DNA of 64,000 nt from Patescibacteria group bacterium (GTDB lineage: Bacteria > Patescibacteriota > Patescibacteriia > Patescibacteriales > GWC2-42-12). A model generated the notes under the pieces. That model searched no databases and had not been told where the DNA came from. It saw only the letters and a list, made by a program, of their open reading frames with translations. The stretch lies in contig JBAZFW010000001.1 of the NCBI GenBank assembly GCA_041653215.1, positions 19,202 to 83,201 of the forward strand, in the 5' to 3' direction. A program made the position numbers and the translations under genes. Within the stretch, counting starts at the first letter, position 1; each line of letters begins with the position of its first letter. Shown here one piece after another: positions 1-64,000 of this stretch.

Positions 1-319
1 CAATAATCGAGGAACTTAATTGATGAGAAATATTATGTAAATGGGCTATATCCGGCCGCTCGGCTTTAATTAATTTTTCAAGTTGGCGCGCGGCTTCACG
101 GTTATAAAATAATTTTACAATATCTTTAAAATTAAATTTTTCTAAATTAACGGGAGCGGAAAAATATTTATCATAAGGCGTCTTTTCATTTTTTTCGTCC
201 GCCATAGCAAAAGGCATGACTTTATGGCCAGCCTTTTCTAAAAGTTCAGATAAAGCGAAAACATAGCTTTCTGATCCGCCCTTTTTATAATAAAATTTAT
301 TTATTTGTATAATCTTCAT
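1..319 (-). CDS. glycosyltransferase, GT-B/GT4-like; N-terminal part only, gene continues past window start
   Basis: Own translation from ATG at 319: MKIIQINKFYYKKGGSESYVFALSELLEKAGHKVMPFAMADEKN...RPDIAHLHNISHQLSSSII. Absent from the ORF track because it is truncated. Overlaps the stop of 297..1265 by 23 nt. Confidence 0.55.
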   Translation of the reverse strand, partial: MKIIQINKFYYKKGGSESYVFALSELLEKAGHKVMPFAMADEKNEKTPYDKYFSAPVNLEKFNFKDIVKLFYNREAARQLEKLIKAERPDIAHLHNISHQLSSSII

Positions 320-1265
320 AACTAACCGTTAAGAAATTATTTCTTGTTAACCATAAAATAAATCTCGGCCAATGTTTTTTAATCGCTACTCTAGCCGTGC
401 AAATCATCCAATTTGAATTTTGATCAATTACAACCTGTTTTAAATTATTAAGACCATTTTCCAGATTACCAATTTTTAAACTAGAAACATCAGAAGGATA
501 AATATCGCCGAACGGGTCAATAAATAAATTATATTTGCCTGAATAATCAGGTAAAATTCTTTTTCCTTTTAAGATAAATTCTTTTAAGCCAAAAGCAAAG
601 TAAGCTCTAACCCATCTTTTTGGCGAAAAACTTTTTAACTCTCGCCCAATTAACCAATCAAGCGCCTTAGCCATTTCTAATTTTTTTTCTATCTTATTTT
701 CAGCGTCAAAATATTTTTCTCCAGAATGAACCGCGGCTAAAGTCATTTCAATATTTAACTCACGACTTAAATTATAAACTTTTTTAAGCTGATCTATATT
801 ATAATCTCCCAAAGTAAAAGCTAGGCGCATATTTTTTAAACCAATTTTTTTTAGGCCATTAACGGTCACCATAACCTTATTAAAACCGCCGGGAATGCCG
901 CGAATTTCATCATGTTTCTCTCCTGCGCCGTCCAGAGAAAGCGCGATGCCGATATCAGGAATAATTTTTTTTATCTTTTCAACCTGTTTAACAATTAATT
1001 CGGTAGCAAAGCCATTACTAGAAATAATTATTTTAGCCTGAGGATTGTTTTTATGTAAGACGGCTAAAATTTCTTCTAAATCATTTCTTAAAAACGGTTC
1101 GCCACCAGTAATATTAATATTTGATAAACCGGATGGTATTTTATTAAAATCGCTTGGCTTTAAATTACCGGCAATATTTTTACGCCAAATATTGCACATT
1201 CTACATCTAGAATTGCATAAAAAAGTAATAGCTATAACTAAGTCTTTACAGCTTGATTTTTCCAT
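297..1265 (-). CDS. radical SAM protein (SPASM/twitch-like C-terminal region without the Cys set)
   Basis: CxxxCxxC motif 'CNSRCRMCNIW' near the N-terminus; 'NITGGEPFL' SAM-binding-like motif; sits in a glycan locus. Confidence 0.8.
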   Translation of the reverse strand: MEKSSCKDLVIAITFLCNSRCRMCNIWRKNIAGNLKPSDFNKIPSGLSNINITGGEPFLRNDLEEILAVLHKNNPQAKIIISSNGFATELIVKQVEKIKKIIPDIGIALSLDGAGEKHDEIRGIPGGFNKVMVTVNGLKKIGLKNMRLAFTLGDYNIDQLKKVYNLSRELNIEMTLAAVHSGEKYFDAENKIEKKLEMAKALDWLIGRELKSFSPKRWVRAYFAFGLKEFILKGKRILPDYSGKYNLFIDPFGDIYPSDVSSLKIGNLENGLNNLKQVVIDQNSNWMICTARVAIKKHWPRFILWLTRNNFLTVSYEDYTNK

Positions 1266-1334
1266 AATATTATTATAAATTTAATACATTAGGCTTGTTC
1301 ACCAGATATTATATATTAACATAATTATAAAAAA

Positions 1335-2714
1335 ATGTCAAATAACAAAAAAGTTATAGCTTTACTATTCATCGGGCTTATCGTGGCTTCTTTTTTCTTA
1401 CTAATTGATTTAGATGCTGTTTCAAAAATTTTATTAATAATTTTATTTGGTATTTTTGTTGTCGCTTTTTTAAAACCAATTCAAGGATTATTTCTTTTAA
1501 TAATCGCTAGACCATGCTTAGATATTTTTGCTAATAAAGCTATTATCGCGACTGATAATTTTAGTTTAAATATTGCTTCAATTATCGCGATTCTTACTAT
1601 TTTATTTTCTATAATCATTTTAATAAAAAATTTCTCTAAAGTTAAAACTTTACCGCTTAAATACAACTGGCTGATTTTTATAATCATCGCCTTAGTCTCA
1701 ATTTTTTTCTCTTACAGCGCTTATTTAAGCTTAGCCGAGGGTTTGCGTTTAATAAGTATCTTAGCAATCTACGCGTTAGCTTATCTTTTAATTAACTCGG
1801 AAAAAGATTTAAAAAATTTAATTAAAGCCATAATTATTTCTGCGATTATTCCATCGCTTTTCGCCTTATGGCAATTTTATACTGACAGCGGTTTATCAAT
1901 CCCCTTTGAAGGCATTTACAATAGAATTTACGGCACCTTCGCCCACCCTAATTTATTCGCCTATTATATCCTTATGCCGATAGCTTTGTCGCTTTATCTT
2001 TTTTTAAGCGGCAACAGAAAACAAATAAATAATATTCTATATTTTTTATCAGCAATTTTCTTTATAATAATGTTGGCTCTTACTTTTACCCGCGGCGCCT
2101 GGCTATCATTCTTAATTGTTTTATTAGTAATTGGCATCTTCCGCTATCGCGCTATGTTTATTGCCGCTATAATTTGTTTGGCTCTAGCTTATTTATTTAT
2201 TGAACCATTAAATTACCGCGTTAATGATTTAATGGCCGGGCGTTCAGATAGCTCAATTCAATGGCGCATTAATCTTTGGAACGACGCTAAAGAATATGTT
2301 AAAAGCCAGCCCTTACTGGGTTATGGCGCTGGTGTAGCTAATAAATTAATTATGGATAAGCGCGGTGAAGAATTCGGTTCAAGCGATCCTCATAATGATT
2401 ATTTAAAAATTGCCATTGAGAATGGCTTCGTCGGTTTGCTGGCTTACTTAGCTCTCATAATCGGCTTGTTTATAAAATTAATAAAAAAATATTTTTCTGC
2501 CAATCATAAACAATTTAAAATTTTAATTCTTTCAGTTATCGGCTTATCAATCGCTTTTTATTCTATGAGCGTGGCTGATAATATAATAAGAAACACGGCT
2601 TTAATGTGGTCGTTTTGGGCTTTAATCGGCGCCGTATTTGCTATTCCTGCCATTGCGAGCGACCAGAGAGAGCGAAGCAATCTCACAAATACTGCATCTT
2701 ATAAAAATTCTTAA
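1335..2714 (+). CDS. O-antigen ligase/polymerase (Wzy/WaaL-like) polytopic membrane protein
   Basis: About 10 hydrophobic segments plus a periplasmic-loop region 'FTRGAWLSF...DPHNDYLKI' typical of the O-antigen ligase family. The last ~12 codons are read out of a repeat element. Confidence 0.7.
   Translation: MSNNKKVIALLFIGLIVASFFLLIDLDAVSKILLIILFGIFVVAFLKPIQGLFLLIIARPCLDIFANKAIIATDNFSLNIASIIAILTILFSIIILIKNFSKVKTLPLKYNWLIFIIIALVSIFFSYSAYLSLAEGLRLISILAIYALAYLLINSEKDLKNLIKAIIISAIIPSLFALWQFYTDSGLSIPFEGIYNRIYGTFAHPNLFAYYILMPIALSLYLFLSGNRKQINNILYFLSAIFFIIMLALTFTRGAWLSFLIVLLVIGIFRYRAMFIAAIICLALAYLFIEPLNYRVNDLMAGRSDSSIQWRINLWNDAKEYVKSQPLLGYGAGVANKLIMDKRGEEFGSSDPHNDYLKIAIENGFVGLLAYLALIIGLFIKLIKKYFSANHKQFKILILSVIGLSIAFYSMSVADNIIRNTALMWSFWALIGAVFAIPAIASDQRERSNLTNTASYKNS
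2651..2686. repeat. half-copy of the GTCATTGCGAG...GAAGCAATCTCAC palindromic element, forming the 3' end of the ligase-like ORF
   Basis: 'cattgcgagcgaccagagagagcgaagcaatctcac' resembles the arms of the elements at 8861, 36823 and 45792. Confidence 0.6.
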
Positions 2715-2771
2715 TTTTAATAAGATTACTTATCAAAAACTAGTGAAATTTTAACTTTAAATAAAAAAATA

Positions 2772-2798
2772 CCCCGGTTTCTTTAAAAGAAACCGGGG
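2772..2798. terminator. bidirectional intrinsic terminator between convergent genes
   Basis: 'ccccggtttc tttaaaa gaaaccgggg': 10-bp perfect stem, with an A-run upstream and a T-rich tract downstream. Confidence 0.7.
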
Positions 2799-2818
2799 GT
2801 TAAATTTATCCGCCAGGA

Positions 2819-3328
2819 TTAATTCCAGGCGGGTAAATCTGTCGGAACCGACATTGAATCGCCGGTTTCCGTACTTGCAATGATCTCATATGCGCCATTT
2901 TTCCTGGCGTCAAGGCGATAATAAATACTCGCCTGGTTTAGGAGCAACCACTTATCTCCGAACTTGCCCCAAATCCTGATCCAATAAGTTCCCTTTTCCA
3001 AATTCAATTCTGCGATTGCAAAACCGCGATCTTCCTTGGTGTCTACAGCATACTGGCCATCAATTGACACCGGCGTCCAACCTTCAGGGCCTGCTTTGCG
3101 AATGCTCATGTATAGCTGAATCGCGGGCGCTCCTTTACCTCTCTGTAACATGGAGATCGGGACCGCAATTGACATCTTATTAGCAGTTCCTTCGGGACCG
3201 ATTTTCAGGTCGGATGTAAAACCACCGCCTGCCTTAGCGACTGATTTATTCGCGGGCAAAGTAATGCCGGCGAAAGCTGTCGCGCTCAACAAAACGACTA
3301 ACGCAAAAATACATAATACTTTTTTCAT
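2819..3328 (-). CDS. secreted hypothetical protein (signal peptide)
   Basis: N-terminus MKKVLCIFALVVLLSATAFAG; strong SD AAGGAG 7 nt upstream; higher GC than the flanks. Confidence 0.6.
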   Translation of the reverse strand: MKKVLCIFALVVLLSATAFAGITLPANKSVAKAGGGFTSDLKIGPEGTANKMSIAVPISMLQRGKGAPAIQLYMSIRKAGPEGWTPVSIDGQYAVDTKEDRGFAIAELNLEKGTYWIRIWGKFGDKWLLLNQASIYYRLDARKNGAYEIIASTETGDSMSVPTDLPAWN

Positions 3329-3357
3329 GACAATCTCCTTTTTTATCTGTTTTTGTT

Positions 3358-4971
3358 TTATGGTTTATTTTTTATTTCTATCGGCTCTACCTTTTTAGTT
3401 GTAAGCCAATTCCAAAGATCGTCAACATACTGACTTAAATCCAACGTGATATAAATCGGATGTTGTTGATCGCCGTCGCCACCGAAAATTTCTTTGTAAC
3501 CAGTGCCGACATTAAAAAATTTCACGTTTTTATAAGCGACCTTGATGTTCGCCATAATCTCGCCGAAATTAATTAATCCGTCGCTCGCTAAATCGCGCTG
3601 AGATAAACCAAACTCTTTTCCAACGCCCAGCTTAACTGCCGGGGTTATCCGCCAATTGCCAAAATGAAAATCATAAATGGCTTGATCGACGGTGAGCTCA
3701 TAAACCTTGTTATCGCTTGGGTCAGGAGGTAAAGCTCCGTCTTCCCACCGATGTTTATGCTCGGCGTTAAAAACATGACGATACTCAGCGTTCAGCTCTG
3801 TCTCAGGAAGAAAATTTTTACCTTCAACTCTTCTCGGATAATAATTGAGATGAGCAGAAATAATACCTATAGTATCTTCCTGTTTGCTGCGATATATGCC
3901 TGAACCACCTTGTTCTACTCTAGTGTCACCAAACCCGCCTTGATTGTAAAGTTTACCGAACATCGCGTCGATGTCACCGTCGTAATGTTTCTGCGGGTTT
4001 ATGAACTTCAAAGAAGGACCGATAGCCCCTTCTTTCCATTCATAATCGTAATTACGATCGTGGCCTTCACCACCGGCTAAGAACAATGCAACTCCTCCAT
4101 AATAATCGGTGTTGCCAATTTTACCGATGAAACACCGCTCCCTGGCTTTGAGCCAGTAGTAATAGCCAGCGGCATCCTGATCGGGATGGGAATTCTTGTA
4201 ATTCCCGGCTCCCATAATCAGGTCGGTTTTGCAATACCCGTTGTATTCGGAGCACGGCTCTTCCTTGGACTCTTCAACCGGAGTTTCTTCCGGAGGAATC
4301 AGCAGAGCCATAGGCTCTTCGGGCGGTGCAGGCACAGGCTCGGGAATTATTTCCGGTTCGGGCGGTGCAGGCACAGGTTCAGGAACCATTTCTGGTTCCG
4401 GAGACTTGGCTTCTTTCCACCATGCCCAATTACCACAAACTGCTGGTCTAATCAGGAAATAAACTTCATCGCCTAAATCAACTTTGGCAAAAAGCTTTGC
4501 TTCAAGCTGATCTTCGGGTAATTTCACAACAACATTGTCGACAACCTTGTAGTTGCCAAAAATCTGTTGTTCTAATTCCTGACCTTCCGTCATCTGGTAG
4601 GCTTCAAATTCACCCTTTTCGGCTGCAGTAATGAATGCTGCTTTAACCTCTTCTGAAATATTGAAGAGGCTAATCGCCTTAACAACATTTCTGTCGCCGA
4701 AGGGGTTAACTCCACCTTTCTTCCAAACAAAACATTTTTTAGATGCTTTTGCTTGGGGAATCTGGAGTTTTTGACCTACATAGATTAAATTGAAATTTTT
4801 AATCTCCTTGTTCGCCTGGTAAATGGTTACCCATTTAACATTATACTGCTTGGCGATCGAGGAGAGACATTCTCCCTTCTTAACAATGTGTTCGCGCGCC
4901 TGGGCAAGCCCGGTCACGCAAAACATCATTAAAAAGGAAACTATAGCTACTGCAAAAAATGTCTTTTTCAT
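3358..4971 (-). CDS. secreted LysM-domain protein with a Pro-rich tandem repeat and a large G/Y/N/D-rich C-terminal domain
   Basis: Signal peptide; LysM 'HIVKKGECLSSIAKQYNVKWVTIYQANKEIKNFNLIYVGQKLQIP'; repeat EPE..PEPVPAPP x2; SD AAGGAG. Confidence 0.75.
   Translation of the reverse strand: MKKTFFAVAIVSFLMMFCVTGLAQAREHIVKKGECLSSIAKQYNVKWVTIYQANKEIKNFNLIYVGQKLQIPQAKASKKCFVWKKGGVNPFGDRNVVKAISLFNISEEVKAAFITAAEKGEFEAYQMTEGQELEQQIFGNYKVVDNVVVKLPEDQLEAKLFAKVDLGDEVYFLIRPAVCGNWAWWKEAKSPEPEMVPEPVPAPPEPEIIPEPVPAPPEEPMALLIPPEETPVEESKEEPCSEYNGYCKTDLIMGAGNYKNSHPDQDAAGYYYWLKARERCFIGKIGNTDYYGGVALFLAGGEGHDRNYDYEWKEGAIGPSLKFINPQKHYDGDIDAMFGKLYNQGGFGDTRVEQGGSGIYRSKQEDTIGIISAHLNYYPRRVEGKNFLPETELNAEYRHVFNAEHKHRWEDGALPPDPSDNKVYELTVDQAIYDFHFGNWRITPAVKLGVGKEFGLSQRDLASDGLINFGEIMANIKVAYKNVKFFNVGTGYKEIFGGDGDQQHPIYITLDLSQYVDDLWNWLTTKKVEPIEIKNKP
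4321..4398. repeat. 2 x 39-bp tandem repeat inside the LysM gene (13-aa Pro-rich unit)
   Basis: 'gggcggtgcaggcacaggctcgggaattatttccggttc' is followed by 'gggcggtgcaggcacaggttcaggaaccatttctggttc'. Confidence 0.85.
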
Positions 4972-5081
4972 CTTCTTTCTCCTTTTTATTTTTGTTTTTT
5001 GTGTTTGGGCGACTTGCCTTTTTAAATAACTAGTATCTTAGATTTTATTCTTTATCTTTTTTGGGCGCTGAAATTGTCTGA

Positions 5082-5150
5082 ATGGCCAACTGCCATCAGC
5101 AAATCTCCAACTGGAGAACTTTTTCAAGGTCCTCCAACTGGAGGCGCCTT
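5082..5150 (-). promoter_or_regulatory. three hairpins with a conserved AACT (+) / AGUU (-) loop and differing stems, in the 260-nt leader of the LysM gene
   Basis: atggc(c)AACTgccat 5082-5096; tctccAACTggaga 5104-5117; cctccAACTggagg 5131-5144. Confidence 0.5.
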
Positions 5151-5232
5151 CCCAAGATAAATCATAATTTCTTTGATACTTATTATTTGCATTAGCTCGA
5201 CGCAACAAACAATTAATCCCGCATGGCGAGAC

Positions 5233-6258
5233 TTATTTCTTTATTCTGCTATTATATTCCAACACACAACTATTATACTGCTCGTATGTGTTGGCATCTT
5301 TACAGGGCGTTCCCTGGATCGATAACTTCATCTTCTGAGTTAAAGGATGTTCGGATTGCGGCGCTACAACAGCTTTCTCATTAAGAGCAGCTTGTTGATT
5401 GGCGAAAATCTCAAGTCCGATTTGGACTATCTCCGCCACATTAGCCGCATCAGGCATATATGTTCTATAGCCTGGCCGATCAATTTTATCCTCGAAAATC
5501 TTCGGGAGTTGCACGACTTTCACTATCCCGGCGACAATAAAGGTTTGACTTGCACCAATAAATGGTATAGTCGCATAAAGATACCAACCTTTATTAAGAA
5601 AATCTAGAAACGCTCTTGCAGTTGAATCTTCCCTGCAAATCTGTTCGAGCCTTTCTTTACTAATGTTGTAATTGTTAGCGGCAAACTCGACGCCGTACTT
5701 TTTTTCGAATTTCTCGGAAGTTTCCCGGAATTTAATAAACTCGGAATCGTTGTAAGTTCTTACTATCTCCGAATTTTCGTTTACTTCCTTCACTAAATTG
5801 GGATTGACTTCAAAAAAATCTCCAAAACTTTCCGGCTTAAAATCTTGCCAACTATCTATAGGCATACCATTGCCGCTGGCGTTGTAAGCTACCCGGCCTA
5901 AACGGTCGAATACCACAACATATTTTACATCTTCTTTGCGTAAAGCGCCGGACGGTTCGAATATATCCATCCGCAATCTGTTTGATTTGTGCGAAGGATT
6001 AACCGCCCGCAATTGGTACGTCTTGCCGTTCTTGTCTTGAACATAAGACGGCCAGACTATGCTTTGCTGAATACCGGTAGACATCAACTCTAATGGATTT
6101 TGAATTACCGTAATCCATACGAATTTTTCGGCTTTTGTCTCATTGAGATTTGGCACTGCGTGCATATCTGCCCTATTCATCATCGGTTTTGGGAAACAAC
6201 CATATACAACAATCAACGCGACCATCAGCAGGATGGTCATAAAAATATTTCTTTTCAT
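5233..6258 (-). CDS. putative lipoprotein, hypothetical
   Basis: MKRNIFMTILLMVALIVVYGC (lipobox-like VYGC); SD AAGGAGG; no recognisable catalytic motif. Confidence 0.55.
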   Translation of the reverse strand: MKRNIFMTILLMVALIVVYGCFPKPMMNRADMHAVPNLNETKAEKFVWITVIQNPLELMSTGIQQSIVWPSYVQDKNGKTYQLRAVNPSHKSNRLRMDIFEPSGALRKEDVKYVVVFDRLGRVAYNASGNGMPIDSWQDFKPESFGDFFEVNPNLVKEVNENSEIVRTYNDSEFIKFRETSEKFEKKYGVEFAANNYNISKERLEQICREDSTARAFLDFLNKGWYLYATIPFIGASQTFIVAGIVKVVQLPKIFEDKIDRPGYRTYMPDAANVAEIVQIGLEIFANQQAALNEKAVVAPQSEHPLTQKMKLSIQGTPCKDANTYEQYNSCVLEYNSRIKK

Positions 6259-6270
6259 TGTCCATCCTCC

Positions 6271-6990
6271 TTAGGCTTTTTTAATCTCTCTAATTTTCTT
6301 TTTCTTCTTATCTTTTTCAGCCATCAACTTATTAATTTGATCGCCATACTTCTGGCTCTGACGCCAACACTTTTTTACTGTGCGACGTGCATCACCCTCG
6401 TTTTTTTCCCACATTCTCTCGCCGCCATTAATATGACAGAAAGGAATGTAATATCTGTTAAGTTCGGCGTTATATTCAATTTCTGCTTCATAAACGCCAT
6501 CTTCCTCAACGGGAGCAAAAAACTTTCTATCCTGTTTGGCTGTAACAACGGTCTTAGGTTGCCCTTCGACCACCGGTTGCTTTTTGCTTTTCATATAAAG
6601 AGCAAAAGCTACTAACGCAACCATGCAAAATAATCCGAAACCAACAGCGAGCATCAAAGTAAAATTACTTTCTTTCTCTTCTCCTTTACTCTTCTGCGCC
6701 GCGATCGTTTCATCAACGATTTCTTTTACTTCTTCGGCACTGAGCTTTTGAGAGACCGGCCGATCAGGCAAATAATAAATAATTTGCTGACCAACATCCA
6801 CCTGCGTACCCAAATTTTGGTTCCACTGGTGTATCTCCTTGATGTTTATTCCCTGAACTTTCCAGGTAAACATCAATTCGCCAAGTGTATCGCCGGCTTT
6901 TACGGTATAAACAACTTTCTCACCGGCAAACGCCAGCGAACCAACAAACAACATTATAATAACCATTATTGCAACAAATACCTTTTTCAT
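6271..6990 (-). CDS. LysM-domain membrane protein (signal/anchor, LysM, TM, Lys-rich cytoplasmic tail)
   Basis: LysM 'YTVKAGDTLGELMFTWKVQGINIKEIHQWNQNLGTQVDVGQQIIYYLP'; internal TM 'LMLAVGFGLFCMVALVAFALY'. Start moved to ATG 6990 (MKKVFVAIMV...), because the track start at 7032 is a TTG lying inside hairpins. Confidence 0.65.
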   Translation of the reverse strand: MKKVFVAIMVIIMLFVGSLAFAGEKVVYTVKAGDTLGELMFTWKVQGINIKEIHQWNQNLGTQVDVGQQIIYYLPDRPVSQKLSAEEVKEIVDETIAAQKSKGEEKESNFTLMLAVGFGLFCMVALVAFALYMKSKKQPVVEGQPKTVVTAKQDRKFFAPVEEDGVYEAEIEYNAELNRYYIPFCHINGGERMWEKNEGDARRTVKKCWRQSQKYGDQINKLMAEKDKKKKKIREIKKA

Positions 6991-7006
6991 CTTACTACTC
7001 ACTTTC

Positions 7007-7038
7007 CGTCCAACTGGACGATTTTTGGGCAACTGCCC
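7007..7038 (-). promoter_or_regulatory. two more AACT/AGUU-loop hairpins in the leader of the second LysM gene
   Basis: cgtccAACTggacg 7007-7020; gggcAACTgccc 7027-7038. Confidence 0.45.
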
Positions 7039-7163
7039 ATTTTTTTTGTTTAACTAATTGTCAAAGTCCTAATCTATAATTTATCAATCTTGATTCACAA
7101 TGAATCGCAATCGTCGACAATCGCCGAGTGGCATAAATTTAGACCTCCATTCTCGGATAATTT

Positions 7164-8045
7164 TTATAAATCATCCGAATATGGCTTTCCAAATATATTT
7201 TTCATACTTCCCTGTTTAGCGATTTCTTCTTGATTATCTAAATCGTCGTAACCGTTAAAATTATTACTATCAGTATTATCTAAATTTTCACTAAAATTAT
7301 ATTCTGCTTCCGGCAATGTTTCCGTCGGTTCCGCCACGCTTTCTAAAACGGTCGGAGCAAACTCCGGTTCTTTATAAAAATTATCTTCCGTTTTATTTTT
7401 GCTATCGGAAAATTTAGGCATTAATCTAACACTATATTTTTTTTCCGGAAATAAATAAATATAAACACCAGAAAAAATTAATCCCAAAACTAAAGCTAAA
7501 CCAAAATTCAAAATTAAATTAGGCTTGACCGGATACTTACTAGTGATTGGATCATCAATAACTTTAATTGAAACGTTATCAGCGCCACCATGATAAAGGC
7601 CATGTTTAGTTTGCAATGTATAAACTACGGCGCGAGCTATCAAATCAGTTTGCGAACGATCTTTATGATAAATATTTATAGAGATAATACCTGAGTCGCT
7701 ATTAGATTTAGCGCTAACAGTTTTATCCCAAATTTTCATTTGATCTTTTACTGTTTGGCCGAAGTAACTTTTATTAACCGCGTAGCCAGAATTTAAAACA
7801 TTTTCAAAAAATGAATTAGAAGAAATAACCTTGGCTAAAATGTTACTTAAATATTCAGTTGATTTTGCGGCCGTATAAGCATCCAAGCTAACTGAGTCTT
7901 GAATGATTAAAACTTGCGCCCTTGAACCATATTTAAATGGTTGAGCAACGGTTAAAATAGAGGCTAAAAAAATAAAAATTAAAACAAAGGATATAATAGT
8001 GCCTTTTTTCTTATTTATTAGCGATAAATAATCTTTAAATTCCAT
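7164..8045 (-). CDS. Wzz/YveK-like polysaccharide chain-length determinant family protein with an acidic C-terminal tail
   Basis: N-terminus 'DYLSLINKKKGTIISFVLIFIFLASILTVAQPFKYGSRAQVLI', a second TM near residue 180, and glycan-locus context. Confidence 0.55.
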   Translation of the reverse strand: MEFKDYLSLINKKKGTIISFVLIFIFLASILTVAQPFKYGSRAQVLIIQDSVSLDAYTAAKSTEYLSNILAKVISSNSFFENVLNSGYAVNKSYFGQTVKDQMKIWDKTVSAKSNSDSGIISINIYHKDRSQTDLIARAVVYTLQTKHGLYHGGADNVSIKVIDDPITSKYPVKPNLILNFGLALVLGLIFSGVYIYLFPEKKYSVRLMPKFSDSKNKTEDNFYKEPEFAPTVLESVAEPTETLPEAEYNFSENLDNTDSNNFNGYDDLDNQEEIAKQGSMKNIFGKPYSDDL

Positions 8046-8150
8046 ATGGTTTTTAAATATTTAATAAATTAACTTAACCCAGTATCTTAACATCTCTTAA
8101 GATTTTTGTCAAGAGGTGGCCTATTTTATACCACATTTTAGCGAAAAAAA

Positions 8151-8178
8151 CAAAAAAACGGGATTATGCCCGTTTTTT
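8151..8178 (-). terminator. intrinsic terminator downstream of mtaB
   Basis: 'aacgggattatgcccgtt' stem flanked by A/T runs on both sides. Confidence 0.6.
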
Positions 8179-8200
8179 CAATATATTACTTAAAACTTAA

Positions 8201-9526
8201 TTAATTATTCTTTACTTTTACAATTTTACCTATTAATTTATTATTTCCATCTATTTTTGAACCAAAAATCTGACGTTTATCAACCTCAATATCAAAATAA
8301 TATTCGGTCTTGCCGATTAGTTTATCCTGTTTAATTTGCTCTATAACAATTTCCAATTTTTTACCCTTGAATTTTCTTTTATAATCTCTCATTAATTTAA
8401 CGCCGAACTCTCTTAAAATTTTAGCGCGTTTAGCTTTAATTTTCTCTTCTACTTGATTAGGAAATTTAGCGGCAGGCAGTTTAGCGTGAGCCGAAAAAGG
8501 AAATATATGTAAACGGCTAAATTTTATTTCTCTAATAAATTTTTTCGTCTCTATAAAATCTTTTTCCGTTTCTCCGGGGAAGCCGACGATTACGTCCGTA
8601 GTAATGGCGACGTCTGGCATGGCTCGCCTAATTTTTTTTACTTTATCTAAAAAATATTTTTTGCTATATGGCCGATTCATTAATTTTAAAATTTTATCAG
8701 AACCTGATTGCAAAGGAATGTAAAGATGCTGGCAAATTTTTTTTGAATTCGCTATTAGCTTTATCAAATCATCTGATACTTCGGTAACTTCGATTGAACT
8801 TAAACGCACTCTTCCTAAATCATTAATTTTAATTATTTTTTTTAACAAACTGACCAGATTGTCATTGCGAGGAGCGTCAGCGACGTGGCAATCTAACTTA
8901 CTATTTACTTTGAAATTTGTCCGTGAGATTGCTTCGCTCCTTTTAGTCGCTCGCAATGACAGTTGTCTTTCTTTACCGTAAAGCCCTAAGTGTATGCCGG
9001 ATAAAACAATTTCTTCATACCCAGTCTTAACCGCTCTTTTAATCTCGCAAATAATTTCTTTTTCTCCCCTGCTTTTTAATTTGCCTCGCGTGTATGGCAC
9101 TATACAATAACTGCAATATTGCTCGCAACCATCTTGAATTTTAATAAAATAACGAGAACGATTTTCTTGTTTTACTTCTTTAATTTTATTCGCCACTAGC
9201 AATTTGCAATTAGTAATCTTTTTAACCAAACTATATATCTTATCTCTGTTCATAACATAATCAACATCAGCGTCTTTTGTCTTATAAGCTTTAGGCCAGC
9301 AACCAGTTAAAATAATTTTAGCTTTAGGATTTTCTTTTTTTGCCAGCTTAACCATGCGTCCACTTTTTATTATGGCCGTTTTAGTAACAGCGCAACTATT
9401 AATTATTGCTATACCTGCATTTTTATTAACCATAGTAAATCCGGCCGTTTTTAAACTTGTGGCTAACGAGCCTGAATCATACTGATTAACTTTACAGCCT
9501 AAGGTGTAAATTTTATATGTCTTCAT
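8201..9526 (-). CDS. mtaB: MiaB-family radical SAM methylthiotransferase, MtaB-like, carrying an in-frame repeat-element insertion
   Basis: 'YTLGCKVNQYDS' UPF0004 domain; 'CEQYCSYCIVPYTRG' radical SAM; C-terminal TRAM-like region. A ~37-aa insert 'RQLSLRATKRSEAISRTNFKVNSKLDCHVADAPRNDN' is encoded by the element at 8861-8961. Confidence 0.8.
   Translation of the reverse strand: MKTYKIYTLGCKVNQYDSGSLATSLKTAGFTMVNKNAGIAIINSCAVTKTAIIKSGRMVKLAKKENPKAKIILTGCWPKAYKTKDADVDYVMNRDKIYSLVKKITNCKLLVANKIKEVKQENRSRYFIKIQDGCEQYCSYCIVPYTRGKLKSRGEKEIICEIKRAVKTGYEEIVLSGIHLGLYGKERQLSLRATKRSEAISRTNFKVNSKLDCHVADAPRNDNLVSLLKKIIKINDLGRVRLSSIEVTEVSDDLIKLIANSKKICQHLYIPLQSGSDKILKLMNRPYSKKYFLDKVKKIRRAMPDVAITTDVIVGFPGETEKDFIETKKFIREIKFSRLHIFPFSAHAKLPAAKFPNQVEEKIKAKRAKILREFGVKLMRDYKRKFKGKKLEIVIEQIKQDKLIGKTEYYFDIEVDKRQIFGSKIDGNNKLIGKIVKVKNN
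8861..8961. repeat. MITE-like palindromic element (~101 bp) inside the mtaB coding sequence
   Basis: gtcattgcgaggagcgtcagcgacgtggcaatct ... gtgagattgcttcgctccttttagtcgctcgcaatgaca. Same architecture as 36823-36929 and 45792-45898. Confidence 0.8.
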
Positions 9527-9538
9527 ACTATTTTATTT

Positions 9539-9596
9539 GTCATTGCGGGCACCCCGCCTAGACTCGTTAGGCGAGGCTGGCGACCCGCAATCTAGA
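9539..9596. repeat. short REP-like hairpin (GTCATTGCGGG...CCCGCAATCTAGA), long-loop variant
   Basis: Arms gtcattgcggg / cccgcaatctaga; same family as 33655, 40171 and 40433. Confidence 0.65.
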
Positions 9597-9618
9597 AAAA
9601 AGTTATAACCGACTTAAC

Positions 9619-9647
9619 CTGGACCCCGGGTCAAGCCCGGGATGACA
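9619..9647. repeat. short REP-like hairpin (CTGGACCCCGGG tcaa GCCCGGGATGACA)
   Basis: Same TAGATTSCGGG-N4-CCCGSAATGACA pattern with a compensated stem. Confidence 0.6.
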
Positions 9648-9696
9648 AGCGCTAGTCTTCATACTAAAAAATCCCATTCAAGGGATATTCATTAAT

Positions 9697-9772
9697 TGGA
9701 GCCACCCGTCGGATTCGGACCGACGACCTACGGTTTACAAAACCGTTGCTCTACCAGCTGAGCTAGGGTGGC
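9697..9772 (-). tRNA. tRNA-Thr (anticodon UGU), CCA encoded
   Basis: Hand fold: acceptor gccaccc/gggtggc; D gctc-agctggta-gagc; anticodon arm acggt-ttTGTaa-accgt; T arm gtcgg-tccgaat-ccgac; then tCCA. Confidence 0.9.
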
Positions 9773-9788
9773 ATTATGAGAAATAAAA

Positions 9789-9858
9789 TGGTGCACCGTA
9801 CTGGATTCGAAGGGGCAAGCCCCACGCCGACACAACTTATTCTCCACCGTACAGCATA
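9789..9858 (-). pseudogene. tRNA-like remnant whose 3' end duplicates the tRNA-Lys T-loop/acceptor and ends in CCA
   Basis: gtgcaccgtactggattcgaa (9791-9811) matches gtgcgccgtactggattcgaa (9899-9919) at 20/21 positions. The upstream part does not fold into D/anticodon/T stems. Confidence 0.5.
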
Positions 9859-9899
9859 CATAAAAATTAAATCAGCCTAAGGCTGAGTTAATTTTTATG
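9859..9899. other. long near-perfect hairpin immediately 3' of tRNA-Lys
   Basis: cataaaaattaa(a)tcagcc taa ggctga(g)ttaatttttatg. Confidence 0.6.
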
Positions 9900-9972
9900 T
9901 GCGCCGTACTGGATTCGAACCAGTGACCTTCTCCTTAAAAGGGAGCTGCTCTGCCAACTGAGCTAACAGCGC
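9900..9972 (-). tRNA. tRNA-Lys (anticodon UUU), CCA not encoded
   Basis: Hand fold: acceptor gcgctgt/acggcgc; D gctc-agttggca-gagc; anticodon loop ctTTTaa; variable aggtc; T arm actgg-ttcgaat-ccagt; 73 nt. Confidence 0.88.
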
Positions 9973-10150
9973 GTAATATAATTATCAATTGAGCGGTAAC
10001 ATCACGTAAATAAAAAACCCGCTTCAACGGATATGTTAATAATAAAATAACACATCCTCTATAAAAATGCAAATATTTGGTGAAAATCTGTGGAAAAAAA
10101 GTGTGAATTTTGCTCTTGCTTAAACTGATTTCAAAAGGTATTATAAGAAC

Positions 10151-11545
10151 ATGTCAGATAAAAAAGATTTGATATCAAAACTACCACCGCAAAACATAGA
10201 GGCTGAAGCCTCTCTTTTAGGCTGCTTAATGATTGATAAAGACGCAATTTTTAAAATCGCTGATACGCTCCGACCAGAAGATTTTTACAAAGACAGCCAT
10301 GGCCTTATTTATGAAACTATGCGGGAATTATATTCTCGGCATGAACCGATTGATATTTTAACCTTAACTTCAAAACTTGAAGAAAAAAATAAATTAGAAG
10401 CCGTTGGCGGACGAACTTATATATCAGAACTTGGCAATACTGTAGCCACTTCAGCGCACATCGTCCATTATTCTAATATCATTCAGCGCAAAGCAACTCT
10501 ACGACGCCTTTTATCTGCTTCGGCCGATATAACTGAACTCGGTTATCGAGAAGATGAAGAAATTGAAAAATTGTTGGACGAAGCCGAACAAAAACTATTC
10601 GGCGTCTCACAAAAATATTTAAAAAATGTCTTCCAACCGATTGATAATTTATTAACCGAAGCTTTTGATAGAATTGACGAACTTCATAAACAGAGCGGAA
10701 AATTACGCGGCTTACCTACCGGCTTTCATGATCTCGATAATTTACTGGCTGGTTTACAAAAATCAGACTTAGTAATTTTAGCCGCTAGGCCGAGCGTGGG
10801 AAAAACTTCTCTAGCGCTTGATATCGCCCGACAATCGGCTATTATCAGTAAAGTTCCGATTGGCATATTTTCTTTAGAAATGAGTAAAGAGCAATTAGTC
10901 GACCGCATGCTTTGCGCCCAGGCAAACGTAAGCTTGTGGCGTATGCGCACGGGAAAATTATCAGACAAAGAAGAAGATAATGACTTCTCTCGCATTGGTG
11001 AAGCTATGGGAAGATTATCCGAAGCGCCAATTTATATTGATGATTCAGCCAGCTCAAATATTATGGAAATAAGAACTAAAGCGCGCCGCCTTCAAGTTGA
11101 AAAAGGCTTAGGTTTATTAATTATCGACTATCTGCAATTAATGGAAGGTCGTAGCAGCCATGGCGACAACCGCGTGCAAGAAGTTTCTGAAATTACCCGC
11201 GGCCTTAAAGGTATCGCTCGTGAATTGAATATCCCGGTATTAGCCTTATCTCAATTATCACGCTCTGCGGAAATGTCTAGGCCGGCCATACCGAGATTAT
11301 CTCATTTAAGAGAATCTGGTTCAATTGAACAGGACGCGGACGTAGTTATGTTTATTTACCGTAAAGCCGCTGACCGAGGTTATAATTATGAAGAGTTGTC
11401 AGAAAGTGAAAAACATACAGCCGAGGTCTATATTGCTAAACACAGAAACGGCCCAACCGGTAAAGTCAATTTATTCTTTGACGAAGATACTGTTAGCTTT
11501 AAAAATATGGAAAAAACCGGTTTAGAAGAACCGATTGAATATTAA
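10151..11545 (+). CDS. dnaB: replicative DNA helicase DnaB
   Basis: 'PPQNIEAEASLLGCLM' N-terminal motif; Walker A 'ARPSVGKTSLAL'; 'IIDYLQLM'; 'ALSQLSR'. The 464-aa length leaves no room for an intein. Confidence 0.95.
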   Translation: MSDKKDLISKLPPQNIEAEASLLGCLMIDKDAIFKIADTLRPEDFYKDSHGLIYETMRELYSRHEPIDILTLTSKLEEKNKLEAVGGRTYISELGNTVATSAHIVHYSNIIQRKATLRRLLSASADITELGYREDEEIEKLLDEAEQKLFGVSQKYLKNVFQPIDNLLTEAFDRIDELHKQSGKLRGLPTGFHDLDNLLAGLQKSDLVILAARPSVGKTSLALDIARQSAIISKVPIGIFSLEMSKEQLVDRMLCAQANVSLWRMRTGKLSDKEEDNDFSRIGEAMGRLSEAPIYIDDSASSNIMEIRTKARRLQVEKGLGLLIIDYLQLMEGRSSHGDNRVQEVSEITRGLKGIARELNIPVLALSQLSRSAEMSRPAIPRLSHLRESGSIEQDADVVMFIYRKAADRGYNYEELSESEKHTAEVYIAKHRNGPTGKVNLFFDEDTVSFKNMEKTGLEEPIEY

Positions 11546-11566
11546 TAATTAATCATTAGATATACT

Positions 11567-11842
11567 ATGTTTAATAAACTAAAACAGTTTAAAGATCTAA
11601 GAAATCAAGCCAAAACTTTACAAAATGCTTTAGCTCAAGAATCAGTTGAGTATGAAAAAAATGGCGTAAAAATTATTATGAATGGTAATATGGAAATTAC
11701 TAAACTCGACATCAACGCTGATATGGCTAAAGACAGGCTAGAAAATACTTTAATCGAGACAGTAAATGAAACTATTAAAAGAGCGCAAAAAGTCATGGCA
11801 AAAAAAGTTCAAGATATGGGAGGGATTCAAGGATTTAATTAA
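11567..11842 (+). CDS. ybaB: YbaB/EbfC nucleoid-associated protein
   Basis: 91 aa; matches the family pattern and the conserved ybaB-recR pairing. Confidence 0.8.
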   Translation: MFNKLKQFKDLRNQAKTLQNALAQESVEYEKNGVKIIMNGNMEITKLDINADMAKDRLENTLIETVNETIKRAQKVMAKKVQDMGGIQGFN

Positions 11843-11848
11843 AATTTT

Positions 11849-12478
11849 GTGCGTTATCCTGCTTCTATTCAAAACTTAATAGATTACTTTTGCAAATTAC
11901 CGACGGTCGGTCCTAAAACGGCCGAGCGTTATGTTTTTTATTTATTAAAACAGCATCCGGAATGGCTACAACAATTCGCTCAAGCCATCGCCGAAGTAAA
12001 AGAAAAAACTACTGTTTGTAAAACTTGTTTAGCTATTGCCGAATCAAATCCTTGCCGAATTTGCTCTGACCAAAAAAGAAATCATTCGGTTATTTGCTTA
12101 GTAGCAGATACACGCGACATGCTAGTCATTGAATCCACTAAACAATATAATGGCGTTTATTATATTTTAGGCGGAGTTATAAATACTATTGAAGGTATAA
12201 AACCAGACCAACTAAACATTAAAGCCTTTCTAAATCGTTTAAAACAAGAAAACATCAAAGAAATTATTTTGGCTTTTAACCCTAATCTTGAAGGCGAGAC
12301 CACGGCTATGTACCTTGCAAAATTGTTAAAACCGTGTAAGATAAACCCACACACCAAATTTGGTGTGGGGGTAAAAGTAACCCGCCTAGCCAAAGGTTTA
12401 CCTATGGGAGCCGACCTTGAATATGCGGATGAAATTACTTTAAGTAATGCTTTAAAATATAGAAACGAAATAAATTAA
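11849..12478 (+). CDS. recR: recombination protein RecR (GTG start) with a small in-frame palindromic insert
   Basis: 'LPTVGPKTAERY' HhH; Cys4 'CKTCLAIAESNPCRIC'; Toprim; 'VTRLAKGLPMGADLEYADEITL'. Extra 'CKINPHTKFGVGV' is encoded by the palindrome at 12346-12370. Confidence 0.9.
   Translation: MRYPASIQNLIDYFCKLPTVGPKTAERYVFYLLKQHPEWLQQFAQAIAEVKEKTTVCKTCLAIAESNPCRICSDQKRNHSVICLVADTRDMLVIESTKQYNGVYYILGGVINTIEGIKPDQLNIKAFLNRLKQENIKEIILAFNPNLEGETTAMYLAKLLKPCKINPHTKFGVGVKVTRLAKGLPMGADLEYADEITLSNALKYRNEIN
12346..12370. repeat. near-perfect 11-bp-arm palindrome inside recR
   Basis: cccacacacca aa tt tggtgtggggg (1 mismatch). Confidence 0.7.
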
Positions 12479-12531
12479 ATAAAAACAAACATAAATATAA
12501 ACTAATAAAACAAAAAAACAAGGAGCAGAGA

Positions 12532-12888
12532 ATGGCGCATAAAACTTTATCCCAGATTTCAAAAACAGCTCTTTTTGAAATAGTGGAGTATGTGCATAGA
12601 CACCATGGCCTATTGCCATACTACCGGGGTAATCTTGCCCCGACACTTCAAAACGCAAAAATTATCGAAAACTTTACAGTTTACGGGACAACGGGAGACA
12701 AATCTGTCGTAGCTGAATTATCAGAAGATCAATTATTATGTTTAAAGTATTACCGAAGAATTAACAACGGCAATACTCTAAAACGTTTTGCATGGATGAT
12801 GCTTCTGAATATTTTTCACTCAGAAAGAGTCAAAAAAGTTCATGAACAATGCAAAGAGCTTGAAAAAGAATTATCCGGAAAAAAATAA
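12532..12888 (+). CDS. hypothetical protein (SD-bearing, higher GC than neighbours)
   Basis: AAGGAG 6 nt before the ATG; no recognisable motif. Confidence 0.5.
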   Translation: MAHKTLSQISKTALFEIVEYVHRHHGLLPYYRGNLAPTLQNAKIIENFTVYGTTGDKSVVAELSEDQLLCLKYYRRINNGNTLKRFAWMMLLNIFHSERVKKVHEQCKELEKELSGKK

Positions 12889-12964
12889 AGCCGGAATAAC
12901 AGAAAAATCCAAACAAAAAACCCGAGCTAAAAGCTGCGGGTATTTTTATTTAAAAAAATTATTT

Positions 12965-13303
12965 TTAAACAATCTTTGTAATTTCTATTTTAGTGAAAGG
13001 CTGTCTATGACCGACATTCTTTTTATATCTGGTTTTATTTTTAAACTTTACTACGCTGACTTTTTTAGCCTTACCCTGCTCTAAAATTTTACCTTCCACT
13101 ATATCGCCTAAACCAGGTGCGCCTATTTTAATATTTTCTCCTTCGGCAACAAGTAAAGTCTGAAATTTCAAAGCCTGACCGGCTTCACCGTTAATTTTTT
13201 CAATTCTTAAATTTTGTCCTTGAGCAACCTTATATTGTTTGCCACCGGTTTTAATAACTGCTATTTTTACCCCGTTAGATAGTTCATTTTTTTTAATTGC
13301 CAT
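12965..13303 (-). CDS. rplU: 50S ribosomal protein L21 with a ~13-aa N-terminal extension
   Basis: 'IAVIKTGGKQYKVAQGQNLRIEK'. The extension MAIKKNELSNGVK is encoded by the leader module. Confidence 0.9.
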   Translation of the reverse strand: MAIKKNELSNGVKIAVIKTGGKQYKVAQGQNLRIEKINGEAGQALKFQTLLVAEGENIKIGAPGLGDIVEGKILEQGKAKKVSVVKFKNKTRYKKNVGHRQPFTKIEITKIV

Positions 13304-13378
13304 ATGTTTAGATATAATAGCCCCGCTATATAAATATAATAAAAATAAAGTTATCAGCTTTATCTAACGGGGTGAATA
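13266..13378 (-). promoter_or_regulatory. three-part leader module (A / A' / A''), rplU copy
   Basis: mRNA sense: A CACCCCGTTAGATA; A' TATATAGCGGGGCT; ATG; A'' ATCTAACGGGGTA (codons 8-12). A:A'' is a perfect 12-bp complement. Confidence 0.55.
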
Positions 13379-13453
13379 AAAATATTTCTCGTTAAAAATA
13401 AAATCCCCGTTCGGGGGATAAAGCCTGCTAAAATCAGGCAGAATATTAAAATC

Positions 13454-14482
13454 TTAAACTATTTTCTGTTTCCTGTCAAGATAAGCAAAAAACATAACAA
13501 CCAATATCATAATAACTGAAAGCACGCCTAAGGCAAGTACTTTGCCTTTACTTTGCAAAAATAAGGCGGCTAAACCAAAAATAATTGAAACGGCGTAAAA
13601 AAATAAAACTGATCTTTTAACGCCTAAACCCATATTTAATAAGCGAAAATGCAAATGCTTCCTATCAGCAAATTTAAACGGATTTTTACCTTCGGCTAAA
13701 CGTCTAATAATAATCCAAGCTACATCTAAAATCGGTATACCCATAACAAGTAAAGCAATAGCAATTTTTCCGCCTGATATAATTGACAAAACCCCTAAAG
13801 CATAACCTAAGAAAAGCGACCCGCCTTCGCCTAAAAATATTTTTGCCGGATGCCAGTTAAAAAATAAAAAACCAAGACAGGCAGCGGCTAAAATTAAGGC
13901 GGCTAAACCTATATCCGGCTGATAATATTTTTCACTCATAGTAAAGAGAAAAATTACTACCGCGCCAATAGCGGTCATGCCGGTAACTAAACCATCTAAA
14001 CCATCGAGTAATTTTGTTGTATACATCATGCCTAAAAGCCAAAAAGAAATTAATATAGCCGATAAAGCACCTAAATAAAAATAACCGCCGAACGGATTAG
14101 TAATTTTTTCAATTTCCACCCCGCCAGCGATAACGCTTATGATTGCCAAAATAGGCCAGATTATTTGCTGCGCTGGTTTTAATTTATATTTATCATCAAA
14201 AAAACCACCAACCATTAAAAAAATACCGCCGATAAAAAAACCTACCCAATGCCGGGGTTCAAGATTACCGGTTAAAAGTTTATCATGCGTAAAATACAAA
14301 ATAATAAAAAACGCCGCGAAAATAGCTAAGCCGCCAAGTAAAGGCACTTCGCGCTCATGAATTTTTCTATCGCTATCTGGTTTATCCGTAATTTTAAGCC
14401 GCGTGGCCAAATAAATCACCAACCGAGCAAAGATTATGGATATAAATAAAGTAACTACAAAAATTTGCGAATAATATGACAT
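13454..14482 (-). CDS. MraY/WecA/TagO-family polyprenyl-phosphate sugar-1-phosphate transferase
   Basis: ~10 TM segments; 'FFDDKYKLKP', 'NLLDGLDGL'-like 'KLLDGLDGLVTG', 'NWHPAKIFLGEGGS'. Confidence 0.8.
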   Translation of the reverse strand: MSYYSQIFVVTLFISIIFARLVIYLATRLKITDKPDSDRKIHEREVPLLGGLAIFAAFFIILYFTHDKLLTGNLEPRHWVGFFIGGIFLMVGGFFDDKYKLKPAQQIIWPILAIISVIAGGVEIEKITNPFGGYFYLGALSAILISFWLLGMMYTTKLLDGLDGLVTGMTAIGAVVIFLFTMSEKYYQPDIGLAALILAAACLGFLFFNWHPAKIFLGEGGSLFLGYALGVLSIISGGKIAIALLVMGIPILDVAWIIIRRLAEGKNPFKFADRKHLHFRLLNMGLGVKRSVLFFYAVSIIFGLAALFLQSKGKVLALGVLSVIMILVVMFFAYLDRKQKIV

Positions 14483-14602
14483 ATTAAGTTATCAACAATG
14501 TAAATTTGCTTTTTTCTAATAATAAACTATAATAGATTATTATTGCACATATGTAAATAGGTGGTAAAAAAATATTTAAAAATATATTGCTAAGGAGGCG
14601 CG

Positions 14603-14881
14603 ATGGAACGTAAGGCAAACGACACGAGGCAGAGACACGCAATAAATTATTTAAAAGGTCAAAAAGTAAAAGCCTATCTCGGCATTAAAAAGTATCAGGT
14701 TCCGAGAGAAAATGTACATCGACAAACAATTCGCAAATGGTTAAAAAATCAAGGTATAAATGTCTTAGATATAATTATTTTTCTTAAGACTAAGTCGGGC
14801 AAAAAACCGCCGACAGACCAAAATGTTATAAATATTTTTTTAAGATTTACCGGGGAAAATTCAATTGAAATAATTTTCTAA
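14603..14881 (+). CDS. small basic hypothetical protein, possible HTH
   Basis: SD AAGGAGG; 'NVHRQTIRKWLKNQGI' is HTH-like; own terminator at 14894-14926. Confidence 0.45.
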   Translation: MERKANDTRQRHAINYLKGQKVKAYLGIKKYQVPRENVHRQTIRKWLKNQGINVLDIIIFLKTKSGKKPPTDQNVINIFLRFTGENSIEIIF

Positions 14882-14893
14882 CCGACAATCCCA

Positions 14894-14926
14894 ACGACTG
14901 CGTAATCTAAAGCAGTCGTTTTTTTA
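14894..14926 (+). terminator. intrinsic terminator
   Basis: acgactgc-gtaatctaaa-gcagtcgt followed by T7. Confidence 0.75.
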
Positions 14927-14945
14927 TTTATTCTAACTTATATAT

Positions 14946-14974
14946 TTGACTTTTTTAAAAAAATATACTATAAT
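14946..14974 (+). promoter_or_regulatory. sigma70-type promoter for 15005..15397
   Basis: TTGACT - 17 nt - TATAAT. Confidence 0.6.
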
Positions 14975-15004
14975 TTATCACAATTTCGTATCAGGAGGGA
15001 AATA

Positions 15005-15397
15005 ATGTTAAAAAGGATTAGCAGTAACGGGCTTAATACAGGAATTTTTGGCAATTTTCTGTCGCTTAGTAATCATATTTTTCTAGATTACTTATTTGAG
15101 GACAAGGAAATCGGCGGATTTATTTATAAACGAAAGCCAGTAGTAAAAGATTTTCACGTTTTTTCTACCATATTCTGCTCGGTAGATATTTTCAAAAAAT
15201 ATAAAACCGAACTAATCAAACTGGGAGAGAAACGAAAAATTACTGTCGTACATGAAAATCAAAAAACCCTAATGGATGAGATGATCGCGGTTGATGTTGG
15301 CATACGACATCTGTATATATCTCATAGTCAAAGGGCTCTGGTGGGCGCCGATTATAAGCATACTATCAGAAAACCATTCTCAGATGACAGCGAATAG
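15005..15397 (+). CDS. hypothetical protein
   Basis: SD CAGGAGGG; consensus promoter upstream and a terminator downstream; no motif recognised. Confidence 0.5.
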   Translation: MLKRISSNGLNTGIFGNFLSLSNHIFLDYLFEDKEIGGFIYKRKPVVKDFHVFSTIFCSVDIFKKYKTELIKLGEKRKITVVHENQKTLMDEMIAVDVGIRHLYISHSQRALVGADYKHTIRKPFSDDSE

Positions 15398-15420
15398 TAA
15401 TAAAATAAACTGTCAACCAA

Positions 15421-15471
15421 GACGACGTCGCTTATAAATTCTTTCGGATTTATAAGCAGTCGTCTTTTTTT
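15421..15471. terminator. long-stem bidirectional terminator between convergent genes
   Basis: gacgac(g)tcgcttataaat tctttcgg atttataagc(a)gtcgtc followed by T7. Confidence 0.7.
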
Positions 15472-18226
15472 ATAACTCTCTCCCCTTTTCAACTTTTATA
15501 TTCGCCTCGCTATCTATAATAATCGTATCCCTTCTTTTTAAACCATCTGATAAAACTTTATTGGCAATTTGATTTTCAATTTTTTCCTGAATTAATCTTC
15601 TTAACGGTCTAGCGCCGAATTTCGGATCAAAACCTAAGGCAGCTAATTTTTTAATCCCCTGCTCGTCATATTTTAAACCAACACCTTTAATCTCTAAAAG
15701 ACGTTTAACTTTATCAAGCATTAATTTAGTAATGCTTTCAACTTCTTCTAAACCTAAAGGTTTAAATACCACTACGCCGTCAAAACGATTTATTAATTCT
15801 GGCTTTAGATATTTATTAAGCTGATCATTAATTAAAGATTGTTTAATTGAATCAAGCGAAGCGCCGGCCTGGATCTGATCTTGAATATAAACCGCGCCGA
15901 TATTTGAAGTAGCTATAATAATACAATTAGTAAAACTAACTGTTCTGCCCATACCATCAGTTAAACGGCCGTCATCCATCACCTGCAAAAATAAATTTAA
16001 TATATCTGGATGCGCTTTTTCTAATTCATCTAAAAGTATCAAAGAGAACGGCGCCTTACGCACGGCTTCGGTTAAATAACCTAAAACGCCATCAGGCGAA
16101 CCAATCATTTTTTCAACTGATTCTGGACGCTGATATTCGCTCATATCAATCCTTACCATATAATCTTCGTTGCCAAAATAAACTTCGGCCACGGTTTTCG
16201 CCAATTCGGTTTTACCGACTCCGGTCGGACCCAAGAATAAGAAACTGGCAATCGGACGCTTCTGCTCTCTTAATTCGGTTCGCGCTCTTCTTAAACTCGC
16301 CGCTACCATATCAACGGCTTCAGCCTGGCCAATCATGCGGTTATGTATTTTTTCTTCAAGATTAATTAAAGTCTCGCTTTCTTTTTCGGTAATTTTCGTT
16401 AAAGGAATTTTAGTTTTTTGACTAACGATTTCCGCCACATCCTCAACGTCAACCATGCTATTAATACCCTTATCTTTAGAGACTTTAACGGCGATGGCTT
16501 CTAAAATATCAACCGCTTTAGCCGGCAAAGATTTATCATAAATATATTTAGCTGATAACTCTACGGCTTTAGCAATGCTGGCGTAAGTAAAATAAACTTG
16601 AAATTTAGCTTCGTAAAAACCAATTTTACTTTCAATCATTTGGATGGCTAAATTATTATCCGGTTCTTCTACTTCCACTTTATCCATAATACCCCCTAAT
16701 GGTTTATTTTCAATATATTTCGCATAATTTTCCTGAGTTACGTTAGCTAAACAAATAATATTATGACGTTCGATAGCGCTAACTAACACATCTGACAATT
16801 CTAAACTTTCTTCGCCGCCGGAAGTGATACCCATTAAAGTTTCAATATTATTAATATATAAAATAATATTACCAGCGCGAGCTACTTCATCAATTATAAC
16901 TAACAGCCTTTCTTCGGCTTTAGCCGCCGAGGTTCCGCTTAAAAGGCGCGAAATATCTAATTCTAAAAGACGTTTATCTTTTAGCATAGCCGGCACGTCT
17001 TCCTCTACCATCGCCCTAGCGATTTGCCCAATTATAATATTTTTACCAACGCCTAGATTGCCGCAAAGCAATACTCCGTTCTTACCGCTTTCTAAAATCT
17101 GAAAAATATTTTTAATTTCAGCTTCGCGTCCAACGCATAATTCTAAGCGCCCCCATTTAGCTGCCAAAGTTAAATCATAGGCGAAATGATTTAAAATCGG
17201 CGTAGCCACGGCCGTATAAGCTCGATCCATGGCATTACCAGGTTTAAAACGCGAGGCCTTGCGGTATAATTTATAATTTTCCATCAAACGCTCGCTAATA
17301 ATAAACCATTGAATTACGTTATTTATTTTGTCATGGTCAATTTCTAAATCATAGAGCAACTCGCTTAAATTTTTATCCCTAGCCAAAATCGGTAGAATAA
17401 AATGAATTGGTTCTACTTTTTTCTGCCCAGAGTTTAGAGCGCTTATATAACTTTCAAAAAAAATCTCTTTAATTTCCGAGGATATTTCCGTCGGTTCATT
17501 TACTACCTCTAGAGCTAATAATTGATTTTTTAATTTAGAAATTAATTTAGCCGAATCAATATTTAAACGGGAAAAAATCGCGGCCGCTCCCCTATCTTTA
17601 AGCAAATTAAAAAATAAATGAATCGGTCTAACCCGGCCATGCTTAGCGTAATTAGCTAAATTAAAAGCTTGCTCAATCGTATTAAGCGCTTGCTGACTAA
17701 AACCGCTAGAAACTTCTATCTTATATTTACTTCTTATTTTATTAAACTCTGACCAATTATTCGGAGAGTTATATTTATCTGCTTGATCATATTTGATTTT
17801 TTTTATTTTATGCTTGGCTGCCTCTTCTTCGCTTAAACGATAAATTACAAACATATCAGCGAATAAACTAAGCCAAAAAATTAAAATCAACGGACTTTTA
17901 GAGCGCCAAAAAGAAAATGCGGCTAAAGCCTGAGTATTTTGACTGACTACTACAACCCAGTACGTTAAAGCCGCTAACCCGGTTAGCCCGATAATTAGAG
18001 CGGCAAAATTTAAAACTAAATTTAAGCCTTTTTTTAAATGCCTTAATTTTATAGCCGGAATACTAAAAAGCAAATTCCAATAAAAAAATCTACCCTCGTA
18101 AATCGCTATAACTCCGGCGCCAGAACAATTTCTGCAAACTGAACCAGCGGCAGTTTTACCTGTGCCGCTACAAGCCGGGCAAGTTATGAATTGGATATTT
18201 AATTTTTTGCTAGACTCTTCTGGCAT
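15470..18226 (-). CDS. ClpB/ClpC-family AAA+ protein with an N-terminal DnaJ-type zinc finger, two TM helices and a degenerate first ATPase domain
   Basis: 'CPACSGTGKTAAGSVCRNCSGAGV'; TMs 'LVLNFAALIIGLTGLAALTYWVVVV' and 'LILIFWLSLFADMFVIY'; Clp_N-like repeats. D1 has 'GNLGVGKN' and 'ILYINNIE' (Walker B DE changed to NN). D2 is intact: 'GPTGVGKTELAK', 'ILLDELEKAH'. Confidence 0.85.
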   Translation of the reverse strand: MPEESSKKLNIQFITCPACSGTGKTAAGSVCRNCSGAGVIAIYEGRFFYWNLLFSIPAIKLRHLKKGLNLVLNFAALIIGLTGLAALTYWVVVVSQNTQALAAFSFWRSKSPLILIFWLSLFADMFVIYRLSEEEAAKHKIKKIKYDQADKYNSPNNWSEFNKIRSKYKIEVSSGFSQQALNTIEQAFNLANYAKHGRVRPIHLFFNLLKDRGAAAIFSRLNIDSAKLISKLKNQLLALEVVNEPTEISSEIKEIFFESYISALNSGQKKVEPIHFILPILARDKNLSELLYDLEIDHDKINNVIQWFIISERLMENYKLYRKASRFKPGNAMDRAYTAVATPILNHFAYDLTLAAKWGRLELCVGREAEIKNIFQILESGKNGVLLCGNLGVGKNIIIGQIARAMVEEDVPAMLKDKRLLELDISRLLSGTSAAKAEERLLVIIDEVARAGNIILYINNIETLMGITSGGEESLELSDVLVSAIERHNIICLANVTQENYAKYIENKPLGGIMDKVEVEEPDNNLAIQMIESKIGFYEAKFQVYFTYASIAKAVELSAKYIYDKSLPAKAVDILEAIAVKVSKDKGINSMVDVEDVAEIVSQKTKIPLTKITEKESETLINLEEKIHNRMIGQAEAVDMVAASLRRARTELREQKRPIASFLFLGPTGVGKTELAKTVAEVYFGNEDYMVRIDMSEYQRPESVEKMIGSPDGVLGYLTEAVRKAPFSLILLDELEKAHPDILNLFLQVMDDGRLTDGMGRTVSFTNCIIIATSNIGAVYIQDQIQAGASLDSIKQSLINDQLNKYLKPELINRFDGVVVFKPLGLEEVESITKLMLDKVKRLLEIKGVGLKYDEQGIKKLAALGFDPKFGARPLRRLIQEKIENQIANKVLSDGLKRRDTIIIDSEANIKVEKGREL

Positions 18227-18238
18227 GAAAATAATGGT

Positions 18239-18604
18239 TTATAAAAATTGAAAAATAATTTCATAAATAACAAACGGCGGCAACAAAATCCAAAAAGCAA
18301 TAACGACTAGAGAAAGAATTAACCAAAACAGCATAATAAAACTTCTAATAATAATCTGCACTAAACGTATAAAAAAACTAATTAAGATACCGGCAAAATC
18401 GTATTGCGCGTACATTGGGCGAAAAATATTTTTTATCCAAACTAAAAGCGCTAGGGCTTTCTGCTTATCGTTTAAAAAATGAATTACGCCGACAATTAAA
18501 TTAATTAATCCTCGGCCATACCACCAAATTGGGAAATATAAAACATCTCGAATAAGTTCGGCTATTATTTGGATACTATAAAAAATAAAACTGTTTGAGT
18601 TCAT
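18239..18604 (-). CDS. small polytopic membrane protein, hypothetical; probably co-transcribed with the ClpC-like gene
   Basis: Start moved to ATG 18604 (MNSNSFIFYS...). The longer track ORF runs through the secE promoter. 12-nt gap to the next gene. Confidence 0.5.
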   Translation of the reverse strand: MNSNSFIFYSIQIIAELIRDVLYFPIWWYGRGLINLIVGVIHFLNDKQKALALLVWIKNIFRPMYAQYDFAGILISFFIRLVQIIIRSFIMLFWLILSLVVIAFWILLPPFVIYEIIFQFL

Positions 18605-18740
18605 AATTTTAAAATTATTTATATTATACCATATTATACTTAATTCTACCAAGCGCTTGACAGTCATTATGGCATTGTGTAATATATAAATATTAATAAA
18701 TACCGCCCGCCAGGGCTGTTTTTTAAAACTTTTAATAAAT

Positions 18741-18929
18741 ATGGGAAAAATCATTAATTACATTAAGGCCTCAATTGAGGAAATGAAAAAAGTTACTTGG
18801 CCGACTAAAAAAGAAACTTATAATTACACTTTACTGGTAATTTTTATCAGTTTAGGCGTAGCTTTATTTTTAGGACTCTTAGACCTAATTTTTACTAAAG
18901 GTTTAGAATATTTAATTATCAATAAATAA
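18741..18929 (+). CDS. secE: preprotein translocase subunit SecE
   Basis: 62 aa; 'EMKKVTWPTKKET' plus a single TM; secE-nusG-rplK-rplA synteny; TTGACA-17-TAATAT promoter at ~18657-18690. Confidence 0.85.
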   Translation: MGKIINYIKASIEEMKKVTWPTKKETYNYTLLVIFISLGVALFLGLLDLIFTKGLEYLIINK

Positions 18930-18939
18930 TTATCCTCAT

Positions 18940-19485
18940 ATGGCTAAACAAACATTAAATCAAGGCCGCCGCTGGTATGTTCTGCATACCTATTCTGGCT
19001 ACGAAGAAAATGTATCGCAAAATTTAAAACAAAGAATTGAATCCATGGACATGGAGGACAAAATTTATAATATTTTAATTCCTACGGAAAAAAAGATTAA
19101 AATTAAAAACGGTAAAAGAAAAATTGTTGAAGAAAAAATATTTCCTGGCTATGTTTTAGTGGAAATGATTGTTAATGATGATTCTTGGTATGTAGTTAGA
19201 AATACGCCGAACGTTACCGGCTTTATCGGCACGGGCACTATTCCGACTCCGATCTCGGAACATGAAATAAAAGATCTGCAAAAACGTATGGGCGTTGAAG
19301 AACCTAAATTCAAAATTGATGTTTCAGTTAATTCGCCGGTACGCATTATTGACGGACCATTTAAAAATTTAGAAGGTAAAGTAGCCGATATTGATGAGGC
19401 TAAAGGAAAAATTAAAGTTGTGGTTTCAATGTTCGGCAGAGAAACTCCGGTTGAATTAGATTTTTTACAAATTAAAAAAATATAA
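18940..19485 (+). CDS. nusG: transcription termination/antitermination factor NusG
   Basis: 'RWYVLHTYSGYE', 'FPGYVLVEM', KOW 'GPFKNLEGKVADID'. Confidence 0.95.
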   Translation: MAKQTLNQGRRWYVLHTYSGYEENVSQNLKQRIESMDMEDKIYNILIPTEKKIKIKNGKRKIVEEKIFPGYVLVEMIVNDDSWYVVRNTPNVTGFIGTGTIPTPISEHEIKDLQKRMGVEEPKFKIDVSVNSPVRIIDGPFKNLEGKVADIDEAKGKIKVVVSMFGRETPVELDFLQIKKI

Positions 19486-19599
19486 CAATAAGTTAAAAGT
19501 AGAAAGTTATAAAGTTATAAAGTAAAATTTACTTTATAAAAGCTTCTCTTTCATATAACTTTCAACTTTAAAAACTTTATAACTTTTAACTAACATAAT

Positions 19600-20022
19600 A
19601 TGGCTAAAAAAATATTGACTAAAATTAAATTGCAGATTCCAGCCGGTCAAGCCAATCCTGCGCCTCCAGTAGGCCCAGCCTTAGGTCAACACGGTTTGAA
19701 TATTGCGCAATTTTGTAAAGATTTTAATGATAGAACAAAAGATAAAATGGGAGATATTACACCGGTTGAAATTACGGTTTTCGAAGATAGAAGTTATACT
19801 TTTATTTTAAAAACCCCTCCGGCTTCTGAATTAATTAAAAAATTCGCTAAAATCCCAAAGGGTTCGGGCAAACCTTTGTCAGAAAAAGTTGGCTCAATCA
19901 CTAAAGCTCAACTTAAAGAAATCGCCGAAATTAAAATGCCTGATCTTAACGCTAACGACGTTGAAGCGGCAATGAAAATTATTGCTGGCACCGCTAGACA
20001 AATGGGAGTAGAAATTAAATAA
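19600..20022 (+). CDS. rplK: 50S ribosomal protein L11
   Basis: '[27 protein letters not shown]'. Confidence 0.97.
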
Positions 20023-20077
20023 TTAAATAATTTGTGGGAGCTTTGATTTATATCAAGGCGCTCGCACCACGAAACTT

Positions 20078-20758
20078 ATGGCTAAAGAAAAAAAACAGAA
20101 AAATCCAACGGTTGAATACGACGCTAATAAAGCTTATTCAATTACGGAAGCTGTTGAATTGACAAAAAAATTATCTAAAACAAAATTTGACGCTTCGATC
20201 GAAGTCCATTTTCGCCTAGGTATTGATACTAAAAAAGGTGAACAGCAAGTAAGACTAGCCGTTTCCTTACCAAATGGTACAGGCAAAACCGTTAAAGTGG
20301 CGGCTTTCGTCACTCCTGATAAAGAAGCGGAAACTCGCAAGGCCGGCGCTGATTATGTGGGCGGCGAAGATTTAATAAATGAAATTAAAAAAACTGAAAA
20401 AACCGATTTTCAAGTAGCCGTAGCCGAACCAGCCATGATGAAAAATTTAGCTTCAATCGCTAAAATTTTAGGAACACGCGGACTTATGCCTTCCCCTAAA
20501 AATGAAACCGTTACTCCTAATCCGGCTAAAGCTGTCGCGGAATTAAAAAAGGGAAAAGTAAGCTTGAAGAATGATGATACTGGTAATGTGCATGTAGCGA
20601 TTGGTAAAGCCTCTTTTGAAACTAATAAATTAGTGCAAAATTTTGAAGCGTTACTTGAAGCAATCAGAAAAGCTAAACCGGCGACTTCAAAAGGCATTTA
20701 CATTAAAAAGGTTTACGTAAGTTCAACCATGGGTCCTGGTCTAAAAATAGCCTTGTAA
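20078..20758 (+). CDS. rplA: 50S ribosomal protein L1
   Basis: 'FDASIEVHFRLGIDTKK', 'VAVAEPAMM', 'LGTRGLMPSPK'. Confidence 0.97.
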   Translation: MAKEKKQKNPTVEYDANKAYSITEAVELTKKLSKTKFDASIEVHFRLGIDTKKGEQQVRLAVSLPNGTGKTVKVAAFVTPDKEAETRKAGADYVGGEDLINEIKKTEKTDFQVAVAEPAMMKNLASIAKILGTRGLMPSPKNETVTPNPAKAVAELKKGKVSLKNDDTGNVHVAIGKASFETNKLVQNFEALLEAIRKAKPATSKGIYIKKVYVSSTMGPGLKIAL

Positions 20759-20775
20759 AAATCTTACATAATAAA

Positions 20776-20803
20776 ACACTCCGCGATTTGCGGAGTGTTT
20801 TTT
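20776..20803 (+). terminator. intrinsic terminator after rplA
   Basis: acactccgc gattt gcggagtgt followed by a T-run. Confidence 0.8.
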
Positions 20804-20864
20804 ATTTATTGCTTTTTCCATTATTTTCTGCTAAATTTACTCTATTAATTCTTAACTTAAAATT

Positions 20865-21635
20865 ATGCTCACACTCTATTACGTTTTGCTCTTCGTCTTC
20901 GTTTTCATTATTTTACCTGGCTTTAAAGTGGTTCAGCAATATGAAAAGGGCGTAGTATTTTTCTTGGGTAAAATCATTTCTGTAAAAGAACCTGGTTTAA
21001 ATTGGATTGTCCCCTATTTTCAATGGATGCGCAAAGTTGATTTTAGAACTATGACTATGCCAATTCCACCGCAAAAAATTATTACCAAAGACAACGTCTC
21101 GGTAGATATCTCGGCCGTGGCCTATTTTAAAGTCGTAGATGCGATTAAAAGCATTGTCGCTATTGAAAATGTTAGACAGGCGATTGATCAAATCGCGCAA
21201 ACCACGGTTAGAAATATCGTCGGTCGTTTTCAACTAGACGAAGTCTTATCCGAGCGCGACGCTATTAATAAAGAAATTGGCACGGTTTTAGATAGTCATA
21301 CTGAACCTTGGGGCGTGGTCGTTTCTCTAGTAGAAATAAAAGATATTGAATTGCCGGAAAATATGCAGCGCGCCATGGCGAAACAAGCCGAAGCCGAAAG
21401 AGAAAAACGTTCAAAAATTATTGCAGCTGAAGGCGAACTTTTAGCCTCAGAAAAATTAGGTCAAGCCGCGGACGTTATGGCCTTACATCCGATTGCTCTA
21501 CAATTAAGAAATTTACAGACTCTAGCTGAAATCAGTATTGAAAAAAATTCTACTATAATTTTCCCGGCCCAGATGATGAGCGCGGTTGAAGACATAAAAA
21601 AGTTTATTAACAAAGAACAGTCGACAAAAAGTTAA
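20865..21635 (+). CDS. SPFH/band-7 (stomatin-like) membrane protein
   Basis: N-terminal TM; '[15 protein letters not shown]', '[19 protein letters not shown]', '[17 protein letters not shown]'. Confidence 0.9.
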
Positions 21636-21652
21636 CATATAAAAGACAAAAA

Positions 21653-21680
21653 ATACCCCGTAAATACGGGGTATTTTTTT
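21653..21680 (+). terminator. intrinsic terminator
   Basis: ataccccgta aa tacggggtat followed by T7. Confidence 0.8.
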
Positions 21681-21772
21681 ATTTGCCCTATTCTATTTGA
21701 TTTGATAAAATATAATAACCTATTAATAATTTAAACATACAATAGACTGATTTTTATTAACAATTTTATTTT

Positions 21773-22309
21773 ATGGCAAAACTAAAAGAACCAAAAACTT
21801 CCCGTTTAAACTGGGATGAATTGTTTATGAACATGGCGATTCTTGCTTCAAAACGTACCGCTTGCCGTTATGTTGAAGCCGGAGCTGTATATGTCGACAA
21901 AAATAACCGCGTCATTTCTATCGGCTATAATGGACCGACTGAAGGCGATTATCATTGCATTGATGTTGGTTGCGCTAAAGTTGACGGCGACCCGCAAACC
22001 AAAGAATTAAAACGCTGCCGCGGCGCCCATGCCGAAATGAATGGTATCGGCAATGCTGTTGATACAACTCGTTTAAGAGGCGCCACGCTTTATTCTGCGA
22101 CCTTCCCCTGCTACGACTGCATGAAATCATTAAATAACGCCGGTATTAAAGAAATTATATATTTTGAAGAATACGAAAGAATAAAAGCCGGCGGTAAAGA
22201 AACTGAGAAAGAAAACGAAGCGCGAGAATTAGCCGACCGCCGAGGTATAAAAATTAGAAAATATGACGGTACAGTTTATTGCCAGGTTGATTTTAAAAAT
22301 CACGATTAA
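21773..22309 (+). CDS. comEB: dCMP deaminase (ComEB/CDA zinc deaminase fold)
   Basis: 'GAHAEMNGI' (HAE) and 'PCYDCMK' (PCxxC). Confidence 0.85.
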   Translation: MAKLKEPKTSRLNWDELFMNMAILASKRTACRYVEAGAVYVDKNNRVISIGYNGPTEGDYHCIDVGCAKVDGDPQTKELKRCRGAHAEMNGIGNAVDTTRLRGATLYSATFPCYDCMKSLNNAGIKEIIYFEEYERIKAGGKETEKENEARELADRRGIKIRKYDGTVYCQVDFKNHD

Positions 22310-22333
22310 TTTATAATTGCAAAATAATAAAAT

Positions 22334-22882
22334 ATGATAATTGGCATAAAAAAACTTCACGAATTAGTAAAAGAAATTAAGCTAGTCGAAAATCTTTGCG
22401 ATCGGGAAATGAACAACCCAGAAGGCGCAGGCTTTGATTTGCGCTTAGGAGAAATTTATGAACTTTCTGGCGATGGCTTTTTGGGCGTTGAAGAACGCGA
22501 TACGCCAAAAATAAACTTAATCGCAAAAAACCAACCGGAAAAGGGCGAAACGGAAAACTTTTTTATCTTTGAACCTGGAAAATATTATTTAGTAAAAACC
22601 ATGGAAAAAGTTAATCTGCCGGTTACTTTATCGGGCATAATTTTTCCGCGCACTACTATGTTTCGTTCTGGGCTAGGATTATTTAATGGCATAGTCCAAC
22701 CGGGTTATTCAGGTGAGTTAACATTTGGCCTATACAATTTAGGAAAAAGTAATATTAAAATATCATTCGGCGCGCGCATTGTGCATATTACTTTTCATGA
22801 AGTTTTAGGTGAAGGTAATGAATACCGAGGCCAATGGCAAGGCGGCCGCGTAGCTACGGATGGGAAAGAAGTGCAAGTATAA
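22334..22882 (+). CDS. dcd: dCTP deaminase / dUTPase-superfamily protein
   Basis: 'GAGFDLRLGE', 'FPRTTMFRSGL', 'VQPGYSGELTFGLYN'. Confidence 0.7.
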   Translation: MIIGIKKLHELVKEIKLVENLCDREMNNPEGAGFDLRLGEIYELSGDGFLGVEERDTPKINLIAKNQPEKGETENFFIFEPGKYYLVKTMEKVNLPVTLSGIIFPRTTMFRSGLGLFNGIVQPGYSGELTFGLYNLGKSNIKISFGARIVHITFHEVLGEGNEYRGQWQGGRVATDGKEVQV

Positions 22883-22891
22883 ATAAATTTT

Positions 22892-23371
22892 ATGCAAACA
22901 GAAAAGCGTATTATAGTCTGTGGGATAATTCGTAACGGTAATAAAATATTGCTTGGTAAAAAAGCAAAGGGCGTTCCTCCCTACCCTGATGTCTGGCATA
23001 CTTTAGGCGGCGGCGCAGAAGATATTGAAAAAGCGGAACAGTTATTACTAAACAATGGATATAATAATCAATATTTTTTTGAAGAGTTGAGCCGCGAAAT
23101 GAAAGAAGAAGCTAATATAAAAATAAGTAATCCAAAAAATATTTGTCCAAAATACCGAGAAACCCCGCGCGAAGCTATTACAGAAAATAAATATGGCATA
23201 GCAACTAAGTATATTTTTTTAGAATATTTATGCGATTTAGATTTGAGCGGTGGAAACGGAAAACCTGGCGATGATATTGCGGAACTGCAATGGGTTAAAA
23301 AAGACGATCTTAAAAAAATACAACTTACACCGCCGAGCCAAGAGATGTACAAAGAATTAGGTTGGATATAA
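22892..23371 (+). CDS. NUDIX hydrolase
   Basis: Nudix-box-like 'GGGAE...ELSREMKEEANI' interrupted by an insertion. Confidence 0.55.
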   Translation: MQTEKRIIVCGIIRNGNKILLGKKAKGVPPYPDVWHTLGGGAEDIEKAEQLLLNNGYNNQYFFEELSREMKEEANIKISNPKNICPKYRETPREAITENKYGIATKYIFLEYLCDLDLSGGNGKPGDDIAELQWVKKDDLKKIQLTPPSQEMYKELGWI

Positions 23372-23410
23372 AAAAGAGGATGCTTATTAGCATCCTCGTC
23401 AAAATCGTTA

Positions 23411-23872
23411 TTAGAGACCTTTGATTGATCCCCAGATTATTTTTTCCTCCCTCATTGCGCTTGCGGCTGAATCAGAAGCATGCGCGCCATTTTTGGAGCC
23501 AGGGTCTGTTTCCTCCGGAGCAACCTTAATCCCATATTTACCCCGAACAGTTGTTTCGTCTAAATTTTTACGCGAATCAGTCGGGCCGGTAATTCTTCGA
23601 ACTTTTTCCACGGCATTGAATCCTTCTATGAGAAAAGCTACTGATTCACCTTCCGTTGACGTATCCATCAAATTTTCAAAGAAGAATTTGCCTTTATGCT
23701 CGGCGTAAAATTCTTCTGCCTTTTTCCTGGTAAAAGTAAAACGTAATTGTTTTATAATTCTTAAACCAGGATCTGCTGAATAATACGATGCGATGTCGGG
23801 TATTGCATCATTTCCATGTTCAATTATGACATGGGGTCTTACCAGAACAACCGATATCTGCTTTTTTTCCAA
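23411..23872 (-). CDS. ndk: nucleoside diphosphate kinase (TTG start; higher GC, SD-bearing)
   Basis: 'KAEEFYAEHKGKFFFENL', 'VRGKYG', 'NGAHASDSAASAMREEKI'. Start set to TTG 23872, preceded by GGAGGTG; the track ORF (to 23959) would overlap the thyA start. Confidence 0.8.
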   Translation of the reverse strand: MEKKQISVVLVRPHVIIEHGNDAIPDIASYYSADPGLRIIKQLRFTFTRKKAEEFYAEHKGKFFFENLMDTSTEGESVAFLIEGFNAVEKVRRITGPTDSRKNLDETTVRGKYGIKVAPEETDPGSKNGAHASDSAASAMREEKIIWGSIKGL

Positions 23873-23952
23873 ACTGTTCACCTCCGTAAAATGTATTTTC
23901 AAAATTAAAAAGTGCTTTTTTATTAATAACATCTTAACTATAATAAAAGAAT

Positions 23953-24957
23953 ATGTCAAACCAAAATCATCCTGAATATCAATATCTAAATCTGCTTCAA
24001 GATATTTTAGATAATGGCTCGGATAAAAAATTATTCTTTACCCCCGAAGTGCTGCAGCAATATGCGGACAAAGGCGAAGAGCCGCCTTATATAAGGTCGG
24101 TTTTCGGCCGTCAAATCCGCTTTGATTTATCTAAAGGCTTCCCGGTATTAACCACCAAAAAAGTTTTTACTCGAGGCATTATTGAAGAATTAATTTGGTT
24201 TCTATCCGGCAGTTCAAATATTAAATATTTAGCCGATCGCGATGTTCATATCTGGAATGAATGGGCCTGGAAAAGGTACCATAAATATTGTTTAGCTAAT
24301 GCGCCGGCCGAAGATTTAACGCAAGCTGATTTTATAAAAAAAATAAAAGAATTGCCGGCCGATAATGAATTTGTTAAAACTTGGGGCGACTTAATTACTA
24401 TTTACGGACGCATGTGGCGCCGCTGGCCAGCATCAGACGGACGCGAGATAGACCAATTAGGTTGGTGCATCCAAGGTTTAAAAGATAAACCATTTAGAAA
24501 ATCTTATGTGGTTTCCGCTTGGAACCCTGATTTTATTTACGCCATGGCCTCTAAAGGTAACGCTAATGAAGTGCCGCCATTTTGCCATACTACTTTTCAA
24601 TTTCAAGCTACCGGCGATGGCGTTCTGAATTTAGGTTTATACCAAAGAAGCGCTGATTCATTTTTGGGCGTACCATTTAATATTACTAGCTATGCCCTGC
24701 TGCTTTTAATGGTGGCGCAAGTTACCGGCTTAAAGCCTGGCGAATTTGTCCATACTTTTGGCGACGTGCATCTTTATTCAAATCATTTTGAACAAGCTAA
24801 ATTACAACTATCGCGAGAACCCAAGCCTTTCCCGACTATAAAATTAAATCCGGATATAAAAAATATAGACGATTTTAAATATGAAGACATAACCATAGAA
24901 GGTTATGATCCGCACCCGGCCATTAAAGCCGAGATCGCTAACATCGGGGGGTTTTAA
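23953..24957 (+). CDS. thyA: thymidylate synthase ThyA (long form with insertions)
   Basis: 'PFCHTTFQF' catalytic Cys; 'YQRSADSFLGVPFNITSYALL' (Asn retained, implying dUMP specificity); 'GDVHLYSNH'. Confidence 0.92.
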   Translation: MSNQNHPEYQYLNLLQDILDNGSDKKLFFTPEVLQQYADKGEEPPYIRSVFGRQIRFDLSKGFPVLTTKKVFTRGIIEELIWFLSGSSNIKYLADRDVHIWNEWAWKRYHKYCLANAPAEDLTQADFIKKIKELPADNEFVKTWGDLITIYGRMWRRWPASDGREIDQLGWCIQGLKDKPFRKSYVVSAWNPDFIYAMASKGNANEVPPFCHTTFQFQATGDGVLNLGLYQRSADSFLGVPFNITSYALLLLMVAQVTGLKPGEFVHTFGDVHLYSNHFEQAKLQLSREPKPFPTIKLNPDIKNIDDFKYEDITIEGYDPHPAIKAEIANIGGF

Positions 24958-24958
24958 T

Positions 24959-25438
24959 ATGATTTCAATTATTTGTATTATTGCTAAAAATCGCGCCATT
25001 GGTTTTCAAAATCAATTGCTTTATGATATTCCAGAAGATATGAAACATTTTAAGGAAATTACTACCGGTCATGTTGTTATTATGGGAGAAAAAACTTTTC
25101 GCTCCATGAATAATAGACCGCTGCCTAATCGCGTTAATATTATTTTAACCTTAGATAAAGACTTTAAAGCTGAAAATTGCCTAGTCGCCAACTCTATCGA
25201 AGAATCAATTGAACTGGCTAAAACGCAAAATAAAGGCGAAATATTTTTTATCGGTGGTGGTATGATTTATAAACAGGCCTTGCCTTACGCAGATAAATTA
25301 TATTTAACTATCGTTGAAGATGAGCCAACTCAAGCCGATACTTTTTTCCCTGAATATCCTGAATTTAAAAACATTATAAAACAAGAAAACAAAGAATCGA
25401 GCGGCTATAAATATAGTTTTGTAGAAATAACTAAATAA
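24959..25438 (+). CDS. folA: dihydrofolate reductase
   Basis: 'ISIICIIAKNRAIGFQNQLLYDIPEDMKHFKEITTGHVVIMGEKTF', 'IFFIGGGMIYKQ'. Start at ATG 24959, just after the thyA stop. Confidence 0.9.
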   Translation: MISIICIIAKNRAIGFQNQLLYDIPEDMKHFKEITTGHVVIMGEKTFRSMNNRPLPNRVNIILTLDKDFKAENCLVANSIEESIELAKTQNKGEIFFIGGGMIYKQALPYADKLYLTIVEDEPTQADTFFPEYPEFKNIIKQENKESSGYKYSFVEITK

Positions 25439-25440
25439 CT

Positions 25441-26004
25441 ATGAAAAATAAAAAAGTTATTGCTATTATCGGAATGGCCGGATCGGGCAAATCAGCCGCG
25501 GTTAATTATTTGCAACAAAAATATGGTTGGCCTAAAGTTTATTTAGGTCAAGCTACTTTTGATAGATTAAAAAAAGAAGGCTTAACTTTAAATTATACTA
25601 ACGAAAGAATTATTAGGGAAAAAATAAGACGAGAACTAGGTATGGATGCTTATGCTAAATTAGCATTACCCGGGGTTGCTAAATTACTAAAAACTGCTAA
25701 AATTATCTTAATCGAAAGCCTTTATAGCTGGGGCGAATATAAAATATTTAAGAAAAAATACGGAGAAAACTTTCTCGCTATAGCCATAACCGCTCCGTCA
25801 AAAATAAGATTAAAAAGACTAAAAACCAGATCAATTCGCCCCATAAAAACCGCGGCTGAATTAACTAAACGAGATTTTACAGAAATTGAAGGAACGGATA
25901 AAGGCGGGCCAATTGCCGTAGCTGATTACACTATAATTAATAACGGCTCAAAAGAAAAATTAGAAAAAAATATTGATTTAATTATTAAAGAAATTAATAA
26001 ATAA
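25441..26004 (+). CDS. P-loop nucleoside/nucleotide kinase-like protein
   Basis: Walker A 'GMAGSGKSAA'; size and context suggest a (d)NMP or nucleoside kinase; specificity unknown. Confidence 0.55.
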   Translation: MKNKKVIAIIGMAGSGKSAAVNYLQQKYGWPKVYLGQATFDRLKKEGLTLNYTNERIIREKIRRELGMDAYAKLALPGVAKLLKTAKIILIESLYSWGEYKIFKKKYGENFLAIAITAPSKIRLKRLKTRSIRPIKTAAELTKRDFTEIEGTDKGGPIAVADYTIINNGSKEKLEKNIDLIIKEINK

Positions 26005-26060
26005 TTTTAATAACATAAATTTCGCTAGTTAAGGAGGAGTGCCCGAAGAGCACTCTTTTA

Positions 26061-27128
26061 TTGTCTATCAATATGACGACAACCCAAGGAAAATTTATAG
26101 TCATTGACGGCATAGATGGTTCTGGTAAGTCAACCCAAACTAAACTTTTGGCTGAAAGGCTGATGCAGTTTGGCTTTGATGTTAAAATAGCCGACTTCCC
26201 TCAATACAATACTAAATCAGCCGGCTTAGTTGAAGAATATTTAAGCGGTAAATACGGTTCGCTAGAAAAAGTCGGTCCTTATCGCGCTTCTATTTTTTAC
26301 GCCTGCGATCGCTATGACGCTAGTTTTAAAATAAAAAAATGGTTGGCGGAAGGTAAAATAGTTATCTCTAACCGTTATGTTACAGCCAATATGGGACATC
26401 AGGGAGGAAAAATTAAAAATCCACTAGAAAGAAAACATTTTTTTGATTGGCTGTTTCAACTTGAATATGAAATTTTTAATATACCAAAACCTGATTTAAA
26501 TATTATTCTTCATTTAGATCCAGAAGTTGCCAAAACTTTAGCCGACAGAAGGCAAAGACAAGACTGGTTAGAAAAAACTAATGACATTCATCAGAATGAT
26601 TTAGCTCATCTTAAAAAAGCCGAGCAAATTTATTTGCAAATTGCCAAAATTTATCAAAATTGCGTTGTCATTGAATGCGCCGACCCAAAAGGCATTTTAC
26701 CGCCAACCGAAATAAATAATTTAATTTGGCAACAAGTTATAAATAAACTTAAAATTTTCTCTCAAGCTTCAACAGAAAATAAAGCAAAAAGAAAAATGAT
26801 AATTGAACGCTTATTACCAACCGCTTTTATGCCGACCCGAGCCGATCATGAACAACCGCTATTTAATCTATATTCAGCCATCGGCATCGCAATAGCTCCG
26901 GGCAAAAGCGCGAGCGTAAGAATCGGTTTAAAAATTTATCTGCCTAAAAATTATAATGGTTTAATTTTAGATTATCCGCCCAATCTGCAAAATAATTTAA
27001 TTACTTCAAAAAATAAAATTAGTTATGAAACCACCTCGGAAATTATTATTCATCTAACTAACCATAGCAACCAGCCAATAGCTATTCCGGCCGGACAAAA
27101 AATTGCGCAAATGTTGATAATTGGTTAA
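26061..27128 (+). CDS. tmk: thymidylate kinase fused to a degenerate dUTPase-like C-terminal domain
   Basis: N-terminal 'FIVIDGIDGSGKSTQ', 'DRY', 'SNRYVTANMGHQ'. The C-terminal ~110 aa keep 'IPAGQKIAQMLI' (dUTPase motif 4-like) but lack motifs 1, 3 and 5. The start may be ATG 26073. Confidence 0.75.
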   Translation: MSINMTTTQGKFIVIDGIDGSGKSTQTKLLAERLMQFGFDVKIADFPQYNTKSAGLVEEYLSGKYGSLEKVGPYRASIFYACDRYDASFKIKKWLAEGKIVISNRYVTANMGHQGGKIKNPLERKHFFDWLFQLEYEIFNIPKPDLNIILHLDPEVAKTLADRRQRQDWLEKTNDIHQNDLAHLKKAEQIYLQIAKIYQNCVVIECADPKGILPPTEINNLIWQQVINKLKIFSQASTENKAKRKMIIERLLPTAFMPTRADHEQPLFNLYSAIGIAIAPGKSASVRIGLKIYLPKNYNGLILDYPPNLQNNLITSKNKISYETTSEIIIHLTNHSNQPIAIPAGQKIAQMLIIG

Positions 27129-27137
27129 AATGACAAT

Positions 27138-28673
27138 ATGCAATACGACATAATTATCGGCCTGGAAATCCATGCTGAACTAAAAACTAAATCAAAAATG
27201 TTCTGCGAATGCCCGCTTCGCCATAGCGACAGCGAGGCGAGCAATAATGACGCGCAGGGCAAAAAACCGAATACTACGGTTTGCCCGATTTGCATGGCGC
27301 ATCCCGGGACTCTGCCAATACCTAATAAGCAAGCAATTGAATGGACGATTTTAATCGGCCTAGCTTTAAATTGTAAAATTAACGAACTATCTAAATTTGA
27401 TAGAAAAAATTATTTTTATCCTGATTTGCCTAAAGGTTATCAAATTTCCCAATATGATTTGCCAATCGCTTATGACGGTTTTTTAGAAGTTGACGATAAA
27501 CCGGTTTTAGTAACAAGAATTCATTTAGAAGAAGATACGGGAAAATTAATTCACCCAGCCGGAAAAAAATATTCTTTAGTAGATTATAATCGCGCCGGTA
27601 CGCCGTTAATTGAATTAGTAACCGAACCGGTTATTCGAGATGCGGCCACGGCCAAAAAATTCGCGATAGAGTATCAGCAAATTTTAAGATTTTTAGATAT
27701 TTCTAACGCGGACATGGAAAAAGGAGAAATGAGATGCGAAGCTAATATCAGCGTGCAGGAAAAAGGAAAATGGAAATATGAAAATGGACAAATTTTACCA
27801 ATCGGAAATTATAAATTAAATCCAAAAGTAGAACTAAAAAATATAAATTCTTTTAGATACATGGAAAAGGCCGTTGATTATGAGATTAAACGGCAGATTA
27901 AAGCTTTAGAAACACAAGAAAAATTAGTTCAGGAAACTCGCGGCTGGAATAATGATAAAGGCATAACTTTTAGCCAACGCGTAAAAGAAACTTCGGCTGA
28001 CTATCGTTATTTTCCTGAACCGGATATTCCGCCACTTAAAATTAACCAAAAATGGGTTGATAAAATTAAAGCTGGTATGAACGAATTACCGGCTCAAAAA
28101 ATAAAACGATTCCGCGATGAATATTGTTTTTCTGATAATGAAGCGGAAATTCTAGCTGGTGATAAAGCTTTGGCCGGTTATACCGAAAAAGTAATTTCTG
28201 AACTACGGGCTTGGGTTGATTCGACTGGCGATGACTGGGAAAGACAAAAACATAAATTAGCCAAAACCTCGGCCAACTGGTTAATAAATGAATTATTTAA
28301 ACATTTAAAAACTAACGGTCAAAATATAGACCAATTAAAAATCACTCCAGAAAATTTTGCCGAATTAATTTGTCTAATTTATCAGGATAAAATAAATTCT
28401 TCAGCCGCCCAAACCATCCTTGAATATATGTATAAAAAAGGCGGCGACCCGACCGATATTATGGCTGATTTAAAATTAGAACAGCTTGATGATAAAGAAG
28501 CTTTAGAAAAAATTATTGCCGAAATAAGTTTAAAAAACCAAAAACAGGTTGAAGAATATAAAGCCGGCAAAGCTAATGTCTTACAATTTTTAGTTGGACA
28601 AGTTATGGCCGCTACTAAAGGCAAAGCTAACCCAAAAATAGTAATAGAATTATTAAAAAAATCGCTAAAATAA
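27138..28673 (+). CDS. gatB: Asp/Glu-tRNA(Asn/Gln) amidotransferase subunit B
   Basis: 'IIGLEIHAEL', 'PNTTVCPICMAHPGTLP', 'YFYPDLPKGYQISQ', 'RIHLEEDTGK', C-terminal YqeY-like tail. Confidence 0.95.
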   Translation: MQYDIIIGLEIHAELKTKSKMFCECPLRHSDSEASNNDAQGKKPNTTVCPICMAHPGTLPIPNKQAIEWTILIGLALNCKINELSKFDRKNYFYPDLPKGYQISQYDLPIAYDGFLEVDDKPVLVTRIHLEEDTGKLIHPAGKKYSLVDYNRAGTPLIELVTEPVIRDAATAKKFAIEYQQILRFLDISNADMEKGEMRCEANISVQEKGKWKYENGQILPIGNYKLNPKVELKNINSFRYMEKAVDYEIKRQIKALETQEKLVQETRGWNNDKGITFSQRVKETSADYRYFPEPDIPPLKINQKWVDKIKAGMNELPAQKIKRFRDEYCFSDNEAEILAGDKALAGYTEKVISELRAWVDSTGDDWERQKHKLAKTSANWLINELFKHLKTNGQNIDQLKITPENFAELICLIYQDKINSSAAQTILEYMYKKGGDPTDIMADLKLEQLDDKEALEKIIAEISLKNQKQVEEYKAGKANVLQFLVGQVMAATKGKANPKIVIELLKKSLK

Positions 28674-28694
28674 GAGAAAAAATAGATAAACCTA

Positions 28695-28723
28695 TTGACA
28701 ATATATTATTTATATGATATAAT
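28695..28723 (+). promoter_or_regulatory. consensus sigma70-type promoter
   Basis: TTGACA - 17 nt - TATAAT. Confidence 0.65.
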
Positions 28724-28752
28724 ATAATAATTAATAAAATAACTTTATATTT

Positions 28753-29037
28753 ATGATGGAAATAAGAAAAGAGCAACCTCTTAGCGCTCACGAAAATCTT
28801 CTTAATTATTTAGCTGGAGAAGCTAAAAAATCAATTGGTGGTAAAGATATGCCCGAAGGACAAGTTGAAAATTATTTTAAAACAATTGATAACATGTTAC
28901 TGGATAAAGCGCAAAAAGAAGAACTAATTGAATTTATCCAAAACATAGAAAGCGGCAAGCTTAATGAGCCAGAAAGAAATAAGCAAATAGTTGAAGAAAT
29001 CATAAGACAAGCCAACTACGAAAATAATTTGAATTAA
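28753..29037 (+). CDS. hypothetical acidic helical protein
   Basis: ORF with a consensus promoter and a downstream hairpin terminator (29052-29080). Confidence 0.5.
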   Translation: MMEIRKEQPLSAHENLLNYLAGEAKKSIGGKDMPEGQVENYFKTIDNMLLDKAQKEELIEFIQNIESGKLNEPERNKQIVEEIIRQANYENNLN

Positions 29038-29078
29038 CAGTAATAATAAAAAAAGGGGCTTTATTTATAAAGCTCCTT

Positions 29079-29417
29079 TTATGTTGGTCGCTGAAAACCA
29101 GCGACTTCGTTTACTTTTAATGCAATGGTCGCAACGATGTTAATTATCTCCTTATTTTGTTGCAGCACCTCCGCGAAGGCGACACAGGAAATAAGTTTGA
29201 TAAATGCTTCCTTTCTTTCCCCCATCCAGTTGTAATCAATCTTGATCTTTTTATATTCTCCAGCCTGTAAAAAATCGTAGATGTATTCACAATCCGCTGA
29301 AGAAATATCAGAAAAATTATTTTCTTCGAAAAAATTGATTAACAATCTCTTAATTTGGCCATTAATTAAGCCATCTTCCTCTACCTTGTCTAGCAAATCT
29401 AGAATATTCTCCAGCAA
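29079..29417 (-). CDS. hypothetical protein (TTG start, SD GGGAGGTG)
   Basis: A strong SD precedes the TTG at 29417; no motif recognised. Confidence 0.5.
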   Translation of the reverse strand: MLENILDLLDKVEEDGLINGQIKRLLINFFEENNFSDISSADCEYIYDFLQAGEYKKIKIDYNWMGERKEAFIKLISCVAFAEVLQQNKEIINIVATIALKVNEVAGFQRPT

Positions 29418-29620
29418 TTATATCACCTCCCTCGTTTTTTATATTTTTTATATTTCAAAGAGCAAAAATCATTTTTGCACTTCAAAAGATTCTAGCATAA
29501 TTAATCATAAAAGTCAATATAAAGAACATCCAAAGAAAACACATTAACCTTGTCTGAGCTGTGCATAAATAAAATACCAGTATATAAGCTATGCTGGTAT
29601 TTTATTTAAAATTAGCTAAT

Positions 29621-29769
29621 TTGACAGATTTTCTAAGAGTGGTATCATAAGGATAATGTATAAAATTAAATTCACCAAAATAAAATCATATACTTGCTTG
29701 GACTTAATGTTCGAGAGGAAAAATATTTTTTAAAAAAATTCCCCATTCTAACGAATGGGGAATTTTTTT
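29621..29769 (+). ncRNA. candidate small transcription unit (promoter to terminator, ~115-nt RNA; contains a 25-codon ORF at 29656-29733)
   Basis: TTGACA-16-TATCAT at 29621-29648; perfect hairpin aattccccatt-ctaacg-aatggggaatt plus T7 at 29738-29769; ORF MYKIKFTKIKSYTCLDLMFERKNIF. Confidence 0.3.
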
Positions 29770-29838
29770 AGGAAGTAATAATAACGAAATAATAATAAAA
29801 ACAAAAACAACGAACATTTTAACGAAGAAGGAGGGGTT

Positions 29839-30273
29839 ATGATTTGTCCATACTTAAAGTTTTGTGTTTTGGGCGGAAGCGGCTGCGATGATGGAAAAAA
29901 TTGCGGCGAAAAAATGAGACTCGATGATCTGGCTCAACAGAAGTGCCAAATTATGCTTAACCTTAACCAAACAGCTGACAAAAAAGTTGACGAAAAGTTA
30001 TGCGAATGCGATGTGCCTTTGTTCCTGAGAGCTCTGATTCCGGGTCATGTGTCATGCGCTCAAGGCACTCAATGTATCTTCGCAAAATATTTTCCTCAGC
30101 TTAGATCACAAGGTTATGCCGGTAAATTAAATTCTCTTACCCGCAAAGAAATCGCACATTTATCGGCGGAAATAAAAACAAAACTCCGCAGTGAATTTCC
30201 CCAACAACAATTAAAACTTGGGGACACCGCCAAGGAAGGCCAAGGCAGTTTTACTTTTGCCGCCGCAACGTAA
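29839..30273 (+). CDS. Cys-rich hypothetical protein (SD-bearing, higher GC)
   Basis: SD GAAGGAGGGG; 11 Cys, including 'CPYLKFC', 'CDDGKNC' and 'CECD'. Confidence 0.5.
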   Translation: MICPYLKFCVLGGSGCDDGKNCGEKMRLDDLAQQKCQIMLNLNQTADKKVDEKLCECDVPLFLRALIPGHVSCAQGTQCIFAKYFPQLRSQGYAGKLNSLTRKEIAHLSAEIKTKLRSEFPQQQLKLGDTAKEGQGSFTFAAAT

Positions 30274-30328
30274 TAAACGGCGACATACAAATTAAAAAAG
30301 GGTTGCATTAAAGCAACCCTTCTTTTTT

Positions 30329-31237
30329 TTATTTTAAAAATGTTTTTACTAATTTTTCAATCTTCTTATCATCTTTTAACCAATTTATTTTTGCGCCTTG
30401 CTTTTCCCAGCGTTTAAACCAAGTTAGCTGCCGTTTAGCAAATTGATAAATTGCGATGTTTAATTTTTCCACCATCTCATCGTATTGTAATTTATTTTGT
30501 AAATACAAAGCGATAAATCTATATTCTAGACCAAACTCTTCTAATTTTTTCCAACTTAATCCCCTTTTACGTAATTTTTCTATCTCCCCTATCATATTTT
30601 GTTCTTTCAATCTTTGTATTAATCTTTTAAAAATTCTTTGCTGCAAAATTTCGCGCGAAATATTTACGCCGATAAGTAAAACCTGATATTTTTTCTTGCC
30701 TAATCGGCTTTTAAAATTTTTATCTTGGCCTAAAATTTCTAAATATCTAATTAAACGGCGCTTATTATTTTTATCGCTTTGATTAAGTTTAGCCGCCATT
30801 TTCGGAGCAAGCTTTTCTAATTTTTTAAATAATTCTAGAGCGCTTAATTTATCTAATTTTTTTCTTAAAACTAAATCGCTTTTTATGTCTGATAATCTAT
30901 AATTATCTATTACGGCCTGCAAATATAGACCGCTGCCGCCGGCTAAAATCGGCAGTTTACCTCGTTTTAAAATGCCGTCGATGGCTTTAAATGCCGCTTC
31001 CTGATACTTTGCCAGGTCAAACCTAATCTTAGGGCTTACCACGTCAATTAAGTGATATGGCACGCTATATTCGCTTAAATCTTTGCCTGTACCAATATCC
31101 ATGCCGCGATAAACCTGGCGCGAATCAGCGCTAACGATTTCGCCGTTAAATTTCTCGGCCAACTTAACCGCTAGGCTTGTCTTACCGCTAGCCGTTGGTC
31201 CTAAAATTACTAAAATTTTATTTTCCACTTTTTTCAT
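30329..31237 (-). CDS. miaA: tRNA dimethylallyltransferase
   Basis: 'ILGPTASGKTSLAV', 'EIVSADSRQVYRGMDIGT'. Confidence 0.93.
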   Translation of the reverse strand: MKKVENKILVILGPTASGKTSLAVKLAEKFNGEIVSADSRQVYRGMDIGTGKDLSEYSVPYHLIDVVSPKIRFDLAKYQEAAFKAIDGILKRGKLPILAGGSGLYLQAVIDNYRLSDIKSDLVLRKKLDKLSALELFKKLEKLAPKMAAKLNQSDKNNKRRLIRYLEILGQDKNFKSRLGKKKYQVLLIGVNISREILQQRIFKRLIQRLKEQNMIGEIEKLRKRGLSWKKLEEFGLEYRFIALYLQNKLQYDEMVEKLNIAIYQFAKRQLTWFKRWEKQGAKINWLKDDKKIEKLVKTFLK

Positions 31238-32474
31238 AATTTATAATTTCGCCTTCAAGACCAAAATCTTTAGCTTTAATAATTTTTACATCAACAAATT
31301 TACCAATTAAATTATCTTTATTATTTTTCGCTATAAACTTAACATTTTTTTCTGTTGCTGTTTTACCGAACCATTCTCCCAACTTGCCCTTACCTTCAAC
31401 TAATAATTTTACATTTTTATCAAGATATTTTTTGTTATTAGCTAACGCCGTTGAACTTAAAATTCTGGTTAATTTATTTTCTCTAACTTTCTTTTCGCTT
31501 AAAGATACATTATCAGTTAATTTAAATGAAGCTGTGCCTGGACGAGGACTATAACGAACGACATAAGCTAAATCAAATTTAGTCTCTTTCATTAATCTAG
31601 CCGTGTTGTTGGATTGTTTTTTAGTTTCACCTGGAAAACCGATAATAATATCCGTAGTAATACTGGAATCTGGCATGGCTTTTCTAATTTTCTTTATTAA
31701 ATTTTTATAATGCGCGACCGTATATTTTCTATTCATTAAAGCCAATATTTTATCATCGCCGGCCTGAATCGGTAGATGAATATGACGACAAACTTTTTTA
31801 GAACCGGCAATAACTTTTATTAATTTATCACTCATGTCTTTAGGATGGCTAGTAATAAATCTAATCCAAAAATCACCTTTAATTTCATCAACCATTTTTA
31901 ATAAATCAGCAAAATCAATTTTGCCTGACTTATAACTATTTACATTTTGCGCGATTAAAACAATTTCTTTATAATCATTTTTAACTAATTTTTTAACTTC
32001 AGCTAATATCTCTTTAGCCGGCCGGCAAACTTCTCTGCCCCTAGCATAAGGCACGACACAATAAGAACAAAAATTATTGCAGCCATTGCCAATCGGCACA
32101 TAGGCAGAAAATTTAGATTCGTATTTTGGTTCTATTTTTAAATAATCATTAGGGCACTTTGAATTCGTTATTTCATTAATCGGCTTCCAGACGTCTACAT
32201 ATTTTTTTAGTCTGTTTTTTACATCTTTTCTATTTACTAAACATCCGGTTAAAATTATTTTCGTCTTTTTATTAGCTTTTTTTATGGCTGGGATTAAGCC
32301 ATAAATTCTATCTTCGGCCATTTGCCTAATGCCGCAAGTATTAACCACAACTAAATCAGACTGATATTTTTTATCAGTCTTTTTATGACCTTGCTTCTCC
32401 AATAAACTAGCTATTCTTTCACTATCAGATTTATTCATCTGGCAGCCTATGGTAATGATATGATAAGTTTTCAT
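31218..32474 (-). CDS. miaB: tRNA-i6A37 methylthiotransferase MiaB
   Basis: 'TIGCQMNKSDSE', 'GCNNFCSYCVVPYARG', TRAM C-terminus; overlaps miaA by 20 nt. Confidence 0.88.
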   Translation of the reverse strand: MKTYHIITIGCQMNKSDSERIASLLEKQGHKKTDKKYQSDLVVVNTCGIRQMAEDRIYGLIPAIKKANKKTKIILTGCLVNRKDVKNRLKKYVDVWKPINEITNSKCPNDYLKIEPKYESKFSAYVPIGNGCNNFCSYCVVPYARGREVCRPAKEILAEVKKLVKNDYKEIVLIAQNVNSYKSGKIDFADLLKMVDEIKGDFWIRFITSHPKDMSDKLIKVIAGSKKVCRHIHLPIQAGDDKILALMNRKYTVAHYKNLIKKIRKAMPDSSITTDIIIGFPGETKKQSNNTARLMKETKFDLAYVVRYSPRPGTASFKLTDNVSLSEKKVRENKLTRILSSTALANNKKYLDKNVKLLVEGKGKLGEWFGKTATEKNVKFIAKNNKDNLIGKFVDVKIIKAKDFGLEGEIINYEKSGK

Positions 32475-32481
32475 AAAAATT

Positions 32482-33558
32482 TTATACCCCTAGCTCTTTT
32501 AATAATTCTCTCTGCTTGCGATTTAACCCAGTCGGTGTTTTAACAATCACTTCAACTAAATGATCGCCGCGTCCGCGTCCGTTTAAATGGGTTACGCCTC
32601 TGCCGCGTAGAATAAAAACTTTACCGGATTGCGTGCCTTCAGGAATTTTTAAATCAACCGGTCCGTCAACGGTCGCAACTTCAATTTTATCGCCTAGAGC
32701 GGCTTGAGAAAAACTAATTTCTGCGCGAGATTTTATGTTAAAGCCGTCTCGCTCAAAACGGCGATCTTGATTAACTCTTATTTTTAAATATAAATCGCCG
32801 GCCTGCGTGCCTTTAGCCGCTTCGCCCTGCCCGGACAATCTTATAGTTTCTCCATTATCTATGCCGGCTGGAATTTTAATTTTTAAATTAACGATTTGCT
32901 GAGTCACGCCAGCGCCACGGCAAGCTGAACATTTTTCTTTAAATATTTTTCCTTCGCCGCCGCAATCCTCGCAAGTCGCTTGCATTTGCATGTTACCTAA
33001 AATCGTTCGTTGAACTTTTATAACGCGCCCCTTACCGCCGCAGGTTTTACAAGTTATAACTTCGGTGCCTGGTTCTCTGCCTTCGCCATCACACTTAGAA
33101 CATTTTACCGTTTTCTTTAAACTTATTTCTTTTTCTACGCCGAAAACCGCTTCGTTAAAATCAATGGTTAAAGCTACCTGAATATCATGACCGCGCCTAG
33201 CGCTTCTTTGCCTTGAACCGCCGCCGCCAAAACCGAATATATCGCCAAAGCCTCCCATAATATCGCCTAAATCATCCATATTAATATTAAAGCCGCCGTT
33301 AAAGCCGTCAAAACCCCCGAACCCTTGCGCACCACCGGCTTGACCATTTTGAAAAGCCGAACCAAATTGATCGTATTGGGATCGTTTTTTAGAGTCGCTT
33401 AAAACTTGATAGGCTTCGTTGATTTCTTTAAATTTGGCCTCATCACCGCTTTTTTTATCAGGATGATGCTCGTGCGCTAATTTACGAAAAGCTTTTTTAA
33501 TCTCATCAGCCGAAGCACTTTTATTTACACCGAGTATATTGTAATAGTCTTTAGACAT
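32482..33558 (-). CDS. dnaJ: chaperone DnaJ
   Basis: J domain 'DYYNILGV...HHPDK', G/F region, 4x CxxCxGxG. Confidence 0.97.
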
Positions 33559-33654
33559 ATTAATTCAAACATTAAACTTATCAGCGGAGCCCCGCTAAAT
33601 CGCGAGCGCTCCGCCTATTTAATTTTATATTTTCACGTTCCTGCCGCTAGCTCC

Positions 33655-33682
33655 TAGATTGCGGGTCAAGCCCGCAATGACA
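33655..33682. repeat. short REP-like hairpin
   Basis: TAGATTGCGGG tcaa GCCCGCAATGACA. Confidence 0.7.
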
Positions 33683-33690
33683 AAGTTTAT

Positions 33691-35607
33691 TTACTTTTTT
33701 TCCGTAAATTCCCCTTCAATCGGTCCTTCATCTTTCTTAGGTTCTCCGGCTCCGCCTTGTTCGGCCCCTGACTGCGCTCCAGCTTGAGCGCCAGGTTGCG
33801 CGCCTTGCGCCGACTGATACATAGCCGCTCCGATTCTTTGCGCGACAGTATTTAATGCTTCAAGTTTCTTTTTTATTTCATCAATCTGATCGCCATCTTT
33901 AGCTTTTTTCAAATCTTCAATTTTATCTTGTAATTCTTTTAAATCTTCTGGTTTTATTTTATCACCGGCATCTTTAATTAATTTTTCCGTCTGGAAGATT
34001 ACGGCTTCAGCCTGATTTTTCGTTTCAATTTGCTCTCTTTTTTTCTTATCTTCTTCGGCGTGAAGTTCAGCTTCTTTTTTCATCTTTTCCACTTCTTCTT
34101 TATTTAAACCTGACGACGCGGTAATGGTAATTTTCTGTTCTTTATTAGTCGCCTTGTCTTTAGCTTTAACATTTAAAATGCCATTAGCATCTATATCAAA
34201 ACTAACTTCAACCTGCGGAATGCCGCGAGGCGCTGACGGAATGCCGTCTAAAATAAATCTACCTAAAGTTTTATTGTCTGACGCCATTGGTCTTTCGCCC
34301 TGTAATACATGAATTTCTACGCTGGTTTGGCCATCGGCCGCGGTTGAAAAAATCTGCGACTTTGAAGTCGGGATCGTGGTATTTCGATCAATTAATGGCG
34401 TAGCTACACCGCCCAAAGTTTCAATGCCTAAAGTTAATGGCGTAACGTCTAAAAGTAAAACGTCTTTAACATCGCCCTGTAAAACTCCGGCTTGAACGGC
34501 AGCGCCTAAAGCTACGACTTCGTCCGGATTAACTGTTAAATTCGGTTCTTTACCAAAAAACTCTTTAACTTTTTTCTGGACGAGTGGCATGCGAGTCATG
34601 CCGCCGACTAAAATTACTTCCTGAATATCATTAATGGTAAAACCCGCGTCTTTTAAAGCTGACTGGCAAGGCGCGATAGTTTTTTCAACTAAATCCCCGA
34701 CCAATTCTTCAAGCTTAGCGCGCGTAATTTTCATAACTAAATGTTTCGGTCCGTTAGCATCAGTCGTAATAAACGGCTGATTGATTTCCGTTTCCATAGT
34801 AGTGGATAATTCAATTTTAGCCTTTTCCGCGGCTTCCTTTATTCTTTGTAAAGACAAAGTATCTTTAGACAAATCAATGCCTTGATCTTTTCTAAATTCT
34901 TCAATAATCCAATTAATAATTCTCTGATCAAAATCTTCGCCGCCTAAATGAGTGTCGCCGTTAGTTGACTTCACTTCAACCGTATCAGCCGAAACATCCA
35001 AAATGGAAATATCAAAAGTACCGCCGCCCAAATCGTAAACCGCGATTTGCTCGCCTTTCTTTTTTTCAAAGCCATAAGCTAAAGCCGCGGCCGTCGGTTC
35101 ATTAATAATACGTTTAACGTCCAGCCCAGCGATTTTACCAGCGTCTTTAGTGGCTTGCCTTTGCGAATCGTCAAAATAAGCCGGAACGGTAATAATCGCT
35201 TCGGTGATTGTTTCGCCCAATTTAGCTTCAGCATCGGCTTTTAATTTAGATAAAATCATAGCTGAAATTTCCTGGGGCGTATATTCTTTATCAGACATTT
35301 TTATTTTAACTCCGCCGTTAGCTTTAACTATTTTGTATGGAGAAATTTTAATGTCGCGTTGAACTTCGTCGGATTCAAAACTGCGTCCGATTAAACGCTT
35401 TACCGCGTAAACCGTATTTTCCGGATTAGTAACGGCTTGCCTTTTAGCGGTTAACCCGACTAATCTTTCTCCGTTTTTAGAAATCGCCACGATTGAAGGC
35501 GTAGTTCTATTGCCTTCGGCATTTTCTAAAATTTTCGGCTGTCCGCCTTCAATAATGGCCATAGCCGAATTAGTTGTTCCCAAATCAATACCTAGTATTT
35601 TTGACAT
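33691..35607 (-). CDS. dnaK: chaperone DnaK (Hsp70)
   Basis: 'GIDLGTTNS', 'DLGGGTFD', '[11 protein letters not shown]'. Confidence 0.98.
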
Positions 35608-35626
35608 AATATTTTTTATTTATTAA

Positions 35627-36274
35627 TTATTTTAATTCAGGCTTACCAGCCTCATTTAATTTTTTATTTAAAATCTGACGTTTTTTACTTAAATTATCCG
35701 GCGCAACAAAATAAAAATCAAAAAGCTGTTCTAAAACATCAAGCGACCATTCTACTTCACCATCTTCAACATTTAGTATTTCCCCGCTATGCAAAGATTT
35801 TATTGGGTGAGCAGCAAAATTTCCTATATTTCTTATTGAATCTATGGCTCCTCCGAGCTGGGTGGGTAAATTTTTTATTGCTTCGTCAATCTCTTCATTT
35901 AAATTAGATTTTATAATACCTTGATCATGCAATAAATTTTGTAAGCATCTTCTTGCTAAAGCGGCGCCTGCTTTTTTACTTAAATTCTCAACAAGACAAG
36001 CTTCGTTATAATCGTTAGCTATTTCTGTGGGCACCTGCTCTGGACAAGGAGGGCGAGTGGCGCCAAGCGGATGAATCATCACATTGTCAAAAAATATAAT
36101 CACTCTTCCACAATTAGTACACCTACATGTCTCAAGCTCTTTTAATAAATCATTTAATCCATACCTTAAATAAACGGCTCCAAATTCGCAATTTCGATTA
36201 TCTATAGCGACTTCAAATCTATTTTGTGTTTTACAATGAGGACATATTCCTCTTTGGTTTTTTTGTATAGACAT
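35627..36274 (-). CDS. zinc-ribbon plus DUF4145-like domain protein
   Basis: 'CPHC...CTNC' ribbon. C-terminal 'AGAALARRCLQNLL...IDSIRNIGNFAAHP' matches my recollection of the DUF4145 pattern; not verified. Confidence 0.5.
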   Translation of the reverse strand: MSIQKNQRGICPHCKTQNRFEVAIDNRNCEFGAVYLRYGLNDLLKELETCRCTNCGRVIIFFDNVMIHPLGATRPPCPEQVPTEIANDYNEACLVENLSKKAGAALARRCLQNLLHDQGIIKSNLNEEIDEAIKNLPTQLGGAIDSIRNIGNFAAHPIKSLHSGEILNVEDGEVEWSLDVLEQLFDFYFVAPDNLSKKRQILNKKLNEAGKPELK

Positions 36275-36379
36275 ATATTTTAAAACTAATTAAATACATA
36301 ACCCCTTGTTGGATATCGGATTAGGCTCGCAATGACAAATTCACATTCGTAATTCGTAATTGTTAATTCGTAATTAAAT

Positions 36380-36808
36380 TTATTTCTTCCCTGTTTTTAT
36401 CTTAATCGTTTTTGGTTTAGTTCCTAACGCTTTCGGAACCACGATTTTCAAAATTCCATTAACCGCTTCGGCGCTAGCTTTTTCGCCTAAAACATGCGAC
36501 GGTAAAGGCACGCTTCTATAGAAACTGCCGCGTCTAATTTCTTTTCGGTAATAATTTTTGTCTTCCACTTCGCTTTTCTTTTCGCTTTCGCCTTTAATGG
36601 TTAAAACATTATTTTCAATGGAAATATCAACTTTTTCCGGATCAATTCCGGCTAATTGCGTTTCAATATAGACTTTATCTTTATCTTGATAAACGTCTAT
36701 GGCCGGAACGTAACCGGTAAAACCGGTTCTAGCCGGCATAAAATCTTCAAACATTTTATCCATATCCTCGAAAGATTCGAGCGATGGCATCCATTTTATA
36801 ATTGGCAT
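36380..36808 (-). CDS. Hsp20/alpha-crystallin small heat-shock protein
   Basis: 'PAIDVYQDKDKVYIETQLAGIDPEKVDISIENNVLTIKGE', 'GILKIVVPK'. Confidence 0.92.
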   Translation of the reverse strand: MPIIKWMPSLESFEDMDKMFEDFMPARTGFTGYVPAIDVYQDKDKVYIETQLAGIDPEKVDISIENNVLTIKGESEKKSEVEDKNYYRKEIRRGSFYRSVPLPSHVLGEKASAEAVNGILKIVVPKALGTKPKTIKIKTGKK

Positions 36809-36822
36809 ATATTTGTTGTTGC

Positions 36823-36929
36823 GTCATTGCGAGGAGCGTAGCGACGAAGCAATCTCACGGACATCAATCTTTTATCTAAACTTGCCATTCGTGAGATTGC
36901 TTCGCTCCTCTTGGTCGCTCGCAATGACA
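36823..36929. repeat. MITE-like palindromic element (~107 bp), intergenic
   Basis: gtcattgcgaggagcgtagcgacgaagcaatctcac...gtgagattgcttcgctcctcttggtcgctcgcaatgaca. Confidence 0.85.
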
Positions 36930-36938
36930 TCTTAAAAA

Positions 36939-37472
36939 TTATTTTTTTAATTTATAAACTATAACTTTTACCGGCTCTATAATCTTCCCATTTAATTTAT
37001 AGCCAGCCTTAATTTCTTTAGCTACTAAACCATCTAATTTTTCGTCTTCCGTTTCTTCATTGCTTAACGCATCCATTAAATTATGATCAAATTTTTTATC
37101 TTTAACCTTTATTTCTTCAACGCCAATTTTTTCTAAAACATCTTTGAATTGTTTAACTACATGTTTTACTCCGGTTAACCATTCGTCAGCCGACTCAGCA
37201 TTATGATGCGCAATAGCCATTTTTAAATGATCATATACCGGCAAAATTTCTCTTAACATCTGCTCGTTAGCATAAACCGCGAATTCCATTTTTTCTTTAG
37301 CCGTCTGCTTTAATAAATTTTGATAATCAGCTAAAGCACGTTTATATTTATCCTTAAAACTTTTTTCATCATCTAAAGTCTTTTCATCTTTTGAAATTTC
37401 CGAAATTTCATCTTCAATTTTTTCTTCATTCTCTTTATTTTTTTCTTCACTCACCCCATTAGAAGTTTGCAT
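36939..37472 (-). CDS. grpE: nucleotide exchange factor GrpE
   Basis: 'YKRALADYQN', 'LPVYDHL', C-terminal beta domain 'GYKLNGKIIEPVKVIV'. Confidence 0.92.
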   Translation of the reverse strand: MQTSNGVSEEKNKENEEKIEDEISEISKDEKTLDDEKSFKDKYKRALADYQNLLKQTAKEKMEFAVYANEQMLREILPVYDHLKMAIAHHNAESADEWLTGVKHVVKQFKDVLEKIGVEEIKVKDKKFDHNLMDALSNEETEDEKLDGLVAKEIKAGYKLNGKIIEPVKVIVYKLKK

Positions 37473-37539
37473 ATTAATTGTTTTATTTATGAATACCCCA
37501 TTTAAGTCCAGTTTCGCTAGGACTTCTAACGGGGTAAAT
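37452..37539 (-). promoter_or_regulatory. three-part leader module, grpE copy
   Basis: mRNA sense: ATTTACCCCGTTAGAAGTCC-tagcgaaact-GGACTTAAATGGGGT-24 nt-ATG CAA ACTTCTAATGGGGTG. Confidence 0.55.
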
Positions 37540-37543
37540 AATA

Positions 37544-38248
37544 TTATTTCTCCATCAATATATTATTAATAAATTTAACTAAAGCTAAATTTTTTTCATA
37601 ATCCATTCGCATCGGACCTAAAATTCCGAATAAACCGACATTATTATGAAGTTTATATTTAATTAAAATCGTACCGCAAAAATCCCCAAAAGGATTATCG
37701 GCGCCAAGAAAAATTTGCGGACCGGCTTCAAGCTTATTGTAAATACTATCAATTATTTCATCCACCCGATCAATAATTTGCGAAATGTCGTAAATTAATT
37801 GAGTCTCGTTAAATTCCGGCTGGGATAATAAATTTGAAATGCCGGTATAATATAAATTATTGCGGTGAAAAGCCCAAAAAACCGCGTTGCCGGAAACCTT
37901 AGCCAACTCTTTAGCCGTTTGCTTAAAACTTAATTCGTCTTTATTTTTTAATAATTTAGTAAAACTTTTAGTTTCTAAAGCGCCTAATTTTTTTTCAACT
38001 AAGTTTTTGATATACAAATTATAGGCTTTCTCGGTTGGGATGCGTCCGGCTGAAGTGTGCGGCTGCGCAATATAGCCGGCTTCTTCAAGATCAGCCATTT
38101 CATTTCTAACCGTAGCCGAAGAAATATTTAATTTATATTTATCAACTAAAACTTCTGACCCTACAGGAGCGCCAGTTTTTATATGTTCTTTAACGATGGT
38201 ATTTAAAATTAAAGCTTTTCTTTCATCCACCCCATTAGAAGTTTTCAT
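37544..38248 (-). CDS. hrcA: heat-inducible repressor HrcA (short, 234 aa)
   Basis: wHTH 'GAPVGSEVLVDKY..ISSATVRNEMADLEEAGYIAQPHTSAGRIPT'; CIRCE lies directly upstream. Confidence 0.88.
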   Translation of the reverse strand: MKTSNGVDERKALILNTIVKEHIKTGAPVGSEVLVDKYKLNISSATVRNEMADLEEAGYIAQPHTSAGRIPTEKAYNLYIKNLVEKKLGALETKSFTKLLKNKDELSFKQTAKELAKVSGNAVFWAFHRNNLYYTGISNLLSQPEFNETQLIYDISQIIDRVDEIIDSIYNKLEAGPQIFLGADNPFGDFCGTILIKYKLHNNVGLFGILGPMRMDYEKNLALVKFINNILMEK

Positions 38249-38314
38249 AAATTTTAGTTATTATCAACCCCATTTAGTAGTTTCTTTTTCCCTAGAAACT
38301 TCTAACGGGGTAAA
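38228..38314 (-). promoter_or_regulatory. three-part leader module, hrcA copy
   Basis: mRNA sense: ATTTACCCCGTTAGAAGTTTC-tagggaaaaa-GAAACTACTAAATGGGGT-21 nt-ATG AAA ACTTCTAATGGGGTG. Confidence 0.55.
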
Positions 38315-38323
38315 TATATTATC

Positions 38324-38362
38324 ATTATATAACATTTAGCACTCCTGTCAAGAGAGTGCTAA
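38324..38362 (-). promoter_or_regulatory. CIRCE operator overlapping a sigma70-type promoter
   Basis: TTAGCACTC-N9-GAGTGCTAA is perfect at 38336-38362. On the minus strand, TTGACA sits in the spacer, then 16 nt, then TATAAT (38324-38329). Confidence 0.9.
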
Positions 38363-38443
38363 ATAGCTAAAAAAATAGGCTAAAATGTAATAAAAAAAGC
38401 CCCTGCAGATAAATCGCAGGGGGGGTAATAATAATAAACTAAG

Positions 38444-39187
38444 TTAATTTGATGATTGGCATTCCATAATACGATAATCCTGGCTATTGGCAGTTATCAA
38501 AAAAAGAATAAAAACAAAAAAACTAGCATAACCAGGAATTTTTGGAATACTTGCCAGACCTCCTATGGACGACATAATAGCTTCTGCAACATAACCGCCA
38601 TCAAGAGGATAAACCGGAATGATGTTTACAAAACTAAAACCTATATTCATGACAATTAAATTACCGAGTAATAGCGGCTGGTTTATTTTACCAGTTGAAA
38701 CAAGAAATTTTTCGGTTAAATTTACTCTGCCGAAAGTTAGACAGCCGATTATAAAACTAAAAAAACGAAGAAAAATTTTAATGGGCGTAAATAACATTGT
38801 TCTAATAAATTCCCTGGAAGACAAACAACCCTCTCTCCAACCAACAAATTGGAAAGAAAAAATGATTGCTAGTCCCACTAAAATATTATCTCTTATTCCG
38901 GCCGTACTAACGACAATCTTGTCCCACGCTTTTCCTTGTTTTTGAAAAAGCTCAAAATTCTCTTTTGCTGGCTTAACATATGCCATTATGGGCACGAGCC
39001 TAAAACTCACAACGCATGAGGATATTTTATGCTGGTACAGCAAAGGCCCAATGCCCAGAGAAAATTCCTCAACAGTAATATTTCTTTTCTGAAATTCTCT
39101 GAAATGCCCATACTCATGAATAACAAACGTCAACTCTAAAGCAATAATAATGCAAATTGCCGATACAAAAAATTTTTTTATTTTCAA
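38444..39187 (-). CDS. M50 site-2 protease family membrane metalloprotease without a PDZ domain (TTG start)
   Basis: 'HEYGHF', 'FSLGIGPLL', 'NIIPVYPLDGG'; SD AAGGAGG. Confidence 0.75.
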   Translation of the reverse strand: MKIKKFFVSAICIIIALELTFVIHEYGHFREFQKRNITVEEFSLGIGPLLYQHKISSCVVSFRLVPIMAYVKPAKENFELFQKQGKAWDKIVVSTAGIRDNILVGLAIIFSFQFVGWREGCLSSREFIRTMLFTPIKIFLRFFSFIIGCLTFGRVNLTEKFLVSTGKINQPLLLGNLIVMNIGFSFVNIIPVYPLDGGYVAEAIMSSIGGLASIPKIPGYASFFVFILFLITANSQDYRIMECQSSN

Positions 39188-39325
39188 TGTGCTTCCTCCT
39201 TAGAATATATTTAAATACTTACTTTTAAAAAATTTAATAATTATTTGATATTACAGCCAAGATCCAAAAAAGTCAAGATTAAAAAAGAGGTTCGACCTTA
39301 ATGGCAAAACCTCGTATTCTACATT

Positions 39326-39502
39326 TTAGAAGAACGGATCATCAAGCAAAGGGTCATTTTCCCTTGCTTCAGTCCCGGCAGAATAAACTTCCCCACCAGA
39401 ATTGGCGTCCATCATAATTAGCATCGCCAATATGTTACCGACACCAAGCTTCGTGGCTTCTAAAGACCCAGAAGCTGTTCTATCATTTTTTTCCGTTGAC
39501 AT
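39326..39502 (-). CDS. 58-aa hypothetical peptide
   Basis: Start set to ATG 39502 (MSTEKNDR...), preceded by AAGGAG. Hydrophobic core 'LGVGNILAMLIMM' and acidic tail 'NDPLLDDPFF'. Confidence 0.45.
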   Translation of the reverse strand: MSTEKNDRTASGSLEATKLGVGNILAMLIMMDANSGGEVYSAGTEARENDPLLDDPFF

Positions 39503-39524
39503 ATTTACTCCTTTTTTACTGAGT

Positions 39525-40079
39525 CTAGACAAACCCACCGCTTATCTCGTCATCTCTTATAACAACTATTCTATCAAGAATCATAATACAAACCACGCAG
39601 ATAATAAACGAGATCATTCCCCAGCAAAATAAAAAAATATTGTGCGGGTATGCGCTGATGCCAGGGGGTAAAATAACTACATCTCCAATCGGACTAGATT
39701 TAAATAACGCTTTCTTTAATTGAATGAGCATTTTTAATTCGCCATCCCTTGTTGTGCCTGAAGTAATTTTTTCAAGACCTCTAAGACTCCCTTTCACTTT
39801 ACTGTACCAAAGCTTTACGTTCTCATCTTTACTTCGATAAAAAATTGAAGTATAACCTTCAGTTAAACCTTCTTGCTCAATATAAGCAACAGCCACTTTA
39901 AGGCTCTCTCTTGCCTCTTCAACTGTAACGGCTTTAGCGGCTCGTTTTATATGCTGCGCACAGTTATTATCAAAGCCAACGGCTAAGCTAAGCCTAAAGA
40001 CAGCCCAGACAACAAAAGAAATCGCGAATAGAATAAACGATACTCCGCATACTAATTTAAATGTTTTATTTTTAAACAT
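39525..40079 (-). CDS. two-TM hypothetical membrane protein
   Basis: N- and C-terminal TM helices; SD AAGGGGG. Confidence 0.5.
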   Translation of the reverse strand: MFKNKTFKLVCGVSFILFAISFVVWAVFRLSLAVGFDNNCAQHIKRAAKAVTVEEARESLKVAVAYIEQEGLTEGYTSIFYRSKDENVKLWYSKVKGSLRGLEKITSGTTRDGELKMLIQLKKALFKSSPIGDVVILPPGISAYPHNIFLFCWGMISFIICVVCIMILDRIVVIRDDEISGGFV

Positions 40080-40170
40080 CTTTTACCCCCTTTTTTATTG
40101 CATTTATTTTTATTTTTAACTTCAAATTACTTTATCATTAAGCATTCTGCATGTCAATAATTATAAAATT

Positions 40171-40197
40171 CTGGATTCCCGCTTACGCGGGAATGAC
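40171..40197. repeat. short REP-like hairpin
   Basis: CTGGATTCCCGC ttac GCGGGAATGACG. Confidence 0.65.
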
Positions 40198-40432
40198 GTT
40201 TAAAAATCACCCTGGGGGTTCGGGGGTTGGAGTTGGCGACAAGGCTTACAGTAAAAAGATAAATCAATATTATAGCCAATCGGAAACCCCCGAGACTTTT
40301 TGCTTACTTTTTAGTCATAAAAAGTAAGTCCTAGCGAAGCGACACGAATGATTATGTTCATAAAAGATATAATAAACTCATTAAACTATCTACTCAGAAA
40401 ATAGATAATACTAAGTTTATCTCACCAACCCC

Positions 40433-40461
40433 TAGATTCCGGCTCGTAGGCCGGAATGACA
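40433..40461. repeat. short REP-like hairpin
   Basis: TAGATTCCGGC tcgta GGCCGGAATGACA. Confidence 0.7.
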
Positions 40462-40466
40462 AAAAA

Positions 40467-42437
40467 TTAATTCGCCGGCGTACTGGTTGCCATATCTCTC
40501 TTAAAATACCAAGTTAAAACTTCATTAGCGATCGGCACAGCCACGCTTGAACCTTCTCCGCCAGCTTCAATTAAAATCGTAATAACTATTTCTGGATTAT
40601 TATATGGCGCAAAACCGGTAAACCAGGCATGAGTCGGCTTAGTCGTCGACCATTGAGCCGTGCCGGTTTTTCCAGCCACTTCTACGGGTACTGATTGCAA
40701 ACTGCGCGCGCTACCAGCCGTAACCGTCTGCCTCATACCTTCTCTAACAATATTTATATTTTTAGAACTTACAATATTAGATTTAATCGGCTTATTATCA
40801 ACTTCGCTAATTAATTGATCTTGGCTATTTAATACTTGTTTAATTAAATGCGGTCGATAAAGCGAGCCGCCATTGGCAAAAACCGCGGTATAGTCAGCGA
40901 CCTGCAGCGGCGTGACTAGAGTATCACCTTGCCCGATAGCTAAATGATAAGTATCACCGATATACCAAGGCTCGCCTTTAGTTTCTTCTTTCCATTCCGC
41001 AGTTGGTAAAAATCCGCTAACTTCACCCGGCATATCAATTCCGGCCTGGGTATCTAAGCCGAATAATTTTTCATATCTTACCATTCGTTCAAGTCCTAAC
41101 CCGGTAAAATCGCCGTAACCGCCGCCGATGTAATAGAAAAAGGTATTAACCGATTCGGCTAACGCCTTTCTAACGTTAGTCGTGCCATGGCCGCCGGCTT
41201 TCCAGTCAGGAAAAAACCATTGCCCTATTCTTAATCCGCCCACGCTTAAAAAACTAGTATTTTCGTCAATCACATTTTCTTCAAGCGCCGCGGCCGCAAT
41301 CACCGGTTTAATTACCGAGCCTGATGGATATTCGCCGCTTATGCAACGATTAAATAACGGGCGATCCGGATGATTGGCGATTGCTTGATATTGCTCGCTA
41401 GTCATACCTTTAGCAAAGTCGTTGTTATTGTACGACGGAAAACTCACCATAGCTAAAATTTCACCATTATTAGGGTCAAGCGCGATAGCGCAAGCTTTAT
41501 TCAAATTATTTTTTTGCAAAACATTTATTATTGATTCTTCTAATTTTTTTTGCAATTCCACGTCAATTGATAAAACTAAATTATGTCCGTTCTCTCCTGC
41601 TTCTTGATTAATAATCTTTTTTTCTTTGCCAAGCGCGTCAACTTCAATTTGTTTTTTTCCATTAACGCCTTTCATTTCATTTTCCCAAAAATTTTCTACG
41701 CCAGATTTACCGATATAATCAATCGGTAAATATTCTAAACCGAATTTAGCCAATTCTTTATCATTAATTTTCCCCGTATAACCTAAGACATGTGATAAGG
41801 ATAAACTATATAAATTATATTCGCGCCTAGTCTTATTAGTTATAACAACTCCGGGCATATTATCCGATTCTAAATAAAGCGCTATAGCTTTATCATAATC
41901 AATATTATCGGCAATAAACAAAGGCTGATATGATTCAAGCGAGCCAGTCTCAACCCCGGATAATAGATTTAAAATATCTTCTGGTTTTAAATCTCCTAAG
42001 ATTTGACTTACCCTATTAATGATAGCCTGTTTAGTCTGATTATCTTTTGGCAAGTCGGACGGCACAAAATATAATAAAAAATTAGCTGAATTTCTGACTA
42101 ACGATTTATAATTCCGATCATAAATTACTCCTCTTCTGCTTTCCATCCTTTCCACTCTAATACGATTGCCTTCAGCCAATTCATAATAATAACTTCCCTT
42201 AACTACTTGCAGCCAAGCGGCGCGCGCTAAAATAATGCCTAAAAATAAAAACAAAACTAAATTAATTTTAAAAATTTTATTTATATCAAAATTTTTGCCA
42301 ATAGTTTCCCTGGCGCTTGAAAGCTGATCTAGCCAATCCTCAGCCGAACCTCGATTTAATTTGCCAAGATTAATATCGCCTTCTTTAACCGTAAAAGGTT
42401 GACTCCTTTTAAATTGTCTTTTAAAAAAAGCGGACAT
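40467..42437 (-). CDS. mrdA: penicillin-binding protein 2 (class B transpeptidase)
   Basis: 'SGSVIKP' (SxxK), 'SVN' (SxN), 'KTGTA' (KTG); N-terminal TM and dimerisation domain; follows mreD. Confidence 0.9.
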   Translation of the reverse strand: MSAFFKRQFKRSQPFTVKEGDINLGKLNRGSAEDWLDQLSSARETIGKNFDINKIFKINLVLFLFLGIILARAAWLQVVKGSYYYELAEGNRIRVERMESRRGVIYDRNYKSLVRNSANFLLYFVPSDLPKDNQTKQAIINRVSQILGDLKPEDILNLLSGVETGSLESYQPLFIADNIDYDKAIALYLESDNMPGVVITNKTRREYNLYSLSLSHVLGYTGKINDKELAKFGLEYLPIDYIGKSGVENFWENEMKGVNGKKQIEVDALGKEKKIINQEAGENGHNLVLSIDVELQKKLEESIINVLQKNNLNKACAIALDPNNGEILAMVSFPSYNNNDFAKGMTSEQYQAIANHPDRPLFNRCISGEYPSGSVIKPVIAAAALEENVIDENTSFLSVGGLRIGQWFFPDWKAGGHGTTNVRKALAESVNTFFYYIGGGYGDFTGLGLERMVRYEKLFGLDTQAGIDMPGEVSGFLPTAEWKEETKGEPWYIGDTYHLAIGQGDTLVTPLQVADYTAVFANGGSLYRPHLIKQVLNSQDQLISEVDNKPIKSNIVSSKNINIVREGMRQTVTAGSARSLQSVPVEVAGKTGTAQWSTTKPTHAWFTGFAPYNNPEIVITILIEAGGEGSSVAVPIANEVLTWYFKRDMATSTPAN

Positions 42438-42450
42438 ATTAATATTTTGT

Positions 42451-42560
42451 TTACCCCTGTTAAATAATTTTATTAGGGATAAGATTAGCGCTCGCCCTAT
42501 GAAATACGCTTCGCGTCCCGTAGGGATTTAATGGGGCGAAGCGCTATTTAACGGGGTGAA
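42451..42560 (-). promoter_or_regulatory. variant leader structure upstream of mrdA
   Basis: mRNA sense: A TTCACCCCGTTAAATAG (also the last codons of mreD) pairs with TATTTAACAGGGGTAA 13 nt before the ATG. It encloses an inner hairpin, gcgcttcgc...gcgaagcgt. Confidence 0.4.
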
Positions 42561-43074
42561 TTAAAAATACTGGCTTTAAATTTTTGCCTAAAAAATAAAT
42601 CGCGTAATAAATAATTAAAGTAGCTAAAAGATTCATGCCGATTTGCTCTAATAAAGAAAACCAAAAAACACCGCCGGCCATCATAGCAAAAGAATTCGCC
42701 TCGACAAAAAGGAAAACAAAAAAATTGATTATTAATCCGTAAATAATCGTAGCTAAGCCGGTTAGGGCTAAAAAAGAATAAAGCGAACGATTGGTAAAAA
42801 AATGGTTTAATAAAAAATTAGCTACTAAGATAGTTAAGCTTAAGCTAAAAATATAGGCGCCAAAAGGCAAAAAAGAAAAAATTTCAAGTAAAAAACCAAC
42901 GCTAACCGCCCATAAAGCGGCTAAATCAAAATTATAAAATCCTAAAATAAAAATTAAAATTACTAAAACTAAATTTAAACTGCCTAATACGGCCGGCAAA
43001 TCACTAATCAAGGAAATTTGTAAAATTCCTAAGCTGCATATTAATATAATATTGGAAATTATTTTAACTATCAT
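42544..43074 (-). CDS. mreD: MreD-like rod-shape membrane protein
   Basis: 176 aa, 5 hydrophobic helices, located immediately upstream of mrdA. Assignment is by size and context only. Confidence 0.5.
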   Translation of the reverse strand: MIVKIISNIILICSLGILQISLISDLPAVLGSLNLVLVILIFILGFYNFDLAALWAVSVGFLLEIFSFLPFGAYIFSLSLTILVANFLLNHFFTNRSLYSFLALTGLATIIYGLIINFFVFLFVEANSFAMMAGGVFWFSLLEQIGMNLLATLIIYYAIYFLGKNLKPVFLIHPVK

Positions 43075-44495
43075 ATTAGCAAATTTTCTCCGACTCTAAA
43101 TATATCCCCAGCGCCCATTAGCACTACAACATCATCTCTCTCAATTTTTTTTCTTAAATATTTTTCGCATTCAGTTAAAGTTGAAATATATTTTGCTTCT
43201 TGTTTAACGCCTGATTCTTGATTATTAATTTTTATTTTTTCAACTAATTCTCGACTGTGCACTCCGCCTTGTTTTTCGCGCGCCGAGCCATAAATATCTA
43301 TAATAATTAATTCATCAACCTTATTAAAACTTTTAGCAAAATCTTCGAATAAAGCTTTAGTGCGGCTAAAAGTATGTGGGTGAAAAACTACAATTAATTT
43401 TTTTGAACCATATATTTGTCTTACTGCCTCTATAGTGGCTTTTATTTCTGTCGGGTGATGAGCGTAATCGTCTATTATGGTAGCGCCTTTAAATTCGCCT
43501 AAAACCTGCATTCTTCTAGCCGTACCGCTAAATTCTTCTAAATATTTTCTAATTTTAAAAAGTTCAATATTTAATTCGACGCATACGGCAATAACCGCTA
43601 AGGCATTATAAATATTATGCTTGCCGCCGAGCTGAATGGAAAAATCGCCTAATTCTTCAGCTTTAACTTCATCGTCATCATCAGTATCTTCAACGCCTAA
43701 TTTTACTTTAAAATATTGCTTACCATTATTATTTTTAATGTCATAAGCAACGTAGTCGGCCGCTTCGTTAATGGCATAAGTTATAACTCTGCCGTGGCAA
43801 TTTACTTGCGCGATCTTTCTAATTATCGGATCATCGAAATTCGCTACTAAAAATCCCTTATTCGGTATTTTTTTTATAAATTCAATGAAAACATTTTTAT
43901 AATCTTCTGGCGTGTGAAAAAAATCCGGATGATCATAATCAATATTATTTAAAATTACGGCTTTAGGCTGATAATTTTCTAGCTTATTTTGATATTCATC
44001 GGCTTCAATTAATAAATAATCGGAATTGCCAATTAAAGAACAGCCTTCAAATTGCGGCACTCGCGCTCCAACCATTACGCTTGGTTCAAGCTCGGCCATT
44101 TTCATAACATAACCTAGCCAAGCCGTGGTCGTAGTTTTTCCATGCGAACCGACAACGGCTATGCCATATTTCTGATTAAAAATTTCTCCGAGAGCCTCGG
44201 CGTAAGTTAAAATTTTAATTTTTCCATTTAAAGCTGTGGCTAATTCAATATTGGTTTCAGAATTATAAGCGGTTGAATAAATTATTAAATCAGCATCAGC
44301 CGGAATATTTGACGCTGAAAAATTTTCTATTACTTTTATGCCGGATTTTTTAAGCACAGCATCAGTCATATATTTTTCCGGGCCATCCGAACCGCTAACT
44401 TCAGCGCCGTTAGCAGCCAAAAACTGCCCAAGCATAGTCATGCCCACGCCTTTTATACCGATCATGTATATTTTTTTGGTTTTACTAAAATCCAT
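43071..44495 (-). CDS. murC: UDP-N-acetylmuramate--L-alanine ligase
   Basis: 'IGIKGVGMTMLGQFLAANGAEVSGSD', 'GSHGKTTTT', 'DDYAHHPTE'. Confidence 0.92.
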   Translation of the reverse strand: MDFSKTKKIYMIGIKGVGMTMLGQFLAANGAEVSGSDGPEKYMTDAVLKKSGIKVIENFSASNIPADADLIIYSTAYNSETNIELATALNGKIKILTYAEALGEIFNQKYGIAVVGSHGKTTTTAWLGYVMKMAELEPSVMVGARVPQFEGCSLIGNSDYLLIEADEYQNKLENYQPKAVILNNIDYDHPDFFHTPEDYKNVFIEFIKKIPNKGFLVANFDDPIIRKIAQVNCHGRVITYAINEAADYVAYDIKNNNGKQYFKVKLGVEDTDDDDEVKAEELGDFSIQLGGKHNIYNALAVIAVCVELNIELFKIRKYLEEFSGTARRMQVLGEFKGATIIDDYAHHPTEIKATIEAVRQIYGSKKLIVVFHPHTFSRTKALFEDFAKSFNKVDELIIIDIYGSAREKQGGVHSRELVEKIKINNQESGVKQEAKYISTLTECEKYLRKKIERDDVVVLMGAGDIFRVGENLLI

Positions 44496-44501
44496 ATTTA
44501 T

Positions 44502-45782
44502 TTATAATTTAAACTCCCCTGCCTGTTCTAATATTTTTTCTTCATCCAAAGTTTTAACTTCTCTATTTTTCATAATAACTTTTCCATTTACAATTACATT
44601 TTCTACGTCATCCGCATTAACGCAATAAACTAAATGCGAATACGGATCGTAAATCGGCGTTAAATGCGGCTTATTTAAATTAATTGTAATTATATCGGCT
44701 TTTTTACCGACTTCAAGCGAACCAATTTCTTTTTCCATACCTATTACTTTTGCGCCGTCAATCGTCGCCATTTTAACTACTTCGCGAGCGCTAATCGCCG
44801 TCGGATCAAAATTATTTACTTTATTTATTAAAGCAGTAGCGCGCATATCGGAAAATAAATCCAAAGTGTTATTACTAGCCGCGCCGTCAGTGCCTAAACC
44901 GACAGTAATTTCCATCTCTAACATTTTTTTAAGTGGCGCTACGCCTGAAGCTAATTTCATATTACTAATCGGACAATGCGCGACTTTTACACCTCTCTTT
45001 TTATAAATTTCTAAATCGCTATCGCTAAGCCAAACGCTATGCGCTGCCATTAATTTATCTGACAACATACCCAATTCTTCTAAATATTCAACCGGCAATT
45101 TGCCATTATTTTTTATAGAATCTTCAACTTCTTTTTTAGTTTCGCTTGCATGAATATGAATGCGCAAACTTTCCTCTTCAGCAACTTTTTTAATTTTTAA
45201 TAAATTTTCCTTTGAACAAGTGTAAATTGCGTGCGGCGCTAAAACAATTTTTATAAATTCATTATTTTTATATCTTTTTGATAATTCAATCGCTTCTTTT
45301 AAAGCTAAATCTGGATCTTTAAAATCTATCCCGGTAATACCAATTAAAGCTCGTAAATTACTTTTAATTGCCGGTTCGGACATAGCCTCGCCGAAAAAAT
45401 ACATATCATTATAACTCGTTACTCCGGCCTTAATCATTTCTAGACAGGCTAACTCGCTCGCCTGTTTTACAAATTCAGCATTAACATATTTAGCTTCAGC
45501 CGGCCAGATATGTTTATTTAACCAAACGTCCAAAGGCAAATCATCGGCTAGCCCGCGAAAATATGTCATAGCCGCATGCGTATGCGTATTTATTAAACCT
45601 GGCATAACAATCGAATTTCCCGCGTCAATTATTTCTTTAGCCTGATATTTTTCAATTTCACTAATCTCACCTAAGGAAACAATTTTATTTTCAGACACGG
45701 CAACAAAACCATTTTCAATAATAGTCAGCTTTTCATCCATGGGTAAAATATATTTTCCTTTTATAATTAAATCGCATCGCAT
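44502..45782 (-). CDS. mtaD: amidohydrolase, 5'-methylthioadenosine/S-adenosylhomocysteine deaminase-like
   Basis: 'PGLINTHTHAAMTYFRGLADDLPLDVWL', 'HASET', 'GLGTDGAASNN'. Start moved to ATG 45782 (MRCDLIIKG...); the track's first 15 codons are read from the repeat element. Confidence 0.75.
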   Translation of the reverse strand: MRCDLIIKGKYILPMDEKLTIIENGFVAVSENKIVSLGEISEIEKYQAKEIIDAGNSIVMPGLINTHTHAAMTYFRGLADDLPLDVWLNKHIWPAEAKYVNAEFVKQASELACLEMIKAGVTSYNDMYFFGEAMSEPAIKSNLRALIGITGIDFKDPDLALKEAIELSKRYKNNEFIKIVLAPHAIYTCSKENLLKIKKVAEEESLRIHIHASETKKEVEDSIKNNGKLPVEYLEELGMLSDKLMAAHSVWLSDSDLEIYKKRGVKVAHCPISNMKLASGVAPLKKMLEMEITVGLGTDGAASNNTLDLFSDMRATALINKVNNFDPTAISAREVVKMATIDGAKVIGMEKEIGSLEVGKKADIITINLNKPHLTPIYDPYSHLVYCVNADDVENVIVNGKVIMKNREVKTLDEEKILEQAGEFKL

Positions 45783-45791
45783 ATATATTCT

Positions 45792-45898
45792 GTCATTGCG
45801 AGGAGCGTAGCGACGAAGCAATCTCACGAACTATAAACTTTTTTCTAAACTCACCATCAGTGAGATTGCTTCGTTTCTTTCAGAAACTCGCAATGACA
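45792..45898. repeat. MITE-like palindromic element (~107 bp), intergenic
   Basis: gtcattgcgaggagcgtagcgacgaagcaatctcac...gtgagattgcttcgtttctttcagaaactcgcaatgaca. The left arm is identical to the one at 36823. Confidence 0.85.
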
Positions 45899-45907
45899 AT
45901 TAATTTT

Positions 45908-46966
45908 TTATTTTAATAAATTTTTTATAATTTTCGCCATCTCTTGGTTAGCTCCTTTTTTCATAGCCTGCGCCATATTTACGGATAAATTAGTTAGCAT
46001 CTTCTCGTCAGCCAATAAATCCCTTACCATATGTATAAAATTTTCAACGGTCAAATCTTTTTGATTTATTACAATTGCGGCCTTTCTATTCTTAAAAAAT
46101 TCGGCGTTAACTTCCTGATGCGAATCCGGCATAGGAATTATTATGGATGGCTTACCTAAATATGATAACTCGGATAAAAACCCTAAACCCGCGCGAGTTA
46201 TTACTAAATCCGCCGCATGTAAAACTTCAACCATTTTTTCTACATCTAAAAATTCATAATTTTTATAATTAGCAATTTCATTATTCAATACGCTTTTTTC
46301 TTTCCCAGTTATATGAATAACATGGCAAAACTTAACTAATTCGCTTAAACTATCTTCTGCTAATTTATTAATTGCCATTGCCCCGGTTCCGCCGCCAATA
46401 ATTAAAACTACCGGTAAGTGGTTATGCGTTTTTAAACTATTAATTTTTAACTCTCGCCTAATCGGATTGCCAACCCAAACTGCCTTCTCGCCATAATCTT
46501 TTAATGAACTTTCAAATGTTACCGTAATAATTTTAGCGAACGGCGCCATTAATTTATTAGCTAAACCGGCTATAATATCCTGCTGATGAATTAAAACCGG
46601 CACGCGTAAAATCCAAGCCGCCCAAACGATAGGCACGCTAATGAAACTACCAGCACTAATTACTAAATCTGGTCGCCATTTTAGCATAATAAATATAGCC
46701 TCTAAAAAACCTAGTTTAATTTTTATAATGTCAACTAAATTTTTAAAAGAAAAATACCTACGCCATTTTCCACCGCTAATCGCTTTAAATTCTATTCCAG
46801 CTTTTTCTACCATTTCACGCTCCGGACCAAACTTCGTGCCCAACCATAAAAAATCAAACACATTTTCATCTTTAAGTTCGTCATAAATCGCGAGCAGTGG
46901 TGTTACTGACCCGCCAGTTCCGCCACCGGTTAACAAAATTTTATAATTTTTATTTTCAGAATTCAT
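45908..46966 (-). CDS. murG: undecaprenyldiphospho-muramoylpentapeptide beta-N-acetylglucosaminyltransferase
   Basis: 'LLTGGGTGGSVTPLLAI', 'GGGTGA', C-terminal 'ITRAGLGFLSEL'. Confidence 0.92.
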   Translation of the reverse strand: MNSENKNYKILLTGGGTGGSVTPLLAIYDELKDENVFDFLWLGTKFGPEREMVEKAGIEFKAISGGKWRRYFSFKNLVDIIKIKLGFLEAIFIMLKWRPDLVISAGSFISVPIVWAAWILRVPVLIHQQDIIAGLANKLMAPFAKIITVTFESSLKDYGEKAVWVGNPIRRELKINSLKTHNHLPVVLIIGGGTGAMAINKLAEDSLSELVKFCHVIHITGKEKSVLNNEIANYKNYEFLDVEKMVEVLHAADLVITRAGLGFLSELSYLGKPSIIIPMPDSHQEVNAEFFKNRKAAIVINQKDLTVENFIHMVRDLLADEKMLTNLSVNMAQAMKKGANQEMAKIIKNLLK

Positions 46967-46975
46967 AAAAAATAT

Positions 46976-47242
46976 TTAAAAAGACCAACCGAAGCTATCT
47001 TTATTAATAATTTTAAAAATGCCTAACCCTATACATTTAGTGCCATAACTACCAGGCGAACTATACATATTAGATTTGTAATCAATTTTTTTTCCAATAC
47101 ACGCACAAGATGAATTTTGGCGCTCTCCGTCAAGAAAAAAAATGAACTGGTCGCAAGGAAATAATAATCCGAAACAAAACCAAAATATTAGCATTATAAC
47201 ACCAAATAAAATTAGGAAAATTTTTAAAACTTTAACCTTCAT
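46976..47242 (-). CDS. small membrane-anchored Cys-containing hypothetical protein
   Basis: N-terminal TM; sits between ftsW and murG. Confidence 0.4.
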   Translation of the reverse strand: MKVKVLKIFLILFGVIMLIFWFCFGLLFPCDQFIFFLDGERQNSSCACIGKKIDYKSNMYSSPGSYGTKCIGLGIFKIINKDSFGWSF

Positions 47243-47263
47243 AAATTTATAATATATTTAATT

Positions 47264-48397
47264 TTATCTCGTCTGCTTACTAATATTAATTAATATGCCA
47301 ATAGAAGCTAAAGCTACTAACATAGCTGAACCGCCATAACTAACCATAGGTAATGGCACGCCAGTCATGGGCATAATATTAACCATGCCGCCGATATTTA
47401 TCAAAGCTTGCAAAACAATCCAACTTACTATGCCAATAGCTAAAATTTTTCCAAAATCATCAGACGCGTGCTTAGCGATATAAAAACCTCGATAAAATAA
47501 AGCTAAATATAATAAAATCAAACCAGCAGAAAAAATAAATCCTGTTTCTTCGCTGATAATGGGGAAAATCGCGTCATTTTGCGCTTGCGGTAAATATAAA
47601 AATTTTTGCCTAGAAGCGCCAAGCCCACGACCCAAAAAACCACCTGAACCAATAGCAATTAAAGATTGATTGATCTGGTAACATTCTTTTTGCGGCGCAT
47701 ATGATGGATCCATCATACATTTAAATCGATTGGCTTGATAAGGATAAATATTTATCATAACAATTAAAGCCGTTAGACCTAATAACATTAAAATAATTAA
47801 ATGTTTAATGCTGCCGCCGCCAATAAAATAAACTATTAGCGACGCCAAGGCAATAATCGTTAGAGTACCCATATCTGGTTGCAATATCATAAGCAAAGCA
47901 ATCACTCCTAAAATCGCAACAAACGGTCCGATACCGCGCGATACTTCAGCCAGTTGTTTTTTTCTGCCTTCAAGCCAAGCCGCTAAATATATTAAAAAGG
48001 TTATTTTAACGAACTCCGAAGGCTGCAAAGAATAACCAAAAACATTAATCCAACTTCGAGACGTCCCCCATGTACCCGCTAGACCAGGAATAAAAACTAA
48101 AAGTAACAAACCGATTGAAGCAATTAACATCCATAAAGCATATTTACGCCAAACCTGATAATCAATGCGTGAAAAAAACCAAGCCGCCGCTAAGCCCAAA
48201 ACCAAACCAAACAGCTGATGTTTAAAAAGATAATAACTGTCATGATAAGTATTATAAGAAATAACCGACGAAGCGCTAGAAAGCATAACTATACCAAAAA
48301 TAATTATAGCGCCAACTATAAAAATAAGCGGCTTGTCTGATTCATGCTCGCCGCGATAAGAAATTAACTTGTTTAACCAATTTATAACTGAGCTCAT
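47264..48397 (-). CDS. ftsW: SEDS-family peptidoglycan glycosyltransferase FtsW/RodA
   Basis: 10 TM; 'QPSEFVKI', 'LQPDMGT', 'PLPMVSYGGSA'; mraY-ftsW-murG context. Confidence 0.88.
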   Translation of the reverse strand: MSSVINWLNKLISYRGEHESDKPLIFIVGAIIIFGIVMLSSASSVISYNTYHDSYYLFKHQLFGLVLGLAAAWFFSRIDYQVWRKYALWMLIASIGLLLLVFIPGLAGTWGTSRSWINVFGYSLQPSEFVKITFLIYLAAWLEGRKKQLAEVSRGIGPFVAILGVIALLMILQPDMGTLTIIALASLIVYFIGGGSIKHLIILMLLGLTALIVMINIYPYQANRFKCMMDPSYAPQKECYQINQSLIAIGSGGFLGRGLGASRQKFLYLPQAQNDAIFPIISEETGFIFSAGLILLYLALFYRGFYIAKHASDDFGKILAIGIVSWIVLQALINIGGMVNIMPMTGVPLPMVSYGGSAMLVALASIGILINISKQTR

Positions 48398-48417
48398 ATT
48401 AATAAGATTGTATATAT

Positions 48418-49467
48418 TTACATGGTTTTATCTAATAAAAATACTATAAGCCCCATAGCCGCGCTAACTCCGGCGATAACCCAAAAACGCATAACTATTT
48501 TAGGCTCGCTCCAGCCGATAGCTTCAAAATGATGATGAATCGGTGAAGAAATAAATATTTTTTTTCCTCTAATTTTTTTTGATAATTGCTGAATGATGAC
48601 CGAAAGAGATTCTATAACAAAAACTAAACCGATAATCGGCAAAATTAAAGCCGAATTAGTTAGCATAGCGATTACGCCCAAAGTAATGCCTAAGCTCATA
48701 GCGCCGGTATCGCCCATGTAAAACCTGGCCGGATTAATATTAAACCAAAGAAACGCTAATAAAGCGCCGACAATAACGCCACAAAAAGTGGCTAAATCAT
48801 ATTTGCCAGTAGAAAAAGATATGACCCCGAAAGAAGCAAAACAAAAAAGCAAAACACCGCCGGCTAAACCGTCTAGCCCATCAGTTTCGTTAACCGAAAA
48901 AGCCGTAGCCACTAAAACAAAAATAAAGATTAACATATACGGCCAGCCCATTTGATAATCGCCTAAAAATGGAACATGAAAAACATCCCAACCCAATTTA
49001 AAATAAAACCACCAAGCGCCAAAACAAGCAATAATTGTATAAATCAACAAACGATGTTTAACCTTTAGACCGCCGCCGCCCAAAATACCTTTGCCCCTAA
49101 CGTCTAACCAATCGTCCACTAAACCAACTAAAGCCGTAGCTACTAAAACTCCTAAAGGCAAAAGAGTTTCTTTACGGGATAAAAAATTAAAATAATTTAA
49201 AAAATCCGTAGAAAAAATTTTAGGCAAATAAAAAAATACAACTGCCAGAATTAAAACCGTTAGCCAAATTAAAATTCCGCCCATAGTCGGAGTGCCATCT
49301 TTATGAGCATGCAGTTTAGTAAAAATTGGGGTTGAGCCGTTCGATCTTATTTTTTTACCAAGATTATACTTATATAAATAATGGGTTAATAGAGGCGTCC
49401 AAGCAATTGCAAAAACAAAAGCCAAGGAGGTTAAAAACAAAATTTTAATAACATAAAAATCAAACAT
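48418..49467 (-). CDS. mraY: phospho-N-acetylmuramoyl-pentapeptide transferase
   Basis: 'GTPTMGGI', 'VGLVDDW', 'NETDGLDGLAGG', 'FYMGDTGAMSLG', 'PIHHHFE'. Confidence 0.95.
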   Translation of the reverse strand: MFDFYVIKILFLTSLAFVFAIAWTPLLTHYLYKYNLGKKIRSNGSTPIFTKLHAHKDGTPTMGGILIWLTVLILAVVFFYLPKIFSTDFLNYFNFLSRKETLLPLGVLVATALVGLVDDWLDVRGKGILGGGGLKVKHRLLIYTIIACFGAWWFYFKLGWDVFHVPFLGDYQMGWPYMLIFIFVLVATAFSVNETDGLDGLAGGVLLFCFASFGVISFSTGKYDLATFCGVIVGALLAFLWFNINPARFYMGDTGAMSLGITLGVIAMLTNSALILPIIGLVFVIESLSVIIQQLSKKIRGKKIFISSPIHHHFEAIGWSEPKIVMRFWVIAGVSAAMGLIVFLLDKTM

Positions 49468-49471
49468 AATA

Positions 49472-49885
49472 TTATCTAAAATTAACTAAATATATAGCCA
49501 GTGTACCAGCTATTAAAAACAAATTAATTAGCAAAGAAAAACCCAAAATTAAATGAATTAAAAATTTATTCTTTCTAAAAATATTTAATAGCAAAATAAA
49601 ATTTATTAATATAAAAGACAAACCTAAAAACGGAATAATATAAATTTCTTTAGCCTCACCGATTAAATTTACTCCTAAATTAACATTATAATGCAAAACT
49701 ACAAGATTCTGACTGACATTATTATTAACATAAAAAGCTAACAGCCAATTTAAAATATTTAAAACAAACAAAAATATTAAATATATTCTAACGAAGGAAA
49801 AACTAACTAAATAAAAAACAGCCTGAACCAGCTTTTCGCGGCTAAGATAAAAAGAATTCAATATTTTATGGCCATCAATCGCCAT
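49472..49885 (-). CDS. hypothetical polytopic membrane protein
   Basis: Four hydrophobic segments; first gene of the mraY-side transcription unit. Confidence 0.45.
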   Translation of the reverse strand: MAIDGHKILNSFYLSREKLVQAVFYLVSFSFVRIYLIFLFVLNILNWLLAFYVNNNVSQNLVVLHYNVNLGVNLIGEAKEIYIIPFLGLSFILINFILLLNIFRKNKFLIHLILGFSLLINLFLIAGTLAIYLVNFR

Positions 49886-50015
49886 GTATTTAATTTATCA
49901 TACTTTTGCTTAAAAACAAAACTCCAAGCCGAAAGTTAATATTTACCTAATTTATAATTTTATGTTATAATATAACCAAGCAAAATTTTCTCTTTATTTG
50001 TTTTAATTTAATCAA

Positions 50016-51737
50016 ATGTTATCAACTCAACAACTTAAAAAAATCACCGAGCAATCAGATATCATGCCGCCAGAAGAATTTGAAAAATTTTCTAAAGAAG
50101 CGGAAAAATATGGCAAAACACTGGAAAATTATTTAATTGAAAAAAAAATAACCACTTCAACTTCTTTATACGAAAATGCGGCTAACTATTTTAAAGTGCC
50201 TTTTATTAACTTAAAAGATCAGGTTATAAGAAAAGATGTCTTATTTAATATTCCTGAACCAATTGCTACAACTCACCAAATAATCGCTTTTTCCGCCGAT
50301 GACAAAGAAATAAAAATCGCGACCTTAGACCCTGAAAATATAGAAATTTTTGAATTTATTAGAAAAAAAACTAATCTAAAACCGGTTATTTATTTAACCA
50401 CCCCAGAAGGCCTTAATGAAACCATAAAACAATATCATAAAAGTTTAAAAGCTGAATTTAAAGATCTAGCCGATGAAAACATAAACAGCGGCGACGAAAA
50501 TCTAAAAAAATTAGCAGAAAATTTACCAATCGTTAGAATTGTTGATACGCTTTTAGAATACGCTATTTTTGAAGGCGCTTCAGATATACATATTGAACCG
50601 GAAGAAAAAGATATTATAGCGCGCTATCGCGTTGATGGCATTTTAAGAACTGTTATGACTTTACCTAAAAATGTCCAACCGGGAATTATTGCTCGTATAA
50701 AAATATTAGCCAATTTAAAAGTTGACGAACATCGCCTACCGCAAGACGGGCGCTTTAAAATAAGCTCTAAAGAATATAACGTTTCTTTTAGAGTTTCCAT
50801 AATCCCGACTTTTGATGGAGAAAAAATTGTCATGCGCTTATTAAGCGAAAAAGCGCAAGTTTTGACTTTAGAACAACTGGGTTTACAACCTTCCGCCTTA
50901 GAATCTGTTAAAAGAAACATTTCTAAACCGCACGGCATGATTTTAGTAACCGGACCGACTGGTTCTGGTAAAACTACTACTCTTTATACGGTTCTGAACA
51001 TTTTAAATACGCCGGAAGTTAATATTATGACTATTGAGGATCCGATTGAATACCGTATGCCACGTGTTAATCAATCCCAAGTTAATCCAAAAATCGGCTA
51101 TACTTTTGCCGCCGGCTTAAGAGCTTTTTTAAGGCAAGATCCAAATATTATTATGGTGGGAGAAATTAGAGATCAGGAAACCGCAGAAATTGCCATTCAT
51201 GCCGCCATGACCGGTCATTTAGTCTTATCAACTTTACACACTAATGACGCCGTCACCACCCTACCCCGCCTTTCTGATATGGGCATCCCGGCCTTCTTAG
51301 TATCCTCAACAACTAACATTATAATCGCCCAAAGATTAGTTAGAAAAATTTGTCCTAATTGCATTCAAAGCTATAAATTAGACAAACCAATAGTAGACGA
51401 ATTAAAACAACAGCTTGATCTTGAAAATATTATGAAAACGCTTGAAGAAAAGAAAATTATTGTTAATGCTAAACAAGGCATAGAATCTTTATTATTTTAT
51501 CGAGGCAAGGGCTGCAAGCAATGTTCTAATTCAGGCTATAAAGGCAGGCTTGGCATCTACGAAGTTCTTGAAATAACCGATGAAATGTCAGAATTAATTT
51601 TAAGAAAAGCTACGCCTTCCGAACTTAAAAAACAAGCGGAAAAACAAAAAATGCTTACCATTGTTGAGGATGGTTTTATTAAAGCCAAAAACGGCATTAC
51701 CACGATTGAAGAAATTATGAGAGTAACTAAGGAATAA
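50016..51737 (+). CDS. pilB: type IV pilus assembly ATPase PilB (GspE family)
   Basis: Walker A 'GPTGSGKTTT', 'GEIRD', tetracysteine 'CPNC...CKQC', 'HLVLSTLHTN'. Confidence 0.93.
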   Translation: MLSTQQLKKITEQSDIMPPEEFEKFSKEAEKYGKTLENYLIEKKITTSTSLYENAANYFKVPFINLKDQVIRKDVLFNIPEPIATTHQIIAFSADDKEIKIATLDPENIEIFEFIRKKTNLKPVIYLTTPEGLNETIKQYHKSLKAEFKDLADENINSGDENLKKLAENLPIVRIVDTLLEYAIFEGASDIHIEPEEKDIIARYRVDGILRTVMTLPKNVQPGIIARIKILANLKVDEHRLPQDGRFKISSKEYNVSFRVSIIPTFDGEKIVMRLLSEKAQVLTLEQLGLQPSALESVKRNISKPHGMILVTGPTGSGKTTTLYTVLNILNTPEVNIMTIEDPIEYRMPRVNQSQVNPKIGYTFAAGLRAFLRQDPNIIMVGEIRDQETAEIAIHAAMTGHLVLSTLHTNDAVTTLPRLSDMGIPAFLVSSTTNIIIAQRLVRKICPNCIQSYKLDKPIVDELKQQLDLENIMKTLEEKKIIVNAKQGIESLLFYRGKGCKQCSNSGYKGRLGIYEVLEITDEMSELILRKATPSELKKQAEKQKMLTIVEDGFIKAKNGITTIEEIMRVTKE

Positions 51738-51754
51738 TTTTTATAATTTAAATT

Positions 51755-52945
51755 ATGACAGTAATTTTACCTCCACAAAATAATCCAGAAAATCAACCTG
51801 AAAAAAGCGCCGAGACTGCCGAGGAAACGGCCGCGGAGTCATCAGGCGCGCCAAACGCCGCGCCCAAAAGCGTTATGAGGTCAATTAACCGGTTTTTGGA
51901 AAAATTTTCTACCATCCCTATCTCTGAAAAATTATTTTTTGTGCAAAATTTAAGCATCATGCTTAAAGCTGGGATCTCTTTATCCGTATCTTTAAAAACT
52001 TTAGCAAAACAAACTAACAATAAAAGATTCTCCGCAATAATAAATGACATTTCAGCAAACGTAGAAAAGGGCGTAAGTTTTACTGAGAGCTTAAAGCCGC
52101 ACGAAAAAGTTTTTGGCCAACTTTTTGTTAACATGATTGAATCAGGCGAAATTTCCGGAAAATTAGAAGAAGTCTTAAAAAGATTATTTATCCAATTTAA
52201 AAAAAATCATGAATTAGTTTCTAAAGTTAAAGGCGCCCTTACTTATCCGGCAGTAATTTTATTCGCCATGGGTGGCATTGGTATTTTTATGATGGTCGCA
52301 GTGGTGCCTAAAATTACGGCCATGTTTAAAGATTTTAACGCCGAATTGCCATTCGCTACTAAAATATTAATCAAATTTTCTGATAGTTTAGTCTCTAATG
52401 GGTTGCTTTACCTTATCGGCTTGGTCGTCTTTGTATTAATTCTGGTCCAAGCCATAAAAACAAAAAAGGGTAAATATATCTTTCATGGTCTACTTTTAAA
52501 ACTCCCAGTTTTTTCAACTATTATCAAAAAAATAAATTTAGCCCGTTTTGCTAGAACTATAAGTTCGCTTTTAAAAACCGATATCATGATCATTAAAAGC
52601 TTGCAAATTACGGCTAGTGTTTTGGGTAATGTTTATTATCGCGACGCCTTAAATGAAATGAGCGTAAAAATTAAAAAAGGCGGCACAATAAATGAAGTTA
52701 TTTCTAGCTATGAAAAATTATTTCCGCCAATAGTAACTCAGATGATTTCTGTAGGTGAAGAAACTGGCGAGCTTGATTTTATACTTGAAGAGTTGGCTGA
52801 ATTTTATGAAGGGGAAGTTGATCAAACTATGAATAACTTGCCAGCGATAATAGAACCTATTTTAATTTTAACTCTCGGCTTAGTCGTCGGCGCTATGGCT
52901 ATAGCCATCATCATGCCGATGTATTCCTTAACCTCGGCCATATAA
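51755..52945 (+). CDS. pilC: type IV pilus inner-membrane platform protein PilC (GspF family)
   Basis: Two GspF repeats ('MLKAGISLSVSL', 'LLKTDIMIIKSL') and 3 TM. Confidence 0.9.
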   Translation: MTVILPPQNNPENQPEKSAETAEETAAESSGAPNAAPKSVMRSINRFLEKFSTIPISEKLFFVQNLSIMLKAGISLSVSLKTLAKQTNNKRFSAIINDISANVEKGVSFTESLKPHEKVFGQLFVNMIESGEISGKLEEVLKRLFIQFKKNHELVSKVKGALTYPAVILFAMGGIGIFMMVAVVPKITAMFKDFNAELPFATKILIKFSDSLVSNGLLYLIGLVVFVLILVQAIKTKKGKYIFHGLLLKLPVFSTIIKKINLARFARTISSLLKTDIMIIKSLQITASVLGNVYYRDALNEMSVKIKKGGTINEVISSYEKLFPPIVTQMISVGEETGELDFILEELAEFYEGEVDQTMNNLPAIIEPILILTLGLVVGAMAIAIIMPMYSLTSAI

Positions 52946-52958
52946 TCATCAACATATT

Positions 52959-53408
52959 ATGCAGTCAAGCCAAAATCAAAAAGGCAGCATGCTCGCAGAC
53001 CTGCTTGTTGTAATGGGCATTATTGCCTTGTTATCAACTATAAGCATACCTTATTTAAGAAAATATCAACCAAACTTAAAACTTAATGCCACGGCCAGAA
53101 ATTTAACTACTGATTTAAGATATGCCCAGCAATTAACCATAACTGAGCAAAACATTTATCAAGTTGTTTTTGATTTAATTGATAATACATACGAAATACA
53201 AAAAGTGGATACGGCGACAACTTCTATAAAATTAGTAAACCTTGATTCGGAAATTAGTATTAAACAAATAACTGATTTAACTGACAATAAAGTAGTTTTT
53301 AATTATTACGGAGGCGTTAGCCAATCCGGCCAAATAATTTTAACTAATACTAACGACGTAGAAGCTACTATTAACATAAAACCATCGGGCTATATCCAGC
53401 TTCAATAA
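52959..53408 (+). CDS. GspH/FimT-like minor pseudopilin with an atypical N-terminal motif
   Basis: 'KG/SMLADLLVVMGIIALL' (Asp where the canonical Glu5 would be); 'ARNLTTDLRYAQQLTI'. Confidence 0.6.
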   Translation: MQSSQNQKGSMLADLLVVMGIIALLSTISIPYLRKYQPNLKLNATARNLTTDLRYAQQLTITEQNIYQVVFDLIDNTYEIQKVDTATTSIKLVNLDSEISIKQITDLTDNKVVFNYYGGVSQSGQIILTNTNDVEATINIKPSGYIQLQ

Positions 53409-53413
53409 TAATT

Positions 53414-53851
53414 ATGAAAATCAAACAAAAAATATATAAAAATCAAACTGGCATGAGTCTTTTAGAAATCATGGTATCTTTATCTATTTTGGTGGTTACC
53501 TTTATCACTCTGATGCAATCTTTCCCGATGGCTCTAGCCATAAATAAAACTTCAGAAAACGCCACTAAAGCGTCTTATTTAGCTCAAGAGAAACTTGAAG
53601 AGTTAAATTCTCTTGGCTACAACGGTATTGCCGTCGGCGCAATAGAAACTAAACACCGCCTATCTAATACTTCAACTGATTATTTATATTATTTTCAAAG
53701 AGAAACTATGGTCGATTATGTCGATAGCAATCTGCAAAATAGTGTTTCTGATACTGGATTAAAAAAAATTTCCGTAATAATTTATTACACTAATTCATTT
53801 CTAAAAAATGAAAAAACTTATTCTACGGTTACTTTGATAAGCCAATTATAA
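53414..53851 (+). CDS. prepilin-type minor pilin (PilV-like)
   Basis: 'TG/MSLLEIMVSLSILVV' cleavage/methylation motif. Confidence 0.65.
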   Translation: MKIKQKIYKNQTGMSLLEIMVSLSILVVTFITLMQSFPMALAINKTSENATKASYLAQEKLEELNSLGYNGIAVGAIETKHRLSNTSTDYLYYFQRETMVDYVDSNLQNSVSDTGLKKISVIIYYTNSFLKNEKTYSTVTLISQL

Positions 53852-53856
53852 AAAAT

Positions 53857-62936: not shown

Positions 62937-64000
62937 TTATTTTTTTAGCTTCTCGCAAACTCTTATAAATTCGACAAATAACGGATGTGGCGATAACGGC
63001 CGAGAAATATATTCAGGATGAAATTGCGTGCCAATAAAAAATGGGTGTTTAGTTATTTCTACGGCTTCCACTATCTTCCCGTCAGGTGAAACGCCGGCCA
63101 CCTTTAAACCAGCCTTTTCATATTGTTCGCGATATTGGTTATTAAATTCGTACCTATGCCTATGTCGTTCAGAAATTGTCCCCTTTTTACCTAATTTAGC
63201 GTAAGCTGAAGCTAAATGCGTACCAACAACAATTTTACAAGGCCAACCGCCTAGCCTAATCGTCCCGCCATATTGCTTCTTGGCTAACAACTCTTTTTGC
63301 TCAGGCATAATATGAATAACCGGATGAGCAGTTTTCTGATTAACCTCTTCGCTATTAGCGCCTTTTAAACCTAAAACGTTTCGACCAAATTCTATTACCG
63401 CCATTTGCATGCCGTAGCAAAGTCCGAAATAAGGCACATTATTTTCACGACAATATTTAATAGTAGAAATTTTACCTTCGGCGCCTCTAGAACCCCAGCC
63501 TTGCGGCACAATAATACCATCAAACTTTTTTAAAATTCTAACGCCTTGCTTTTCCACATCTTCACAATTAAGCCAATGTAAAATTGGTTTAATATTGTTA
63601 ACCCCTCCGGCGTGCTTTATCGCTTCAATTACGGAAATATAAGAATCGGTTAAACAAAAATCTCCAGTAGAAAAATATTTACCTACGATTCCAATGTTTA
63701 CAGTTTTTTTAGCATTTTTAATTTTCTTAACCATTTTTCGCCAATCAACTAAATCTTTCTTTTTTCCTGGCAAGCCGAACTTTTCTAAAATGCGCTCGCC
63801 TAAATTATCCTTTTCAAAATTAATCGGCACATCATAAATTGAATCTATGTCCGGAGCGCTAATAACGTCATTCTCCTGAATATTGCAAAAAATTGCTAAT
63901 TTTCTACGGCGCGGAGCGTCAATCGCAGCCACAGAACGAGCTACGATAAAATCAGGTTGAACGCCAGCGGAATTCAAATCTCTGACCGCGCGCTGAGTTG
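62937..64000 (-). CDS. pyrG: CTP synthase, C-terminal two-thirds (gene continues past the window end)
   Basis: 'GVQPDFIVARS', GATase 'GLCYGMQ', 'HRHRYEFN', 'GTQFHPE'. The reading frame stays open to position 64000. Confidence 0.93.
   Translation of the reverse strand, partial: TQRAVRDLNSAGVQPDFIVARSVAAIDAPRRRKLAIFCNIQENDVISAPDIDSIYDVPINFEKDNLGERILEKFGLPGKKKDLVDWRKMVKKIKNAKKTVNIGIVGKYFSTGDFCLTDSYISVIEAIKHAGGVNNIKPILHWLNCEDVEKQGVRILKKFDGIIVPQGWGSRGAEGKISTIKYCRENNVPYFGLCYGMQMAVIEFGRNVLGLKGANSEEVNQKTAHPVIHIMPEQKELLAKKQYGGTIRLGGWPCKIVVGTHLASAYAKLGKKGTISERHRHRYEFNNQYREQYEKAGLKVAGVSPDGKIVEAVEITKHPFFIGTQFHPEYISRPLSPHPLFVEFIRVCEKLKK

What the first reader, a model, noticed from the sequence alone, without database searches (positions are those of the whole stretch)
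2819..7040. Higher-GC, SD-bearing four-gene island of exported proteins (two with LysM) inserted in the envelope-glycan locus
Hand counts of 60-nt lines give about 45-50% GC here, against about 27-32% in the flanking genes. All four products have signal peptides, an anchor or a lipobox. Three of the genes carry AAGGAG(G) at canonical spacing, whereas flanking native genes have none. The island sits between the O-antigen-ligase-like and Wzz-like genes.
Contents:
- a 169-aa secreted protein;
- a 537-aa LysM protein with a duplicated Pro-rich linker and a ~300-aa G/Y/N/D-rich C-terminal domain;
- a 341-aa lipoprotein;
- a bitopic LysM protein with a Lys-rich cytoplasmic tail.
No enzyme motif is recognisable.
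Inference: a horizontally acquired peptidoglycan-binding surface module. Given the apparent lifestyle of this kind of organism, adhesion to or attack of a host cell wall is a reasonable hypothesis.
Basis: partly seen in the sequence, partly recalled or inferred. Interest (0 to 1): 0.62.

Follow-up and report, generated by a model that had tools for sequence, protein, structure and literature searches.

The report
Wall-tethered barrel operon in Parcubacteria
The GC-rich "island" is not a recent foreign insertion but an old, recombination-prone cell-surface operon of ultra-small Parcubacteria, and its main protein joins a cell-wall anchor to a barrel of the kind otherwise known only from bacterial outer membranes, which this phylum is thought to lack.

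Summary
Four co-directional genes (2819-7032, minus strand) encode only exported proteins. They have the four highest GC3 values of 69 ORFs in the window (z 2.7-4.5) and the window's largest tetranucleotide deviation. Three carry strong SD sites. The block lies between Wzz and a Wzy_C gene.

The block sits at the same site in every relative recovered (none of 8 lineages with both flanks has an empty site) and follows Wzz in two more distant lineages. The GC3 and SD signature is present wherever flanks were available. There are no mobility genes, no flanking repeats, and no phage or plasmid matches. So it is ancestral, not newly inserted.

It is, however, a recombination hotspot. Modules are swapped, and near-clonal strains differ by an imported barrel segment (dS 0.94 against 0.01).

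Protein B is signal peptide, LysM, a novel conserved domain, a duplicated Pro-rich spacer and a roughly 12-stranded outer-membrane-type beta-barrel (Foldseek E 4e-9 to autotransporter barrels). It belongs to an undescribed family of at least 325 clusters; all but one of the named members are from Patescibacteria. Protein D is a bitopic membrane protein whose wall-binding ectodomain is LysM here and OmpA-C in relatives.

Best reading: a wall-tethered barrel module of an outer sheath. Where the barrel sits is unresolved.

The parts
6271..6990 (-). Gene D. A bitopic envelope protein: signal peptide, LysM ectodomain, helical linker, one TM helix (FTLMLAVGFGLFCMVALVAFALYM followed by KSKK), and a ~105-aa cytoplasmic tail ending Lys-rich. 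The ORF is open up to TTG 7032, but the likely start is ATG 6990.
   Evidence: ORF. LysM at Pfam E 8e-4, 19.7 bits, below the 20.9 cutoff; PDB LysM hit at E 0.004. Start: ortholog alignment and leader sequence, plus the 39-nt RBS/start repeat shared with B. In L005, L007 and L013 the ectodomain is OmpA-C instead (Pfam E 1e-6 for L007), while the tail is homologous in L007 and L013.
6991..7065 (-). Leader of D. It has a TTGACA box (7060-7065) and two perfect hairpins with AGUU loops (7026-7039 and 7006-7021).
   Evidence: Sequence. Hairpin scan: 4 of the 11 AGTT-loop hairpins on this strand of the 64-kb window lie in the D and B leaders. None lies in the relatives' leaders.
5233..6258 (-). Gene C. 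A 341-aa lipoprotein (lipobox VVYG|C) with no known domain. It is an accessory module, absent in the L004/L013 and L005 lineages.
   Evidence: ORF and SD AAGGAGG. No Pfam, NCBIfam, PDB or PADLOC hits. Homologs: 46% to 'Parcubacteria group bacterium CG1_02_41_26'. Presence and absence across lineages.
4972..5232 (-). A 261-nt spacer that is the leader of B. It has two AGUU-loop hairpins (5131-5144 and 5104-5117). GC is 0.375.
   Evidence: repeat D9 links it to the D leader.
4756..4971 (-). Gene B, N-terminal part: signal peptide (residues 1-25, cleavage after AQA) and LysM domain (residues 28-72).
   Evidence: Pfam LysM E 3e-12. AF2 model at pLDDT 87 and Foldseek TM about 0.9 to CBM50/LysM structures.
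4396..4737 (-). Gene B, conserved middle domain (residues 79-192): two helices and a six-stranded antiparallel sheet. The motifs W-x-K-G-G-x-N-P-F and P-x-x-C-x-N-W are conserved in close relatives; C179 and N181 are more than 90% conserved across 86 family members. No known relative was found.
   Evidence: Alignments A1, A5 and A6. Model pLDDT 90-95. PDB and viral fold searches return only LysM-driven hits. No Pfam hit.
4228..4395 (-). Gene B, Pro-rich spacer (residues 193-248), including a 39-nt tandem duplication (4318-4395) that encodes PEPVPAPPE twice.
   Evidence: Modelled as disordered.
3439..4227 (-). Gene B, C-terminal outer-membrane-type beta-barrel (residues 249-511). DSSP gives 14 strand segments, which merge into about 12 strands. 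The long loops (346-361, 410-422, 454-468) lie on the face opposite the linker.
   Evidence: AF2 pLDDT 70-88. All top 50 Foldseek PDB hits are OM barrels; the best are autotransporter beta-domains (3aeh E 4e-9; 3qq2 TM 0.75, rmsd 4.3 A). Gly 13%, aromatics 14%. Period-2 hydrophobic alternation across the family, z 6.2. One family member hits Pfam Autotransporter at 2e-4.
3358..3438 (-). Gene B, C-terminal amphipathic helix (residues 513-525, VDDLWNWLTTKKV), short tail and stop codon.
   Evidence: Conserved in homologs.
2819..3328 (-). Gene A. A 169-aa secreted protein (signal peptide ...ATAFA|G) that diverges fast (32-46% identity to orthologs). Its C-terminal motif V-P-x-D-[YL]-P-x-W-[EN] is conserved. 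It is replaced by an unrelated 209-aa secreted protein in L007 and L017.
   Evidence: No family or PDB hit.
2772..2798 (.). A bidirectional intrinsic terminator (12-bp stem, 7 GC pairs), shared by the converging A and Wzy_C genes. It closes the block.
7164..8045 (-). Wzz-like chain-length-determinant (PCP) gene with native composition. It is the block's constant upstream neighbour in every lineage where the upstream region was recovered, including the distant L020 and L021.
   Evidence: Pfam Wzz E 8e-9. Synteny.
1335..2714 (+). Wzy_C (O-antigen ligase / O-oligosaccharyltransferase-type) gene, convergent with the block. It is followed by radical-SAM and glycosyltransferase genes. It is the downstream neighbour in 8 lineages.
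   Evidence: Pfam Wzy_C E 5e-23, weak PglL_A at 0.013. Synteny.

Best explanation
The block is a native, anciently conserved envelope operon pair (D-C and B-A) of a Parcubacteria clade, functionally coupled to the Wzz/Wzy_C surface-glycan locus. Its core is a wall-tethered barrel.

Proposed mechanism:
1. B is exported by Sec.
2. Its LysM domain binds the cell's own peptidoglycan.
3. Its ~55-residue Pro-rich spacer projects outward.
4. Its ~12-stranded outer-membrane-type barrel sits in an outer layer beyond the wall. I favour a largely proteinaceous, glycan-decorated sheath (S-layer or toga-like, perhaps with some lipid), where B acts as both structural tether and pore.
5. D, anchored in the cytoplasmic membrane with a wall-binding ectodomain (LysM or OmpA-C, interchangeable) and a conserved cytoplasmic tail, staples the membrane to the same wall layer.
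6. C (lipoprotein) and A (small secreted protein) are exchangeable accessory subunits.

The strong SD sites, the long structured leaders and the maintained GC-rich codon usage fit an abundant surface protein and/or GC-biased gene conversion at a recombination hotspot.

Shown computationally: the gene set, export signals, domain folds, conservation of position, modular swapping, a recombination import, and persistence of the compositional signature.

Inferred: whose peptidoglycan is bound, the location of the barrel, any pore or tether function, high expression, and the cause of the GC excess.
For: - Fold of B: all top 50 hits are OM barrels; E 4e-9; TM 0.75 to BrkA; family-wide amphipathic alternation, z 6.2; Pfam Autotransporter hit in one member. 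LysM.
- Family size and taxonomy: 325 clusters at E<=1e-3 and 62 at E<=1e-30. 65 of 86 members carry LysM. Named members are Parcubacteria or Patescibacteria, with one exception.
- Ancestral position: same site in all relatives, no empty site. Still linked to Wzz in the distant L020 and L021.
- Wall binding is the selected property: the D ectodomain is swapped LysM for OmpA-C, while the tail is homologous in L007 and L013.
- Maintained signature: the GC3 excess and SD recur in every lineage with comparable flanks and track genome GC.
- Surface-protein-like evolution: flank proteins are 59-95% identical while A and C are 24-46%. The modules form a mosaic. Near-clonal strains differ by an imported barrel segment, dS 0.94 against 0.01, dN/dS 0.11.
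- Real DNA: junctions are confirmed in independent samples.
- Context from the literature: groundwater CPR cells show a periodic surface layer and no classical OM. The Thermotoga toga is a wall-tethered sheath of beta-barrels with few lipids. OmpM/SlpA are wall-domain, spacer and C-terminal-barrel tethers.
Against: - CPR are treated as monoderm, and cryo-TEM shows no outer membrane. No barrel-assembly machinery is known in them.
- The barrel model rests on a 5-sequence alignment (whole-protein mean pLDDT 60). The strand count comes from merging DSSP segments.
- Hydrophobic alternation does not show which face is hydrophobic.
- There are no expression or proteome data; no RNA run was found.
- The window's B gives no Pfam barrel-family hit.
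- The GC excess is weak at fourfold-degenerate sites. That fits neither pure gene conversion nor a simple foreign origin neatly.
Confidence: 0.5

Rival explanations
1. Host-directed device. These epibionts secrete B so that the barrel inserts into the outer membrane of a Gram-negative host at the contact zone, while LysM holds on to the epibiont's (or the host's) wall. This would form an adhesive staple and/or a conduit for nutrients or lipids.
For: - Groundwater CPR attach to Gram-negative hosts, lack their own OM, and show a dense line at the interface. They cannot make fatty acids.
- The barrel and the accessory proteins A and C evolve quickly and are exchanged by recombination, as expected for host-specificity determinants.
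- A Parcubacteria genome carrying the block also encodes an MlaA-type lipid-extraction lipoprotein 4 kb away (Pfam E 6e-30), and it is conserved in a second genome.
Against: - Insertion of a 12-stranded barrel into a foreign OM without BAM has no precedent among bacteria-bacteria interactions known to me.
- The imported barrel segment is under purifying selection (dN/dS 0.11), not positive selection.
- The constant link to Wzz and the membrane-anchored wall-binding partner D point to a resident envelope structure.
- No MlaA is present in this window.
Confidence: 0.2
2. Glycan export or anchoring partner of Wzz. The barrel, the lipoprotein and the wall-binding proteins form the outer part of a Wzx/Wzy-type polysaccharide pathway. 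They would be analogous to the outer-membrane export proteins and beta-barrel porins that pair with PCP (Wzz/Wzc) proteins in diderms. Alternatively, they are the protein substrates glycosylated by the Wzy_C-type ligase, as in S-layer glycosylation clusters (own knowledge).
For: - The block follows Wzz in every lineage where the upstream region was recovered, including two distant ones, one of which lacks an adjacent Wzy.
- Wzy_C, radical-SAM and glycosyltransferase genes lie next door.
- A polysaccharide OM porin (PgaA, 4y25) is among the barrel's fold hits (rank 40).
- The Wzy_C gene gives a weak PglL (protein O-glycosylation ligase) hit, E 0.013.
Against: - No OPX/Wza-like or polysaccharide-binding domain is detectable in A-D.
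- A 12-stranded barrel is smaller than the known 16-18-stranded polysaccharide porins (own knowledge).
- A monoderm needs no outer translocon.
- Co-location is not function.
Confidence: 0.12
3. Autotransporter-type display. The barrel is a type V secretion module whose job is to export the N-terminal LysM and mid domain to the cell surface, where they bind another cell's wall (an adhesin).
For: The best fold matches are classical autotransporter translocators, and the barrel is C-terminal, as in type Va. One family member hits Pfam Autotransporter. N-terminal domains vary across the family: LysM, GH113, and multihaem cytochrome motifs next to the mid domain.
Against: No alpha-helical plug segment is predicted before strand 1, and residues 210-245 are disordered. 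There is no beta-helix passenger. Type V secretion needs an outer membrane, a periplasm and BAM, none of them known in CPR. The LysM-then-barrel order equals the periplasmic anchor of inverse autotransporters, not a passenger.
Confidence: 0.08
4. The barrel prediction is misleading. The C-terminal domain is a soluble or lattice-forming beta-rich domain (for example an S-layer module) with no hydrophobic belt, and the block is simply a set of wall-bound surface proteins.
For: The alignment behind the model is shallow (5 sequences) and global pLDDT is 60. Several strands of the window protein show weak alternation. No Pfam OMP family is hit by the window protein.
Against: Barrel-region pLDDT is 70-88, with 13-21-residue strands in a full meander. 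There are 90 PDB hits at E<=1e-3, and all 50 listed are membrane barrels. Alternation is strong across 86 divergent members. Composition is typical of OMPs.
Confidence: 0.07
5. One reading: a recently acquired genomic island from a higher-GC donor, inserted into the glycan locus of this genome.
For: GC3, codon usage and tetranucleotide composition are outliers within the window. SD sites are present. One barrel-only relative is labelled Ca. Electrothrix, a diderm, which leaves a very old transfer of the barrel domain conceivable.
Against: The position is the same in all relatives, with no empty site. The signature is retained across lineages whose flank proteins are only 35-47% identical. Block GC tracks host genome GC. 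There are no mobility genes, flanking repeats, or phage or plasmid matches.
Confidence: 0.03

Closest known systems
OmpM / SlpA (and the bipartite Omp-alpha / Omp-beta of Thermotoga): outer-membrane-to-wall tethers of diderm Terrabacteria
   Same: [quoted passage not shown] CPR belong to the same large bacterial clade, Terrabacteria. The toga shows that barrels can form a mostly proteinaceous sheath.
   Different: The wall domain is LysM, not SLH. The spacer is Pro-rich, not a coiled coil. An extra conserved mid domain is present. The barrel's best matches are 12-stranded autotransporter-type barrels. There is no sequence similarity to these tethers. The host phylum is regarded as monoderm, and no BamA is known there.
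Inverse autotransporters (type Ve: intimin, invasin, YeeJ)
   Same: Signal peptide, then a peptidoglycan-binding LysM, then a 12-stranded barrel (own knowledge; YeeJ paper listed; the intimin LysM region 2mpw appears among the fold hits).
   Different: There is no C-terminal passenger: only about 26 residues follow the barrel. No Pfam IAT_beta hit. A ~110-aa mid domain and a ~55-aa Pro-rich spacer lie between LysM and the barrel.
Classical autotransporter beta-domains (type Va: Hbp, BrkA, EspP, NalP, AIDA-I translocators)
   Same: These are the best structural matches of the barrel (E 4e-9 to 7e-6; TM up to 0.75 normalised to the target). The barrel is C-terminal. One family member reaches Pfam PF03797 at 2e-4.
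   Different: No predicted pore-plugging helix before the barrel. No beta-helical passenger. The window protein gives no PF03797 hit.
OmpA / Pal / MotB-type OmpA-C wall anchors
   Same: The protein at the D position in L005, L007 and L013 carries an OmpA-C-like domain (Pfam E 1e-6 for L007, above cutoff). E. coli OmpA likewise joins a barrel to a wall domain through a Pro-rich hinge (own knowledge).
   Different: In this window D uses LysM. D is a type I bitopic protein with a cytoplasmic tail. It is neither a barrel fusion nor a stator: its TM helix has no conserved Asp, and the weak ZorB/MotB hit (E 0.002) covers only the TM stretch.
S-layer protein genes next to S-layer glycosylation (slg) clusters of Gram-positive bacteria (own knowledge)
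   Same: Wall-anchored surface protein genes embedded in a Wzy_C-ligase and glycosyltransferase locus. Strong RBS, long structured leaders, and rapid, recombination-driven variation.
   Different: No S-layer protein family is hit. The anchored domain is an OM-type barrel. Expression level and lattice formation are unknown.

Membership tests
LysM domain (Pfam PF01476 / CBM50) | Profile match above the gathering score, and a beta-alpha-alpha-beta fold | tested here: met
   B: 46.6 bits against a 20.9 cutoff. The model superposes on CBM50/LysM structures at TM about 0.9, rmsd about 1 A.
LysM domain (Pfam PF01476 / CBM50) | The same criteria, applied to protein D | tested here: inconclusive
   D: 19.7 bits, just under the 20.9 cutoff. 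PDB AtlA LysM at E 0.004. No structure was predicted for D.
Classical autotransporter (type Va, PF03797) | C-terminal 12-stranded OM beta-barrel | tested here: met
   Foldseek top hits 3aeh, 3qq2, 2qom, 1uyn and 4mee. About 12 strands after merging DSSP segments (the merging is my inference).
Classical autotransporter (type Va, PF03797) | Sequence membership in PF03797 | tested here: not met
   No hit for the window protein at E<=0.1. Only 1 of 86 family members hits, at 2e-4.
Classical autotransporter (type Va, PF03797) | An alpha-helical linker inside the pore, and a beta-helical or other large N-terminal passenger | tested here: not met
   Residues 210-245 are predicted disordered. The N-terminal part is LysM plus a ~110-aa alpha/beta domain.
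Inverse autotransporter (type Ve, PF11924) | N-terminal LysM followed by a 12-stranded barrel | tested here: met
Inverse autotransporter (type Ve, PF11924) | C-terminal passenger (Ig-like or lectin repeats) after the barrel, and an IAT_beta profile match | tested here: not met
   Only residues 512-537 follow the barrel. No PF11924 hit.
OmpM / SlpA tether | N-terminal SLH domain and a coiled-coil stalk | tested here: not met
   No SLH hit in any of 86 members. The spacer is Pro-rich and predicted disordered.
OmpM / SlpA tether | Wall-binding domain, spacer and C-terminal OM barrel in one chain (the functional architecture) | tested here: met
True outer-membrane protein (any family) | The organism has an outer membrane and BAM/Omp85 machinery | not testable with these tools
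The literature treats CPR as monoderm.
Recently acquired genomic island | Atypical composition relative to the host genome | tested here: met
   GC3 z 2.7-4.5; tetranucleotide z 3.9.
Recently acquired genomic island | Absent from (an empty site in) close relatives | tested here: not met
   Present at the same site in all 8 lineages with both flanks.
Recently acquired genomic island | Mobility genes, flanking direct repeats or tRNA integration, or carriage on phages or plasmids | tested here: not met
   No such ORFs. No boundary repeats. The tRNAs are about 2.7 kb away, beyond two native genes. No phage or plasmid match.

The most novel reading that the evidence does not exclude
A large branch of Parcubacteria is not simply monoderm. 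These cells would build, without a known BAM machine, a toga-like outer sheath from LysM-tethered outer-membrane-type barrels (B). The sheath would be stapled to the wall together with a membrane-anchored partner (D) and coated by the adjacent Wzz/Wzy_C glycan pathway. The periodic 'S-layer' seen on groundwater CPR cells would then be this barrel array. The sheath (or barrels planted in the host's outer membrane, helped by MlaA-type lipoproteins in some lineages) would be the interface through which these lipid-auxotrophic epibionts deal with their hosts.
Probability: 0.3. Interest if true: 0.9.

Novelty: new variant of a known kind. Interest (0 to 1): 0.72.

Why it matters
CPR/Patescibacteria may make up a large share of bacterial diversity. 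Evolutionary scenarios for the origin and loss of the outer membrane use them as a monoderm clade. A widespread, conserved, wall-tethered barrel of outer-membrane type in this phylum would do one of two things. It would revise the picture of the CPR envelope (a second, sheath-like layer), or it would reveal a new way in which epibionts engage a host's outer membrane.

It also gives concrete, testable candidates for the unknown surface-layer proteins seen by cryo-EM.

For genome scanning in general, it is a clear case where an 'island' signature (GC, codon usage, SD) is a maintained property of a vertically inherited, recombination-prone surface operon, not a mark of recent foreign origin.

The held literature (8.4 million papers) contains no description of LysM-barrel proteins in CPR.

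Tried and rejected
- The word-indexed homology search suggested that B was nearly an orphan, with 4 relatives. The exhaustive profile search corrected this to at least 325 clusters.
- No expression evidence: no RNA run holds the genes.
- Pfam, NCBIfam, PHROGs and PADLOC give nothing beyond LysM for A-D. The PHROG 'endolysin' hits cover only the LysM. The ZorB/MotB hit to D (E 0.002) covers only the TM stretch, and I reject it.
- PDB sequence searches for A, C, D and the LysM-free profile of B found no relatives.
- Fold searches with the LysM and mid-domain model (PDB and viral) are dominated by LysM, so the mid domain stays unassigned.
- Translational selection restricted to C-ending pyrimidine codons is rejected as the sole cause of the GC3 excess, because G-ending codons rise too. 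Pure gene conversion is not clean either, because fourfold-degenerate sites shift little.
- Mis-assembly is rejected. Phage, plasmid or defence-island origin is rejected.
- The AGUU leader hairpins are not conserved in relatives, so they are not a family-wide regulatory element.
- The MlaA lead: the single metagenome scan found only the same lineage (L023, L024) and one distant hit. No MlaA lies in this window.

Full report
OBSERVATION. The window is AT-rich (GC 0.349; 1-kb sd 0.038). On the minus strand it carries four co-directional ORFs: A 2819-3328, B 3358-4971, C 5233-6258 and D 6271-7032. Their GC is 0.40-0.47, against 0.31-0.33 in the adjacent genes. GC3 is 0.40-0.49, the four highest of 69 ORFs (z 2.7-4.5). 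The composition-normalised tetranucleotide distance peaks on 3001-7000 (z 3.9). The codon shift is broad, with both G- and C-ending codons rising, but it is weak at fourfold-degenerate sites. AAGGAG(G) precedes A, B and C. Only 10 of 69 genes in the window have such a site.

The flanks are a Wzy_C gene and a Wzz gene. The Pro-rich linker of B contains a 39-nt tandem duplication. D more probably starts at ATG 6990. Contigs from independent groundwater and landfill samples cross both GC boundaries without mismatch.

IS IT AN INSERTED ISLAND? No. I fetched the contigs that encode relatives of B and C, and used the flanking Wzy_C gene as bait in the species-representative genome collection. The same block lies between Wzz and Wzy_C in L001, the L004/L013 lineage, L007-L012 ('Parcubacteria group bacterium CG1_02_41_26'), L015, L016 (Ca. 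Falkowbacteria), L017 and the distant L021. It follows Wzz in L020. No empty site was found.

In every lineage where flanks allowed a comparison, the block is GC3-richer than its flanks and carries SD sites. Its GC tracks the genome's GC with a positive offset. There are no mobility genes, no boundary repeats, and no phage or plasmid matches. The signature is therefore a maintained property of an ancestral operon.

HOW IT EVOLVES. Flank proteins are 59-95% identical between these genomes. Between the window and L001, B is 68%, D 59%, A 37% and C 34% identical. The block is modular:
- C is missing in two lineages.
- A is replaced by an unrelated 209-aa protein in two.
- A fifth lipoprotein, X, occurs in L001, the L004/L013 lineage and L020.
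- The ectodomain of D is LysM in some lineages and OmpA-C in others, while the cytoplasmic tail is homologous in L007 and L013.
- B itself is chimeric. L015 has the closest mid domain to the window's but a different barrel type.
- Similarities are discordant: the window's C is closest to L007's, while its barrel is closest to L001's.

Near-clonal Crystal Geyser variants differ by 0-0.3% everywhere except the last ~700 nt of B, which differ by 19-25%. In that segment dS is 0.94 and dN/dS is 0.11, against dS 0.01 upstream. That is a homologous-recombination import with a breakpoint inside the barrel. The locus is a recombination hotspot. That offers GC-biased gene conversion as one candidate cause of the GC excess (inference). 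Selection for high expression is the other.

WHAT THE PROTEINS ARE. B has a signal peptide and a LysM domain (Pfam E 3e-12; TM about 0.9 to LysM structures). Next comes a confidently modelled middle domain (pLDDT 90-95) of two helices and a six-stranded sheet. It has no structural or sequence relative. C179 and N181 are more than 90% conserved across 86 family members.

After that come a ~55-residue Pro-rich spacer and a C-terminal domain modelled at pLDDT 70-88 as a meander of long antiparallel strands. All 50 top PDB matches of that domain are outer-membrane barrels, led by 12-stranded autotransporter translocators (E 4e-9; TM 0.75). Its composition (Gly 13%, aromatics 14%) agrees with this, as does the strong family-wide period-2 hydrophobic alternation (z 6.2).

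An exhaustive profile search without the LysM finds 325 representative clusters (62 at E<=1e-30). Of 86 sampled, 65 carry LysM, 3 carry GH113 and one hits Pfam Autotransporter. Named members are Parcubacteria or Patescibacteria. The one exception is a barrel-only GH113 fusion labelled Ca. Electrothrix, on an 8-kb contig that may be mis-binned.

D is a type I bitopic protein: wall-binding ectodomain, one TM helix, then a ~105-aa cytoplasmic tail. C is a lipoprotein and A a small secreted protein with a conserved C-terminal VPxD[YL]PxW motif. Neither has any detectable relative outside this block.

The block has two sub-units, D-C and B-A. Each is preceded by a leader with AGUU-loop hairpins, and a strong bidirectional terminator closes the block. 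The hairpins are not conserved in relatives.

HOW IT MOST LIKELY WORKS. The architecture of B (wall-binding domain, long spacer, C-terminal barrel) is that of the outer-membrane-to-wall tethers OmpM/SlpA, and of OmpA in reverse order. The free exchange of LysM and OmpA-C in D shows that wall binding is the selected function.

The literature treats CPR as monoderm. Cryo-TEM of groundwater CPR shows a periodic surface layer (3.8 and 10 nm) but no outer membrane, on cells attached to Gram-negative hosts. The Thermotoga toga shows that wall-tethered barrels can form a largely proteinaceous sheath with few lipids and a 9.8-nm lattice.

I therefore favour, at about 0.5, a resident outer sheath in which B is tether and pore, D staples the membrane to the wall, and the adjacent Wzz/Wzy_C pathway supplies the glycan. 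The strong SD sites, structured leaders and distinct codon usage fit an abundant surface protein (inference; no RNA data).

The rivals are:
- insertion of the barrel into the host's outer membrane (0.2). This is encouraged by an MlaA lipoprotein near the block in L020 and L024, although MlaA is reported absent from Terrabacteria;
- a glycan export or anchoring role with Wzz (0.12);
- autotransporter-like display (0.08);
- a mis-predicted, non-membrane barrel (0.07);
- recent HGT (0.03).

COMPARISON AND NOVELTY. B fails membership tests for classical autotransporters (no PF03797 hit, no plug helix, no passenger). It fails those for inverse autotransporters (no C-terminal passenger, no IAT_beta hit) and for OmpM (no SLH domain, no coiled coil). 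It works like a tether but is not a member of these families. The held literature has no description of such proteins in CPR.

Earlier follow-ups of this scan reached the same barrel reading in other genomes. I saw these notes only after my own fold result and treat them as agreement, not as evidence.

New in this report:
- the modular and mosaic structure of the block;
- the intragenic recombination import;
- the LysM/OmpA-C swap in D;
- the constant coupling to Wzz even without Wzy;
- the conserved Cys-x-Asn in the mid domain;
- the MlaA lead.

The barrel model rests on 5 sequences. A, C and D were not modelled.

Noticed in passing
L020:2819-3751 (also L024:1005-1877): A Parcubacteria genome (565-kb contig, GCA_018897195.1) that carries the block also encodes a full-length MlaA-type lipoprotein (Pfam E 5.7e-30) with its own strong SD, 4 kb from the block. 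The gene is conserved in a second genome: the MlaA domain is 77% identical while the neighbouring ThrRS is 97%. MlaA is an outer-membrane lipid-extraction protein and is reported absent from Terrabacteria.
   Followed up: partly
window 7006-7039 and 5104-5144: Four perfect 4-6-bp hairpins with an invariant AGUU loop lie only in the leaders of D and B. They account for 4 of the 11 such hairpins on that strand of the 64-kb window. Relatives' leaders have none, so they are lineage-specific.
   Followed up: partly
window 5233-6258 and 6271-7032: Public gene calls truncate C to 310 aa (start at M32, P0006) and D to 231 aa (start at M23, P0169). That removes the lipobox of C and the signal peptide of D. 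The longer forms agree with the orthologs and the SD positions.
   Followed up: yes
L013, L014 (record titles): Two TPA MAG records whose contigs are plainly of this Parcubacteria lineage are titled 'uncultured Gammaproteobacteria bacterium'. L014 lies on the same contig as L001, whose DnaB is 91% identical to the window's, and L013's rSAM is 95% identical to the window's. This is probably a taxonomic mislabel.
   Followed up: no
P0103, P0139, P0154; P0121 / L022:2991-5261: Both unknown domains of B are modular elsewhere. Three proteins combine the mid domain with 2-3 CxxCH haem motifs. Three family members fuse the barrel to a GH113 glycoside hydrolase, one of them on an 8-kb 'Ca. Electrothrix' contig among mur genes that may be mis-binned.
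   Followed up: partly
P0095: A 1756-aa protein matches the B profile in 16 separate stretches, all to profile positions around 340-391. It looks like a long tandem array of one barrel hairpin motif.
   Followed up: no
window, whole: Only 10 of 69 genes have an SD-like site. Apart from the block, these are mostly small genes outside housekeeping operons. Most housekeeping genes have AT-rich upstream regions ending in ...AT(T)AAT... or similar. This suggests two classes of translation initiation in this organism.
   Followed up: partly
L016:10296-11554: DnaB matches in two pieces that overlap by 28 nt on the DNA and skip residues 265-297 of the query. This suggests a frameshift, a deletion or an assembly error in that MAG.
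   Followed up: no
L015:17365-17475: A 40-residue stretch of the MiaB/MtaB-like protein (window residues 185-224) also matches on the opposite strand in L015.
   Followed up: no
L001:12401-13075, L004:2792-3517, L020:10486-11193: A fifth block gene, X, encodes a Cys-rich lipoprotein (224-241 aa; 78% identical between L001 and L004; GC3 0.42-0.51). It is present in some lineages and absent from the window, where only 104 nt separate A from Wzy_C.
   Followed up: partly

What the first reader, a model, noticed from the sequence alone, without database searches (positions are those of the whole stretch)
8861..8961. A ~101-bp MITE-like palindromic element inserted in frame in the radical-SAM methylthiotransferase gene mtaB
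The element has ~35-bp inverted arms, GTCATTGCGAGGAGCG...GCAATCT and GAGATTGCTTCGCTCC...CTCGCAATGACA. The same element occurs intergenically at 36823-36929 and 45792-45898. Here it lies within the ORF, which stays open and gains about 37 residues (RQLSLRATKRSEAISRTNFKVNSKLDCHVADAPRNDN). The insertion sits between the 'GIHLGLYGKE' and 'LVSLLKKI...RVRLSSIEV' segments. Established parallel: Rickettsia palindromic elements insert in frame into protein-coding genes. I am not aware of an equivalent description for this element type.
Basis: partly seen in the sequence, partly recalled or inferred. Interest (0 to 1): 0.62.

Follow-up and report, generated by a model that had tools for sequence, protein, structure and literature searches.

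The report
Hairpin repeat translated inside MtaB loop
A 102-base selfish hairpin repeat sits in frame in a floppy surface loop of the tRNA-modifying enzyme MtaB of an uncultured ultra-small (Patescibacteria) bacterium; this kind of event is known from Rickettsia, but here the same loop has been filled, flipped, swapped and emptied repeatedly among close relatives.

Summary
Window 8860-8961 is a 102-bp imperfect palindrome with 12-bp perfect termini (TGTCATTGCGAG/CTCGCAATGACA). It lies in frame in an intact mtaB gene (8201-9526, minus strand). Full copies lie at 36822-36930 and 45791-45899.

The element adds 33-34 residues between GIHLGLYGK and LVSLLKK. AlphaFold models that stretch as disordered (pLDDT below 50) inside an otherwise confident MtaB/MiaB fold. 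The gene is under purifying selection (dN/dS 0.14-0.20), so it is not a pseudogene.

Some of the 120 closest Patescibacteria MtaB proteins (about 25 by a motif scan) carry repeat-derived peptides in this loop. They come from at least three element types, in both orientations, sometimes nested or decayed. Sister genes often have an empty site.
- Two 99.6%-identical strains differ by a 156-nt patch that holds the element inverted.
- The window's element is 93% identical to the one in a gene whose synonymous sites are saturated (dS 0.09 against 1.5).

So the loop is both a permissive and a recurrently exchanged site. This is a new member of a known kind (Rickettsia RPEs, intragenic CGTC-tagged REPs). 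No RNA or protein data exist.

The parts
8201..9526 (-). mtaB, encoding the tRNA ms2t6A methylthiotransferase (441 aa), intact and carrying the element in frame
   Evidence: The ORF is open. TIGR01579 scores 372 bits, above its cut-off. Pfam finds UPF0004 and Radical_SAM. The AF2 model has pLDDT 88, and the top Foldseek hits are MtaB 9a6d and MiaB 7mj* at TM about 0.8. dN/dS is 0.14-0.20.
8860..8961 (-). 102-bp palindromic element (34 codons) that encodes LSLRATKRSEAISRTNFKVNSKLDCHVADAPRND, residues 189-222
   Evidence: The site is empty in P0002 and P0020. Residues 191-221 have pLDDT below 50.
8860..8871 (.). Terminal inverted repeat TGTCATTGCGAG, carrying a TGTC head tag
   Evidence: It is 100% complementary to 8950-8961. 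It is conserved in every family copy, in the window and in relatives.
8950..8961 (.). Terminal inverted repeat CTCGCAATGACA
8888..8932 (.). Inner stem (GCAATCT 8888-8894 with AGATTGC 8926-8932) around a loop variant specific to this copy (8895-8925)
   Evidence: The fold is. The loop variant is single-copy in runs X1 and X3 and is seen only in the mtaB context. It is shared only with P0004 among 5.8 billion proteins.
36822..36930 (.). Intergenic full copy between the grpE stop and the hsp20 start
45791..45899 (.). Intergenic full copy between the murG-like stop and the amidohydrolase start
2649..2686 (+). Half copy (one arm) that supplies the C-terminal codons of a Wzy_C-family ORF (1335..2714)
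9531..9654 (-). A second, different hairpin element (canonical CGTC/SRM-type units) inserted on the mtaB start codon. It is flanked by the 12-bp direct repeat TAGTATGAAGAC (9519-9530 and 9655-9666).
   Evidence: The SRM pattern hits 9619-9647.

Best explanation
The element is a non-autonomous, selfish palindromic DNA repeat. Its heads are TGTC/CGTC-tagged, which relates it to the CGTC-REP / dRS3 / RPE-4/6 group. It is lodged in the loop that follows the GIHLGLYG strand of the radical-SAM barrel of MtaB.

It is transcribed and translated with the gene as a roughly 34-residue, mildly basic, disordered excursion that the enzyme tolerates. It persists because this loop and the inter-domain linker are the only segments of MtaB where extra residues are harmless, and because the element is stop-free in the SLR...RND frame in either orientation.

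The site turns over in the lineage. Independent insertions of several element types occur, along with nested insertions and internal deletions. Short-patch recombination replaces, inverts or removes the element between related lineages.

Shown here:
- presence of the element, its reading frame and its copies;
- the empty sister site;
- the disordered-loop prediction;
- purifying selection on the gene;
- multiple element types and both orientations at the site;
- mosaic patches around the element.

Inferred:
- translation, since there are no RNA or peptide data;
- neutrality of the insert;
- the recombination mechanism and the enzyme that moves the element.
For: Element and copies.

MtaB identity and fold. 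MiaB has 12 residues where this protein has 41. Non-Patescibacteria MtaB have a constant 28-30-residue span from GIH to RxRxSS. The insert has pLDDT 35-46, while its flanks score 82-98. dN/dS outside the element is 0.195, 0.194 and 0.143 against P0002, P0003 and P0004.

Hot spot: repeat-derived motifs in 120 orthologues fall only at reference residues 180-225 (about 25 proteins) and in the linker at about 103-118 (18 proteins). Both are low-pLDDT segments.

Scattered insert state on the tree: sister pairs are P0001[A]/P0002[empty] (100*), P0004[A]/P0020[empty] (99*) and P0003[A+nested]/P0006[B] (97*). Starred branches force at least 8 changes.

Distinct insertion points: A-type elements start 13 nt after the GGN codon, whereas B and C types start 5 nt after it.

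Orientation: L092 and L093 are 99.6% identical loci. They differ by a 156-nt patch that holds the element inverted (84 of 93 positions match the reverse complement) plus 49 nt upstream and 13 nt downstream. The window's copy is stop-free in the same frame in both orientations.

Mosaic flanks in the window: the 51 flanking nt differ from sister P0002 at 31%, against 8.9% for the rest of the gene (Fisher p = 1e-5), and they resemble P0003.

Element younger than the gene: against P0004 the element has dS 0.088 and 94% third-position identity, while the gene has dS 1.52 and 53%.
Against: - There are no transcript or peptide data. No RNA runs hold this stretch.
- The orthologue set came from called full-length proteins, so frame-breaking insertions would have been missed. 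That is an ascertainment bias.
- No target-site duplication, transposase or autonomous parent was found for this element type.
- The A-type insertion point is identical to the nucleotide in seven lineages. The boundary of high identity between the window and P0004 falls exactly at the element ends. Both fit a targeted mechanism better than random insertion followed by selection.
- The position of the loop relative to the tRNA-binding face could not be measured, so neutrality is assumed.
Confidence: 0.78

Rival explanations
1. The loop is a landing pad served by site-specific homing or cassette exchange. A hairpin-specific nuclease, for example a small Ssn-like GIY-YIG enzyme that cuts single-stranded hairpin DNA during replication or DNA uptake, would break the site. 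Repair from a homologous or element-bearing template would then insert, invert or replace the element at this exact position. The conserved arms would act as portable homology.
For: - The insertion point is the same to the nucleotide in seven A-type lineages.
- The same rare loop variant occurs only in P0001 and P0004, two genes with dS 1.5, and each has an empty-site sister.
- The identity boundary falls at the element ends.
- Patches of about 150 nt are centred on the element in two independent pairs.
- Small GIY-YIG genes lie within 1 kb upstream of mtaB in four relatives: L001, L081/82, L095 and L098.
- Ssn nucleases cut next to CGTC-type hairpins and modulate transformation (PMC11893778).
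Against: - There is no GIY-YIG gene in the 64-kb window.
- Presence of the GIY-YIG gene does not track insert state: P0002 is empty but has the gene.
- A-type arms do not match the published SRM pattern and do not fold as single hairpins.
- Ssn is reported to cut at hairpins, not at empty sites.
- Elements also accumulate in the linker, so permissiveness alone explains recurrence at the level of the region.
- B and C types use a different insertion point.
Confidence: 0.3
2. A single ancient insertion was inherited vertically and kept because the insert has a function, either as a tRNA-contacting peptide or as an mRNA structure that controls mtaB expression. Empty sites would then be secondary precise losses.
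For: The element is far more conserved than synonymous sites between the window and P0004. The insert has a net charge of about +3 and sits on the C-terminal, active-site side of a barrel strand. The hairpin is strong.
Against: - It requires at least 8 independent precise losses.
- Unrelated element types and both orientations, which encode different peptides, occupy the site.
- Decayed remnants exist (P0024, P0029, P0031).
- Within the element dN/dS is about 0.76, with no protein-level constraint.
- Loops differ between lineages.
- Most MtaB proteins lack any insert.
- There is no Rfam match.
Confidence: 0.07
3. The insert is not part of the protein. It would be removed from the mRNA, bypassed by the ribosome, or the gene would be a recently inactivated pseudogene or an assembly chimera.
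For: There is no expression evidence of any kind. The hairpin is stable enough to be an RNase III-type substrate.
Against: - The frame is kept and the insert is stop-free here and in every insert-bearing orthologue whose DNA was examined.
- Junction-spanning contigs appear in independent runs.
- dN/dS is 0.14-0.20.
- No intron or ribozyme family matches.
- No contig joins the two flanks (no joints).
Confidence: 0.04

Closest known systems
Rickettsia palindromic elements (RPEs; Ogata et al. 2000 and 2002, as summarised in PMC10969869)
   Same: Both are short palindromic selfish repeats that occur intergenically and in frame inside housekeeping genes. They are translated as extra peptide segments at positions compatible with the fold, in a host with a reduced genome.
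   Different: The phylum differs (Patescibacteria, not Alphaproteobacteria). This element is about 100 bp, against about 150 bp for RPE-1. RPE sequences were not compared here. In this case the same loop is occupied by several element types in both orientations, and filled and empty alleles are found in sister lineages. I did not find such turnover reported for RPEs in the texts I read.
CGTC-tagged REPs (Di Nocera, De Gregorio and Rocco 2013, PMC3733652), which include Neisseria dRS3 and Rickettsia RPE-4 and RPE-6
   Same: The head tag is CGTC or TGTC, followed by a stem that starts with AT. The repeats are often arranged as inverted dimers. Intragenic in-frame copies are documented, including different REPs at about the same site in recB of two Xanthomonas species. 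The B and C elements in orthologues, and the window elements at 9531-9654 and 40171-40198, are canonical members.
   Different: The A-type arms of the mtaB element lack the 8-9-bp stem with a 4-5-nt loop and lack the CCA tail. Single arms do not fold. The element is one long hairpin with an asymmetric internal loop. Patescibacteria were not among the phyla that paper surveyed.
Ssn nucleases with their NTS/SRM hairpin repeats (Chenal et al. 2025, PMC11893778)
   Same: These are hairpin repeats headed by CGTCAT. They are associated with small single-domain GIY-YIG genes and linked to recombination of incoming DNA. A near-consensus NTS lies in the window at 40171-40198.
   Different: The mtaB element does not match the SRM search pattern. 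There is no GIY-YIG gene in the window. NTS repeats are rarely intragenic (2% in N. meningitidis). Whether the neighbouring GIY-YIG genes of relatives belong to family cd10448 could not be tested.
Bacterial MITEs such as Correia, ERIC and Nezha (review PMC10969869)
   Same: Small size, terminal inverted repeats, multiple copies, no coding capacity and occasional in-frame fusions.
   Different: This family has no target-site duplication and no identified parent transposon or transposase.

Membership tests
MtaB (TIGR01579; radical-SAM methylthiotransferase) | The whole-protein score exceeds the curated cut-off, and the protein has the three-domain UPF0004 + radical SAM + TRAM-like architecture | tested here: met
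   The score is 372.3 bits against a cut-off of 357.05. Pfam finds UPF0004 and Radical_SAM. Foldseek gives TM 0.82 to MtaB 9a6d and about 0.8 to MiaB.
MtaB (TIGR01579; radical-SAM methylthiotransferase) | The CxxxCxxC radical-SAM cluster motif and three N-terminal cluster cysteines are conserved | tested here: met
   C134, C138 and C141 (CEQYCSYC) and C11, C45 and C76 are invariant in 120 orthologues, including the window protein.
CGTC-tagged REP superfamily (PMC3733652) | An unpaired terminal CGTC motif (or its TGTC/CCTC variants) at one end of each unit | tested here: met
   The mtaB copy and the 45791 copy have TGTC. The 36822 copy has CGTC.
CGTC-tagged REP superfamily (PMC3733652) | Each unit is a hairpin with an 8-9-bp stem that starts with AT, a 4-5-nt loop and a short CCA-like tail | tested here: not met
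   Single A-type arms fold no better than shuffles (z from +1.4 to -0.8), whereas the canonical unit at 40171 has z = -6.3. Only ATTGC/GCAAT (5 bp) could pair within an arm.
Ssn-related motif (SRM; PMC11893778) | A match to HGTCWYN(0-2)YYVSBRHN(0-5)WNVSBRGN(0-2)RNCYNB | tested here: not met
   The pattern hits only 9619-9647 and 40171-40198 in the window (0.04 expected). It does not hit the mtaB element or its two full copies.
Ssn-related motif (SRM; PMC11893778) | A cognate single-domain GIY-YIG (cd10448) gene in the genome, typically flanked by the repeats | tested here: inconclusive
   None lies in the 64-kb window. The whole genome could not be searched. Small UPF0213-like GIY-YIG genes lie upstream of mtaB in four relatives, but cd10448 membership is not testable with these libraries.
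MITE | Terminal inverted repeats, small size, no ORF of its own and multiple dispersed copies | tested here: met
   There are 12-bp perfect TIRs, a length of 102-109 bp, three full copies plus fragments in 64 kb, and a 20- to 70-fold depth excess over the gene in metagenome contigs.
MITE | A target-site duplication flanking each copy | tested here: not met
   No direct repeat of 3 bp or more flanks the three full copies, and comparison with the empty site of P0002 and P0020 shows none. By contrast, the different element at 9531-9654 has a 12-bp duplication.
MITE | An autonomous parent element with the same termini that encodes a transposase | tested here: inconclusive
   No pair of termini enclosing an ORF was found in 685 kb of held loci or in 17 viral-contig hits. 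The collections searched are small relative to the question.
Rickettsia palindromic elements | Sequence similarity to one of the defined RPE families | not tested
The link is by mode of residence, and through the statement in PMC3733652 that RPE-4 and RPE-6 are CGTC repeats.
Rickettsia palindromic elements | In-frame, stop-free residence in a housekeeping ORF at a structurally permissive site | tested here: met

The most novel reading that the evidence does not exclude
The MtaB loop is a dedicated exchange site, not merely a tolerant spot. Once a hairpin element is present, hairpin-specific cleavage (for example by Ssn-like GIY-YIG nucleases acting on single-stranded DNA during replication or natural transformation) triggers short-tract gene conversion. 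That conversion copies, inverts, replaces or deletes the element between lineages, and the conserved arms serve as portable homology. Palindromic repeats would then behave as homing-like cassettes inside an essential-type gene of CPR bacteria. They would also record frequent inter-lineage recombination in a group thought to be largely clonal.
Probability: 0.3. Interest if true: 0.75.

Novelty: new member of a known kind. Interest (0 to 1): 0.5.

Why it matters
- It extends the 'selfish DNA inside protein-coding genes' phenomenon from Rickettsia and some Proteobacteria to the ultra-small Patescibacteria.
- It provides a natural insertion-tolerance map of a radical-SAM methylthiotransferase. Only the post-GIHLGLYG loop and the inter-domain linker accept inserts.
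- Closely related strains carry filled, empty, inverted and replaced alleles with short mosaic flanks. The site is therefore a ready-made marker for recombination and element mobility in uncultured CPR populations.
- It offers a concrete place to test whether small GIY-YIG/Ssn-type nucleases drive hairpin-repeat dynamics.
- On the practical side, such inserts inflate protein lengths and create spurious 'SLRGA...ARND' peptides in databases.

Tried and rejected
- RNA evidence: no RNA run holds the gene.
- Loop-variant search in metagenome contigs: 7 hits, all chance matches in unrelated AT-rich genes. That collection also lacks the window's own contig, so the result is uninformative.
- Known RNA family, intron or riboswitch: no Rfam match to the element. 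No terminator-like or unusual promoter-like site at the element.
- Filing the element as an SRM/NTS repeat or a canonical CGTC REP unit was rejected for the A-type arms.
- An autonomous parent with the same termini, or a GIY-YIG gene between the arms, was not found in held loci or in viral contigs.
- A literature search by the terminal sequence returned only chance primer matches. A search for 'Candidate Phyla Radiation' plus 'miniature inverted-repeat' returned one unrelated preprint.
- A window-wide inverted-repeat scan returned mostly terminators and added nothing.
- Vertical inheritance of one ancient neutral insertion was rejected: element dS is 0.09 against gene dS 1.5, and the tree needs at least 8 state changes.
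Full report
**What is there.** Window 8860-8961 reads TGTCATTGCGAG...CTCGCAATGACA.
- The outer 12 bp form a perfect inverted repeat.
- An inner stem pairs GCAATCT (8888-8894) with AGATTGC (8926-8932).
- The whole element folds as one long imperfect hairpin. As RNA it reaches -36.8 kcal/mol with z = -4.9, and none of 200 shuffles folds as well.
- The terminal 11-mer, allowing one mismatch, occurs 10 times in the window against 0.45 expected.
- Full copies lie at 36822-36930, between the grpE stop and the hsp20 start, and at 45791-45899, between a murG-like stop and an amidohydrolase start. One arm at 2649-2686 forms the C-terminal codons of a Wzy_C-family ORF.

**The host gene.** ORF 8201..9526 (minus strand, 441 aa) is open through the element. 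It is MtaB on three counts:
- TIGR01579 scores 372 bits against a cut-off of 357, and the match is split in two by the insert.
- Pfam finds UPF0004 plus Radical_SAM.
- The AlphaFold model (pLDDT 88, pTM 0.86) matches B. subtilis MtaB and MiaB at TM about 0.8.

**Not an artefact.** Logan contigs with zero mismatches cross the left junction in runs X1 and X3 and the right junction in X1 and X2. X2 comes from a different study.
- Depth over the arms is 20- to 70-fold that of the gene, so the arms are highly repeated in those communities.
- The central loop variant is single-copy and is seen only in the mtaB context.

**Where it sits in the protein.** The 34 codons encode LSLRATKRSEAISRTNFKVNSKLDCHVADAPRND, residues 189-222, between the GIHLGLYG strand and the LVSLLKK helix.
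- Residues 191-221 have pLDDT below 50, while the flanks score 82-98.
- MiaB has 12 residues where this protein has 41.
- In 50 non-Patescibacteria MtaB genes the span from GIH to RxRxSS is a constant 28-30 residues.
- The closest relative, P0002 (90% identical, sister with 100% support), reads GKDNK|NSLV with no insert.

**The gene is functional.**
- The catalytic cysteines are invariant.
- dN/dS outside the element is 0.195, 0.194 and 0.143 against P0002, P0003 and P0004.
- Translation of the insert is inferred from the kept frame. No RNA runs exist for this stretch.

**The loop is a hot spot.** Among the 120 closest MtaB proteins, the segment from GIHLGLYG through LVSLLKK varies from 16 to 75 residues. 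Many inserts carry the signatures of palindromic repeats:
- A-type in one orientation: SLRAT..SEAIS..DC.VAGAPRND.
- The same element inverted: SLRGA.AT.QS..EIA.LPSVARND.
- B-type canonical CGTC units: SVMPDLIRHP..LDSRLRGND.
- C-type: SVIAGLTRNP.
- Nested combinations (P0003, P0010, P0016, P0027, P0046).
- Decayed remnants (P0024, P0029, P0031).

A motif scan places these signatures in only two regions of the alignment. One is this loop, at reference residues 180-225. The other is the inter-domain linker at about 103-118, in 18 proteins. Both are the low-confidence segments of the model. Structural permissiveness is therefore a sufficient filter at the level of the region.

DNA from eleven orthologues refines this:
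- All A-type copies start 13 nt after the GGN codon of the GK dipeptide, at the same nucleotide.
- B and C copies start 5 nt after it.
- At least two separate insertion points and three element types are therefore involved.

**Turnover and recombination.** On a tree built without the loop columns, the insert state is no more clustered than shuffled labels. Well-supported branches alone force at least 8 changes. Filled and empty alleles are sisters three times, and an A+nested allele is sister to a B allele. Four further observations bear on this:
- L092 and L093 are 99.6% identical over about 4.4 kb. They differ by a 156-nt patch made of 49 nt upstream, the element in the opposite orientation (84 of 93 positions match the reverse complement) and 13 nt downstream. 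The P0037 allele was assembled independently twice.
- The window shows the same structure against its sister P0002. The 51 nt flanking the element differ at 31%, against 8.9% elsewhere (p = 1e-5), and they resemble P0003.
- The window's copy is stop-free in the same frame in both orientations, so flips are tolerated.
- The window's element is 93% identical to the one in P0004, with third positions at 94% and dS 0.088. The host genes have 53% third-position identity and dS 1.52, and the immediate flanks are at background divergence. That loop variant occurs in no other protein of comparable length among 5.8 billion.

A single ancient, neutral, vertically inherited insertion is thus excluded. 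Either the element, or a patch containing it, moved between lineages, or it re-inserted at the same nucleotide.

**How it most likely works.** The element is a selfish hairpin repeat that entered a permissive loop. It is carried through transcription and translation as a disordered excursion. Selection keeps only in-frame, stop-free versions. The site is then remodelled by further insertions, internal deletions and short-patch homologous exchange.

The enzyme that moves the element was not identified:
- No target-site duplication flanks the three copies.
- No parent element with the same termini was found.
- No GIY-YIG gene lies in the window.
- Small UPF0213-like GIY-YIG genes do lie within 1 kb upstream of mtaB in four relatives, next to tRNA genes. 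Their presence does not track the insert state.

**Comparison with known systems.** The mode of residence is that of Rickettsia RPEs (PMC10969869).
- The TGTC/CGTC head followed by AT links the element to the CGTC-tagged REP superfamily. That superfamily includes dRS3, RPE-4 and RPE-6 and has documented intragenic copies, including same-site REPs in recB of two Xanthomonas species (PMC3733652).
- The A-type arms are not canonical units. They fail the published SRM pattern and do not fold on their own.
- Canonical units do occur in the window, at 9619-9647 and 40171-40198. The latter is nearly the Neisseria NTS consensus.
- Ssn nucleases cut single-stranded DNA beside such hairpins and modulate transformation (PMC11893778). 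This is a lead for the mechanism, not a tested link.
- The A-type left arm occurs in 17 IMG/VR contigs with G+C from 41 to 67%, so the family is very widespread.
- I found no paper describing it in Patescibacteria, or by its sequence.

**Earlier notes of this scan.** One note reported the same MtaB phenomenon in another genome and proposed a landing-pad reading. Others reported start-codon cassettes and GIY-YIG parents. I treated them as leads.
- The inversion, the patch and the dS results here are independent tests that partly support the landing-pad idea.
- The GIY-YIG parent claim was not confirmed for this element type.

**Limits.**
- The orthologue set is biased towards intact ORFs.

**Verdict.** The element is a new member of a known kind. 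The added finding is that the site is a recurrently exchanged hot spot. Interest is 0.5.

Noticed in passing
window 9519-9666: A second, different hairpin element (124 bp, two canonical CGTC/SRM-type units tail to tail) sits exactly on the mtaB start codon. It is flanked by a 12-bp direct repeat, TAGTATGAAGAC, that contains the ATG. The upstream copy opens a 19-codon dead-end frame, and the downstream copy is the real start. The same gene therefore carries two unrelated hairpin insertions.
   Followed up: partly
window 2649-2686: One arm of the A-type element supplies the last ~22 codons, and leads into the stop codon, of a Wzy_C (O-antigen ligase-like) ORF at 1335..2714.
   Followed up: partly
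window 40171-40198 and 40428-40460: CGTCATTCCCGCGTAAGCGGGAATCCAG is almost identical to the Neisseria NTS consensus CGTCATTCCCGCGMAVGCGGGAATCYRG (z = -6.3 as a DNA hairpin). A second unit (ctagattccggctcgtaggccggaatgaca) lies about 240 bp away. The two bracket a non-coding stretch upstream of the ORF at 40467..42437.
   Followed up: no
L081 5282-5640, compared with window 9975-10030: In the closest relative, a 78-110-aa GIY-YIG gene sits immediately 5' of tRNA-Lys. It is preceded by a degenerate duplicate of the tRNA's 5' end (cgcgctgtta...ggctcagttggca). The window has the uninterrupted arrangement. Similar small GIY-YIG genes lie upstream of mtaB in L001, L095 and L098.
   Followed up: partly
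MtaB orthologue alignment A3, reference residues ~103-118 (window ~9170-9220): The linker between the UPF0004 and radical-SAM domains is a second insertion hot spot. 18 of 120 orthologues carry EIAS...LAMT or PAMT peptides there, from the same element families read in another frame. The window's own linker has none.
   Followed up: partly
window 36338-36375; orthologue linkers (P0003, P0009, P0013): An ATTCGTA-type heptamer run (ttcgtaattcgtaattgttaattcgtaatt) lies next to a terminal fragment of the element. The same repeat seems to be translated as NYELRITN in the linkers of several MtaB orthologues.
   Followed up: no
window 9785-9900: Between tRNA-Lys and tRNA-Thr there is a 30-nt inverted repeat (9849-9909), followed by a second copy of the tRNA-Lys 3' end (cttcgaatccagtacggtgcacca). 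This may be a tRNA fragment left by an earlier insertion. It is conserved in L081.
   Followed up: no
L099-L115 (IMG/VR contigs): The A-type left arm GTCATTGCGAGGAGCGNNNGCGACG occurs in 17 viral-collection contigs with G+C from 41 to 67%. Some are complete 71-119-bp hairpin elements and some are solo arms. In L113 two elements abut terminus to terminus.
   Followed up: partly
L093 4719-5630 / L094 3294-4205: An rve-family (IS3/IS481-like) integrase gene lies about 450 bp downstream of mtaB in the strain that carries the inverted element allele. L092 ends before that point, so the two strains cannot be compared there.
   Followed up: no

What the first reader, a model, noticed from the sequence alone, without database searches (positions are those of the whole stretch)
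13266..13378. Diverged copy of the leader module at rplU shows compensatory change and gives L21 a 13-aa N-terminal extension
In this copy A = CACCCCGTTAGATA and A'' = ATCTAACGGGGTA. The distal part of the helix is GAT/ATC, where the other copies have GAAGT/ACTTC, so both strands changed together and A:A'' is a perfect 12-bp duplex. A' (TATATAGCGGGGCT) still pairs with A at about 11 bp. A'' lies at codons 8-12 (ELSNGV). It precedes 'AVIKTGG', where from general knowledge bacterial L21 normally starts (M-x-AVIxTGG). The SNGV peptide therefore recurs in a fourth unrelated protein, and the co-change of the two strands argues for selection on pairing.
Basis: partly seen in the sequence, partly recalled or inferred. 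Interest (0 to 1): 0.62.

Follow-up and report, generated by a model that had tools for sequence, protein, structure and literature searches.

The report
Tiny mobile element replaced rplU start
The "leader" in front of the ribosomal protein L21 gene is an old copy of a tiny jumping DNA element that landed in the gene's start codon; the gene now starts at an ATG inside the element, so the matching arms are the element's inverted ends, with no evidence that they act as an L21 control switch.

Summary
The sequences are as described, on the minus strand. A (13373..13361) and A'' (13281..13269) form a perfect 13-bp duplex. A'' covers codons 8-12 (LSNGV) of a 112-aa L21.

It matches no Rfam family, including L21_leader. 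It is a 105-nt non-coding member of a family of palindrome-ended mobile elements found in many bacterial phyla.

- **Ends:** 14-nt inverted ends, ACCCCGTTAGA plus three positions that vary but stay complementary.
- **Flanks:** T-xy-[element]-xy-A, which looks like a target-site duplication.
- **Coding relatives:** about 280-bp elements with the same ends each enclose an ~85-aa GIY-YIG nuclease gene.
- **Empty and filled sites:** relatives show ...aaaatATGAAAATAGCA versus ...aaaatATGA[element]GAAAATAGCA. Most homologues start MKIAVIKTGG.
- **Window lineage:** the displaced ATG was lost and the junction GTG became GTA. L21 must therefore start at the ATG inside the element. The net gain is 11 residues, with Val replacing Met.

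The GATA/TATC arm variant is common across the family, so it is not an rplU-specific compensatory change. In orthologues the helix decays (L127, L129), or arm A is absent (L125), while the extension persists. There is no G·U strand bias, and the helix is not predicted to hide the start codon.

The parts
13269..13373 (-). Whole non-coding mobile element (105 nt, ACCCC...GGGGT) inserted in the rplU start codon
   Evidence: Searches give the ends. Searches show empty (L135, L136) versus filled (L133, L131) orthologous sites.
13361..13374 (-). Arm A, the left terminal inverted repeat (C)ACCCCGTTAGATA
   Evidence: The family core ACCCCGTTAGA is shown.
13319..13332 (-). A', an internal degenerate third half-site TATATAGCGGGGCT. 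In orthologues it reads TAAYGGG.
13301..13303 (-). ATG inside the element, the only canonical (ATG/GTG/TTG) in-frame start left for L21 between the element interior and the conserved AVIKTGG
   Evidence: This ATG and the open frame are kept in all 11 filled orthologues.
13269..13281 (-). Arm A'', the right terminal inverted repeat TATCTAACGGGGT, translated as (L)SNGV
13268..13270 (-). GTA codon, the former start position. ATG became GTG at the insertion junction, and GTG later became GTA in this lineage.
   Evidence: GTG in L125, L131 and L133; GTA in the window, L121, L123, L129, L130, L132 and L134.
12965..13303 (-). rplU (L21), 112 aa. The ancestral protein corresponds to residues 13-112, with Met in place of Val12.
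13403..13419 (-). Terminator-like hairpin of the upstream glycosyltransferase gene, just before the element
37453..37535 (-). Sister element (83 nt, GAAGT/ACTTC arms) at a gene start read as grpE from its position after hrcA and its N-terminal sequence (no domain search run)
38229..38311 (-). Sister element (83 nt) at a gene start read as hrcA from its N-terminal motif (no domain search run), downstream of a CIRCE-like element and promoter
60287..60366 (-). Sister element (80 nt) at the start of a gene read as a cysteine desulfurase from its N-terminal motif (no domain search run)

Best explanation
The feature is a fixed, non-autonomous copy (13373..13269, minus strand) of a family of very small mobile DNA elements. 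The family has 14-nt terminal inverted repeats: ACCCCGTTAGA plus three variable but complementary bases.

Shown:
- In an ancestor of a Patescibacteria clade, the element inserted into the TGAA that overlaps the rplU start (ATG AAA).
- The old ATG was pushed about 105 nt upstream.
- The junction became GGG GTG AAA.
- In the window's lineage the displaced ATG was later lost (ATGA to ATTC), and the junction GTG mutated to GTA.

Inferred from the sequence:
- Translation of L21 has to begin at the ATG inside the element. It then reads out through the right arm as LSNGV and joins Lys2 of the ancestral protein. The net gain is 11 residues.
- A and A'' are complementary because they are the two ends of the element.
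- That complementarity, including the covarying positions 12-14, is kept by what the element needs for its own spread. A likely reading is recognition of a hairpin or cruciform by the ~85-aa GIY-YIG nuclease carried by the ~280-bp members with the same ends.
- The complementarity is not kept by any role in rplU control.
For: **Insertion.** The empty site L135 (gggaatgacaaaaatATGAAAATAGCAGTT) and the filled site L133 (gggaatgacaaaaatATGA[ACCCCGTTAGAAATT...AATTTCTAACGGGGT]GAAAATAGCAGTA) share identical flanks. About 100 of the 120 listed L21 homologues start at or within a residue of MKIAVIKTGG. Only the closest relatives carry M..KKNE(I/L)SNGV.

**Family.** The pattern ACCCCRTTAGA-N55-85-TCTAAYGGGGT hits at least 120 stretches in genome contigs from many phyla.
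- Flanks: T at -3 in 111/122 and A at +3 in 115/122. The two nucleotides just outside are a direct repeat in 83/122 (shuffle mean 17, maximum 29).
- Arms: positions 12, 13 and 14 pair in 112, 107 and 91 of 122 elements. Shuffles give 55, 64 and 43. Pairing is at chance from position 15.

**Coding members.** The same ends 240-270 nt apart give at least 120 metagenome stretches. Of 122 matches, 93 hold an ORF of at least 60 aa, and 87 of these carry the family's YLK motif at 78-100 aa. The four tested match Pfam GIY-YIG at E = 1e-15 to 1e-17. They show the same flank rule and arm covariation.

**Start codon.**
- GTA sits at the old start position in the window.
- The ATG and the open frame are kept in all filled orthologues, and length differences are whole codons.

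**No need for the helix.**
- L125 lacks arms A and A' entirely.
- L127 has both arms degraded without compensation.
- L129 has GGGG changed to GAGG.
- On the sense strand, G·U versus A·C mismatches are 8 versus 6.
- Predicted accessibility around the rplU ATG is 0.70 with arm A and 0.72 without it.
- No Rfam match.
Against: - The window copy itself has no direct-repeat flanks (TTC...AAA). Its status as an insertion rests on orthologues.
- Within the orthologous series, pair 12 swaps A:U to U:A (5 versus 4 sequences), with one mismatched form in L130. L121 changes G:C to G·U. Both are what a selected helix would show.
- In most orthologues the 11-nt cores of both arms are better conserved than the element interior.
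- The three GAAGT copies have identical arms but diverged interiors.
- The concatenated tree is too poorly resolved to order these changes.
- No transcript data exist, so it is unknown whether arm A is in the mRNA.
- That the GIY-YIG protein moves the elements is inferred from co-occurrence only.
Confidence: 0.8

Rival explanations
1. Exapted cis-regulatory RNA. The insertion was mobile DNA in origin, but the A:A'' helix, with A' as an alternative partner, is now kept by selection because it tunes translation or stability of the rplU mRNA. The same would hold for the hrcA, grpE and cysteine desulfurase mRNAs.
For: - The A:A'' helix is the MFE structure in all four copies (z = -2.6 to -5.5).
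- Pair 12 swaps A:U to U:A among orthologues, and L121 has a G·U replacement.
- The arms are more conserved than the interior.
- At hrcA, a near-consensus TTGACA-N16-TATAAT lies upstream of arm A. A transcript starting there would include A (read by eye).
Against: - Arm A is absent in L125, and both arms are degraded in L127, with rplU intact.
- The same arms and the same covariation occur in intergenic copies and in GIY-YIG-coding elements across phyla.
- There is no G·U over A·C bias on the sense strand.
- The rplU start region is predicted to be equally open with or without A.
- By the number of pairs changed on both sides, covariation among orthologues is within the shuffle range (180/500). 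By cells it is 12/500, a measure the tool warns is inflated by relatedness.
Confidence: 0.13
2. The paired change arose by a DNA-level copying process without selection on pairing. Candidates are gene conversion or re-invasion from other GATA-type copies, recombination between strains carrying AAT-type and GATA-type elements at this site, or quasi-palindrome template switching. Each can rewrite both arms together. This refines the main explanation rather than opposing it.
For: - The TTC...AAA flanks together with GATA/TATC arms, as at rplU, form the largest flank class of the GIY-YIG elements (20 elements).
- Flank and arm states do not follow the protein tree: L123 pairs with L125, and L132 with L133.
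- L130 combines an AAT-like left arm with a GATA-like right arm, as a recombinant would.
Against: - The tree is weakly supported.
- A single pair swap can equally be two point mutations.
Confidence: 0.3
3. The shared SNGV N-terminus is a functional peptide tag (for sorting, processing or degradation) added to L21 and the three other proteins.
For: The same frame is read in four unrelated proteins, and the extension is kept open in all orthologues.
Against: - The frame is fixed by the insertion geometry (A|TGAA gives GGG GTG AAx).
- The peptide varies freely among orthologues: LFNGV, VSNEV, LSNPT, or a shorter MVNKISNGV.
- Elsewhere the same arm is read in other frames. The GIY-YIG ORFs read it as ..LTG, and the pilin leader insertions read it as SLTG.
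Confidence: 0.03
4. A, A' and A'' are operator sites for a DNA-binding regulator that controls these genes.
For: Each module holds three copies of one 11-14-nt motif close to a start codon.
Against: - The motif sits at the ends of insertions that have target-site duplications and empty sites.
- It is found in every kind of context in many phyla.
- It encloses its own nuclease gene in the long members.
Confidence: 0.03

Closest known systems
Bacterial MITEs (miniature inverted-repeat transposable elements, e.g. Correia/CREE of Neisseria, Nezha, Chunjie)
   Same: - It is short, non-coding and multi-copy.
- It has terminal inverted repeats and short direct repeats of the target.
- Empty sites exist in relatives.
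- Copies lie at gene boundaries and can alter gene starts.
   Different: - The ends are only 14 nt. Eleven of them are the same across many phyla in the copies found here, though the search pattern itself fixed those eleven.
- The only coding relatives found carry an ~85-aa GIY-YIG nuclease in about 280 bp, with no DDE transposase.
- The target is TNNA, often the TGAA of ATG-AAx. The junction then regenerates a GTG at the old start position.
Rickettsia palindromic elements (RPEs)
   Same: They are palindrome-ended insertions that are tolerated inside or at the ends of essential genes and are translated as extra peptide.
   Different: - No sequence relation was tested or is expected, and the host range is different.
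- In my sample most copies are intergenic or at gene boundaries. Only 10 of 124 are read through in frame.
REPIN/RAYT systems
   Same: They are hairpin-forming repeats with covarying stems, linked to a small dedicated enzyme gene flanked by the same repeats.
   Different: - The enzyme here is GIY-YIG (Pfam PF01541; nearest solved structure UPF0213 BH0048). It is not a Y1 HUH transposase.
- The flanks show a duplication-like direct repeat.
Rfam L21_leader (RF00559) and other ribosomal-protein leaders
   Same: The position is the same, immediately upstream of and overlapping the start of rplU, and the region folds stably.
   Different: - There is no match, even in a listing at E <= 10.
- The region is absent from most homologues of the same clade.
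- There is no evidence that L21 binds it.

Membership tests
Rfam L21_leader / any Rfam family | cmscan match at or above the gathering score | tested here: not met
   (gathering threshold, whole window) found only two tRNAs. One search (E <= 10, 12900-13500) found no L21_leader, only sub-threshold chance hits.
MITE-like non-autonomous mobile element | Terminal inverted repeats shared by many copies | tested here: met
   14-nt inverted ends, four copies in the window and at least 120 stretches elsewhere.
MITE-like non-autonomous mobile element | Target-site duplication | tested here: met
   Across the family, 83/122 have a 2-nt direct repeat inside T..A. Orthologues L131 and L133 have TGA|...|GAA. 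The window copy itself (TTC...AAA) has lost it.
MITE-like non-autonomous mobile element | Empty site in related genomes | tested here: met
   L135 and L136 are empty, while L131 and L133 are filled at the same nucleotide.
MITE-like non-autonomous mobile element | A coding partner with the same ends that supplies the mobilising enzyme | tested here: inconclusive
   About 280-bp elements with the same ends carry a GIY-YIG gene. Activity was not shown. None lies in the window, and the genome could not be searched.
Cis-regulatory mRNA leader (ribosomal-protein autoregulation or RNA switch) | Structure retained, with compensatory changes, in orthologous leaders | tested here: inconclusive
   92.9% of cells are paired and one pair swaps A:U to U:A. 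However, the arms decay in L127 and L129, and arm A is absent in L125.
Cis-regulatory mRNA leader (ribosomal-protein autoregulation or RNA switch) | Both arms lie in the transcript, and the structure affects the start region | not testable with these tools
   No RNA runs hold the stretch. Folding predicts no change in start-site accessibility.
REPIN/RAYT | Associated Y1 (HUH) RAYT transposase | tested here: not met
   The enclosed ORF is GIY-YIG.
Rickettsia palindromic elements | Mostly in-frame insertions inside ORFs | tested here: not met
   (stop-to-stop ORF classes): no long ORF at the element 51, start 37, start+end 15, end 11, read-through 10, out of 124.
IS1380/piggyBac-like elements (resemblance recalled from memory: CCC... 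ends, 4-bp T..A target) | DDE transposase flanked by the same ends | not tested
   Long-range end pairs in L006, L009 and L096 enclosed no transposase by eye; no domain search was run. No systematic search was possible.

The most novel reading that the evidence does not exclude
The ~265-290-bp elements consist of two 14-nt inverted ends around a single ~85-aa GIY-YIG nuclease gene. On this reading they are autonomous transposable elements, among the smallest known, and use an enzyme class not known to act as a bacterial transposase.

Their non-coding derivatives target TNNA, often the TGAA of ATG-AAx start codons. The junction regenerates GTG, and some copies carry their own ATG. That would let them settle in essential genes such as rplU across many phyla and permanently rewrite protein N-termini.
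Probability: 0.4. Interest if true: 0.85.

Novelty: new variant of a known kind. Interest (0 to 1): 0.55.

Why it matters
- **Avoiding a false call.** What looks like a covarying regulatory leader in front of a ribosomal protein gene is the footprint of a mobile element. This is a concrete example of how inverted transposon ends can mimic RNA covariation.
- **Evolution of an essential gene.** An essential, highly expressed gene had its start codon replaced by an ATG supplied by the element. The resulting 11-residue extension of L21 has been inherited across a clade of Patescibacteria.
- **The element family.** The same ends occur in many phyla, and the only coding members are about 280 bp long with a tiny GIY-YIG nuclease. 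I found no description of the family in the searchable literature. If the nuclease moves the elements, this would be a new type of very small transposon. That can be tested with simple biochemistry.

Tried and rejected
- **Rfam.** Searches at gathering score and at E <= 10 found nothing relevant.
- **Whole-genome census.** Copy number, and whether this genome has a GIY-YIG member, remain unknown. None lies in the 64-kb window.
- **Classical transposase.** I looked between long-range pairs of ends in L006, L009 and L096. They held only a secreted protein, pilin-like genes and a response-regulator-like ORF, judged by eye without a domain search.
- **RNA-level signature.** G·U versus A·C mismatches on the sense strand of the downstream gene were 8 versus 6, so there is no bias.
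- **Ordering the arm changes.** A concatenated GT4 + L21 + RecR tree had backbone support of only 21-46%, which is unusable for this purpose.
- **Transcript evidence.** Only DNA metagenome runs hold the stretch.
- **Literature.** Searches for the end sequence and for GIY-YIG with inverted repeats, MITE or Patescibacteria gave nothing relevant.
- **Phage carriage.** There were no matches in viral contigs for either size class.
- **Promoter scan.** No sigma-70-like site was found between the upstream terminator and the ATG. I therefore dropped the idea of a promoter inside the element as unsupported.
It said that copies mostly sit in frame inside essential genes. My sample does not bear this out.

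Full report
**1. Observation**

The gene and all parts of the module lie on the minus strand.

- Arm A, (C)ACCCCGTTAGATA, is at 13374..13361.
- A', TATATAGCGGGGCT, is at 13332..13319.
- The ATG is at 13303..13301.
- Arm A'', TATCTAACGGGGT, is at 13281..13269.

A and A'' form a perfect 13-bp duplex, and this helix is the minimum-free-energy fold (-26.9 kcal/mol, z = -2.55). By hand pairing, A' pairs with A over 11 positions, including one G·U, with one internal mismatch. A'' covers codons 8-12 of MAIKKNELSNGVKIAVIKTGG.

Three other copies in the window have ACCCCGTTAGAAGT ... ATG nnn ACT TCT AAT GGG GTG. They lie at 37535..37453 (read as grpE), 38311..38229 (read as hrcA) and 60366..60287 (read as a cysteine desulfurase). 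I named these three genes from their N-terminal sequences and gene order only; no domain search was run on them. Compared with them, the rplU copy has T:A instead of A:T at arm position 12 and A:T instead of G:C at position 13.

**2. Not a known RNA**

cmscan finds only two tRNAs in the window at gathering score. Even at E <= 10 nothing relevant appears on 12900-13500, and L21_leader is not listed.

**3. The arms belong to a widespread family of small elements**

The hosts include many Patescibacteria lineages, Omnitrophota, Deltaproteobacteria, Planctomycetota and Nitrospirota.

In about 120 distinct elements of 77-107 nt:

- **Flanks.** The base three positions outside each end is almost fixed: T on the left in 111/122 and A on the right in 115/122.
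- **Direct repeat.** The two bases between that position and the element are a direct repeat in 83/122. Shuffles give a mean of 17 and a maximum of 29 in 2000. The layout is T-xy-[ACCCC...GGGGT]-xy-A, which is the signature of a target-site duplication at TNNA.
- **Arms.** Beyond the 11 nt fixed by my pattern, positions 12, 13 and 14 vary but stay complementary (112, 107 and 91 of 122, against 55, 64 and 43 in shuffles). From position 15 onward pairing is at chance.
- **The rplU state.** T:A at position 12 occurs in 14/122.

So the inverted repeat is exactly 14 nt.

**4. Coding members**

- 93 of 122 matches hold an ORF of at least 60 aa, and 87 of these carry the family's YLK motif at 78-100 aa. 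These ORFs run about 84-88 aa.
- The ORF starts 10-37 nt after the left end and reads out through the right arm as ...LTG.
- The four tested match Pfam GIY-YIG at E = 1e-15 to 1e-17. The nearest solved structure is UPF0213 BH0048, PDB 1zg2.
- These elements obey the same flank rule and show the same covariation at positions 12-13: 109/113 and 102/113, against 37 and 74 in shuffles.
- When oriented by the ORF, the largest flank class is TTC...AAA (20 elements). Most of these have GATA/TATC arms, exactly the state of the window's rplU copy.

Neither size class occurs in the viral contig collection. I found nothing on this family in the held literature.

**5. The rplU copy is an insertion into the start codon**

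About 100 of the 120 best L21 homologues start at or within a residue of MKIAVIKTGG and are 100-103 aa long. Only the closest relatives (71-93% identity) carry M..KKNE(I/L)SNGV followed by KIAVIKTGG.

I fetched 12 orthologous loci, which share the gene order glycosyltransferase, rplU, recR. They give a clean pair of empty and filled sites:

- L135 (empty): ...gggaatgacaaaaatATGAAAATAGCAGTT
- L133 (filled): ...gggaatgacaaaaatATGA[ACCCCGTTAGAAATT...AATTTCTAACGGGGT]GAAAATAGCAGTA

The target was the TGAA of ATG-AAA, and GA is duplicated. The old ATG stays on the left flank in L131 and L133. The junction reads GGG GTG AAA.

This geometry explains why the right arm is always read as S-N-G-V when the element lands in ATG-AAx.

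In the window's group (window, L121, L123, L127, L129, L130, L132, L134) the left flank is ...tttttATTC and the junction codon is GTA. GTA is not a start codon. The only canonical in-frame start between the element interior and the conserved AVIKTGG is the ATG at 13303, inside the element.

That ATG and the open frame are kept in all 11 filled orthologues, and their length differences are whole codons. The extension is thus 11 added residues plus Val in place of Met.

Across the family, 17 small elements have ATGA|ACCCC on one flank. Of these, 14 have an ORF of at least 100 codons in the junction-GTG frame. The 17 split as follows:

| How the gene can start | Elements (of 17) |
|---|---|
| In-frame ATG only inside the element | 6 |
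| Old ATG in frame and open through the element (MNPVR...SNGV) | 4 |
| No upstream in-frame ATG (six have the junction GTG; L019 has GTA and a downstream ATG) | 7 |

**6. Does the co-change show selection on an rplU helix?**

Evidence for:

- In the alignment of ten orthologous leaders, the 14-bp helix is paired in 92.9% of cells.
- Pair 12 is U:A in five sequences, A:U in four and mismatched in one (L130).
- L121 replaces G:C with G·U.
- The arm cores are better conserved than the interior.

Evidence against:

- L125 has lost arms A and A' altogether. Its intergenic spacer is 59 nt, yet it keeps the extension and a perfect A''.
- L127 has both arms degraded (CACCTTG... and ...CCAACCCAACA) with no compensation.
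- L129 has GGGG changed to GAGG. The window and L121 have lost pair 14.
- The number of pairs changed on both sides (2) is within the shuffle range, with 180 of 500 shuffles as high.
- Arm and flank states do not follow the protein tree, which is weak. L130 looks like a recombinant of the AAT-type and GATA-type forms.
- Across the family, G·U and A·C mismatches on the sense strand of the downstream gene are equally frequent, 8 versus 6. RNA-level pairing would favour G·U.
- Folding predicts the region around the rplU ATG to be equally open with arm A (0.70) or without it (0.72), because A'' lies 22 nt or more downstream of the ATG.

Taken together, the complementarity is a property of the element's ends. 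It is maintained at the level of the element family, and perhaps refreshed by conversion from other copies. At this fixed copy it decays or persists without visible consequence for rplU.

**7. What remains open**

- Whether arm A is transcribed with rplU. There are no RNA data, and the consensus scan finds no promoter between the upstream terminator and the ATG.
- Whether this genome holds a GIY-YIG member.
- Why a large share of elements have TTC...AAA or TTT...GAA flanks instead of a direct repeat.
- Whether the nuclease really moves the elements.

**8. Verdict**

The interpretation as a diverged regulatory leader under selection for pairing is only partly supported.

The feature is an old, fixed, non-coding member of an apparently undescribed family of tiny palindrome-ended mobile elements. 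It replaced the rplU start codon and gave L21 an inherited 11-residue extension.

As an event this is a known kind: a MITE insertion altering a gene start. The family and its GIY-YIG partner are unusual.

Noticed in passing
window 38335-38362 (minus strand): A CIRCE-like inverted repeat (ttagcactc-N9-gagtgctaa) holds a TTGACA-N16-TATAAT promoter and lies just upstream of arm A of the copy at the gene read as hrcA. A transcript starting there would include the whole element.
   Followed up: no
L009 3025-3106 and 6120-6201: Two 82-nt elements with near-identical interiors sit in frame in the leader peptides of two pilin-like genes, directly before the G|FTLIEV processing motif. Here the right arm is read as SLTG. 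One of the two ORFs carries the element-encoded peptide twice.
   Followed up: partly
L21 homologues P0010 and P0032: These have a different N-terminal extension in front of KIAVIKTGG (MSAKGESALGG / MNNNMSAKGGSAFGG). This may be a second, unrelated insertion at the same start codon.
   Followed up: no
L133, L135 and L136, about 20-50 nt upstream of the rplU ATG: A small GC-rich hairpin (attcccgcctgcgcgggaat) lies upstream of rplU in several relatives, with an expanded version in L136. It may be another small palindromic repeat family.
   Followed up: no
Loci from L137 upward (GIY-YIG-carrying elements): About a third of the elements have TTC...AAA or TTT...GAA flanks instead of a 2-nt direct repeat. 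The TTC...AAA class goes with GATA/TATC arms. The cause is unknown; donor-flank co-conversion or a second insertion mode are possibilities.
   Followed up: partly
L135 and L136 versus L129 and L130 in the tree: The empty-site genomes do not fall outside the filled ones, but support is only 21-46%. This could mean precise excision, repeated insertion at the same TGAA, or simply an unresolved tree.
   Followed up: partly
window 12532-12888 (+): A 118-aa ORF lies between recR and rplU. Relatives L121 and L122 hold a 118-aa ORF, and L127 a 116-aa ORF, at the same position with no Pfam hit on record. Function unknown.
   Followed up: no
L034 6013-6092; L061 1959-1991; L094 2934-3082: Some loci hold mini-versions (a 31-33-nt bare hairpin of the two arms) and nested or tandem copies. 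The A-A'-A'' layout may therefore be one left end with two right ends.
   Followed up: no

What the first reader, a model, noticed from the sequence alone, without database searches (positions are those of the whole stretch)
37452..38314. Recurrent three-part leader/start-codon module: identical 15-mer inside the first codons of unrelated genes (hrcA and grpE copies)
Seen in sequence, in mRNA sense. Each copy has four parts:
- A = ATTTACCCCGTTAGAAGT.
- A variable loop, then A', an imperfect complement of A ending in ...A(A/T)(A/G)TGGGGT.
- An 18-24 nt AT-rich spacer, then ATG and one variable codon.
- A'' = ACTTCTAATGGGGTG, a better complement of A (15 bp with one G.U).
A and A'' are nucleotide-identical in the hrcA, grpE and iscS copies, including synonymous positions. 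Three unrelated proteins therefore all begin M-x-TSNGV. A' differs between copies but keeps its pairing to A. A can pair with either A' (a local hairpin) or A'' (which encloses the start codon), so the two folds exclude each other.
The GUG that ends A'' would give canonical N-termini: MDERKALIL for HrcA and MKQIYLDH for the desulfurase. The true start codon is therefore ambiguous.
Inference, three options:
- a translational switch or thermosensor;
- an initiation platform in an organism whose native genes here lack Shine-Dalgarno sequences;
- a small mobile start cassette.
I do not recognise it as a described RNA family.
Basis: partly seen in the sequence, partly recalled or inferred. Interest (0 to 1): 0.78.

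Follow-up and report, generated by a model that had tools for sequence, protein, structure and literature searches.

The report
Mobile palindromic start-codon cassette
The repeated "leader" is a roughly 85-base mobile palindromic DNA element that has jumped exactly into the start codons of hrcA, grpE, a cysteine desulfurase gene and rplU, bringing a replacement ATG with it. It belongs to an apparently undescribed family found across many bacterial phyla, whose other copies mostly sit in-frame inside essential genes.

Summary
A and A'' are identical in three copies, with about 0.04–0.1 chance matches expected, and a fourth diverged copy sits at rplU.

It is not a gene-specific RNA switch. A and A'' are the 13–14 bp terminal inverted repeats (CCCCGTTAGAAGN) of a MITE-like element. 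At least 182 unique copies turned up in Patescibacteria, Planctomycetota, Omnitrophota, Nitrospirota and others.
- Copies are usually flanked by 4-bp TNNA direct repeats.
- Lengths are biased to multiples of 3.
- Many copies are read in-frame (xPVRS…TSNGV) inside DnaE, CarB, Mfd and SecA.

A subfamily carries an ATG next to the right arm and sits exactly on start codons. Sister strains keep empty sites for grpE, iscS and hrcA. All three show TTTA+CCCC…GGGG inserted between the A and the TG of the original ATG. The GTG ending A'' is therefore the arm's last G fused to the old TG.

The internal ATG is the likely start. A' is a degenerate third arm that may keep the arm stem from closing over the start; this is inferred.

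Thermosensor and riboswitch readings are not supported. The "mobile start cassette" reading is.

The transposase is unknown, and a piggyBac/IS1380-like mechanism is only inferred. I rate it a new variant of a known kind (MITE, like Rickettsia palindromic elements).

The parts
38230..38314 (-). hrcA copy, the whole inserted segment (TTTA + CCCC…GGGG, 85 nt). It lies between the A (38315) and the TG (38229-38228) of the original hrcA ATG.
   Evidence: The empty site in L216 (a relative 90% identical in amino acids) reads …TATAATggtaatatATGGACGAAAG.
   Evidence: family consensus
38267..38285 (-). hrcA copy, A': a degenerate third arm (AGAAACTACTAAATGGGGT) that pairs with A.
   Evidence: The A:A' hairpin scores -21.9 kcal/mol. 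In the duplex test against shuffles, sister-strain versions of this copy (L144, L120) give p≈0.04-0.05; the window's own hrcA copy was not in the test set.
38246..38248 (-). hrcA copy, the element-borne ATG, which is the likely functional start.
   Evidence: ATG-NNN-arm is conserved in every copy from the window lineage. The HrcA profile starts at residue 8.
The GTG at 38230-38228 is the arm's last G plus the old TG.
38336..38362 (-). CIRCE operator (TTAGCACTC-N9-GAGTGCTAA) overlapping the hrcA promoter. The -35 TTGACA is at 38351-38346 and the -10 TATAAT at 38329-38324. The predicted transcription start is about 38317, just upstream of arm A.
   Evidence: Sequence; 12/12 promoter match. This is host context, not part of the element.
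37454..37538 (-). grpE copy, the whole inserted segment (TTTA + CCCC…GGGG, 85 nt). It starts 5 nt after the hrcA stop codon (37546-37544).
   Evidence: The empty site in L120 (a strain about 95% identical) reads …GAAATAATATTATGAGTGAAGAAAAA. L121 and L192 carry the insertion.
37522..37535 (-). grpE copy, left arm A.
37494..37507 (-). grpE copy, A' (ACTTAAATGGGGTA).
   Evidence: The hairpin scores -21.5 kcal/mol. The sister-strain grpE copy in L192 gives p=0.007 in the duplex test; the window's own grpE copy was not in the test set.
37470..37472 (-). grpE copy, element-borne ATG.
37453..37466 (-). grpE copy, right arm A'' (junction GTG at 37454-37452).
60288..60369 (-). Cysteine desulfurase (nifS/iscS) copy, the whole inserted segment (TTTA + CCCC…GGGG, 82 nt).
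   Evidence: Empty sites in L207/L208 (…TTATTTTATGAAACAAATT…) and in L209. L210 carries the insertion.
60353..60366 (-). iscS copy, left arm A.
60324..60339 (-). iscS copy, A' (GAACTTATAGTGGGGT).
   Evidence: The hairpin scores -12.8 kcal/mol.
60304..60306 (-). iscS copy, element-borne ATG.
   Evidence: Annotation pipelines disagree on the start: JGI aa from a GTG inside A', and NCBI aa from the junction GTG.
60287..60300 (-). iscS copy, right arm A'' (junction GTG at 60288-60286).
13269..13373 (-). Fourth, diverged copy at the rplU (L21) start. Its parts are: left arm ACCCCGTTAGATA at 13373-13361; A' at about 13330-13320; ATG at 13303-13301; right arm CTATCTAACGGGGT at 13282-13269. The junction codon is GTA, which is not a start codon.
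   Evidence: The L21 profile starts at residue 14-15. Both arms carry the same GAAG-to-GATA change.

Best explanation
**What it is.** The module is a non-autonomous mobile DNA element, MITE-like and about 80-105 bp long. A and A'' are its terminal inverted repeats (A-CCCCGTTAGAAG-N … N'-CTTCTAA(C/T)GGGG-T).

**The wider family.**
- It is spread across many bacterial phyla.
- It normally inserts with a 4-bp TNNA target duplication.
- It survives inside genes because total insertion length is a multiple of 3 and the arms read as xPVRS…(T/A)SNGV.

**The window copies.**
- They belong to a 'start-cassette' subfamily whose AT-rich interior carries an ATG in frame with the right arm.
- This subfamily lands on start codons. 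The target 4-mer is TG(A/G)(A/G), beginning with the TG of the ATG.
- In the window lineage the inserted segment is TTTA+CCCC…GGGG, placed between the A and the TG. The old ATG is destroyed.
- Translation then restarts at the element's ATG, giving M-x-T-S-N-G-V fused to residue 2 of the native protein. The junction GTG is a fossil of the old start.

**Shown versus inferred.**
- Shown: mobility (empty and filled sites), family membership, the insertion point, and N-terminal add-ons relative to family profiles.
- Inferred: that the internal ATG is the codon used.
- Inferred: that A' acts as a decoy. It pairs with A co-transcriptionally, so the roughly 20-bp A:A'' stem does not close over codons 3-7.
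- Inferred: that copies in other lineages which keep the old start codon use a short upstream reading frame through arm A for the same purpose.
- Inferred: that TTTA is a flank carried over from the donor site, as expected for a piggyBac/IS1380-like hairpin mechanism.
For: 1. **Same arms across lineages.** The arm pattern occurs in at least 119 GTDB loci from Patescibacteria, Planctomycetota, Omnitrophota, Elusimicrobiota, Nitrospirota/Nitrospinota, Desulfobacterota-type MAGs and others. It also occurs in 84 metagenome loci, giving 182 unique copies.
2. **Target duplication.** Flanking 4-mers are identical in 69 of 119 copies, with consensus T-N-N-A, G enriched at -5 and C at +5/+6.
3. **Length bias.** CCCC…GGGG length is 2 mod 3 in 77 of 121 copies, so insertion plus duplication is a multiple of 3.
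4. **In-frame host genes.** Internal copies are open and in frame within DnaE, CarB, Mfd (two species, same site), SecA and others.
5. **Three empty sites in close relatives.** These are grpE (L120), iscS (L207, L209) and hrcA (L216, L212). Each shows TTTA+CCCC…GGGG between the A and the TG of the ATG.
6. **Many start-codon copies.** 26 unique start-cassette copies sit at the starts of L13, S9, L21, AhcY, ThyA, KsgA, GDH, AtpA, RecA, Ung and MarR. In 10 of them the old start codon is still visible as (A/G/T)TG(A/G)(A/G)|CCCC, and in 9 of those the same 4-mer is repeated on both flanks as a true duplication.
7. **N-terminal add-ons.** Family profiles begin right after the arm.
8. **Recurrent target.** A distant lineage has an independent insertion at the same hrcA start codon, by a different arm subfamily (L213-L215).
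9. **Symmetric arms.** Position 13 is Watson-Crick in 174 of 182 copies, using four pair types, and the rplU copy changed both arms together.
10. **Not catalogued.** There is no Rfam family and no Pfam or NCBIfam family for the peptides.
Against: - **No transposase found.** There is no recurrent neighbouring gene. There are no long elements bounded by the arms. A remembered IS1380 transposase sequence gave no hit in 1.4 Mb of loci.
- **Arm conservation is unusual.** Identity across phyla is extraordinary for an ordinary MITE. Together with covariation in the interior hairpins, it points to a constraint at the single-strand level that I cannot name.
- **No ordinary duplication in the window lineage.** The left flank is always TTTA, so a standard DDE cut-and-paste event does not fully describe these insertions.
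- **The arm stem should impede initiation.** If arm A is transcribed, as the hrcA promoter implies, the equilibrium fold buries codons 3-7. Use of the internal ATG then relies on an untested kinetic argument.
- **The start codon is unproven.** NCBI's pipeline picks the junction GTG, and no expression data were available.
Confidence: 0.8

Rival explanations
1. Cis-regulatory RNA switch or thermosensor. A pairs with either A' (start open) or A'' (start closed), and heat or a ligand shifts the balance to control hrcA, grpE and iscS translation.
For: - Two mutually exclusive folds exist, and both are stable: -13 to -22 kcal/mol against -29 to -31 kcal/mol.
- The hrcA promoter places A at the 5' end of the mRNA.
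- Three of the four host genes are stress-related.
Against: - The same cassette sits at rplU in the window, and at rplM, rpsI, recA, thyA, ksgA, ahcY, atpA and ung elsewhere.
- Close relatives lack it at all three genes.
- Interiors share no conserved sequence that could bind a ligand.
- The predicted unpaired probability of +4..+18 stays at or below 0.27 from 20 to 65 C. Known RNA thermometers use weak, mismatched stems; that statement rests on general knowledge.
- The arms are shared with hundreds of intragenic copies.
Confidence: 0.05
2. The element is mobile but has been co-opted. In these organisms, which largely lack Shine-Dalgarno sequences, the cassette would serve as a portable expression or initiation module. 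It could carry its own -10-like box after A' plus an AU-rich spacer and an ATG. Alternatively, A:A' could act as a stabilising 5' hairpin.
For: - Only 9 of 57 window genes have an SD-like motif.
- ATG-NNN-arm spacing is fixed across about 10 genes of the lineage.
- A' is significantly complementary to A in about half of the start cassettes tested.
- By eye, a TATAAT-like box follows A' in most copies (sequences).
- The iscS copy is far more conserved than its flanks: 80/82 against about 85%.
Against: - The simple promoter scan finds no internal promoter.
- TATAAT-like hexamers are common by chance in 35% GC DNA.
- Orthologues without the element are the majority.
- The hrcA copy diverges at least as fast as its flanks.
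Confidence: 0.12
3. The element is only a 5'-UTR insertion. Translation still starts at the junction GUG (the old start position), and the in-frame ATG is incidental.
For: - The junction GTG gives canonical N-termini (MDERK…, MKQIYLDH…).
- NCBI annotation uses it for the desulfurase.
- Arm G plus the old TG always regenerates GTG when the target is a start codon.
Against: - The junction codon is not a start codon in rplU (GTA), L179 recA (GCG), L189 (GTT), L071 rpsI (GCA), L091 (GCC), L110 (GGC) and L041 (GCG), yet the ATG is kept.
- ATG at a fixed in-frame distance is conserved in every start-site copy, while the rest of the interior drifts.
- The GUG lies inside the strongest (GGGG/CCCC) part of the arm stem.
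Confidence: 0.1
4. A DNA-level regulatory palindrome, either an operator for a transcription factor or an invertible (phase-variable) segment bounded by the inverted repeats.
For: There are perfect 13-14 bp inverted repeats, and clusters of half-sites occur in some loci.
Against: - Copies have target-site duplications and empty sites.
- Most copies lie inside coding sequences of unrelated genes in many phyla.
- Spacing between the arms varies from 35 to 90 bp.
- No recombinase or regulator gene recurs nearby.
- The interior hairpins co-vary, which points to a single-stranded form.
Confidence: 0.03

Closest known systems
Rickettsia palindromic elements (RPEs; Ogata et al. 2000, as summarised in PMC10969869)
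   Same: - Short palindromic mobile repeats inserted in-frame into unrelated, often essential, protein-coding genes and translated as extra peptide segments.
- No coding capacity of their own.
- Predicted to form stable hairpins.
   Different: - There is no match between the element-encoded peptides and NCBIfam models.
- This family is shorter, at about 66-110 bp.
- It has a sharply defined 13-14 bp terminal repeat conserved across phyla, and a 4-bp TNNA duplication.
- It has a subfamily that replaces start codons.
- RPEs are confined to Rickettsia.
Bacterial MITEs in general, and Neisseria Correia elements in particular (PMC2649163, PMC10969869)
   Same: - Terminal inverted repeats, a target duplication, many copies, and presence/absence polymorphism between strains.
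- When transcribed, the repeats of Correia elements pair into a hairpin that affects expression of the adjacent gene. That hairpin can be bound or cut by RNase III. Correia elements can also supply promoter parts.
   Different: - Correia elements duplicate TA, are restricted to one genus and sit between genes.
- Here the element enters the start codon itself and supplies the initiation codon.
- The family spans phyla, and no parent insertion sequence is known.
piggyBac / IS1380 superfamily transposons (PMC5861402, PMC10813416)
   Same: - A 4-bp target of the form T-N-N-A (piggyBac uses TTAA).
- Terminal repeats that begin CCC and contain TAGAA (piggyBac CCCTAGAAAG…; here CCCCGTTAGAAG).
- In piggyBac the flanking 4 nt become part of a hairpin on the excised transposon end. 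That would explain a donor 4-mer (TTTA) travelling with the element, and also seamless excision.
   Different: - No transposase of this or any other family was found.
- The resemblance in repeat sequence is short and was noticed by eye.
- The target is not restricted to TTAA.
- This is a lead, not a classification.
RNA thermometers and riboswitch expression platforms (ROSE, fourU, etc.)
   Same: Alternative pairings exist, one of which occludes the translation initiation region.
   Different: - There is no conserved sensor domain.
- The stems are too long and stable.
- The element is not specific to one regulon, is polymorphic between strains, and has copies inside coding sequences.

Membership tests
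MITE (miniature inverted-repeat transposable element) | Terminal inverted repeats | tested here: met
   There are 13-14 bp arms in 182 unique copies. Position 13 is complementary in 174 of 182.
MITE (miniature inverted-repeat transposable element) | Target-site duplication | tested here: met
   Flanking 4-mers are identical in 69 of 119 copies, with consensus TNNA. The window-lineage copies are an exception: the left flank is always TTTA and the right flank is the target sequence.
MITE (miniature inverted-repeat transposable element) | Small, non-coding and multi-copy within a genome | tested here: met
   Copies are 66-110 bp. There are 4 copies in this 64-kb window, several loci hold 2-4 copies, and nested copies occur.
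MITE (miniature inverted-repeat transposable element) | Presence/absence polymorphism at orthologous sites | tested here: met
   Empty and filled alleles were found for grpE, iscS and hrcA.
MITE (miniature inverted-repeat transposable element) | A parent autonomous insertion sequence with the same terminal repeats | tested here: inconclusive
   None was found in 1.4 Mb of flanking DNA. Whole genomes could not be searched.
Rickettsia palindromic elements | Sequence membership in an RPE family | tested here: not met
   The element peptides gave no NCBIfam or Pfam hit, even at E≤10. The host range is also different.
Rickettsia palindromic elements | In-frame insertion in protein-coding genes | tested here: met
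   Copies sit in-frame in DnaE, CarB, Mfd, SecA and others, and there is a mod-3 length bias of 77/121.
piggyBac / IS1380-mobilised element | Cognate DDE/DDD transposase of the IS1380/piggyBac family | tested here: inconclusive
   The local phmmer search found nothing, but it used a transposase sequence recalled from memory and covered only the fetched loci.
piggyBac / IS1380-mobilised element | 4-bp target duplication and seamless excision | tested here: inconclusive
   A 4-bp TNNA duplication is present. Empty alleles are exact, but whether they represent excision or the ancestral state cannot be told.
RNA thermometer / riboswitch | Conserved sensor structure with covariation, tied to a regulon | tested here: not met
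   Interiors are unrelated between copies. A and A'' are invariant, so they give no covariation signal. Host genes are unrelated. There is no Rfam match.
RNA thermometer / riboswitch | Temperature-labile occlusion of the start region | tested here: not met
   The predicted unpaired probability of +4..+18 is nearly flat from 20 to 65 C. This is a computation only.

The most novel reading that the evidence does not exclude
This is a cross-phylum family of structured palindromic elements that moves by a flank-carrying, seamless (piggyBac-like) or homing-like mechanism. It preferentially hits start codons and carries a self-contained rescue kit: a new ATG, plus either a decoy arm or an upstream reading frame to keep the arm stem from closing the start. 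On this reading it rewrites the N-termini and initiation signals of essential genes across uncultivated bacteria.

The iscS data hint at spread of one copy to the same start codon in lineages whose genes differ by about 15%. The element itself is 80/82 identical, and the two filled alleles share about 20 nt of flank on each side. That pattern looks like site-specific re-insertion, or gene conversion after DNA uptake.
Probability: 0.25. Interest if true: 0.8.

Novelty: new variant of a known kind. Interest (0 to 1): 0.62.

Why it matters
1. **Annotation.** Gene callers disagree on the starts of affected genes. The same desulfurase is called at 413, 405 and 399 aa. Hundreds of proteins in uncultivated lineages carry element-derived segments (xPVRS…TSNGV) that could be mistaken for lineage-specific insertions.
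2. **Mobile-element biology.** One 13-bp terminal repeat is conserved from Patescibacteria to Planctomycetota. Copies keep co-varying internal hairpins and multiple-of-3 lengths, and there is no visible transposase. A widespread mobilising activity therefore remains to be identified.
3. **Translation.** The start-codon cassettes are natural experiments in initiation without a Shine-Dalgarno sequence. An essential gene's native start is replaced by an ATG that lies a few nucleotides from a stem of about 20 bp.
4. **Population genetics.** Filled and empty alleles offer strain-level markers, and possibly evidence for DNA exchange among candidate-phyla-radiation bacteria.

Tried and rejected
- **Known RNA family.** Rfam gave nothing at gathering thresholds on the whole window, nor at E≤5 on the copies and on a canonical element. 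Only chance microRNA-like hairpin hits appeared.
- **Transposase search.**
  - All-against-all comparison of 915 ORFs next to the copies found no recurrent family; the largest cluster covered 5 of 119 loci, all housekeeping genes.
  - Arm pairs 130-6000 bp apart were nested copies or separate small elements.
  - A phmmer search with a remembered IS1380 transposase found nothing.
- **Phage carriage.** Only 1 hit appeared in 2.9 million viral contigs.
- **Translational bypassing or intron-like removal.** I considered this because the direct repeats could serve as take-off and landing codons. I rejected it because internal copies are open and in-frame (19 of 26 with long ORFs on both sides) and lengths are biased to multiples of 3. 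The few exceptions look like gene junctions or start cassettes.
- **Integron attC site.** The core motifs are in the wrong order, and the host genes are housekeeping genes.
- **Genome-wide leaderless transcription as the reason for start-codon targeting.** No sharp -10 peak appears at a fixed distance from the ATGs. Only hrcA clearly shows TATAAT-8 nt-ATG.
- **Internal promoter in the cassette.** The consensus scan did not detect one.
- **Interior copied from the target's upstream region.** Only short AT-rich matches were seen, which is not convincing.
- **Literature.** Searches by sequence, peptide and keywords found no description of this element. Subscription journals are not covered.
Full report
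**1. The observation**

All coordinates are on the minus strand. The 18-mer A (ATTTACCCCGTTAGAAGT) occurs at 37539-37522, 38315-38298 and 60370-60353. The 15-mer A'' (ACTTCTAATGGGGTG) occurs at 37466-37452, 38242-38228 and 60300-60286. Shuffled sequence gives 0.04-0.11 matches where 6 are seen, counting both arms.

Each copy reads A, loop, A', a 17-22 nt AT-rich spacer, ATG, one codon, A''. The host genes are:
- HrcA (family profile position 1 aligns to residue 8);
- GrpE;
- a NifS/IscS-type cysteine desulfurase (profile position 1 aligns to residue 10).

A fourth, diverged copy lies at the start of rplU (13373-13269). Its two arms carry the same change (GTTAGATA / TATCTAAC). The L21 profile begins at residue 14-15, directly after the arm.

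The A:A' hairpin alone is worth -21.9, -21.5, -12.8 and -18.5 kcal/mol in the four copies. The global minimum is an A:A'' stem of about 20 bp enclosing the ATG, at -28 to -31 kcal/mol with z down to -6.

**2. What A and A'' are**

The hits come from:
- Saccharibacteria, Kaiserbacteria, Falkowbacteria and many other Patescibacteria;
- Planctomycetota (Pirellulales, Phycisphaerae);
- Omnitrophota, Elusimicrobiota, Nitrospirota/Nitrospinota;
- several deltaproteobacterial-type MAGs, including high-GC contigs that cannot be mis-binned CPR DNA.

A narrower pattern found 84 metagenome loci. Viral contigs gave a single hit. In all, 182 unique copies were collected.

The arms are almost invariant. Position 13 varies but stays complementary in 174 of 182 copies, using four pair types, whereas positions 14 and 15 pair at chance level.

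The 4 bases on either side are a direct repeat in 69 of 119 copies. The consensus is T-N-N-A, with G enriched at -5 and C at +5/+6, which is the signature of a target-site duplication.

The interior is hypervariable between subfamilies. In GC-richer hosts it folds into two or three hairpins. For one subfamily, a three-way junction is supported by compensatory changes: 10 pairs changed on both sides, and 0 of 500 shuffles reached the covariation score. That test used 8 sequences, which I selected.

**3. Copies inside genes**

The length from CCCC to GGGG clusters at 62, 65, 68, 71, 74, 77 and 80. It is 2 mod 3 in 77 of 121 copies, so insertion plus duplication is a multiple of three.

Many copies are spanned by long ORFs in one frame, read as xPVRS…(T/A)SNG(V/A). 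Hosts include DnaE, CarB, Mfd (the same site in two Pirellulales species), SecA and a sulfatase-like protein.

Among copies with at least 120 open codons on both sides, 19 of 26 are in-frame and stop-free. The rest look like gene junctions or start cassettes. I therefore rejected translational bypassing and RNA-level excision. No Pfam or NCBIfam model, including the RPE models, matches the encoded peptides.

This behaviour is that of Rickettsia palindromic elements (PMC10969869), but in a different, much more widespread family.

**4. Copies on start codons**

Twenty-six unique copies have an ATG inside the interior, in frame with the right arm. In each, a stop lies upstream and a long ORF lies downstream.

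Their hosts are housekeeping genes:
- rplM and rpsI in a Kaiserbacterium;
- ahcY, thyA, ksgA, gdh, atpA, recA, ung and a marR-like gene.

In 10 of these copies the old start codon is still visible just left of the element. In 9 of those the same 4-mer is repeated on both flanks as a true duplication that begins with the TG of the original start codon. Examples are cATGGA|CCCC…GGGG|TGGActac (AhcY), tATGAA|…|TGAAgcag (ThyA) and cATGAG|…|TGAGaaga (KsgA).

The old start codon then opens a 7-26-codon upstream reading frame (M-D/N/S-P-V-R-S…). This frame runs through arm A and stops between -30 and +53 nt from the new ATG.

In the window lineage, which is Falkowbacteria-like by protein neighbours, all of about ten genes show TATTTA|CCCC on the left and TG.. 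on the right.

**5. Proof of mobility and the exact insertion point**

Sister strains provide empty sites for three of the window's copies.

| Gene | Empty allele | Sequence at the empty site | Window (filled) |
|---|---|---|---|
| grpE | L120 (about 95% identical strain) | …GAAATAATATTATGAGTGAAGAAAAA… | …AATATTA[TTTACCCC…GGGG]TGAGTGAAG |
| desulfurase | L207/L208 (93% aa), L209 (85% aa) | …TTATTTTATGAAACAAATT… | insertion present; also in L210/L211 (88% aa) |
| hrcA | L216 (90% aa), L212 (88% aa) | CIRCE-TTGACA…TATAATggtaatatATGGACGAAAG | insertion present |

In each case the inserted segment is TTTA+CCCC…GGGG (85, 82 and 85 nt), placed between the A and the TG of the ATG. The placement has a one-base ambiguity. 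The TTTA is not present in the empty alleles.

The junction GTG is therefore the arm's last G joined to the old TG.

The internal ATG is the likely start, for three reasons:
- It is kept at a fixed in-frame distance while the rest of the interior drifts.
- In rplU, recA (L179), L189, rpsI (L071), L041, L091 and L110 the junction codon is not a start codon.
- The GUG lies in the strongest part of the arm stem.

This remains an inference. NCBI's pipeline calls the GTG and JGI's calls a GTG inside A'.

A distant lineage (HrcA 68-70% identical) carries independent insertions of the GATA-arm subfamily at the same hrcA start codon. One has a true TGGA duplication (L213/L214) and one has TTTA on the left (L215). 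Start codons of the form ATG(A/G)(A/G) are thus recurrent landing sites. About 14% of unique copies are at starts, although start codons should make up roughly 1% or less of TNNA sites. I cannot separate target preference from survivorship.

**6. How it probably works at the RNA level (inferred)**

The hrcA promoter is a 12/12 consensus overlapping CIRCE, with its -10 ending at 38324. Before insertion, the -10 lay 8 nt from the ATG, giving a near-leaderless mRNA. After insertion, arm A is at the 5' end of the transcript.

The grpE copy starts 5 nt after the hrcA stop codon, so it is transcribed as well.

At equilibrium the arm stem buries codons 3-7. The mean unpaired probability of +4..+18 is 0.004-0.21 at 37 C and hardly changes between 20 and 65 C. 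This argues against a thermometer.

The stability of the A:A' hairpin suggests that A' acts as a decoy. It forms first during transcription and keeps A'' single-stranded. Complementarity between A and A' is significant in about half of the start cassettes tested (p = 0.003-0.05) and absent in the Kaiserbacteria type. That type instead keeps the old ATG and an upstream reading frame across A. Both devices would open the stem.

No internal promoter was detected by the consensus scan. A TATAAT-like box follows A' in most copies, but such boxes are common in this 35% GC DNA.

**7. How it probably moves (inferred, weak)**

No transposase was found.

Three features recall piggyBac and its prokaryotic relatives, the IS1380 family:
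- the 4-bp TNNA target;
- arms that begin CCC and contain TAGAA;
- a donor-type 4-mer (TTTA, a common duplication in AT-rich hosts) that travels with the element.

In piggyBac the flanking TTAA becomes part of a hairpin on the excised end, and excision is seamless (PMC5861402, PMC10813416). With non-identical donor and target 4-mers, such a mechanism predicts one donor-derived and one target-derived flank. That is what is seen.

Selection against the retained upstream ATG, or gene conversion between copies, are alternative explanations.

**8. An unexplained result**

The desulfurase copy is 80/82 identical between the window and L210. Their flanking DNA is only 84-85% identical (1020/1199), so about 12 differences would be expected (Poisson P about 4e-4). 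Meanwhile the window's closest relative, L207 (93% identical in flanks), is empty.

The two filled alleles also share about 20 nt of immediate flank on each side that differ from each one's nearest empty relative. This suggests either recent arrival of the same copy at the same site in two lineages or a very short gene-conversion tract.

The hrcA copy, by contrast, diverges like its flanks.

**9. Verdict**

- The RNA-switch and thermosensor readings are not supported.
- The 'small mobile start cassette' reading is supported.
- The element is not in Rfam, Pfam or NCBIfam, and I found no description in the searchable literature.
- It works like an RPE or MITE but is a new family. Its unusual traits are cross-phylum arm identity, structured interiors, in-frame design, and derivatives that replace start codons.

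Noticed in passing
window 8861-8960, 36823-36928, 45792-45897 (also single arms near 9539, 33671, 36326): A second, unrelated palindromic repeat is present. It has roughly 38-bp inverted ends (GTCATTGCGAGCGAC…GGAGCGAAGCAATCTCACG / CGTGAGATTGCTTCGTCGC…CTCGCAATGAC). One copy lies inside the intact ORF 8201..9526, apparently in-frame. Two lie just upstream of gene starts (the HSP20-like gene 36380..36808 and ORF 44502..45827). IscS homologues from other Patescibacteria start with its translation (MRLLRRPLAARNDRYM…; P0016, P0038, P0051). The same genome therefore holds two different elements that colonise gene starts.
   Followed up: partly
L210 vs window 60288-60369; L207, L209: The desulfurase copy is 97.6% identical between two lineages whose flanks are about 85% identical, and it is absent from the closer relative. 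The filled alleles share about 20 nt of flank on each side. This could mean homing-like conversion or repeated site-specific insertion.
   Followed up: partly
L120 3710-4585; L212, L214 (downstream of hrcA); window 36939-37472: In sister strains and in more distant relatives, the gene after hrcA is a NUDIX-GrpE fusion (291-310 aa). The window strain has a 177-aa GrpE without the NUDIX domain. The deletion or fusion boundary lies right next to the inserted element.
   Followed up: no
window 37544-38248: HrcA in this clade is only 228 aa (234 aa with the element), against 338 positions in the TIGR00331 profile. It matches in two stretches and scores below the curated cut-off (187 vs 197 bits). 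CIRCE is nevertheless intact.
   Followed up: no
window, all gene starts: Only 9 of 57 genes have an SD-like motif. Strong AAGGAGG sites are seen upstream of several ORFs whose products begin MKK… and look secreted (for example 2819..3328, 3358..4971, 5233..6258). Other genes have AATAT-like AU-rich sequence directly before the ATG.
   Followed up: partly
L054 864-1008, L104 1348-1480, L090 711-910, L112 4127-4327, L186 3560/10142: There are nested copies (an element inside an element) and extra degenerate arms next to complete copies in several genomes. This suggests insertion into existing copies or repeated activity at the same spots.
   Followed up: no
L003, L016 (Aureispira MAG): The pattern also matched a different palindrome (CCCCTTTAGAAGG…CCTTCTAAAGGGG within longer GGGGGATT…/CTAGGGGG repeats). 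This is probably an unrelated repeat family caught by the degenerate pattern.
   Followed up: no
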